Of a stretch of 64,000 nt of DNA, positions 1-64,000 are shown in pieces. A program made the position numbers and the translations under genes. Each line of letters opens with the position of its first letter. Position 1 is the stretch's first letter. The DNA comes from Eledone cirrhosa (taxonomy: Eukaryota). The stretch is taken from NCBI GenBank assembly GCA_964016885.1, contig OZ024766.1, positions 7,750,001-7,814,000 of the forward strand, written 5' to 3'. The notes below the pieces were generated by a model. That model searched no databases. It was given only the letters and a program-made list of their open reading frames with translations, and was not told the DNA's origin.

Positions 1-2
1 AG

Positions 3-111
3 CGTTATGAAATACCATCAGAAAAAAGATGGTACAAACAAACACCAGAAAAAATGTCAGAGAATGACAGAGCAACCATTTCTCTGGGATATGTCAATAC
101 ATACAGAGAGG
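3..111 (+). mobile_element. Frameshifted fragment of a non-LTR retrotransposon with a restriction-like endonuclease (R4/Dong/NeSL-type C-terminal region)
   Basis: Reads [26 protein letters not shown], then after a 1-nt shift [11 protein letters not shown]. This resembles the WYxHxPexVxENDxxxILWDxxIxTD motif upstream of the RLE PD-(D/E)xK core. Confidence 0.55.
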
Positions 112-255
112 GAGTCCTTCCCTTCTAAAAGAAGATGGCGGCGTGGGGGTGGGGGTGGGGGTGGGGGTTATCTTCACAATGGACTCAACTGATTGTTGGA
201 TCTGTTCCAAACTCTGCACAAGCCGACTTAGAAATCAAGGCAGACTGACAAAACT

Positions 256-277
256 GTGTATATACACATATATATAT

Positions 278-350
<73 letters not shown>

Positions 351-1048
351 CATACATATATATATCTACATATACATATACATATATATACATGCATACA
401 TATATATATACACATATACATATATATATACACATACATATATATATACATATATACACACATACATATATACACACATATATATATATATACATACATA
501 TATATACACACATACATATATATACACACACACATACACACAGACACATATAGACACAGACACATATAGACACACACATACACACATATAGACACACACA
601 CGGACACATATAGACACATATAGACGCATTCACACAAACACACACACACATATAGACACACACACACAGACACATAGACACATACACACATATAGACACA
701 CACACACATATAGACACATACACACACATAGACACACACACACACACATATAGACACACACACACATAGACACATACACACACATATAGACACACACACA
801 CACACATATAGACACACACACACACACATATAGACACACACAAAGACACATATAGACACATACACACAAAAACACAGACACATATAGACACATTCACACA
901 AACACACAGCACACAAACACACAAACACACACACACACATATAGAGACACATACACACAAACACACATATAGACAGACACACTAACAGCACACGCACACA
1001 AATACAGACAACCACACACAGCACACAAACACACACACACACAGCACA

Positions 1049-1080
<32 letters not shown>

Positions 1081-1200
1081 GCAAACACAGGCACACACAC
1101 ACACAGCAAACAAACACACACATACACAGCAAACACAGGCACACACAGCAAACAAACACACACACACACACAGTAAACACCCCCACACACACACACACAC
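256..1200. repeat. (TA)n/(CA)n composite microsatellite
   Basis: Visible directly; source of the poly-YI, poly-VC and poly-HT ORFs. Confidence 0.95.
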
Positions 1201-1387
1201 AAAATCAAACTTGATTAACCAGTAGATCAGCTATTTCATATTTATTGGAAACTTAGGAAATATTGATCCCGATTTATCTTGTGATGGGTGTCAAGTATTT
1301 TATAGACTAAAATAACAAGTGCCCTTCACCTTTCTGCTACCAAAACCACCTGAAATAACCCTGTTTCTTTCACACAAAGCTACCCCT

Positions 1388-1897
1388 AAAAACCTTCCAT
1401 CATAATTTTATGTATGAACCTTTGTTAAGTTATGTTCCAAACACCAACAGTGTCTTTCATTACAAATATGTTAATTAAAGGGTTAAAGTGTTCATATTTA
1501 TCTACAAACCTTCCATCATAATTTTATGTAAGAACCTTTGTTAAGTTATGTTCCAAACACCAACAGTGTCTTTCATTAGAAATATGTTAATTAAAGGGTT
1601 AAAGTGTTCATATTTATCTACAAACCTTCCATCATAATTTTATGTAAGAACCTTTGTTAAGTTATGTTCCAAAGGGTTAAAGTGTTTATATTTATCTAAA
1701 AACCTTCCATCATAATTTTATGTAAGAACCTCTGTTAAGTTATGTTCCAAACACCAACAGTGTCTTTCATTAGAAATATGGCAATGAAAGGGTTAAAGTG
1801 TTTATATTTATCTAAAAACCTTCCATCATAATTTTATGTAAGAACCTTTGTTAAGTTATGTTCCAAACCCCAACAGTATCTTTCATTAGAAATATTA
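1388..1897. repeat. ~117-bp tandem repeat, about 5 partly deleted copies, containing an AAAGGGTTAA MITE-type end
   Basis: aaaccttccatcataattttatgt recurs at ~1390, 1505, 1622, 1700 and 1817. Confidence 0.85.
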
Positions 1898-2086
1898 AAG
1901 GGAGACGTCAGAACAATTGTTAGAAGGATTGTGCAGGGGTTAAAGCCTGGGTATTTAGTGCCCTGAGCTATCTATGCAATGTGGAGCCCCTTTTCTCTCA
2001 GTTAAGTGTGCTAAAGCTAACACTAACACCACCAACAACAGCAACAATATACAGTGGAACCTCAGTTCACAAACTTAATTTATTAC

Positions 2087-4285
2087 TGAAGACTGTTTTA
2101 GGTTTGGAAAAATTGTTGGAGAAATGATTTAAGAACTGAGATGTTTTAAGTTTGGAAAAATTGTTGGAGAAATGATTTAAGAACTGAGATGTTTTAAGTT
2201 TGGAAAAATTGTTGGAGAAATGATTTAAGAACTGAGATGTTTTAGGTTTTGAAAAATTGTTAGAGAAATGATTTAAGAACTGAGATGTTTTAGGTTTGGA
2301 AAAATTGTTGGAGAAATGATTTAAGAACCGAGATGTTTTAGGTTTGGAAAAATTGTTGGAGAAATGATTTAAGAACTGAGATGTTTTAAGTTTGGAAAAA
2401 TTGTTGGAGAAATGATTTAAGAACTGAGATGATTTAAGAACTGAGATGTTTTAAGAACCGAGATGTTTTAGGTTTTGAAAAATTGTTAGAGAAATGATTT
2501 AAGAACTGAGATGTTTTAGGTTTGGAAAAATTGTTGGAGAAATGATTTAAGAACCGAGATGTTTTAGGTTTGGAAAAATTGTTGGAGAAATGATTTAAGA
2601 ACTGAGATGTTTTAAGTTTGGAAAAATTGTTGGAGAAATGATTTAAGAACTGAGATGATTTAAGAACCGAGATGTTTTAGGTTTTGAAAAATTGTTGGAG
2701 AAATGATTTAAGAACTGAGATGATTTAAGAACCGAGATGTTTTAGGTTTGGAAAAATTGTTGGAGAAATGATTTAAGAACTGAGATGTTTTAAGTTTGGA
2801 AAAATTGTTGGAGAAATGATTTAAGAACTGAGATGTTTTAAGTTTGGAAAAATTGTTGGAGAAATGATTTAAGAACTGAGATGATTTAAGAACTGAGATG
2901 TTTTAGGTTTGGAAAAATTGTTGGAGAAATGATTTAAGAACCGAGATGTTTTAAGTTTGGAAAAATTGTTGGAGAAATGATTTAAGAACTGAGATGATTT
3001 AAGAACCGAGATGTTTTAAGAACCGAGATGTTTTAAGTTTGGAAAAATTGTTGGAGAAATGATTTAAGAACTGAGATGATTTAAGAACTGAGATGTTTTA
3101 GGTTTGGAAAAATTGTTGGAGAAATGATTTAAGAACCGAGATGTTTTAAGTTTGGAAAAATTGTTGGAGAAATGATTTAAGAACTGAGATGATTTAAGAA
3201 CCGAGATGTTTTAAGTTTGGAAAAATTGTTGGAGAAATGATTTAAGAACTGAGATGATTTAAGAACTGAGATGTTTTAGGTTTGGAAAAATTGTTGGAGA
3301 AATGATTTAAGAACCGAGATGTTTTAAGTTTGGAAAAATTGTTGGAGAAATGATTTAAGAACTGAGATGTTTTAAGTTTGGAAAAATTGTTGGAGAAATG
3401 ATTTAAGAACTGAGATGTTTTAAGTTTGGAAAAATTGTTGGAGAAATGATTTAAGAACCGAGATGTTTTAAGTTTGGAAAAATTGTTGGAGAAATGATTT
3501 AAGAACTGAGATGTTTTAAGTTTGGAAAAATTGTTGGAGAAATGATTTAAGAACTGAGATGATTTAAGAACCGAGATGTTTTAAGTTTGGAAAAATTGTT
3601 GGAGAAATGATTTAAGAACTGAGATGATTTAAGAACTGAGATGTTTTAGGTTTGGAAAAATTGTTGGAGAAATGATTTAAGAACCGAGATGTTTTAAGTT
3701 TGGAAAAATTGTTGGAGAAATGATTTAAGAACTGAGATGTTTTAAGTTTGGAAAAATTGTTGGAGAAATGATTTAAGAACTGAGATGTTTTAAGTTTGGA
3801 AAAATTGTTGGAGAAATGATTTAAAAACTGAGATGATTTAAGAACTGAGATGTTTTAGGTTTGGAAAAATTGTTAGAGAAATGATTTAAGAACTGAGATG
3901 TTTTAAGTTTGGAAAAATTGTTGGAGAAATGATTTAAGAACTGAGATGATTTAAGAACTGAGATGTTTTAGGTTTGGAAAAATTGTTAGAGAAATGATTT
4001 AAGAACTGAGATGTTTTAAGTTTGGAAAAATTGTTGGAGAAATGATTTAAGAAGCGAGATGTTTTAGGTTTGGAAAAATTGTTGGAGAAATGATTTAAGA
4101 ACTGAGATGTTTTAAGTTTGGAAAAATTGTTAGAGAAATGATTTAAGAACTGAGATGTTTTAAGTTTGGAAAAATTGTTGGAGAAATGATTTAAGAGCCG
4201 AGATGTTTTAGGTTTGGAAAAATTGTTTGAGAAATAATTTTTTTTAAGAACCGAGATGTTTTAGGTTTGGAAAAATTATTAAAGA
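2087..4285. repeat. 48-bp minisatellite array (~45 units) with 17-bp internal sub-duplications, inside a Tigger/pogo-like MITE remnant
   Basis: Unit gagatgttttaagtttggaaaaattgttggagaaatgatttaagaact. Flanked by cagtggaacctcagttcacaa (2052) and its approximate inverse ttgtgaaccaagaggtttca (~4297-4316). Confidence 0.9.
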
Positions 4286-4417
4286 AATAATTTCTTTGTG
4301 AACCAAGAGGTTTCAGGTTTGGAAAAACTGTTGGAGAACCAATTTGTTTGTGATAAGAGGCGTTCATTAACTGAAGCCCCCTAATTAAATAAGAAAAACA
4401 AAACATATTTCACTCAC

Positions 4418-4449
4418 CATGTATCACCCAGGCCATGTAGGAATATCAC
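4418..4449 (-). CDS. LYPLA1: Acyl-protein thioesterase (lysophospholipase, APT1/APT2 family), second coding exon
   Basis: Minus strand tttccag|GTGATATTCCTACATGGCCTGGGTGATACATG|gtgagt: 32 nt, VIFLHGLGDT plus 2 nt. This is the family signature; size and phase agree with the vertebrate LYPLA exon as I recall it. LYPLA1 versus LYPLA2 cannot be resolved. Confidence 0.88.
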
Positions 4450-4572
4450 CTGGAAATAAATTCAAAAAATAAATTTAATTCAAGTCGGTTTTATAGTTTG
4501 TTTGAAGCCTTCTGAAAAGGGTAAAACGTGGGTTTTTTTTAGGGGGCTACAGCAATACAATTTGGAAAAATA

Positions 4573-5580
4573 AACCTTTAACATTTACATTATTCTATAT
4601 ATAATTATCTCACATAATATCGAATTTGAGATTTTGATATTATTTATTTTGAGAACAATACCTTAACATCAGTATGAATGGCCAGTTACAGCCAGTTTGA
4701 ACAGAAAGAGGTGAGAAAATTCTGGCCAGATATGGCTGGTTTAACCAGTTAGCATGACTATATATACTATTATATTTTCACAGTAAAGGCTTTACCTCAC
4801 GTAATATCTCACATAACATTTACATTACTCTATATATACTATTGTATTTTCACAGTAAAGGCTTTACCTCACATAATATCTCACATAACATTTACATTAC
4901 TCTATATATACTATTGTATTTTCACAGTAAAGGCTTTACCTCACATAATATCTCACATAACATTTACATTACTCTATATATACTATTGTATTTTCACAGT
5001 AAAGGCTTTACCTCACATAATATCTCACATAACATTTACATTACTCTATATATACTATTGTATTTTCACAGTAAAGGCTTTACCTCACATAATATCTCAC
5101 ATAACATTTACATTACTCTATATATACTATTGTATTGTCACAGTAAAGGCTTTACCTCACGTAATATCTCACATAACATTTACATTACTCTATACATACT
5201 ATTGTATTTTCACAGTAAAGGCTTTACCTCACATAACATTTACATTACTCTATATATACTATTGTATTTTCACAGTAAGGGCTTTACCTCACATAATATC
5301 TCACATAACATTTACATTACTCTATATATACTATTGTATTTTCACAGTAAAGACTTTACCTCACATAATATCTCACATAACATTTACATTACTCTATATA
5401 TACTATTGTATTTTCACAGTAAAGGCTTTACCTCACATAACATTTACATTACTCTATATATACTATTGTATTTTCACAGTAAAGGCTTTACCTCACATAA
5501 TATCTCACATAACATTTACATTACTCTATATATACTATTGTATTTTCACAGTAAAGGCTTTACCTCACATATCTCACATA
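4573..5580 (+). mobile_element. Degenerate TTAA/CCC piggyBac-like MITE copy followed by a 75/63-bp tandem array derived from the same MITE
   Basis: Unit tattttcacagtaaaggctttacctcacataatatctcacataacatttacattactctatatatactattg, about 11 copies at ~4760-5580. Homologous to the single-unit MITE at 63419-63638. Confidence 0.8.
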
Positions 5581-6528
5581 AACAACAACACCACCACCAT
5601 CATCATCACACACACAGCAGCAGGTTAATGAAACACCAAAGGATACACCACCACCACCACCACCAGCCTCCCCCCACCTCCCCCCAAACAACCCTCCCTC
5701 CCTCTGCACTCTTGTATTAGTCACACTAGGAAGTGGGTTAGGGGGGAGGGAGGGAGCAAGTAGGGGGAATGAGACCCAGAGGGGCGGGGATAAGTGGGGG
5801 GGGGTAATGAGGTGTGAGGCCCACGGTGAGGCAGAGAATTTGGGCAAGTGGTGGTGGTGGAGTTATTTCTGAGGAATGGAGGGAGAAGTATGGGGTGGGG
5901 AGGTGGGTGGTGGGAAGGAGGAGGGGGGGGATAGAGGTGGGGGTGAAAGGGTAACCCAACCCACCCCACCAGGGCAGTGTGGTGGAGAGGGAAGGATGGT
6001 AAATTTGGTTCTGGTAAAGTGTGTGTGTGTGTGGTAGTGTGGCTATGTGTGTTAGTGTGTGTGTGTATGCATGAGTGCGTACTGGCATGTATTGCACATG
6101 CGTGTGCATAACGCCTGCATATTGAGGAGAGAGGGGTGGGGGGGACATGTAACAGAGAGAGTGGGGGTGGAGAGAGAAAGAGGTGTGTGTGTGTATATAT
6201 ATAGAGAGATATATATAGAGAGGTGTGTATATATATATATATATATATACATATAGAGAGAGGGGGTGTATATATAGAGAGCAAAAGGTGTGTGTATAGA
6301 GAGAGAGGTGTATACATAGAGAGAGAGAGAGAGAGATAGAGAGATAGAGAGAGAGAGAGGGGGGTGTATATATAGAGAGCAAAAGGTGTATGTGTATAGA
6401 GAGAGTGTATACATATATATAGAGAAGTGTATATATATATATATATATACATATAGAGAGAGGGGGGTGTATATATAGAGAGACAGTTATATATATATAT
6501 ATATATAGAAAGAGAGAGAGAGAGAGAC

Positions 6529-6561
<33 letters not shown>

Positions 6562-6802
6562 TGTATACATATATATATATATAGAGAGAGAGAGGGGTGT
6601 ATATATAGAGAGACAGTTATATATATAGAGAGAAAGAGAGAGAGAGACAGACAGAGAGAGAGAGACAGAGAGAGAGAGAGAGAAAGAGGTGTATACATAT
6701 ATATAGAGAGAAAGAGAGAGTGTATACATATATATAGAGAAGTGTATATATATATATATATATACATATAGAGAAAGGGGGGTGTATATATAGAGAGACA
6801 GT

Positions 6803-6836
<34 letters not shown>

Positions 6837-6934
6837 AAGAGAGAGAGACAGACAGAGAGAGAGAGAGAGAGAGAGGTGTATACATATATATATATATAGA
6901 GAGAGAGAGAGGGGTGTATATATAGAGAGACAGT

Positions 6935-6998
<64 letters not shown>

Positions 6999-7089
6999 CA
7001 GAGAGAGAGAGAGAGGTGTATACATATATATATATATATAGAGAGAGGGGTGTATATATAGAGAGACAGTTATATATATATATATATAT

Positions 7090-7164
<75 letters not shown>

Positions 7165-7270
7165 CAGACAGACAGGCAGAGAGAGAGAGAGAGAGAGAGG
7201 TGTATACATATATATATATAGAGAGAGAGGGGTGTATATATAGAGAGCAAAAGGTGTATGTATATAGAGA
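5580..7270. repeat. G-rich low-complexity tract followed by a higher-order (GA)n/(TA)n/GGTG composite microsatellite
   Basis: Visible directly. Confidence 0.85.
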
Positions 7271-7499
7271 GAAAGTTTGAGAGAGAAAGAAAGTCGTGGG
7301 GGGGGGGCAGAAAATGGGGGAGAGGGGATGATGTGAATCATGCCTTGCTGTAAACAATTCAACTAGAATGGTATTTAAATCTATTACATCAGTAAACACC
7401 GCACAACACCACCCCCCTCTCCTCTGCCTGCAAACACCGCCATTACCACCACCTGCCAAGCTACTCCGCCACCAACATCTCTAACATGCCCCGTCACAT

Positions 7500-7530
<31 letters not shown>

Positions 7531-7717
7531 GGGGGGTTCATTAAGGTGGTGTGGTGTACAGAGGTGACACAGAGCCTGCTTCATAGCATAGAGTTACATG
7601 ATTGCTACTGCCTGAGCATTATGTAGATAATACCTTGGTTCAGTTTGCCCTCTGAAACGACCGTAATACAATGGATTAAATGGCTACACCTCATATGATT
7701 TGCTTTCATCGTTCAAC

Positions 7718-7775
<58 letters not shown>

Positions 7776-7811
7776 ATGTTGAACGTCCACTATGTCGATG
7801 ACACAACAGTC

Positions 7812-9722
7812 TACACTGTAAAGTGGTCATGTAGGAGACACGGTAAAAAGGCTCCCAGTCCAGACTGTAAGATGGTCATGTAGGAGACACAGTAAAAAGG
7901 CTCCCAGTCCACACTGTAAAGTGGTCATGTAGGTAACACGGTAAAAAGGCTCCCAGTCCACACTGTAAAGTGGTCAATAGGAGACAGTAAAAAGGCTCCC
8001 AGTCCACACTGTAAGATGGTCATGTAGGAGACACAGTAAAAAGGCTCCCAGTCCACACTGTAAAGTGGTCATGTAGGAGACACAGTAAAAAGGCTCCCAG
8101 TCCACACTGTAAAGTGGTTATGTAGGTAACACGGTAAAAAGGCTCCCAGTCCACACTGTAAAGTGGTCATGTAGGAGACACAGTAAAAAGGCTCCCAGTC
8201 CACACTGTAAGGTGGTTATGTAGGAGACACAGTAAAAAGGCTCCCAGTCCACACTGTAAAGTGGTTATGTAGGTAACACGGTAAAAAGGCTCCCAGTCCA
8301 CACTGTAAGGTGGTCATGTAGGAGACACAGTAAAAAGGCTCCCAGTCCACACTGTAAAGTGGTCAATAGGAGACACAGTAAAAAGGCTCCCAGTCCACAC
8401 TGTAAGATGGTCATGTAGGAGACACAGTAAAAAGGCTCCCAGTCCACACTGTAAAGTGGTTGTGTAGGTAACACGGTAAAAAGGCTCCCAGTCCACACTG
8501 TAAAGTGGTCATGTAGGAGACACGGTAAAAAGGCTCCCAGTCTACACTATAATGTGGTCATGTAGGAGACACAGTAAAAAGGCTCCCAGTCTACACTATA
8601 ATGTGGTCATGTAGGAGACACAGTAAAAAGGCTCCCAGTCCACACTGTAAGGTGGTCATGTAGGAGACACGGTAAAAAGGCTCCCAGTCCACACTGTAAA
8701 GTGGTTGTGTAGGTAACACGGTAAAAGGCTCCCAGTCCACACTGTAAAGTGGTCATGTAGGAGACACAGTAAAAAGGCTCCCAGTCCACACTGTAAAGTG
8801 GTCATGTAGGAGACACGGTAAAAAGGCTCCCAGTCCACACTGTAAAGTGGTTGTGTAGGTAACACGGTAAAAAGTCTCCCAGTCCACACTGTAAGGTGGT
8901 CATGTAGGAGACACAGTAAAAAGGCTCCCAGTCCACACTGTAAGGTGGTCATGTAGGTAACACGGTAAAAAGGCTCCCAGTCCACACTGTAAGATGATCA
9001 TGTAGGAGACACGGTAAAAAGGCTCCCAGTCCACACTGTAAAGTGGTTGTGTAGGTAACACGGTAAAAAGGCTCCCAGTCCACACTGTAAAGTGGTCAAT
9101 AGGAGACACAGTAAAAAGGCTCCCAGTCCACACTGTAAGGTGGTCATGTAGGAGACACGGTAAAAAGGCTCCCAGTCTACACTGTAAAGTGGTCGTGTAG
9201 GAGACAGTAAAAAGGCTCCCAGTCCACACTGTAAAGTGGTTGTGTAGGTAACACGGTAAAAAGGCTCCCATACCACACTGTAAAGTGGTCATGTAGGTAA
9301 CACGGTAAAAAGGCTCCCAGTCCACACTGTAAAGTGGTCATGTAGGAGACATGGTAAAAAGGCTCCCAGTCTACACTGTAAAGTGGTCGTGTAGGAGACA
9401 GTAAAAAGGCTCCCAGTCCACACTGTAAAGTGGTTGTGTAGGTAACACGGTAAAAAGGCTCCCAGTCCACACTGTAAAGTGGTCATGTAGGAGACATGGT
9501 AAAAAAGCTCCCAGTCCACACTGTAAGGTGGTCATGTAGGAGACACAGTAAAAAGGCTCCCAGTCCACACTGTAAAGTGGTCATGTAGGAGACACGGTAA
9601 AAGGGCTCCCAGTCCACACTGTAAGGTGGTCATGTAGGAGACATGGTAAAAGGCTCCCAGTCCACACTGTAAGGTGGTCATGTAGGAGACACGGTAAAAA
9701 AGCTCCCAGTCCACACTGTAAA
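7812..9722 (+). repeat. 49-bp minisatellite array (~39 units)
   Basis: Unit cacactgtaaagtggtcatgtaggagacacggtaaaaaggctcccagtc. Related low-copy versions lie in the SINE-like elements at ~12100-12165 and 17020-17200 (reverse). Confidence 0.92.
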
Positions 9723-10131
9723 TCATGATGGGCTAGCGTCAAACAATGTGCATTTCAGCATAGAGTTACGGCCCTTTACATTCGGAGTTGAAATCCCACA
9801 TGACAGACGTTTTACATGCAGTATACACCAGCTTTAATATAAAACAGACAGACAACAACAACAGCAGCTCTACAATCTCAGAGATTATTGGCTGGGTTAA
9901 TTGGAAGCCGAGTATCAACGACAGATTAACGGGGGAAGGAGGGGCAGAAAGAGAGAAGAGGGGAGGGGTGAGGCTAATCCAGGTAGAATTAGACGGGGGT
10001 GGGAGGGGGAGGCTAATCCAGGAATAATTAGACGTGAGGGAATGGGAATTAAGACTTAGTGCTGGTTTGTAAAATAATTTTTATATACAAAAAAATATCT
10101 ATATACATATATACATACATTATATGTATAC

Positions 10132-10172
<41 letters not shown>

Positions 10173-10175
<3 letters not shown>

Positions 10176-11583
10176 GACCGTGACCTCTGGCGTCACGCAG
10201 TAATACAGAAGACCCGACTTCCCACGGATACAAGCTGAAGCTGAAGCATATAAACTATATGTCCCCACCCACTGCAAAGTAGTCGTGGAGGTGCCACGGC
10301 AAAAAAGCACTCAGCCCTCACTGTAAAGTGGTCATGGAGGTGCCACGGCAAAAAAGCACCCAGCCCTCACTGTAAAGTGGTGGTGGAGGTGTCAGGGCAA
10401 AAAAGCACTCAGCCCTCACTGTAAAGTGGTCATGGAGGTGCCACGGCAAAAAAGTACTCAGCCCTCACTGTAAAGTGGTCATGGAGGTGCCAGGGCAAAA
10501 AAGCACTCAGCCCTCACTGTAAAGTGGTCATGGAGGTGCCAGGGCAAAAAAGCACTCAGCCCTCACTGTAAAGTGGTCATGGAGGTGCCACGGCAAAAAA
10601 GCACTCAGCCCTCACTGTAAAGTGGTCATGGAGGTGCCAGGGCAAAAAAGCACTCAGCCCTCACTGTAAAGTGGTCGTGGAGGTGCCACGGCAAAAAAGC
10701 ACCCAGCCCACACTGTAAAGTGGTCATGGAGGTGCCACGGCAAAAAAGCACTCAGCCCTCACTGTAAAGTGGTCATGGAGGTGCCACGGCAAAAAAGCAC
10801 CCAGCCCACACTGTAAAGTGGTCATGGAGGTGCCAGGGCAAAAAAGCACTCAGCCCTCACTGTAAAGTGGTCATGGAGGTGCCAGGGCAAAAAAACACCC
10901 AGCCCACACTGTAAAGTGGTCATGGAGGTGCCACGGCAAAAAAGCACCCAGCCCTCACTGTAAAGTGGTCATGGAGGTGCCAGGGCAAAAAAACACCCAG
11001 CCCTCACTGTAAAGTGGTGGTGGAGGTGCCAGGGCAAAAAAGCACCCAGCCCACACTGTAAAGTGGTCATGGAGGTGCCACGGCAAAAAAGCACTCAGCC
11101 CTCACTGTAAAGTGGTCATGGAGGTGCCATGGCAAAAAAGCACCCAGCCCACACTGTAAAGTGGTCATGGAGGTGACATGACAAAAAGCAACCAGCCCTC
11201 ACTGTAAAGTGGTTATGGAGGTGCCACGGCAAAAAAGCACTCAGCCCTCACTGTAAAGTGGTCATGGAGGTGCCAGGGCAAAAAAGCACTCAGCCCTCAC
11301 TGTAAAGTGGTCATGGAGGTGCCACGGCAAAAAAGCACTCAGCCCTCACTGTAAAGTGGTCGTGGAGGTGCCACGGCTAAAAAGCACCCAGTCCACACTG
11401 TAAATGAGGTTGGTGTTAGGAAGGGCATCCAGCTGTAGAAATCAAGCCAGAATCAGTTCTCATAAGAGCAAAACAAGGTCAGCCGACCGGACACTCTCCA
11501 CAACAGGACAACCCGTCTAACCCATGCTAGCGTGGAAGAACGAACGTAAAATGGTGATGATGATGATGATGATAATAATGATA
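10173..11583 (+). mobile_element. Non-autonomous retroposon with (GAT)n tail (RTE-partner-like SINE), carrying an internal 49-bp array (~23 units, 10270-11400)
   Basis: Same 5' end (cacgaccgtgac), ggaagggcatccagctgtagaaa core and (gat)n tail as the unexpanded copy at 62254-62624. Confidence 0.8.
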
Positions 11584-11814
11584 TATATATATATCATCAT
11601 CCCCGTTTAATGTCCATTTTTCCATGCTAGCATGGGTTAGACGGGTTGTCCTGTTGTGGGCAGTGTCCAGTCGGCTGACCTTGTCGACAGTCAATCGACA
11701 AGATCCCAGACCTAATTCGCTTAACGAGTAAGGTGGGGCTCGTCAAATGGGACCGAGGGAACAATGTTTCCATTGGTCTTTCCAATTACTAATACTATCT
11801 ATCAGTCACAACTC

Positions 11815-11938
11815 CAGGTAGAAGGAGCAACGTGAAATAAAGTGTCTTGCTCAAGGACATAACACATCGCCCGGTCTGGGAATTGAATTCACAACCTCAC
11901 TATTGCAAATCCAATCTCTAACCACTCAGCCACGTGCC
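11815..11938 (-). mobile_element. tRNA-derived SINE 5' portion (same family as 59012)
   Basis: Minus strand ggcacgTGGCTGAGTGGttag (A box) ... gaattcaattcc (B-box-like) ... gtccttgagcaagacactttatttcacgttgctcc. Confidence 0.75.
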
Positions 11939-11949
11939 TTCACCTCATA

Positions 11950-12370
11950 TATCATCATCATCATCGTTTAACGTCCATCTTCCACGCTTGCATGGATTTC
12001 GACGGGAGTTTTCCCACCTGAGGCAAGATTGGTTGTCCTGCTCGTATAGGACTGTCTGGCGGGTTTTCTACGGCTGGATGCCCTTCCTAACACCAACCAC
12101 GTTTACAGTGTGGACTGGGAGGTTTTTACCGTGTTACCTACAGGCCCACATTACAGCGTGGACTGTGTGTTTTTTGTCGTGACACCTACACAACCTCATT
12201 TGTTTCGGACTGGATGTTGTGGTACCAACATAACTTCACATTTAAGGGGGTGGTGTGGATGGGGTGGGGGTAGTGGGACGGGGGTGTATTTCGTTAGATG
12301 TGCCTACTGACTGTAGGTTTCGCTTTGTACTTAGGCAAGGCGGGTCTTCTGTATAACTGTGTAGCGCCAT
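11950..12370 (-). mobile_element. Reverse copy of the (GAT)n-tailed retroposon family
   Basis: (cat)n then cgtttaacgtcc...ctggatgcccttcctaacaccaacc. Further partial copies at 11592-11685, 16876-17225 and 62830-63050. Confidence 0.7.
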
Positions 12371-12669
12371 ATATATATATACATACACATACACAGTTCA
12401 ATAGTAACCAATCTTAAAGAGAGAGATGGAGATAGGAGAGGAGAGATTGGTGAATTAGTTAGAAGCCAAAGCGTAAAGGCATGTGTTCAATGTGCAATAT
12501 GCAGTGGAAGGCAGCAAGGTGGCTGGGTTCATGCAGAAGTTAGGCGCGTAGAGCTGGAAATATTCATTAGTTAAGCAAAACAAGACCACAAATTTCACAA
12601 GGAAGACATTATTAAAAGATTGTCAACATATTTTAGTTTGATGTAAGGAATGTAGAGAATAATAATAAT

Positions 12670-27669: not shown

Positions 27670-28830
27670 AGAAAGAGAGAGAAAGAGAGGGCAAAAGCTT
27701 TAAAGAGAGGGGGAAAGAATTATCAATAACAGAAAGAGAGAGAGTGAGAGAGTGTTTGAGGAATGGTGGTAGGAACGGCAAAAGAGAGAGTGATAGAGAA
27801 ACAGAGAGAAAGGGAGGGTGAGAGAAGGTGTAAGAGAGAGTAATATAGAGAAAGGGAAGGTGAGAGAAGGGGTAAGAGAGAGTAATATAGAGAAAGTGAG
27901 GGTGAGAAAAGGTGTAAGAGAGAGTAATATAGAGAAAGGGAGGGTGAGAGGTGTAAGAGAGAGTAATATAGAGAAAGGGAAGGTGAGAGAAGGTGTAAGA
28001 GAGAGTAATATAGAGAAAGGGAGGGTGAGAGGTGTAAGAGAGAGTAATATAGAGGAAGGGGTAAGAGAGAGAGAAAGAGAGGGTGAGAGAAGGGGTAAGA
28101 GAGAGTAATATAGAGAAAGAGAGAGAGGGTTAAAGAGAGAGTGATAAAGAGAGAGAGAACGAAGCTAAGGCATGGTGGCAGTAAAAAAAGAGAGAGTAGA
28201 AGAGAGAAAGAGAGTAACATAGACAAATAAAGGAAGGGAGGAATGGTGGGAGAAACAATAACAGAGAGAGTAAAAGAGAAAGATAGAGGGAAGCTAAGAG
28301 AGAGTAGTAAAGAGAGAAAGAGAGAAACAAAGAGAGAAAGAGGAAGGGGGGAATGGTGGGAGAAGCAGTAACAGAGCAAGAGAAAGGGGAAGCTCAGACA
28401 TCGTAGTAGTAAAAGAGAGAGTAATAGAGACAGAGTCACAGAGACAGAGAGAGAGAGAGGGAGTGAGGGATCAATGGGAGGGGAATGGTAGGAGAAATCG
28501 TGAGAGAGAAAGAGACGTAAAAGAGAGAGTAGTAAAGACAGAGAGAGAGAGAGGGGAATGGTGGGAGAAGCAGTAACAGAGAAAGAAAGAGGGGAAGTTC
28601 AGGCATCGTAGTAGTAAAAGAGAAAGTAATAGAGACAGAGAGAGAGAGAGGGAGTGAGGGATCAATGAGGGTAATGGTAGGAGAAATCGCAAGAGAGAGA
28701 AAGAGACGTAAAAGAGAGAGTAGTAAAGACAGAGACAGAGAGAGAGACGAATGAGGGGAATGGTGGGAGAAACAGTAAAAGAAATAGTAATAGAGAGCGA
28801 GAGAAAAGAGACAGAGAGGGAAAGGCGAGA
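27670..28830. repeat. Polypurine (GA-rich) tract with ~42-45-bp and ~190-bp higher-order duplications
   Basis: gtaagagagagtaatatagagaaaggg recurs at 27830-28120. Confidence 0.85.
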
Positions 28831-28929
28831 TACTAGAATGCATCTTTTACACCTATGATGATGGTGATGATGATGAATATGAGGTGAAGAAGAAGAAGAA
28901 AATGAAGAACTAAAACTGGAGACTGACAA

Positions 28930-29090
28930 TTCTTGCTTCCGGCGTCTGTCGGGAAAAAAAAAGCAAGAGCAGATAACTCGTACTGGAATCGGGGGACGGA
29001 GTATGCGCAAGGGTTTGTTGATATATCGAAAAAAAAACAAAAAAACAAGAGCAGATAACTCTTACTGGAAACGGAAAATGGAGGGTGAGC
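28930..29090 (+). other. Possible promoter and first exon of a plus-strand gene (ATGGAGG|gtgagc)
   Basis: CTTCCGGCG motif at ~28936, CpG-rich patch, duplicated caagagcagataactc, and aaaATGG at 29078 followed by a GTGAGC donor at 29085. Confidence 0.35.
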
Positions 29091-29329
29091 GCGTGTTTGT
29101 GGCTGTGGGTATGTTTGTGTGTGTGTTTGTACGTCTGTAACTGAGTGTGAGTGTGTTTGTCTGTAACTGTGTGTGTTTATGTATGCAAGTGTGTATGTAT
29201 GTCTGTGTGCGTCTATAACTGTGTGTATGTCTATAACTGTGTGTGTGTATATGTATGTGTGTGTGTATGTATGTAGCTGTGTGTGTATGTGTGTAGCTGT
29301 TTGTACGTGTTACACCCTTTCCAGTTGTA

Positions 29330-30175
29330 TTATATAGTCTTGACTGTGGTAACTGGACGACAAGGTCACTTGAGAAGCTCTCCATCACGAGACTTATGAC
29401 TGGCAAGCAGCTCAGTGACCGTATCTGTATCAAAGAGCGGCTCAGCGACCGTATCTGTATCAGAGAGCGGCTCAACATTACCAGACTTAGACCAATTACA
29501 TCAATTGTCAAGTCAAGAGTACTTAAACTATACGGCCATATAAAAAGGTCAACTCGTGGTGTGAGTAGGTTATGCCTGGAAGGAAGGTTGGCTGGTAAGA
29601 GAAGCAGAGGCTGGCAGCCAAAACGACGGCTTGATAATGTCAACTTATGGACTGGACTTGATCTTTGCTCATTAAACTCTGCTGTTGGTGATCGAAAGGT
29701 ATTATATATTTCTAGAAGGAAGGTTGGCTGGTAAGAGAAGCAGAGGCCGGCAGCCAAAACTATGGCTTGATAATGTCAACTTATGGACTGGACTTGATCT
29801 TTGCTCATTAAACTCTGCTGTTGATGATCGAAAGGTATTATATATTCCTAGAAGGAAGGTTGGCTGGTAAGAGAAGCAGAGGCCGGCAGCCAAAACTATG
29901 GCTTGATAATGTCAACTTATGGACAGGACTTGATCTTTGCGCTTTAAACTCTACTGTTGGTGATCGAAAGGTATTATATATTTCTAGAAGGAAGGTTGGC
30001 TGGTAGGAGAAGCAGAGGCCGGCAGTCAAAACGATGGCTTGATAATGTCAACTTATGGACTGGACTTGATCTTTGCGCTTTAAACTCTGCTGTTGGTAAT
30101 CGAACTTTGTGGAGAAAAATAGCACACGTTGCTGCGCAATCTGCAACTGGCGGAGTTTAGCGAAGAAGAGAAGGT
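29330..30175 (+). mobile_element. RTE/BovB-like LINE 3' end with a 136-bp segment repeated four times
   Basis: LKLYGHIKR...LEGRLAGKRSRGRQPKRWLDNV...WRKI. Repeat starts at ~29577, 29713, 29849 and 29985. Confidence 0.85.
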
Positions 30176-30244
30176 CTGATTTGAGGGGGAAAGAGTTTAT
30201 GTAAAATAAAAATAGGTAAGGAATGCGAAGTAGGAAGAAAAGAG

Positions 30245-30780
<536 letters not shown>

Positions 30781-30859
30781 GCAGACAACGCGCGCACATA
30801 CACATATATATGTACATATACATGTACACACACACATATATATGTACACACACACACAT

Positions 30860-32715
30860 ATATATGTAACGAAGCGTATTAATAATATAATAATGAAATT
30901 ATTGTGTACAGTGCTCAGGTGCACTACAACTCATCAAAGGTGCATGTATAGTACATAGAATAATGTACAAATGTCAGGAAAATGAACAGTGTATGAGTCA
31001 TGATATAATAATAATAATAATAATAATAATGAAATATTGTGTACAGTGCCCAGGTGCACCACAACTCATCAAAAAGTGCATGTAAAGTACATAGGGCAAT
31101 GCACAAACGTCAGGAAAATGAACAGTGCACGAGTCATGATACACACATGTGTGCATGTGTATGGAAGGGGTACATCAGGTGTAGTTTTGGCGTATTTCGG
31201 GAAGCATGAGTGTCTTAAAGGATGCAGTGTCTCGACAGCTAACAACTGATGCAGGTAGTTTGTTCCATGGAGGTTTTAAAGGATGCAGTGTCTCGGCAGC
31301 TAACAACTGATGCAGGGAATTTGTTCCATGAAGGTTTTAAAGGATGTAGTGTCTCGACAGCTAACAACTGATGCAGGTAGTTTGTTCCATGGAGGTCTTA
31401 AAGGATGCAGTGTCTCGGCAGCTAACAACTGATGCAGGGAATTTGTTCCATGGAGGTTTTAAAGGAAGCAGTGTCTCGACAGCTAACAACTGATGCAGGT
31501 AGTTTGTTCCATGGAGGTTTTAAAGGATGCAGTGTCTCGACAGCTAACAACTGATGCAGGTAGTTTGTTCCATGGAGGTTTTAAACGATGCAGTGTCTCG
31601 ACAGCTAACAACTGATGCAGGTAGTTTGTTCCATGGAGGTTTTAAAGGATGCAGTGTCTCGACAGCTAACAACTGATGCAGGTAGTTTGTTCCATGGAGG
31701 TTTTAAAGGATGCAGTGTCTCGACAGCTAACAACTGATGCAGGTAGTTTGTTCCATGGAGGTTTTAAAGGATGCAGTGTCTCGACAGCTAACAACTGATG
31801 CAGGTAGTTTGTTCCATGGAGGTTTTAAAGGATGCAGTGTCTCGACAGCTAACAACTGATGCAGGGAGTTTGTTCTATGGAGGTTTTAAAGGATGTAGTG
31901 TCTTGACAGCTAACAACTGATGCAGGGAATTTGTTCCATGGAGGTTTTAAACGATGCAGTGTCTCGACAGCTAACAACTGATGCAGGGAGTTTGTTCCAT
32001 GGAGGTTTTAAAGGATGCAGTGTCTCGACAGCTAACAACTGATGCAGGTAGTTTGTTCCATGGAGGTTTTAAAGGATGCAATGTCTTGACAGCTAACAAC
32101 TGATGCAGGTAGTTTGTTCCATGGAGGTTTTAAACGATGCAGTGTCTCGACAGCTAACAACTGATGCAGGGAGTTTGTTCCATGGAGGTTTTAAAGGATG
32201 CAGTGTCTCGACAGCTAACAACTGATGCAGGTAGTTTGTTCCATGGAGGTTTTAAACGATGCAGTGTCTCGACAGCTAACAACTGATGCAGGTAGTTTGT
32301 TCCATGGAGGTTTTAAAGGATGCAGTGTCTCGACAGCTAACAACTGATGCAGGGAGTTTGTTCTATGGAGGTTTTAAAGGATGCAGTGTCTCGACAGCTA
32401 ACAACTGATGCAGGTAGTTTGTTCCATGGAGGTTTTAAAGGATGCAATGTCTTGACAGCTAACAACTGATGCAGGTAGTTTGTTCCATGGAGGTTTTAAA
32501 CGATGCAGTGTCTCGACAGCTAACAACTGATGCAGGGAGTTTGTTCCATGGAGGTTTTAAAGGATGCAGTGTCTCGACAGCTAACAACTGATGCAGGTAG
32601 TTTGTTCCATGGAGGTTTTAAACGATGCAGTGTCTCGACAGCTAACAACTGATGCAAGGAGTTTGTTCCATGCTTCAGCAACTCTGAGCGTGAAAGTCAT
32701 GGGAGCTGTGCTGTA
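30860..32715 (-). mobile_element. CR1-clade LINE 3' end with duplicated (ATT)n-tailed UTR and a 61-bp array (~24 units, 31217-32670)
   Basis: With the array collapsed, the minus strand reads FTLRVAEAWNKLPASVVSCRDTASFKTLMLPEIRQNYT*, the CR1 ORF2 terminal motif F..RV...WN.LP..VV......FK. Confidence 0.85.
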
Positions 32716-32859
32716 GTATATGTTAGATGAATAACATGGTTGTTAGATGAATTAACAAGAATAACTGATTTATTTATATATAAAAAGGTTTACTTCACTT
32801 CCGTCAAAAAGAATAATAAACAAGTTACCACGAGTTGCGAAAGCTGACGATGTTATTTT

Positions 32860-33048
32860 GGTGGATTGGTAGTATCGGTAGAGGGTCGGACGCCATGCTT
32901 TCTAGTATAGAGTTACGTCTCTTTACAGTCTGAGTTCAAATCCCGCCGAGGTTAACTTTGCCTTTCATCCTTACGGGGTCGATGAAATAAAGCACCAGTA
33001 ATGTACTGGGTATTTGCTGGCCTTGTGCCTAAAGTAGAAATAGTTATT
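32860..33048 (+). mobile_element. tRNA-derived SINE, unexpanded
   Basis: A box TGGTAGTATCGG, B box GAGTTCAAATCC, body ttgcctttcatcc...aagcaccagt. Confidence 0.85.
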
Positions 33049-33049
33049 T

Positions 33050-33358
33050 TGTTGTTGGTTCATGAGGCTGGTGTAGTCTGAGACCAGGTGAGAGAGAGAG
33101 AGAGAGACTAATGGTCTGGGGTTGACTGTAGACCACTGTGGCCTGTAGATAACAGTGAATCTTTCACATTGCTTGTAATAGCGTACTGCTCCGATCTCTC
33201 TGTGTGTAATGAGGGATCATACAGGCTTTTTATACCTGTCGCTTTCTGTCTCCCACCATCGCCCACGCATGAACCCGTCCACACCGAAAAGGATGGTGAC
33301 CTAGAAATTGACTTTTAGGTGTCACCCAGGGTTCAAGGCGTGGACAGATCTCGCTACA
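33050..33358 (-). mobile_element. Possible solo LTR
   Basis: Minus strand begins TGTAG and ends CAACA, with an internal TATAAAAAG at ~33226-33234. No target-site duplication verified. Confidence 0.3.
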
Positions 33359-33390
33359 TATATATATATATAGTTTTCCATTTATTTAAT

Positions 33391-33440
<50 letters not shown>

Positions 33441-33635
33441 AACGAGTAGGACCCCGACGGCTGAGCTCAAGCCGTTTCGACGGCTAATTCTGGACTAAAA
33501 TCCAGAATTAGCCGTCGAAACGGCTTGAGCTCAGCCGTCGGGGTCCTACTCGTTCCTATTACCCACTCTACTACCCTAAGTATTGAGTACTTTGGTGCGT
33601 TATGGTCCACCTGGTTCCTTACCACATTTCCTTCG

Positions 33636-33672
<37 letters not shown>

Positions 33673-33801
33673 GAAGTTCTATTTAAATTGTTGGGATACA
33701 ACAAGCAAATATTTTTATAACTGATATAAAGCACTCAACAAGTTATTGGAGTAAAAATACGATATATTAACAAATGGAAACTATATTTATAAAACCATAT
33801 T

Positions 33802-33866
33802 TATTTCATTATACATATTTCAAGGACACCAAGTTAAATTATGGTGTGCTTTCATCAGATAAAATA
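33802..33866 (-). ncRNA. Type-I hammerhead ribozyme, family C (element 33670-33942)
   Basis: tattttat CTGATGA aag c acacca..tggtgt c ctt GAA AT atgt AT A atgaaata. Confidence 0.8.
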
Positions 33867-33944
33867 TAATATAGATCAGTTTTATAAATAAATATTGACA
33901 TACCCTTAAAGAATGCAACCATTTCTGTTGGAAGCTCCCGGACA

Positions 33945-33996
<52 letters not shown>

Positions 33997-34176
33997 TGTC
34001 CGGGAGCTTCCAATTTAATAAACATTTATCGTACTGCCTCTCTGTTCTGTCGCTGTTCAATTTTACATTATATATATATATATATATACACACGTTATTC
34101 CGGGTTGAATCGGAGGTAACCACAGTAAGTAAGGTACTCAATACATAGCAGAGTATAAAAGTTTTAATATAGATGA

Positions 34177-34225
34177 GATTCTACAGGACTAGAACTGTTT
34201 CATTCATTAGAAATCATCAGGAATC
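34177..34225 (-). ncRNA. Type-I hammerhead ribozyme, family B (element 34090-34545)
   Basis: GATTC CTGATGA t-ttc-taat-gaa-t GAA ACAG ttctagtc CTGT A GAATC. Stems I and III are perfect; cleavage triplet GUA. Confidence 0.85.
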
Positions 34226-34673
34226 TGGGTATCAAAAAATAAAAATGGTATTTATAGGTCTCTACAAGTGGTAGGAGAGGGTGGGGAGTGGGATGGGTGC
34301 AGGTCATTGGTTGATAGAAAAGGGAATTCATTAAAAGCTAATTCTACAAAGCTATAGTTTATTTTTATTTATTTATGTTTTTAGAGTAACAAGGGCAGAC
34401 AGAATTCTATAAACAGGTTCCGGATGGCATACCATTCCTTGTCATTAAGTTTCTCTTAAGCTAACAGATGTCTATAAAATCAGTGGGGGGTCAGTCATGG
34501 TCGATGGAATTAAAGAAAAGGGAGATTCTTTAAAAGCTAAAATCATTAATCTATATATATATAGTAATAATAATAAATTTGAAGACTAAAATCCAAAGAG
34601 GGCTCGATAAGGACAAATATATATCAAATATATAAGAACCGTAGAGCAAATATTTATTAAAATAACAGATTAA

Positions 34674-34724
34674 AGTCTAAGCAAAGAATCGCTGCTTTCA
34701 CCCTTAACGGGATCTTCTGAAACT
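34674..34724 (-). ncRNA. Variant hammerhead, family E (CAGAAGA core)
   Basis: agttt CAGAAGA t-ccc-gttaa-ggg-t GAA AGCA gcgattctt TGCT T agact. Confidence 0.55.
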
Positions 34725-34901
34725 GGTTCATTAATCTGTTATTTTAATATATCTATATATATATATATATAACGAAGGAAATGTGGTAAGGAACCAGGTG
34801 GACCATAACGCACCAAAGTACTCAATACTTAGGGTAGTAGAGTGGGTAATAGGAACCAGTAAGACCCCGACGGCTGAGCTCAAGCCGTTTCGACGGCTAA
34901 A

Positions 34902-34981
<80 letters not shown>

Positions 34982-35114
34982 GCGTGTGTGTATATATATA
35001 TATAGTAATAATAATAAATTTGAAGACTAAAATCCAAAGAGGGCTCGATAAGGATAAATATATATCAAATATAAAAGAACTGTAGAGCAAATATTTATTA
35101 AAATAACAGATTAA

Positions 35115-35165
35115 AGTTTCAGAAGATCCCGTTAAGGGTGAAAGCAGCGATTCTTTGCTTAAACT
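35115..35165 (+). ncRNA. Variant hammerhead, family E (CAGAAGA core), on a long perfect stem
   Basis: Same motif as 34674; flanks 35091-35119 and 35161-35189 are reverse complements. Confidence 0.55.
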
Positions 35166-35181
35166 TTAATCTGTTATTTTA

Positions 35182-35245
<64 letters not shown>

Positions 35246-36103
35246 GTATGTGTTTATATATCCATACACAGACATATATACATGCATACTTACATATAAA
35301 CATGTATGTATATGCATATACATACATACACGTACACCCACACATACATATACACGCACAGATATACATACATACATACATAAATACACACATACACACA
35401 TACATACAAACATTTGTACATACACAAATACACACATACATACATATATACACACACACACACATACATACACACATAAGCACATACACACATACATATA
35501 CATACATACACACACGCATGCATACACACATAAGCACATACACACATACATATACATACATACACACATACACATATACATACACATACACACATACATA
35601 TATACACACATACATACACATACACACATACATATATACACACATACATATATACACACATACATACATACACAGATATACTCAACATCAAAACCCGCCC
35701 TTCATATTCAAGTCTTAGGGAAAGAGCAAATGAGGGTCAAAACGCCCTTTTAATCTTCAGAGAGGGCAAAGTGTAATGGCCTCTGCACCCTCACACACCC
35801 AGCAATGACTTCACCTCCAGTACACCGCCCCACATTACTGCCAAAACCACATATCTCTATATATATAAATTTGTAGTTCCTGTCTGTTTGTTTGTTTGTT
35901 CACGAACTCCTATGGTTTTGGAGATAGACCCCCCATAACTATATATATTCTGAAACTACATTGCTCAGGGTACTTGGATAAGTATATTTCATTTTAATCA
36001 AAGGGTTCCCTGGAGGCACAACCCCCCCCCCCCCCGCGGAAAAGCCCCCAATGAAAATATTTTCCCTTCGATTTATATGAAATATATATATATATATATA
36101 TAT

Positions 36104-36306
36104 ATTATTATTATGTAATAAACAACATAAGGCAATTATTCCATTTACCAGTGGTTTCTTAAAAGCAAAAGGTTTTGCTTTCAATCCTCAGAATGAAAAA
36201 TCCTGGATTTTTCATTCTGAGGATTGAAAGCAAAACCTTTTGCTTTTAAGAAACCACTGGTAAATGGAATAATTGCCTTATGTTGTTTATTACATAATAA
36301 TAATAA
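36104..36306. mobile_element. Perfect ~100-bp-arm fold-back, family F, with two minimal hammerhead-like cores
   Basis: Centre at ~36204. Core CTGAGGA tt GAA AGCAAAA cc TTTTGCT T; stem I is weak. Confidence 0.7.
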
Positions 36307-36372
36307 TTAAGCTCTGTTGCATACATAGAGCACTCTTTTTTCCTGGACTTTTCCGATGGAATTACTTCATTT

Positions 36373-36414
<42 letters not shown>

Positions 36415-36558
36415 GTTTGAATTTGTAAAGCCAAACAATGTCAACAATATCTTTTGCATTTGCATTTTTATTCTATGTCCTTACCTGCATTGTTTGGCTT
36501 TACAAATTCAAACGTTTATACCTCATTACACAATGCTTCAAGTGAACTATAACTTCCT

Positions 36559-36661
<103 letters not shown>

Positions 36662-36775
36662 CGATATTAATAAATGGAAACTATATTTATAAAACCATAT
36701 TTATTTCATTATACATATTTCAGGGATACCACAATAAATATGGTTTTATAAATATAGTTTCCATTTATTAATATC

Positions 36776-36811
<36 letters not shown>

Positions 36812-36815
<4 letters not shown>

Positions 36816-37178
36816 GATATTAATAAATGGAAACTATATTTATAAAACCATATTTATTTCATTATACATATTTCAGGGATACCACATTAAATTATGGTAT
36901 GCCTTCGTCAGACAAAATACAATATATAACAGTTTTACAAATAGGTTTGACGTACCCTTTAAAATACAACCATTACTTATATTGTATTTTGTCTGATGAA
37001 GGCATACCATAATTTAATGTGGTATCCCTGAAATATATATAATAGAATAAATATGCTTTTATAAATATAGTTTCCATTTATTTAATATCGTATATCTACT
37101 CCAAAAATTTGTCGAGTGCTTTATATCAGTTATAAAAATATTTGCTTGTTGTATCCCAACAACTTTAAATAGAACTTT

Positions 37179-37182
<4 letters not shown>
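36812..37182. ncRNA. Inverted pair of family C hammerhead elements (- 36855-36919; + 36985-37049)
   Basis: CTGAYGA agg c atacca..tggtat c cct GAA AT at(a/g)t AT A. Confidence 0.8.
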
Positions 37183-37246
<64 letters not shown>

Positions 37247-37446
37247 TACTTGGGGAGGGTCATATTTGTGTAATAATATTGCCAGAATTAATAACAGAAC
37301 ACACTCACTGTTTGGTTGGTTTTCGCTTCTGAGTCTTTTATATCGGTTAATTTAATTTATTCGGTCCTCAATGTTTACCATTGACTGACCAACGGTCAAA
37401 AATACAGATATAATATAGACACAAACACATATATATATATATATAT

Positions 37447-37610
37447 AGTCTAGCAAAGTTCTTTCGTTGCACATCTGCAACATCGTCAGTGGTGCTATTA
37501 TGTTGCCTCCCGTTGTATTGTATGCCTACGCCATCTTTATTTAGTATAAATAAAGATGGCGTAGGCATACAATACAACAGGAGGCAACATAATAACACCA
37601 CTGACGATGT
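37447..37610. ncRNA. Fold-back element, family G, with a hammerhead core at 37451-37493 (-)
   Basis: CTGACGA t gttgca-gatg-tgcaac GAA AG aa CT T; arms centred at ~37546. Confidence 0.55.
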
Positions 37611-37640
37611 ATATATATATGTATATATATATATATATAT

Positions 37641-38013
37641 ACAATGATATTAATAAATGGAAACTATATTTATAAAACCATATTTATTTTATTATATATA
37701 TTTCAAGGGCAACCAAGACAGCATTGGTGCGCTTTCATCAGATAAAATCCAGTTAATTTCCAACCGATACGGTATGATTTTCATGGGTATGTCTCTATTT
37801 ATAAAACACACTTTGTATTTTATCTGATGAAAGCGTACCAAGGTTGTCTTGGTACCCTTGAAATATATATAATAAAATAAATAGTGTTTTATAGATATAG
37901 TTTCCATTTATTTAATATCATTGAATATTTACTCCAGTAAACTGTTGAGTGCTCTAAATCAGTTATAAACATTTATGTTTGTCGGACTGCCAACTAATTA
38001 AATACCACTTCTA

Positions 38014-38015
<2 letters not shown>
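37641..38015. ncRNA. Inverted pair of diverged family C hammerhead elements (- 37685-37748; + 37816-37879)
   Basis: tattttat CTGATGA aag c gtaccaag-gttgt-cttggtac c ctt GAA AT atat AT A ataaaata. Confidence 0.8.
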
Positions 38016-38087
<72 letters not shown>

Positions 38088-38092
38088 CACAG

Positions 38093-38137
<45 letters not shown>

Positions 38138-38198
38138 TATACACACACACACATATATATACACACACACACACATATATACACACACACACATATAT

Positions 38199-38249
<51 letters not shown>

Positions 38250-40264
38250 TATATATATACACACACAATGCTACCCTTATAATGTAGACATATGAGTCAG
38301 TACCTGGGTGGTACAGGCTAACATTAAGTAAATGTTGTTGGTGTTGTTGTTGTTGGTGGTGGTGGTGTAGTGGTGGTGGTGGTGTAGTAGTGGTGGTGTA
38401 GTGGTGATGGTGGTGGTGGTGGTGTAGTGGTGGTGGTGTAGTAGTGGTGGTGGTGGTGGTGGTGTAGTGGTGGTGGTGTAGTAGTGGTGGTGGTGGTGTA
38501 GTAGTGGTGGTGGTGGTGGTGGTGTAGTGGTAGTGGTGTAGTAGTGGTGGTGGTGGTGGTGGTGTAGTGGTGGTGGTGTAGTAGTGGTGGTGGTGGTGTA
38601 GTAGTGGTGGTGGTGGTGGTGGTGTAGTGGTAGTGGTGTAGTAGTGGTGGTGGTGGGGGTGGTGTAGTAGTGGTGTAGTAGTGGTGGTGGTGTAGTGGTG
38701 GTGGTGTAGTAGTGGTGGTGGTGGTGGTGGTGTAGTGGTGGTGGTGTAGTAGTGGTGGTGGTGGTGTAGTAGTGGTGGTGGTGGTGGTGGTGTAGTGGTA
38801 GTGGTGTAGTAGTGGTGGTGGTGGGGGTGGTGTAGTAGTGGTGTAGTAGTGGTGGTGGTGTAGTGGTGGTGGTGTAGTAGTGGTGGTGGTGGTGGTGGTG
38901 GTGTAGTAGTGGTGGTGGTGGTGGTGGTGTAGTAGTGGTGGTGGTGTAGTAGTGGTGGTGGTGGTGGTGTAGTAGTAGTGGTGGTGGTGTAGTAGTGGCG
39001 GAAGTTGTGGTCGTGTAGTAGTGGCGGTAGTGGTGTAGTGGTGGTGTAGTGGTGGTAGTGGTGGTGGTGATGTAGTGGTGGTGGTGGTGTAGTAGTGGTG
39101 GAGGTGGTGTAGTAGTGGTGGTGGTGTAGTAGTGGTGGTGGTGTAGTAGTGGTGGTGGTGGTGTTGGGGGTGTAGTGGTGGTGTAGTAGTGGTGGTGGTG
39201 TAGTGGTGGTAGTGGTGGTGGTGGTGTAGTGGTGGTGGTGGTGTAGTAGTGGTGTAGTAGTGGTGGTGGTGTAGTGGTGGTGGTGTAGTAGTGGTGGTGG
39301 TGGTGGTGGTGTAGTGGTGGTGGTGGTGGTGGTGTAGTGGTGGTGGTGTAGTAGTGGTGGTGGTGGTGGTGTAGTGGTGGTGGTGTAGTAGTGGTGGTGG
39401 TGGTGTAGTGGTGGTGGTGGTGTAGTAGTGGCGGTGGTAGTGGTGGTGTAGTAGTGGTGGTGGTGGTGGTGTAGTGGTGGTGTAGTAGTGGTGGTGGTGG
39501 TGTAGTGGTGGTGGTGGTGGTGTAGTAGTGGTGGTGGTGTAGTAGTGGCGGAAGTGGTGGTGGTGTAGTAGTGGCGGTAGTGGTGTAGTGGTGGTGTAGC
39601 GGTGGTAGTGGTGGTGGTGATGTAGTGGTGGTGGTGGTGTAATAGTGGTGGAGGTGGTGTAGTAGTGGTGGTGGTGTAGTAGTGGTGGTGTAGTGGTGGT
39701 GGTGGTGGTGTAGTGGTGGTGGTGGTGGTGTAGTAGTGGTGGTGGTGTAGTAGTGGTGGTGGTGTAGTAGTGGTGGTGGTGTAGTAGTAGTGGTGGTTGT
39801 GTAGTAGTGGTGGAGGTGGTGTAGTAGTGGTGGTGGTGTAGTAGTGGTGGTGTAGTGGTGGTGGTGGTGGTGTAGTGGTGGTGGTGGTGGTGGTGTAGTG
39901 GTGGTGGTGTAGTAGTGGTGGTGGTGGTGTAGTGGTGGTGTAGTAGTGGCGGTAGTGGTGGTGGTGTAGTGGTGGTGGTGGTGGTGGTGTAGTGGTGGTG
40001 GTGTAGTAGTGGTGGTGGTGGTGTAGTGGTGGTGGTGTAGTAGTGGTGGTGGTGGTGTAGTGGTGGTGGTGTAGTGGTGGTGGTGGTGTAGTAGTGGTAG
40101 TGGTGTAGTAGTGGTGGTGGTGGTGTAGTAGTGGTGGTGGTGGTGTAGTGGTGGTGGCGGTGGTGTGGTGGTGTGGTGGTGTGTATCAGCTCAGCATGTG
40201 ATTTTCGGGTATGAAAGACATGCCCCTACTGTTTACATTGAATGAATAACAAATACTATATGGG

Positions 40265-40565
<301 letters not shown>

Positions 40566-40705
40566 CATATATATACATATATATACATCATAACTTTGAT
40601 AGGTTTCGGCCAGTATTAGCCTAGGCCGTGTCTAACTTAGTAGCACCACCTGGCATATATATACTGTATATATATATACACATATATATATATATACATA
40701 TACAA

Positions 40706-40735
<30 letters not shown>

Positions 40736-40736
<1 letters not shown>

Positions 40737-41173
40737 CGATATTAACAAATGGAAACTATATTTATAAAACCATATTTATTTCATTATACATATTTCAAGG
40801 ACACCAAGTTAAATTATGGTGTGCTTTCATCAGATAAAATATAATATAGGTCAGTTTTATAAATAAATATTGACATACCCTTAAAGAATGCAACCATATA
40901 TATCCGGGAGCTTCCAACAGTAATGGTTGCATTCTTTAAGGGTATGTCAATATTTATTGATAAAACTGATCTATATTATATTTTATCTGATGAAAGCACA
41001 CATAATTTAACTTGGTGTCCTTGAAATATGTATAATGAAATAAATATGGTTTTATAAATATAGTTTCCATTTGTTAATATATCGTATTTTTCTCCAATTA
41101 TTTGTTGAGTGCTTTATATCAGTTATAAAAATATTTGCTTGTTGTATCCCAACAAATTAAATAGAACTTCTAC
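40736..41173. ncRNA. Inverted pair of family C hammerhead elements (- 40777-40841; + 40979-41042)
   Basis: Same fold as 33802; arms of ~160 bp around 40896-40922. Confidence 0.8.
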
Positions 41174-41197
41174 ATATATATATAGACATATATATAA

Positions 41198-41440
41198 TGG
41201 AAAAATTTGAACAGGGACAAAACAGAGAGGCAGTACAACAAATGTTTATTAATTTCACGCTCTGGAGAGTGGGGTGTAGGTGGGGGACGACGTTTCGGGC
41301 ATAAGCCCTTCCTCAGGTGAGAAGTGTGTGGGAACAGAGTTCAAAGGGTGTGTAGGGGAGTGGTGGAGAGACATATATCGAAAGGAAACGGTGCGAATGA
41401 AAAAATAACAAGTAAAGATAAAAATAAAAATAAAAATAAA
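41198..41440 (-). mobile_element. PLE-like 3' end with a hammerhead core lacking stem I (41286-41320)
   Basis: Minus strand CTGAGGA a gggc-ttat-gccc GAAAC gtc GTC. Tail shared with 34015-34070. Confidence 0.5.
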
Positions 41441-41555
41441 GCATGATCAAAATACAAGGAATGAGATAAATTTAAAAATAAAGGCATGATCAAAATAAAC
41501 TGAAATTAAAAGGGGGGTAAACAGGTGGTGGAAGGGTGTGGGGTGTGTAGGGGTG

Positions 41556-41614
<59 letters not shown>

Positions 41615-41760
41615 ATCAGTTAAAACGACAGAGGCTCTGATTCTGTCTTTAATCTCAGTAAATAATTTAGATCTAAACACACACAAAATGTAAACACGAC
41701 GTTCGAAAATGAAAATAAATTTACTTTCACTTTCGAAATCGCCCGTCTTGACGTATGCTG

Positions 41761-42838
41761 ATAGATAGATAGATAGATTTCTTTATTTGCCACAAGGGCG
41801 CACAAGAAAAGGGGACAATACAAAGTCACATGCCGGGGATTTTACATACAATCTTGTAAAAATATTGAAACAAACAAATTAAACAATCGAAATCCCCAAT
41901 AGGGGGGAGGCGCCACAAATGGGTTGTTTAATACCCCGTAGATAGAACAACCCTCAACTTCAGGAGTGTGTTGTGCAAGTGCTCCTTTCTTCCTTTTGCT
42001 CTCTTCTTCAACCTACAGGTTTATATACAGAGAAGGCCATTTTTGCTTCATTCACCCACCTTTCAGTAAATTTACTGGGGTGCAGTGCCTCTCTCTCCAC
42101 CCTGATTCTCCTTCTAAAGTGGTACCTAAAGAAGGGAATGAGTTGTTGTCCGGAGAGAAAGGCATTTGTCCCCAGTCCTCTCAACCTCGTCCACCATATA
42201 ACACCTTTCAGTAAATTTACTGGGGTGCAGTGCCTCTCTCTCCACTCTGATTCTCCTTCTAAAGTGGTACCTAAAGAAGGGAATGAGTTGTTGTCCGAAG
42301 AGAAAGGCATCTGTCCTCAGTCTTCTCAACCTTGTCCACCATATTACCTCTTTCACCATAGCCACTGTACAGAGGAAAACCGCCTCTCTTTCGTTTTTAA
42401 ATGAAGGTGGCAGTTTTATGCATTCTATGGACTCGGCAGTCAACTGGATTTGTCCCATACGCCACAGCAGTTGTTCTGCGTAGTTCCACAGGTCGGTTAC
42501 GCCCGGGCAGTGTACAATTGCGTGCAGGAGGGTTTCAATGTCCTGCTCGCATCTTGGACACGTCCTCTTGGAAGGATCCCTGCCAGGGCGTCCGTGCCTG
42601 TAGATCTTGTCTCGAACTGGTAGAGCTCCTCGGTAGCACTGCCAGGCCAGAGACCTCTGGAAGTTATCCATAGGTCCCGGGCGGAAAGTCCTCCCGAACA
42701 GAATGGTCAGTTCGTCCTCCATGATGCCTAGAGTTTCTCTGAGAACGTCGTCGCACTTATCCTCCACTAATCCCCTGTAGAATGTCGAAGTGGAGTCTCC
42801 GCTGGTAGAGGGCTGTGAGCGCCTGAAGGCACTCGAGG
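41761..42838 (-). mobile_element. Tx1/L1-clade LINE 3' end ending in (TCTA)n, with a ~145-bp internal duplication
   Basis: AWQCYRGALPVRDK...TCPRCEQDIETLLHAIVHCP (zf-RVT CCHC); tail gtggcaaataaagaaa(tcta)n. Confidence 0.85.
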
Positions 42839-42839
42839 T

Positions 42840-42875
<36 letters not shown>

Positions 42876-43280
42876 GAGACAGACAGAGAGACAGGCAGAC
42901 AGGCAGGCAGACAGACAGACAGAGAGACAGGCAGAGAGAGAGAGAGACAGACAGAGAGAGAGAGAGAGACAGACTGACAGAGAGACAGACAGACAGACAG
43001 ACAGAGAGACAGAGAGAGAGACAGACAGACAGAGAGACAGAGAGAGACAGACAGAGAGACAGAGAGAGAGACAGACAGACAGAGAGACAGAGAGAGACAG
43101 ACAGAGAGACAGAGAGAGAGACAGACAGACAGAGAGACAGAGAGAGACAGACAGAGAGACAGAGAGAGAGACAGACAGACAGAGAGACAGAGAGAGAGAC
43201 AGACTGACAGAGAGACAGACAGACAGACAGACAGAGAGACAGAGAGAGAGACAGACAGACAGAGAGACAGAGAGAGACAG

Positions 43281-43480
43281 NNNNNNNNNNNNNNNNNNNN
43301 NNNNNNNNNNNNNNNNNNNNNNNNNNNNNNNNNNNNNNNNNNNNNNNNNNNNNNNNNNNNNNNNNNNNNNNNNNNNNNNNNNNNNNNNNNNNNNNNNNNN
43401 NNNNNNNNNNNNNNNNNNNNNNNNNNNNNNNNNNNNNNNNNNNNNNNNNNNNNNNNNNNNNNNNNNNNNNNNNNNNNNNN
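43281..43480. other. Assembly gap (200 N)
   Basis: Run of N between (GACA/GA)n and (CAC)n tracts. Confidence 1.
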
Positions 43481-44721
43481 CACCACCACCACCACCACCA
43501 CCACCACCACCACCACCACCACTGCCACCACCACCGCCACCACCACCACCACCACTACCACCACTACCACCACCACCACCACCACTACCACCACCACCAC
43601 TACCACCACCACCACCACCACCACAACCACCACCACCACCACCACTACACCACCACCACCACCACCACCACCACCACCACCACCACCACCACCACCACCA
43701 CCACCACCACCACCACCACTACTACCACCACCACTACCACCACCACCACCACCACCACAACCACCACCACCACCACCACTACACCACCACCACCACCACC
43801 ACCACCACCACCACCACCACCACCACCACCACCACCACTACACCACCACCACTACCACGACCACCACAACCAACACCACCGCCACCACCACCACCACCAC
43901 CACTACCACCACCACCACTACCACCACCACCACCACCACTACCACTACCACCACCACAACCACCACCACCACCACCACAACCACTACCACCACCACCACC
44001 ACCACAACCACTACCACCACCACCACCACCACCACGCCACCACCACCACCACCACCACCGCCACCACCACCGCCAACACCACCACCACCACCACCACCAC
44101 CACCACCACCACCACCACCACCACCACCACCATAACACCACTACACCACCACCACCATCACCACCACCACCACCACCACCACACCACCACCACCACCACC
44201 ACTACCACCACCACAACCGCCACCACCACCACCACCACCGCCACCACCACCAACACCTAACACCACTACCACCACCACCACCACCACCACACCGCCACCA
44301 CCACCACCACCACCACCATAACACCACTACACCACCACCACCATCACCACCACCACCACCACCACCACCACCACCACCACAACCACCACCACCACCACCA
44401 CCACACCACCACCACCACCGCCACCACCACCACCACCACCACCACCACCACCACCACCACCACCACCGCCACCACCACCGCCACCGCCACCACCTTACAC
44501 TCACCTGTCCTGTTTCATTAAATAAACCAGAAGGTAACAATCACAATAGATGAATTTTGCCAATTAACCTGGACACTACCTGCTAATTAGACCGTTACAC
44601 CTGTAGTCACCGCTGTAGTATGTACTATTGTGCACTGTACTATATACAGCTGAGAGTACGTGTGTATATATATGTATATATATATATATATATATGTGTG
44701 TATATATGGATATATGTATAG

Positions 44722-44845
<124 letters not shown>

Positions 44846-44971
44846 AAATAAGTTAAAGTGTACACCTACATATGTATACGGAAGTATTAGTATGCATATA
44901 AATACACACATGTATACATATGTACATGTACTCAGTTTTTCACTAGACACTTTACAGTGAGTGTCAGCTAG

Positions 44972-45024
<53 letters not shown>

Positions 45025-45027
<3 letters not shown>

Positions 45028-45436
45028 GGAGGTGAGTTTTATTGTAGTACAATAAAGCAATGCAGATATCGGATAAGAAGCACTCTACAGTTTGTGGGAC
45101 TGGAGTATGCATAATATAAGATCAAAAGATGGTTAAAGGAGTTCAATATATTTTATTATGCGCATTTCAAAAACAAACATCATCAAACAATAATATTTGT
45201 GTTTTCATCAGATAAAACAGGAGAACATGATATGAAGGCTAAAAAAAACACTTGTTGATAGTGCAGTTTTATCATATGTTGATTTAAAACTGCACTATCA
45301 ACAAGTGTTTTTTTAGCCTTCATATCATGTTCTCCTGTTTTATCTGATGAAAACACAAATATTATTGTTTGATGACGTTTGTTTTTGAAATGCGCATAAT
45401 AAAATATATTGAACTCCTTTAACCATCTTTTGATCT

Positions 45437-45478
<42 letters not shown>

Positions 45479-45604
45479 AATTAAGTTAAAGTGTACATCT
45501 ACATATGTATACGGAAGTATTAGTATGCATATAAATACACACATGTATACATATGTACATGTACTCAGTTTTTCACTAGACACTTTACAGTGAGTGTCAG
45601 CTAG

Positions 45605-45652
<48 letters not shown>

Positions 45653-46046
45653 GGAGGTGAGTTTTATTGTAGTACAATAAAGCAATGCAGATATCGGATT
45701 TGAAGCACTCTACAGTTTGTAGGACTGGAGTATACATAATATATAAGAACAAAAGATGGTTAAAGGAGTTCCATGTATTTTATTATGCGCATTTCAAAAA
45801 CAAATATCATCATGCAATAATATTTGTGTTTTCATCAGATAAAACAGGAGGACATGATATGAAGGCTAACATATGTTGATTTAAAACTGATTTAAAACTG
45901 AACTATCCACAAGTGTTTTTTAGCCTTCATATCATGTCCTCCTGTTTTATCTGATGAAAACACAAATATTATTGCATGATGATATTTGTTTTTGAAATGC
46001 GCATAATAAAATACATGGAACTCCTTTAACCATCTTTTGTTCTTAT
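45025..46046. ncRNA. Two tandem inverted pairs of family D hammerhead elements (- 45149-45219, + 45336-45406, - 45776-45846, + 45943-46013)
   Basis: tgttttat CTGATGA aaac-acaaatattat..atgatatttgt-tttt GAA AT GCGC AT A ataaaata; palindromic GCGC loop III. Confidence 0.85.
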
Positions 46047-46157
46047 ATATTATATATATATATATATATATGTGTATATATATGGATATATATGGAGAAA
46101 CAAGATGGCGTAGGACAGAACGAAGGAGAGGCACAAAAACAAAGAAAAGAATCCCCA

Positions 46158-46200
46158 GTCACTGAAGAGGTCACAGAATGTGTGACGAAAGAACTTTGAC
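46158..46200 (+). ncRNA. Type-I hammerhead, family G
   Basis: GTCA CTGAAGA g gtcaca-gaatg-tgtgac GAA AG aa CT T TGAC. Related cores at 48008-48051 (+) and 48726-48768 (-). Confidence 0.7.
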
Positions 46201-46377
46201 AATATATAAACAACCATCTGGTTGTGGAACCAACCAACCAACCGGAAATTTATAAATTCGTAAATTTATAAATTTATTATAATAAATTGAATTGAAACAA
46301 CTGGTGCGTGTGTTTCCTATTGGCAACATGACCCTCCCAAAGTATAACAATATGGATATGTATCTATCTATCTATCT

Positions 46378-46946
46378 AGGGAGGGTAAAATTCCCGAGAT
46401 CCATGGACGAGTTCTCTCCAGCTGTCTCTGTCCCTCATTATCGCTGCCATGTCCTGCGTCTCCAACAGACCAGTGTCTGTCCTTAGGGCATCAACATACG
46501 TTAACCTTGGTCTTCCTCTTCCAGTGTGTCCATGTAGGGGCTCCCACGGGAGCACTGAGTGCAATGTCAACTCTGGATGTCGGTGAGCATGTCCAGCTAA
46601 CCCAGTGTGTCCATGTAGGGGCTCCCACAGGAGCACTGAGTGCAATGTCAACTCTGGATGTCGGTGACCATGTCCAGCTAACCTAGTGTGTCCATGTAGG
46701 GGCTCCCACAGGAGCACTGAGTGCAATGTCAACTCTGGATGCCAGTGAGCATGTCCAGCTAACCTCAGTCTCCTCTGTGTCACTTTTGAGCTGACTTTTG
46801 GGAGGCTCCCATACAGCTCTGAGTCCTTCATCCTCAGTGTATACTGATTAATGTTCAGAGCCATCCTCAGCATTCTCGTGTAGCACCCATCCACCATCTG
46901 AGTGAGTTTCTTGGTCAGTGTCCAAGTCTCAGACCCGTACAGCAGC
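46378..46946 (-). mobile_element. RTE LINE 3' end with an 81-bp segment triplicated in frame
   Basis: LLYGSETWTLTK...([26 protein letters not shown])x3...RDSWRELV. Another fragment at 47675-47790 (+). Confidence 0.88.
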
Positions 46947-47348
46947 ATGTATAAATATATATGTGTATATATACAGCTTGTATAAATATATACATATATA
47001 TATACATACAGTGGCGGACTGGCCAGGCTGCAAGAGCTCACAGTAGCTTTGCAGGGCCCACTGTAGTATTTTAGAGGCCAATGCTTTGCTTTCAGAAAAA
47101 ACCTGAAATCTAAGAGAAAGAATAAAATTTTTTAAGCAAAGCGTATGGTCAGCCAAGGAGGGGGAGAAATGGGGTGCAACAGAAATGAAACATGGATTAC
47201 AGGTTAAAATATAGTCTAGATAGATGTGAAACGAAACTTAGATGTAGTTTATGGAAGACCCAAATGATTTAGAAGTCGACCTTAAGTAGGAGCAATAACA
47301 TTAAGAAAGGCATGAACGACACTACAACACTTTGTTTTGAACATTTTC

Positions 47349-47671
47349 AAAGTAGGTTTATAAGTATGAATTTTCATAAGATTTTCGTAGTTGTCTCTGT
47401 GGCCTAGTGGTAGGTACTAGAGACGGTGGAGCTCCTGGTCTTGGGTTCAATCCTGGTCAAGAGGGACATGTAACCTTTTTCAGTTTTTATTTTACGACCA
47501 ATAGAAAAAAAACTGAAAAGGTTTACCGGGAACCCTACCCCCGACCAGGAACCCTACTCCCGAGCAGGATCGAACCTCAGACCTGGATCACCACCGTCTA
47601 TGATTCCTCCAACTCAGCCACCGAGACATCTACAAAAGTATAATGAGAATTGATAATTATAAACCTACTTT
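47349..47671. mobile_element. Diverged inverted repeat containing two convergent tRNA-like Pol III heads
   Basis: Plus 47393-47467: TGGCCTAGTGG / GGTTCAATCC. Minus 47627-47555: TGGCTGAGTTGG / GGTTCGATCC. Shared upstream flank aaagtaggtttataa. Confidence 0.7.
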
Positions 47672-47843
47672 CAAATGGTGGATGGGTGCTACACGAGAAT
47701 GCTGAGGATGGCTCTGAACATTAATCAGTATACACTGAGGATGAACAACTCAGAGCTGTTTGGGAGCATCCCAAAAGTCAGCTCAAAAGTACAGTACATG
47801 GAAGGGATATATTAGGTTAACGCTTGATATAGCAGGAAGAGGG

Positions 47844-47879
47844 TCTTAACGTTTCTGACGCTAGTCCTTCATCAGAAGA
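47844..47879 (-). ncRNA. Minimal PLE-type hammerhead
   Basis: TCTT CTGATGA ag-gac-tagc-gtc-a GAA A cg T T AAGA; AACGTT palindrome at stem III. Confidence 0.65.
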
Positions 47880-48115
47880 AAGAATGAGAAATAAGATAGA
47901 TTGAGGGGACGGGTGGGGTGGAGTTGGAAAAAAAATGTCTTTAGATAAAAATAACAGGTCCACTCATGTTGACATCTCGTGTGTGTATATATATATGTAT
48001 AGAAGTATATTACTGATGATGTCACAGGTGTGTGATGAAATAACTTTGATAGACTATATATATATATTTATAATTTTAGGGATAACCAAAGAGTGCTTAG
48101 AAATACATTGTTTTA

Positions 48116-48166
48116 TTAGCTAACGGTGTTTCATCCATACGCTATGGCAGGAATCATCAGAGACTA
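48116..48166 (-). ncRNA. Type-I hammerhead (additional family)
   Basis: tagtct CTGATGA ttcctg-ccata-gcg-tatgg-at GAA AC acc GT T agcta. Confidence 0.55.
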
Positions 48167-48671
48167 TAAACAAGAGTGTATCAATAGTTGCATGCTCCAT
48201 CAAGCTGCGTCACCAGAACATCTACACGAAGTCCACGTGACGGACATGTAAATAACATAGTTGTCATTGACAGTTTTAGCCGTGTGTTTTCTATATATTC
48301 TACAGAAATTTGCACCCACTCTAATAAACCCGCTTATTATTGTAACCATATCTGCTTTTCCTTCACTCTGGCATAGGTAATTTCGGAAGTGGAGTCCTCT
48401 GTATACACTTTCTGTTTATAACATGATTTACATTTACTGTGGTATAATTGTATACGGTATGACACTTTGGTTCGATGCCGACACTCGGCCAGACAGTGAA
48501 TTTCACTTGGGACGTTGGGTTGAGTGACCCAACGTGAGGACCCTGGGAGATGGCAGTATTTTCAATTTCCTCACTGGAGTACCGGCTGTACACCTACCTT
48601 TCTTCAACTCATCGTACTTTATTTTATTTTAGATTGTAGGTGTTTATCGCAACACTGATTCTCTATTTTCT

Positions 48672-48727
<56 letters not shown>

Positions 48728-48799
48728 CCGAGTTCTTTCGTTACACATCTGTGACATCATCAGTGATATTATGTTTCCTCTGTTGTATTGAAAAACATT

Positions 48800-48831
<32 letters not shown>

Positions 48832-48836
<5 letters not shown>

Positions 48837-49189
48837 ATATCAAAAGATGGTTAAAGGAGTTCTATGTATTTTATTATGCGCATTTCAAAAACAAATATCA
48901 TCATGGGATGATATTTGCGTTCTCATCAGATAAAATGTTGATTTAACACTTCACTGCTCGCAAGTGTTTTTTAAGCTTCATATCATGTCTCCCTATTTTA
49001 TCTGATGAGAACGCAAATATCATCCCATGATGATATTTGTTTTAGAAATGCGCATAATAAAATACAAGGAACTCTTTTAACCATCTTTTGATTTTATATT
49101 ATTTATACTCCAGTTCTATTAACTGTTGAGTGCTACTTATCCGATATTTGCATTGTTTTATTGTGTTACAATAAAACTCACCTCCTACA
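48832..49189. ncRNA. Inverted pair of family D hammerhead elements (- 48867-48936; + 48994-49064)
   Basis: CTGATGA gaac-gcaaatatcatc-ccat-gatgatatttgt.. GAA AT GCGC AT A ataaaata. Confidence 0.8.
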
Positions 49190-49234
49190 TATATATATAC
49201 ATATATATATGTATATATATTCATAAATTAAATG

Positions 49235-49274
<40 letters not shown>

Positions 49275-49429
49275 GACCAATGTCATATAATTGGGTGTTT
49301 GTATAATAATGACCAGCTGTGACAGTTCGGTAGTGGTGGTGGTAGTAGTAGTAGTAGCGGTGGTGGTGGTGGTGGTGGTAGTGATAGTAGTAGTAGTGGT
49401 GGTGGTGGTGGTAGTGGTAGTAGTAGTGA

Positions 49430-49476
<47 letters not shown>

Positions 49477-49621
49477 GTAGTAGTAGTGGTAGTAGTAGTA
49501 GTAGTATTAGTAGTAGTAGTACCAGTAGTAGTAGTAGTAGTAGTAGTACCAGTAGTAGTAGCAGTAGTAGTAGTAGTAGTAGTACCAGTAGTAGTAGCAG
49601 TAGTAGTAGTAGTATGAGTAT

Positions 49622-49660
<39 letters not shown>

Positions 49661-49769
49661 TAGTAGTAGTAGTAGTACCAGTAGTAGTAGTAGTAGTAGT
49701 AGTAGTACCAGTAGTAGTAGTAGTAGTAGTAGTAGTAGCAATAGTAGTAGTAGCAGTAGTAGCAGTAGC

Positions 49770-49825
<56 letters not shown>

Positions 49826-49941
49826 TAGTAGCAGTGGTAGTAGTAGTAGTAGTAGTGGTAGTAGTAGTAGTAGCAGTAGTAGTAGTAGTAGTAGTAGTGG
49901 CAGTAGTAGTAGTAGTAGTAGCAGTAGTAGTATTAGTAGTG

Positions 49942-49986
<45 letters not shown>

Positions 49987-50081
49987 CCAGTAGTAGTAGC
50001 AGTAGTAGTAGCAGTAGTAGTAGTAGTAGTAGTGGTAGTAGTAGTAGTACCAGTAGTAGTAGTGGTAGTAGTAGTAGTACC

Positions 50082-50149
<68 letters not shown>

Positions 50150-50265
50150 CAGCAGTAGTAGTAGTAGCAATAGTAGTAGTAGCAGTAGTAGTAGTAGCAG
50201 TAGCAATAGTAGTAGTAGTAGTAGCAGTAGTAGCAGTAGCAATAGTAGTGGCAGTAGTAGCAGTG

Positions 50266-50317
<52 letters not shown>

Positions 50318-50328
50318 TAGTAGCAGTG

Positions 50329-50374
<46 letters not shown>

Positions 50375-50408
50375 TAGTAGTAGTAGCAGTAGTAGTAGTA
50401 GTAGTGGC

Positions 50409-50452
<44 letters not shown>

Positions 50453-50479
50453 CAGTAGTAGTATTGGTGATAGTTAACG

Positions 50480-52236
50480 ACGTAGTTTGTGGGGTGGGAA
50501 AAATAGAGAGAGCGAGTGAAACATTGCGTGGGAGAGAGAGAGAGAGTGAGAGAGAGAGGAAAAGAGTGGAGAGTGTGTGAGTAAGAGAGGGGGCGAGTAA
50601 GAGAATGAGGAAGAGAGCGGGGGCGTGAAAATGTGAGTGAGAGGGAGAGAGAGAGGGAGAGAGAGAGTGAGACGGAGAGAAAGTATGTAGGAGAGAGAGA
50701 GAGAATGAGAGAGATCGTATAAGTGAGAGAGAGTGAAAGAGAGAGAGGGTGAGAAAGAGAGAGGGTGTGTGAGAAAGAGAGAGATTGTTAGTACTGCAGC
50801 TAGAGAGAGAGAGAGAGAGAGAGAGAGTGTGTGTATGTGTGTGAGAGAGATTGTATGAGGGAGAGAGAGATTGAGAGATAGTATGAGTGAGAGAGAGAGA
50901 AAGAGAGAGAGGGTGAGAGAGTGTGTGTGAGAAAGAGAGAGGGTGTGTGAGAAAGAGAGAGAGAGTGTGTGTGTGAGAGAGAGTGAAAGAGTGAGAAAAG
51001 GAGAGACATGAGAGGGTGTGTGAGAAAGAGAGAGAGAGATTGTTAGTACTAAAGCTAACGAGAGAGAGTGTGAAAGAGAGAGAGCGTGTGTGAGAGAGAG
51101 AGAGAGTGTGTGAGAGAGAGGGGGTAAGAGAGAGAGTGTGTGAGAGAGAGAGAGTGTGTGAGAAAGAGAGAGAGAGAGAGTGTTAGTACTATAGCTAACG
51201 AGAGAGTGTGTATGTGTGAGAGAGAGGGAGGGTAAGAGAGAGAGTGTGTGAGAAAGAGAGAGAGAGAGTGTTAGTACTATAGCTAACGAGAGAGAGTGTG
51301 TGTGAGAGAGAGAGGGTAAGAGAGAGAGTGTGTGAGAAAGAGAGAGAGAGTGTTAGTACTAAAGCTAACGAGAGAGAGTGTGTGTGTGAGAGAGAGAGAG
51401 GGTAAGACAGAGAGTGTGTGAGAAAGAGAGAGAGTGTGTATGTGAGGGAGAGAGAGGGTAAGAGAGAGAGTGTGTGTGAGAGAGAGAGGGTAAGAGAGAG
51501 AGTGTGTGAGAAAGAGAGAGAGAGAGTGTTAGTACTATAGCTAACGAGAGAGTGTGTATGTGAAAGAGAGAGAGGGTGAGAGAGAGCGTGTGAGAAAGAG
51601 AGAGAGAGAGTGTTAGTACTAAAGCTAACGAGAGAGAGTGTGTGTGTGAGAGAGAGAGAGGGTAAGACAGAGAGTGTGTGAGAAAGAGAGAGAGTGTGTA
51701 TGTGAGAGAGAGAGAGGGTAAGAGAGAGAGTGTGTGTGAGAGAGAGAGAGGGTAAGAGAGAGAGTGTGTGAGAAAGAGAGAGAGAGTGTTAGTACTATAG
51801 CTAACGAGAGAGAGTGTGTATGTAAGAGAGAGAGAGTGTGTGAGAGAGAGAGAGGGTAAGAGAGAGTGTGTTAGTACTATAGCTAACGAGAGAGAGTGTG
51901 TGTGTGTGAGAGAGAGAGGGTGAGAGAGAGTGTGTGAGAAAGAGAGAGAGTGTGTTAGTACTATAGCTAACGAGAGAGAGTGTGTGTGTGTGAGAGAGAG
52001 AGTGTGAGAGAGAGAGTGTGAGAAAGAGAGAGAAAGAGAGAGTGTTAGTACTATAGCTAACGAGAGAGAGTGTGTGTGTGTGAGAGAGAGAGGGTGAGAG
52101 AGAGTGTGTGAGAAAGAGAGAGAGTGTGTTAGTACTATAGCTAACGAGAGAGAGTGTGTGTGTGTGAGAGAGAGAGGGTGAGAGAGAGTGTGAGAAAGAG
52201 AGAGAAAGAGAGAGTGTTAGTACTATAGCTAACGAG
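50480..52236. repeat. (GA)n/(GT)n field punctuated by about 13 copies of GTTAGTACTATAGCTAACG
   Basis: Motif at ~50787, 51042, 51182, 51270, 51352, 51528, 51612, 51788, 51870, 51954, 52044, 52128 and 52215. Confidence 0.85.
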
Positions 52237-53164
52237 ACACATTGTAGTGGAGTTTGTTGGTGACTGTTTTCACAAAAAAAAAAAAAATACAGGACGGGGG
52301 GGGTTACACGACAACAACAACAGCATCAACGTAACAGGATATACATAGAACGGGAAAAATGATTACAGCCACAACACATCATCTATAAATATATAACTAC
52401 ACAGTACCCTAACTGCCCCCTAAAATCAGTTTAAGGAGCAGGGACCTACCTTTCCTAATTGTTTTCAGGTAGGTTGGTTCGTCGGCTGGCTGGTTGGTTG
52501 GCCGGTTTTTCTCAGGTAAGTTATTATGTATACATATATATATATATATGGTGGCTGCCAACTTGTTTTCGAGTACGGCCACTACTTTATATATCCATGT
52601 AGGAGAACCCCTACTGATGCGCTGAACGAGTGTGACTGTTTAGTCCAGCCAGCAACTTGAAAACTCTGGTACAAACACTACACTTGTGACAATTATTGAC
52701 ACATAGTGCTGGGCCCATGGTACCATGTGATGACAAGTGCAGAGAGATCTCCAGATATAAAGCAATGCCTGTGCCGTGAAGCTTTTATAGTGAGCAAAGG
52801 CACTGCACAAAGCCAGTCCCACTCTCTTAACCAAGATGATATTTACCAAAAAGAAGAACAAGACAACATCATTGGATACCATCAGGGTTGCAGGTGTTAT
52901 ATCAGAGTTTTCCTTCTCCTAGAATTCGGGGTCCTGAACTTTTTCCTATATATATTATATAGGAACGAGTAGGACCCCGACAGCTGAGCTCAAGCCGTTT
53001 CGACGGCTAATTCTGGACTAAACTTTTAGTCCAGAATTAGCCGTCAAAACAGCTTGAGCTCAGCCGTCGGGGTCCTACTCGTTCCTATTACCCACTCTAC
53101 TACCCTAAGTATTGAGTACTTTGGTGCGTTATGGTCCATCTGGTTCCTTACCACATTTCCTTCG

Positions 53165-53208
<44 letters not shown>

Positions 53209-53258
53209 CTCTTTTACCTGTTTCAGCCATCCGGCTGAGGCCATGCTGGGGCACAGCC

Positions 53259-53295
<37 letters not shown>

Positions 53296-53722
53296 GAAGT
53301 TCTATTTAAATTGTTGGGATACAACAAGCAAATATTTTTATAACTGATATAAAGCACTCAACAAATTATTGGAGTAAAAATACGATATATTAACAAATGG
53401 AAAGTATAATATATATATATATATACATACATATATACATATATACATATATACATATATATATACATATATACATATATACATACATTACATATATACA
53501 TAGATACATACATTACATATATACATAGATACATATATACATACATATATATGGGGAAAGGTTCAGGACCCCGACGGCTGAGCTCCGGCCGTTTCGACAG
53601 CTAGATCCGAAAAGTTCGGATTTAGCTGTCGAAGCGGCAGGAGCTCAGCCGTCGGGGTCCTTAATATTTTCCTATTATCCACTCTACTACCCAAAGTATC
53701 GAGTACTCTGGTGCGTTATGGT

Positions 53723-53759
<37 letters not shown>

Positions 53760-53923
53760 CATACAAACATATGTATGTATATATAAGTTTATCCCGAGCT
53801 TTCCTGATGATTTCCTCCGAATAAAACAGTTCTAGTCCTGTAGAAGCCATTTCTATATTAAATATATATATAGTGTATGTGTGTATGTATATATACATGT
53901 GTGTGTGTGTGTATGTCTGTGTG

Positions 53924-53957
<34 letters not shown>

Positions 53958-54205
53958 AATAAGACCCTGACGGCTGAGCTCCGGCCGTTTTATATTAAAT
54001 ATATATATAGTGTATATATATATATATATGTGTGTGTGTGTGCGTGTATGTATGTATGTGTGTGTGTGTATGTATGTATGTATGTTTGTATATATATATG
54101 TGTGTGTGTGTGTGTATAAGACCCTGACGGCTGAGCTCCGGCCGTTTTATATTAAATATATATATAGTGTATATATATATATGTGTGTGTGTGTGTGTAT
54201 GTATG

Positions 54206-54262
<57 letters not shown>

Positions 54263-54269
54263 GTATATC

Positions 54270-54348
<79 letters not shown>

Positions 54349-54375
54349 GTATATCTGTGTGTGTGTGTATGTATG

Positions 54376-54432
<57 letters not shown>

Positions 54433-54437
54433 GTATA

Positions 54438-54471
<34 letters not shown>

Positions 54472-54551
54472 GGACCCTGACGGCTGAGCTCCGGCCGTTT
54501 TATATTAAATATATATATAGTGTATATATATGTGTGTGTGTGTGTGTGTAT

Positions 54552-54651
<100 letters not shown>

Positions 54652-55098
54652 GTGTATATATTTATGTGTGTGTGTGTGTCCGGCCGTTTCAACAGCTCGA
54701 CCGGAATTAGCTCTCGAAACGGCCGAAGCTCAGCCGTCGGGGTCCTGAATCTTTATATGTATATATCTGTGTGTGTGTATGTATATATGTGTGTGTGTAT
54801 AGGACCCTGACGGCTGAGCTCCGGCCATTTCAACAGCTAGACCGGAATTTGCTCTCGAAATGGCCGAAGCTCAGCCGTCGGGGTCCTGAATCTTTATATG
54901 TATATATCTGTGTGTGTGTGTCTGTGTGTCTGTGTGTGTGGATCGTTCTCTGGGTGTATATGTGTGGTGCTATTAAGTTAGACATGGCCTGTGCCAATAC
55001 TGGCCCAAACCTATCAAAGTTATACACATGTATGTATTATACTCATGTGTATATATATATATATATACACACATATGTATATATATATATATATATAT

Positions 55099-55298
55099 AC
55101 GTTATTCCGGGTTGAATCGGAGGTAACCACAGTAAGTAAGGTACTCAATACATAGCAGAGTATAAAAGTTTTAATATAGAAGAGATTCTACAGGACTAGA
55201 ACTGTTTCATTCATTAGAAATCATCAGGAATCTGATTCCTGATGATTTCTAATGAATGAAACAGTTCTAGTCCTGTAGAATCTCTTCTATATTAAAAC
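55099..55298. ncRNA. Back-to-back family B hammerheads (- 55184-55232; + 55234-55282)
   Basis: ...tcatcaggaatc T gattcctgatga...: both copies complete and separated by 1 nt. A degenerate copy (GAAA to AAAA) is at ~53800-53846. Confidence 0.85.
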
Positions 55299-55496
55299 TA
55301 TATATATATATATATCAAATAGGGTGTCGTAAGGAACCAGGTGGACCATAACCCACCAGAGTACTCAATACATAGAGTAGTAGAGTGGGTAATAGGAAAA
55401 GAGTCAGGACCCCGACGGCTGAGCTCCGAACTGTTCGGATCTAGCTGTCCAAACGGCAGGAGCTCAGCCGTCGTTGTCATGACTCTTTTCAACAAT

Positions 55497-55694
55497 ATAC
55501 CGTATGTGCCGGCCTATTGGACGCACCTTTGCATAAGACGGTCCGGTCCCTCTTGTTTTTTTTAAAATTATATTTTACGTTATATTTTGACGTTTGTAGG
55601 CATTTTTAAGGACCCTGTCCAATATTCGCTGTTTTTCACTCTTCGCGGCTGGTCTAGCAACGTAGACCCCCCGCGAATAGCGGGGGTCTACTGT
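55497..55694. mobile_element. pogo/Tigger-type MITE ends
   Basis: taccgtatgtgccggcctattggacgcacc (+) and minus-strand cagtagacccccgctattcgcgggg. Confidence 0.5.
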
Positions 55695-55701
55695 GTATAT
55701 A

Positions 55702-55745
<44 letters not shown>

Positions 55746-55919
55746 AATATGTATGTATGTATTTATGTATATATATATATATTTAAAAATATGTGTGTAT
55801 ATATATATATATATACACACATATTTATATATATATATAAAAATATGTATGTATATATATATATATATATACACACATATTTATATATATATGTGTGTAT
55901 ATATATATATGTGTGTGTG

Positions 55920-55952
<33 letters not shown>

Positions 55953-55961
55953 ATATATATA

Positions 55962-56016
<55 letters not shown>

Positions 56017-56823
56017 ATATATATATATGTGTGTGTGTATGTATATATATATATATATATATGTGTGTGTATATATATATATAATGTGTGTATATATATA
56101 TATGTGTGTGTATATATATAATAGACCAACGGACGGACGGACGAGGGTGCGGTGAGAGTAAACATCGCTACAATAGACCGGGTAGTAGTGGTGGTGGTAG
56201 TAGTGGTGGTAGTTGTGGTGGTGGTGACAGTTGTTGTGGTGTTGGTGGTAGTTGTAGTGGTTGTGGTGGTAGTAGTGGTAGTGGTGGTGGTAGTAGTAGT
56301 GGTGTTGGTGGTGGTGGTCACAGTTGTGGTGGTGGTGGTAGTGGTGGTGGTGGTGGTTGTAGTGGTTGTAGTAGTGGTGGTGGTAGTAGTAGTGGTGTTG
56401 GTGGTGACAGTTGTAGTTGTGGTGGTAGTGGTGTTGGTGGTGGTGGTAGTGGTGGTGGTAGTAGTGGTGACAGTTGTAGTGGTGGTGGTAGTAGTGGTGG
56501 TGGTAGTTGTGGTGGTGGTAGTAGTGGTATTGGTGGTGGTTTTAGTAGTGGTAGTGACAGTTGTAGTGGTGGTAGTTGTGGGGGTGGTAGTGGTGATGGT
56601 GGTGGTGGTGGTAGTAGTGGTAGTGACAGTTGTAGTGGTGGTAGTAGTGGTGTTGGTGGTGGTAGTAGTGGTGGTGACAGTTGTAGTGGTTGTAGTAGTG
56701 GTGTTGGTGGTGGTGGTGGTAGTAGTAGGGGTGACAGTGTAGTGGTTGTAGTAGTGGTGGTGGTAGTCGTGGTGGTGGTAGTAGTAGTGGTGACAGTTGT
56801 GGTGGTAATGGTGGTGGAGGTTG

Positions 56824-58075
56824 TAGATATATAGACAGATAGATAGATAGATAGATATCTTTCTTTATTTGCCACAGGGGCGTACAAAAATGGGACATTA
56901 CAAGACGTGACAGCGGGGGTTTTACATAAAAATCATATAACTATAACATTAATAAATAACAATAAACTATATATAATAAAGTAACAATTGAAATCCCCAA
57001 TGGGGGGGGGGGGGGTAACGCTATTGCGGGGTTGTTTTACACCCCATGGATAGAACAACCGTCAACACCAGGAACACGTTTTGTAGGTGTTCCTGTCTTC
57101 CCTCTGTTTGTCTTCCTCAACCTACAGGTTTATATACAGAGAAGGGCCCATTCACTCGGGCCATTCTCGCCACATTCACCCACCTTTCAGCGAATATACT
57201 GGGGTGTAGCCCCTCTCTCTCTCCACTCTCACCTTCCTTCTGAAGTGGTACTTAAAGAAGGGGATGAGTTATTGTCCGGAGAGAAAGGTGTTTGCCCTCA
57301 GTCCTTTTAACCTCCTCCACCATATTACCTCTTTCGCCACAGCCACCAGGCAGAGGAAAACCGCCTCTCCTTCATTCTTAAATGAAGGCGGCGGGTTGAT
57401 CCTCACGATGGACTCGGCTGACAACTGGATGCATCCCACACGTGACAGCAGCTGTTGGACATAATTCCACAGGTCGGTCACCCCTGGGCACTGAACAATT
57501 GCGTGCAGAACGGTTTCGATGTCCTGCTCGCATCTTGGACAGGTCCTTTTGGCAGGATCTCTGCCAGGGCATCCGTGCTGTAGATCTTGTCTCGAACTGG
57601 TAGAGCTCCTCGGTAGCACTGCCAGGCCAGAGACCTCTGGAAGTTATCCATAGGCCCCGGACGAAAAGTCCTCCCGAACAGACTGGTCAGTTCGTCCTCC
57701 TCGATGCCTAGAGTTTCCCTGAGAACGTCGTCGCACTTATCCTCAGATAGATATGTTTCTTTATTAGCCACAAGGGCACAAAAGAAGGGGCCAAATAGAT
57801 AGATAGATGGACATATAGATGGACAGACAGATGGATAGATAGACAGATATATTTCTTTATTTGCCACAGGGGTGTACAAAAATGGGACATTACAAGACGT
57901 GGCAGCAGGGGTTTTACATAAAAATCATATAACTATAACATTAATAAATAACAATAAACTATATATAATAAAATAACAATTAAAATCCACAATAGGGGGA
58001 GGGGGACGTTACTGCAGGGTTGTTTTACATCCCCTGGATGGAACAACCCTCAACACCAGGAACATGTTTTGTAGG
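56824..58075 (-). mobile_element. Three stacked Tx1/L1-clade 3' ends in (GATA)n
   Basis: 56824-57744 encodes TCPRCEQDIETVLHAIVQCP (frameshifted); further 3' tails at 57745-57795 and 57841-58075. Confidence 0.85.
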
Positions 58076-58296
58076 TCTGTTTACATTTTACTCCCTGTTT
58101 GTTGTTAAATGTTTTTGTTGCTATTGTTACTGCATCTCAGCTCTCTGCTGCTGTTCTTTTGTTAAACACTGACCAATAAACATCAGCAACTTTGTGGTGG
58201 CCTACATATCTATTTATCTATCTATCTGTCTATCTATTGGTCAATATATCTGTCTATCTGTCTATCTGTCTGTCTGTCTGTCTCACTTGGAAGATC

Positions 58297-58817
58297 CAGC
58301 TCTGATACTACAGACATGTGGTTAGAATGTCTCAGGAAAGAATCTCTGAATTGAGAGATCACAGCTCTGATACTATGGACATGTGGTTAGAATGTCTCAG
58401 GAAAGAATCTCTGAATTTAGAGATCACAGCTCTGGTACTATGGACATGTGGTTAGAATTTCTCAGGAAAGAATCTCTGAATTGAGAGATCACAGCTCTGA
58501 TACTACAGACATATGGTTAGAATGTCTCATGAAAGAATCTCTGAATTGAGAGATCACAGCTCTGATACTACAGACATGTGGTTAGAATGTCTCATGAAAG
58601 AATCTCTGAATTGAGAGGTCACAGCTCTGATACTATGGACATGTGGTTAGAATGTCTCAGGAAAGAATCTCTGAATTGAGAGATCACAGCTCTGGTACTA
58701 TGGACATGTGGTTAGAATGTCTCAGGAAAGAATCTCTGAATTGAGAGATCACAGCTCTGGTACTATGGACATGTGGTTAGAATGTCTCAGGAAAGAATCT
58801 CCGAATTGAGAGATCAC
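58297..58817. repeat. 65-bp tandem repeat, 8 copies
   Basis: Unit cagctctgatactacagacatgtggttagaatgtctcaggaaagaatctctgaattgagagatca. Confidence 0.92.
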
Positions 58818-59011
58818 AAAGGGGTGGTGTAGATGGGGGTGGGGGATGCGGGTGTATATTTGGTTAGGAGGTGCCTACTAACTGTAGGTTTCGCTTTGTA
58901 CTTAGGCAAGGCGGGTCTTCTTTATTACTGCGTAACGCCAAAGATCTCGGTCCAGTGACATTGTCTTCTTAGAGGGGTGTAAGTGTGTAAGGATTATATA
59001 TATATATATGT

Positions 59012-61730
59012 GGAGGCACGTGGCCTAGTGGTAAGAGTGTTGGACTTACGATCATAATGTCGTCGGTTTGATTCCTGGGCTGCTTGTTGTGTTCTTGAGC
59101 AAAACACTTCATTTCACGTTGCTCCAGTATACTCAGCTGAAAATGAGTACCAGCAATAGCTGGAGGTTTCACCCTGTGATGGACTGGTGTCCTGTCCAGG
59201 GGTAAGTCTTGTTCTCTCATTCACTTAACACCAATGAAACTAAGACAGACTTTAACCCTGTGATGGACTGGTGTCCTGTCCAGGGGGAAGTCTTGTACTC
59301 TCAGTCACTTAACACCAATGAAACTAAGACAGACTTTAACCCTGTGATGGACTGGTGTCCTGTCCAGGGGGAAGTCTTGTACTCTCAGTCACTTAACACC
59401 AATGAAACTAAGACAGACTTTAACCCTGTGATGGACTGGTGTCCTGTCCAGGGGGAAGTCTTGTACTCTCAGTCACTTAACACCAATGAATCTACGACAG
59501 ATTTTAACCCTGCGATGGACTGGTGTCCTGTCCAGGGGGAAGTCTTGTACTCTCAGTCACTTAACACCAATGACACTAAGACTGACTTTAACCCTGTGAT
59601 GGACTGGTGTCCTGTCCAGGGGGAAGTCTTGTACTCTCAGTCACTTAACACCAATGACACTAAGACTGACTTTAACCCTGTGATGGACTGGTGTCCTGTC
59701 CAGGGGGAAGTCTTGTACTCTCAGTCACTTAACACCAATGAAACTAAGACAGACTTTAACCCTGTGATAGACTGGTGTCCTGTCCAGGGGGAAGTCTTGT
59801 ACTCTCAGTCACTTAACACCAATGAAACTAAGACAGACTTTAACCTTGTGATGGACTGGTGTCCTGTCCAGGGGGAAGTCTTGTACTGTCAGTCACTTAA
59901 CACCAATGAAACTAAGACAGACTTTAACCCTGTGATGGACTGGTGTCCTGTCCAGGGGGAAGTCTTGTACTCTCAGTCACTTAACACCAATGACACTAAG
60001 ACAGACTTTAACCCTGTGATGGACTGGTGTCCTGTCCAGGGGGAAGTCTTGTACTCTCAGTCACTTAACACCAATGAAACTAAGACAGACTTTAACCCTG
60101 TGATGGACTGGTGTCCTGTCCAGGGGGAAGTCTTGTACTCTCAGTTACTTAACACCAATGAAACTAAGACAGACTTTAACCCTGTGATGGACTGGTGTCC
60201 TGTCCAGGGGGAAGTCGTGTACTCTCAGTCACTTAACACCAATGACACTAAGACTGACTTTAACCCTGTGATGGACTGGTGTCCTGTCCAGGGGGAAGTC
60301 TTGTACTCTCAGTCACTTAACACCAATGAAACTAAGACAGACTTTAACCCTGTGATAGACTGGTGTCCTGTCCAGGGGGAAGTCTTGTACTCTCAGTCAC
60401 TTAACACCAATGAAACTAAGACAGACTTTAACCTTGTGATGGACTGGTGTCCTGTCCAGGGGGAAGTCTTGTACTGTCAGTCACTTAACACCAATGAAAC
60501 TAAGACAGACTTTAACCTTGTGATGGACTGGTGTCCTGTCCAGGGGGAAGTCTTGTACTCTCGGTCACTTAACACCAATGACACTAAGACAGACTTTAAC
60601 CCTGTGATGGACAGGTGTCCTGTCCAGGGGGAAGTCTTGTACTCTCTGTCACTTAACACCAATGAAACTAAGACAGACTTTAACCCTGTGATGGACTGGT
60701 GTCCTGTCCAGGGGGAAGTCTTGTACTCTCAGTCACTTAACACCAATGACACTAAGACAGACTTTAACCCTGTGATGGACAGGTGTCCTGTCCAGGGGGA
60801 AGTCTTGTACTCTCTGTCACTTAACACCAATGAAACTAAGACAGACTTTAACCCTGTGATGGACTGGTGTCCTGTCCAGGGGGAAGTCTTGTACTCTCAG
60901 TCACTTAACACCAATGACACTAAGACTGACTTTAACCCTGTGATGGACTGGTGTCCTGTCCAGGGGGAAGTCTTGTACTCTCAGTCACTTAACACCAATG
61001 ACACTAAGACTGACTTTAACCCTGTGATGGACTGGTGTCCTGTCCAGGGGGAAGTCTTGTACTCTCTGTCACTTAACACCAATGAAACTAAGACAGACTT
61101 TAACCCTGTGATGGAGTGGTGTACTGTCCAGGGGGAAGTCTTGTACTGTCAGTCACTTAACACCAATGAAACTAAGACAGACTTTAACCCTGTGATGGAC
61201 TGGTGTCCTGTCCAGGGGGAAGTCTTGTACTCTCAGTCACTTAACACCAATGACACTAAGACAGACTTTAACCCTGTGATGGACAGGTGTCCTGTCCAGG
61301 GGGAAGTCTTGTACTCTCTGTCACTTAACACCAATGAAACTAAGACAGACTTTAACCCTGTGATGGACTGGTGTCCTGTCCAGGGGGAAGTCTTGTGCTC
61401 TCAGTCACTTAACACCAATGACACTAAGACTGACTTTAACCCTGTGATGGACTGGTGTCCTGTCCAGGGGGAAGTCTTGTACTCTCTGTCACTTAACACC
61501 AATGCAACTAAGACAGACTTTAACCCTGTGATGGACTGGTGTCCTGTCCAGGGGGAAGTCTTGTACTCTCTGTCACTTAACACCAATGCAACTAAGACAG
61601 ACTTTAACCCTGTGATGGACTGGTGTCCTGTCCAGGGGGAAGTCTTGTACTCTCAGTCACTTAACACTAATGAAACTGTGATAAGCACCGGCCAAATGAT
61701 CCTTCTGGCTTAAGACAGACTTTAGACTTT
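59012..61730 (+). mobile_element. tRNA-derived (V-SINE-like) SINE with an internal 84-bp array (~30 units, 59171-61677)
   Basis: A box TGGCCTAGTGG, B-box-like GGTTTGATTCC, body ccctgtgatggactggtgtcctgtccagggg; the SINE tail resumes at gaaactgtgataagcaccggcc. Confidence 0.85.
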
Positions 61731-61743
61731 TATATATATATAA

Positions 61744-61784
<41 letters not shown>

Positions 61785-62101
61785 TACATACATATATACA
61801 TACATATACATACATACATACATATATACATATATATATATACATACATATGTACATATCCACACATACACACACATTATATATGAAATGTGATTGTGTA
61901 TAAACTGATCGAAATGATATATAAGAAGTTATCATTCAAAGGTTTATAAATATTGATTTCTAATCAATAAACAATATTTGTTTCCTGTTTAATAACAATC
62001 CTAAGTTTTTCTATAATTACCTCCTGAACGGAAGTTATATTGATTTATGTCAATAGATCAATTAATATTCCTTGTATTAAACCCAATCCCAACAGAGCAC
62101 A

Positions 62102-62134
<33 letters not shown>

Positions 62135-62253
62135 GTAGATGTATATATATATATAGATATATATATATATATATATGTATGTATGTGTGTATATATCTAT
62201 ATAAATATATGTATATATATATATATATATAAATATATGTATATATAATGACA

Positions 62254-62624
62254 CACGACCGTGACTTCTGGCGTCACGCAGTAATACAGAGTCCCCGACC
62301 TTCCATGGGTACAAGCTGAAGCATATAGACAATATGCCCCCACACCCTCCTACCGCAAGGTGGTCGTGGAGGTGCCACGGTAAAGAAGCACCCAGCCCAC
62401 ACTGTAAAGTGGACGTGTAGGCGCCACGAAAAAGCACCCAGCACTCACTGTAAATGAGGTTGGTGTTAGGAAGGGCATCCAGCTGTAGAAATCAAGCCAG
62501 ATCAGTTCCTGTATGAGCAAGGCATGGTCAGCCGACCAGACACTGCCCACAACAGGACAACCCGTCTAACCCATGCTAGCGTGGAAGAACGGACGTAAAA
62601 CGGTGATGATGATGATGATGATGA
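62254..62624 (+). mobile_element. Unexpanded (GAT)n-tailed retroposon, reference copy for the 49-bp arrays
   Basis: Colinear with 10173-11583 but with only ~2 repeat units. Confidence 0.8.
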
Positions 62625-62684
62625 TATATATATATATGTATGTGTGTATATATGTATATAAATATATGTATATATATATATAAA

Positions 62685-62781
<97 letters not shown>

Positions 62782-63233
62782 ATATATATACATATATATA
62801 AACGTATATATATATATATATAAGTATCTATCATCATCATCATCATCATTTTACGTCCGCTTTTCCCTGCTTGCAAGGGTGGGACGGGAACTGATTCTGG
62901 CTTGATTTCTACAGCTGGATGCCCTTCCTAACACCAACCTCGTTTACAGTGAGTGCTGGGTGCTTTTTTGCTGTGGCACCTCCACGACCACTTTGCAGTG
63001 AGTGCTGGGTGCTTTTTTGCTGTGGCACCTCCACGACCACTTTGCAGTGGAATGATAGGGACCCCAGTCTATATATATATATATAGAGGTAGAACACTGG
63101 AAGGTAATATCCGCAGTGGTAGAGCACTCAGTCCATGGGACGAGTTAGGTAGAAGTGATAACACAACAACTGTTTCACCATACAAGGTGAAACAATTGTT
63201 CTCGGTATGGTGAACTAACTGTTGTGTTACCAC

Positions 63234-63304
<71 letters not shown>

Positions 63305-63418
63305 TATTTCTACCCAGTCTAGCTGTCATGTAGAGATCTCCCTGTACACATAAGACATTAAGGTGTGATTTGAAGGCGATTTGGCTGCTATTTCTAGCAG
63401 GTCTATCTAAGACATTAA

Positions 63419-63638
63419 CCCTTTAATGTTCAAACTGGCCAAAACCGGCCACAATTCTCTACCTCTTTCTGTTGAAACTGGATGTAACTGGTCACTCAAA
63501 CTGATGTTAAAGTATTGTTCTCAAAATAAATACTTTCAAAATCTCATAGATTCGATATTATGTGAGATAATTATGTGAGGTAAAGCCTTTACCATGAAAA
63601 TATAATAGTATATATAGAGTAATGTGAATGCTAAAGGG
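63419..63638 (-). mobile_element. 220-bp piggyBac-like MITE inserted at TTAA in a ~57-bp tandem repeat family (63320-64000)
   Basis: gaca-ttaa|cccttta...taaaggg|ttaa-ggtgtga; uninterrupted units read gacattaaggtgtga. Confidence 0.88.
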
Positions 63639-64000
63639 TTAAGGTGTGATCTGAGGGAGATTTGGCTGCTATTTCTAGCAAGTCTATCTAAAACATTAAG
63701 GTGTGATTTGTGGGAGATTTGGCTGCTACTTCTACCAGATCTAGCTACCATATAGAGATCTCCCTCATACATATGACAGTAGGGTGTTATTTGAGGGAGA
63801 TTTGGCTGCTATTTCTAGCAGGTCTATCTAAGACATTAAGGTGTGATCTAAGGGAGATTTGGCTGCTATTTCTAGCAGATCTAACTACCATATAGAGGTC
63901 TCCTGTATATATAAGACAGTAGGGTGTTATTTGAGGGAGATTTGGCTGTTATTTCTAGCAGATCTAGCTACCATGTAGAAGTCCCCCTGTATAAGTCAGT

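Follow-up and report, generated by a model that had tools for sequence, protein, structure and literature searches.

Paired hammerhead motifs at an Eledone cirrhosa locus probably belong to short head-to-head insertions of Penelope-like element ends

Results

Two palindromic units carry four hammerhead motifs

The window, by which we mean the whole stretch of 64,000 nucleotides of Eledone cirrhosa DNA that was analysed, consists of microsatellite-rich eukaryotic DNA. At the block described here, a descriptor scan located four hammerhead motifs of type I, all of which have the core CUGAUGA...GAAA-UGCGCA-UA (Table 1). A sequence-only reading of this DNA had proposed four hammerheads with a GCGC loop III and same-strand copies about 610-630 nt apart; the scan and its shuffle controls showed the motifs to be real, and the measured spacing is 607 nt on the plus strand and 627 nt on the minus strand. 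That reading overlooked that motifs on opposite strands pair up as arms of inverted repeats that are nearly perfect, and that the window holds a third copy of the same family (family D).

Each unit is about 420 bp long and consists of one head-to-head pair, the two arms of which are about 140-160 bp long and 99-100% complementary. The 3' ends of the arms face outward; one arm closes in (TA)n, and the other extends for about 85 nt before (TA)n is reached. Because the third copy carries a homologous tail, we regard this extension as part of the element. The same order, that is, (TA)n, arm, inverted arm with tail and (TA)n, was found in all seven hammerhead pairs examined in the window, which represent three families. 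Single tailed arms stand alone at 26.7k and 33.8k. Three copies of a family with an ATGT loop (26657-26930, 33670-33943 and 40734-41175) have the common 5' start TCCGGGAG and end at the tail; copies with this start are solo pLTR-sized units of about 275 nt, with a fixed 5' boundary that precedes an intact hammerhead by about 85 nt.

Table 1. Features of the hammerhead block and of the third family copy (positions in the window).
Feature	Position	Strand	Remarks
Segment X, copy 1	44842..44975		134 nt; spacer without hammerhead, flanked by (TA)n; candidate for a long target-site duplication on either side of unit 1
(TA)n tract, insertion target	44976..45023		48 nt
Unit 1 tail	45025..45110	-	~85-nt 3' extension, on one arm only; homologous tails occur in unit 2 and within the third copy (49108-49188)
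Unit 1 tailed arm (pLTR-like 3' end)	45111..45271	-	inverted-repeat alignment; arms differ by 1 substitution and 1 gap over 160 nt
Hammerhead core, unit 1 tailed arm	45211-45157	-	motif 45149..45219; predicted cut 3' of 45157
Unit 1 junction	45272..45284	+	13-nt spacer; plus arm begins at palindrome CATATG (45273)
Unit 1 tailless arm, closed by (TA)n	45285..45444	+	inverted-repeat alignment
Hammerhead core, unit 1 tailless arm	45344-45398	+	motif 45336..45406; predicted cut 3' of 45398
Segment X, copy 2	45475..45608		flanked by (TA)n at 45438-45475 and 45609-45648; 2 substitutions from copy 1
Unit 2 tail	45650..45730	-	4 substitutions in 85 nt from unit 1 tail
Unit 2 tailed arm	45731..45869	-	arms without substitutions in 126 nt
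Hammerhead core, unit 2 tailed arm	45838-45784	-	descriptor and family-pattern scans
Unit 2 junction with the unpaired 5' stretch of the plus arm	45870..45919	+	starts CATATG; short internal duplication; 50-nt spacer
Unit 2 tailless arm, ending in (TA)n	45920..~46046-46058	+	
Hammerhead core, unit 2 tailless arm	45951-46005	+	descriptor and family-pattern scans
Third head-to-head family D copy	48824..49188		cores 48929-48875 (-) and 49002-49056 (+); tail on plus arm

The family pattern matched six times in the window, at the four motifs of the block and twice in the third copy, and it did not match in any of 100 shuffles. A broader type I scan returned 15 motifs in the window compared with a mean of 0.23 (maximum 2) in 60 block-Markov shuffles. 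A chance origin of the motifs was ruled out by both tests. A protein-coding role for the block was also considered and rejected.

The helices are conserved and loop III stays self-complementary

In family D, stem I has 8 bp, helix II is long, and stem III is formed by A15.1-U16.1 plus one U-A pair closed by GCGC, which leaves a helix III of only 2 bp in the monomer. The motifs depart from the usual hammerhead by an A-U pair that replaces G10.1-C11.1 and by an AUA triplet. We compared 13 window copies (11 of them distinct) of family D and a related family. The predicted helices were paired in 98.5% of 198 cells, compared with 33-62% for slid controls, and 6 of 18 pairs showed two-sided change among the 11 distinct copies, a count that is not a probability because these sequences are related. 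Loop III occurs in these copies as GCGC, ATAT or ATGT, a change of sequence that keeps self-complementarity. The motifs thus combine the conserved core and the three helices of a type I hammerhead with helix covariation that spares the core.

The catalytic core positions are untouched by all 40 listed read variants (of 49) in the stretch 45025-45290. One variant disrupts the palindrome of loop III; it was found in 1183 of 2033 reads of run X24 and in none of the contigs of runs X1 and X7, and it probably represents one amplified locus. A search against Rfam gave zero matches at the gathering threshold and no hammerhead family among 79 matches at E<=10; the sub-threshold matches to miRNA models at E<=10 reflect hairpin shape only and were dismissed.

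The sequence-only reading had listed further self-complementary loops in other families. ATAT could be confirmed, AACGTT occurs in a minimal motif near 47855 on the minus strand, and CTAG was not found as a loop III. The TGAGCTCA loop is present within a GAAAC...GTC stem, the CUGANGA half of which was not found by our scans.

Several other inverted or hammerhead-like repeats were observed in the window. At 36103-36305 lies a palindrome that is perfect over 101 bp around a 1-nt centre and has an extension on one side; in its hammerhead, helix II measures 11-12 bp and helix III (CCACTGG) is not palindromic. Near-perfect palindromes of another family with a one-sided tail are located at 15598-15712, 20855-20974, 33436-33559, 52959-53088, 53551-53675, 55167-55299 and 55396-55490; several of them have the GAAAC...GTC stem with a GAGCTC-type palindromic loop, and here too the scans did not find a CUGANGA half. 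A further hammerhead-like family (37450-37610, 46162-46196, 48013-48060 and 48720-48765) lies near an element end and has CUGANGA, a 7-8-bp helix II and GAAAGAAC or GAAATAAC. The minimal hammerhead-like motif with the AACGTT palindrome (47830-47880, minus strand) has a helix II loop that contains CTAG.

The remaining side observations concern more familiar repeats. Fragments at 26300-26540, 26915-27553, 46379-46960 and 47690-47790 resemble what we take to be the 3' end of an RTE-type LINE; their only Pfam match is DUF6451, and an 81-bp triplication is located at 46521-46763. LINE remnants on the minus strand (42129-42830 and 57272-57924) gave zf-RVT matches below the curated cut-off. Single C2H2 zinc-finger matches, likewise below this cut-off, lie at 25943-26146 (plus strand) and 52614-52784 (minus strand) and may come from an exon or a repeat. 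Minisatellite arrays with units of about 49, 45, 84 and 72 bp occupy 7807-11413, 12814-15065, 59167-61677, and 4758-5581 together with 16121-16751, respectively, and the 49-bp and 72-bp units recur inverted near 62.3-63.6k.

Reads reveal an abundant family with two 3' end points

Reads and contigs from 4 of 24 listed runs were placed on 45025-45290, which covers 266 of the 1205 bases of the block. Joints to 45290 were excluded because the stretch itself includes the first bases of the second arm. From the raw DNA run X24, 4933 of 12,467,656 reads fell on these 266 bp, and run X1 contributed 2962 contigs; family D is very abundant. Read ends were found at 45111 and 45025. Because 296 reads depart at 45111 into (TA)n and others bear the tail, the family has two 3' end points. 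Upstream, 176 reads continue beyond 45271, and contigs join the CATATG start at 45273 from 45220 and from 45233. None of the six joints listed for the 266-bp stretch is a head-to-tail joint. In the reads, unit 1 carries minority alleles (for example at 45145 and 45187) and unit 2 majority alleles. The sole contig placed from run X4 (piece 9, 164 nt, depth 3.2) is identical to 45025-45188, including the minority alleles of unit 1.

Folding predicts masked hammerheads

The sequence-only reading had noted that minimal PLE hammerheads with a short stem III are proposed to cleave as dimers, and had extended this to a transcript that would cut twice and release a circularisable unit of about 0.6 kb. 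We modelled both by in silico folding at equilibrium and without proteins. With isolated arms and a neutral linker, a double hammerhead costs 4.9 kcal/mol compared with 21.1 kcal/mol for two monomers, which, together with a loop III that stays self-complementary despite sequence change, suggests that these motifs would suit dimer cleavage. Whole units fold into one long hairpin (MFE -224 to -266 kcal/mol), in which each hammerhead motif would cost 95-99 kcal/mol to form. For the construct 45330-46020, in which one antisense arm is left, the double hammerhead costs 86.8 kcal/mol, and for the minus strand 85.5 kcal/mol. The predicted probability of CUGAUGA being unpaired is 0.000 both while the RNA is being made and once a first cut is assumed, and freeing the sense motif would take 84-93 kcal/mol in either state.

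Because the antisense arm is transcribed ahead of the sense motif in every case on either strand, and because the double hammerhead is far uphill, a retrozyme circle of about 0.6 kb from this block is unlikely according to these models, and the proposed double cut is not supported: the motifs are predicted to be masked, and it is (TA)n and not cleavage sites that delimits the units. That the same-strand hammerheads would act in cis as a dimer to release an RNA that is then circularised is thus a very improbable account of the block. It has on its side the pairs of same-strand motifs 607 and 627 nt apart, the favourable dimer geometry of isolated arms, a loop III self-duplex of -10.5 kcal/mol and the description of axolotl retrozymes as cutting better as dimers (PMC7229834). 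The same source describes animal retrozymes as units of 150-450 bp that are repeated head to tail and have one hammerhead each, whereas the 633-bp repeat found here holds (TA)n tracts and palindromes, each palindrome with two motifs in opposite orientation, its units are about 6% apart with mirrored differences, the listed joints lack a head-to-tail one, and the computed tandem transcript offers no foldable hammerheads.

The units resemble inserted ends of Penelope-like elements

Each unit is probably a short non-coding insertion of a Penelope-like element (PLE) in which two pLTR-like 3' ends stand head to head and mask the hammerhead. We infer the PLE origin from the architecture: an inverted pLTR lies beside a 5'-truncated copy, the tail is found at one end in all seven pairs, and the target is (TA)n. 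PMC8557442 and PMC3846280 describe PLE insertions that have an inverted pLTR, a one-sided tail, (TA)n as the target and palindromes where inverted copies meet, and PMC4209133 (Cervera and de la Pena) describes PLE hammerhead pairs on opposite strands 100-700 bp apart, as well as variants with a small palindromic helix III. The tail of about 85 nt exceeds the usual 30-40 bp of PLEs and counts against this assignment. No remnant of a PLE reverse transcriptase or GIY-YIG domain was found by Pfam in 119 stop-to-stop frames of the window, chosen by complexity; the matches in these frames were zf-C2H2, zf-RVT, DUF6451 and weak chance hits only. In metagenome, viral and prokaryote genome contigs, pattern scans returned 0 loci. 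As it stands, we are probably dealing with a family of PLE ends that is present in high copy number and has not been described but is otherwise ordinary, and similar hammerhead variants may already be present in the supplementary figures of PMC4209133.

We also considered whether the palindromic unit is itself mobile, as a MITE-like or hairpin non-autonomous element amplified as a whole. Perfect palindromes recur in the window and the 5' start is fixed, within 3 nt of CATATG for family D and at TCCGGGAG in all three full copies of family A. The end of the second arm varies, however, among 45271, the equivalent of 45242, 45233, 45220 and a point just past the core in the third copy; copies differ in which arm, the long or the short one, bears the tail; and the tailed single arms at 26.7k and 33.8k stand against amplification of whole palindromes. 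We therefore give this alternative little credence.

Origin of the 633-bp repeat

The duplication of about 630 bp that the sequence-only reading had noted is present in the assembled sequence with an offset of 633, with starts at 44842 and 45475 (not 45474, as first given), and both of its ends lie within (TA)n. The non-repetitive part of segment X has no third copy in the window. Between units 1 and 2, seven arm substitutions are mirrored in both arms and one is unmirrored, and the arms are 5.6-6.3% apart. Because monomers derived from one circle would start identical, the mirrored differences show that the units are not such monomers, and a rolling-circle origin of the repeat was rejected. 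A plain duplication is likewise insufficient to account for mirrored changes.

Weighed against duplication with conversion, it is slightly more likely than not that units 1 and 2 are separate insertions, each from a different family variant, and that X became a long target-site duplication on either side of unit 1. The minority alleles in unit 1 and majority alleles in unit 2 support this reading. Nicks set far apart in two (TA)n tracts could produce this duplication, and long target duplications are described for other retroelements (PMC9977147). Because the divergence of X (1.5%) is not significantly different from that of the element (5.2-5.7%; Fisher p 0.09), the long-duplication step is weak.

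A plausible but less probable account starts from the same PLE remnants and invokes a segmental duplication by unequal (TA)n exchange with subsequent homogenisation of the arms by conversion, or two alleles assembled in tandem. It agrees with the (TA)n at both repeat ends, the repetition of X, tail and arms in the same order, the CATATG start of both plus arms, and the non-significant divergence difference. The CATATG start, however, is common to other copies too, and three pairs with 51-62-nt spacers are unhomogenised (6/120, 10/117 and 6/113), whereas unit 2, with a 50-nt spacer, is homogenised. The identity of the X4 contig to unit 1 over 164 nt is a weak argument, given one contig of depth 3.2, that this allele combination may exist elsewhere.

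Discussion

Taking the units as PLE insertions, we propose that each (TA)n insertion would consist of two pLTR-like 3' ends of about 170-260 nt, linked head to head, of which one was copied from the tail end and the other from the tailless end. The hammerhead would be the normal pLTR ribozyme of the family, working as a dimer through its palindromic loop III, and it would be conserved because the source copies need it. Read-through RNA of either strand would fold each unit into a hairpin of about 140-160 bp, so that the block is probably a pair of inert remnants and at most a source of double-stranded RNA. For the anole PLE, both strands are described as nicked and extended, with the tail between two reverse-transcription starts, and hammerhead cleavage as protein-assisted and dispensable for insertion in vitro (PMC11167929).

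Two pairs in the window suggest that two RNA templates per insertion are possible. In the pair at 37634-38015 (37.8k), from the family with ATAT or ATGT loops, the arms differ at 10/117 positions, including a compensatory change from C-G to U-A in a helix II pair, each form of which is found in other copies. In the pair at 36807-37180 (36.95k), the arms differ at 6/120 positions and have ATGT and ATAT loops, each again found in other copies. Predicted loop III pairing gave -10.5 and -3.2 kcal/mol for the homodimers and +1.7 kcal/mol for the GCGC/ATAT heterodimer, which is unpaired. Because homodimers pair and the heterodimer does not, the palindrome could be a signal that unites two RNAs.

We put forward, as a speculation with a low probability, that head-to-head PLE insertions arise from two RNAs that are held in trans by loop III, the double hammerhead serving as a signal for RNA dimerisation, and are primed by the dimeric PLE protein at two opposite-strand nicks, with starts at the tail end and the tailless end and cDNAs joined at a short palindrome. 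Two templates do not require loop III pairing, however, and later ectopic conversion could mimic discordant arms; PMC3846280 favours self-priming on an antisense template. Our literature search did not find a model of insertion by two RNAs paired through loop III. If the idea is true, the duplicated X could likewise result from nicks far apart in two (TA)n tracts, and the idea would bear on the role of the PLE hammerhead. In a genome rich in short head-to-head insertions, the idea is testable by counting arm alleles. Counts of hammerheads per kb in such genomes call for caution, as most of these motifs would be masked by their own inverted copy.

Comparison with known systems

The animal non-LTR retrozymes described by Cervera and de la Pena 2020 (PMC7229834) and in the Li et al. 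2026 preprint (10.64898/2026.07.22.740005) share with the block a non-coding nature, low GC, a type I hammerhead derived from PLE pLTRs and two same-strand motifs within 1 kb. Unlike the present palindromes with their masked motif, which are separated by microsatellites, retrozymes have one free hammerhead in each head-to-tail unit, and their circles have been detected.

The likeness to the 5'-truncated insertions of EN+ PLEs of the Penelope/Poseidon, Neptune and Hydra clades (PMC8557442, PMC3846280, PMC4209133) includes a terminal repeat that contains the type I hammerhead with its short palindromic helix III, a head-to-head inverted copy, a tail confined to one end, (TA)n as the target and palindromes where inverted copies meet. 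The units found here differ in having no ORF and a tail of about 85 nt instead of 30-40, and their copies have a fixed 5' start that resembles solo pLTR-sized non-autonomous units. Compared with the PLE hammerheads of Drosophila, rotifer and shrimp (Cervera and de la Pena 2014), the present motifs have an A10.1-U11.1 pair in place of G-C, the AUA triplet, an 8-bp helix I and, following the first 3 bp of helix II, a pyrimidine mismatch that is conserved. They have in common with these variants, as described there, the CUGANGA/GAAA core, a long helix II, a palindromic 15.2-16.2 pair plus loop 3, and pairs on opposite strands 100-700 bp apart.
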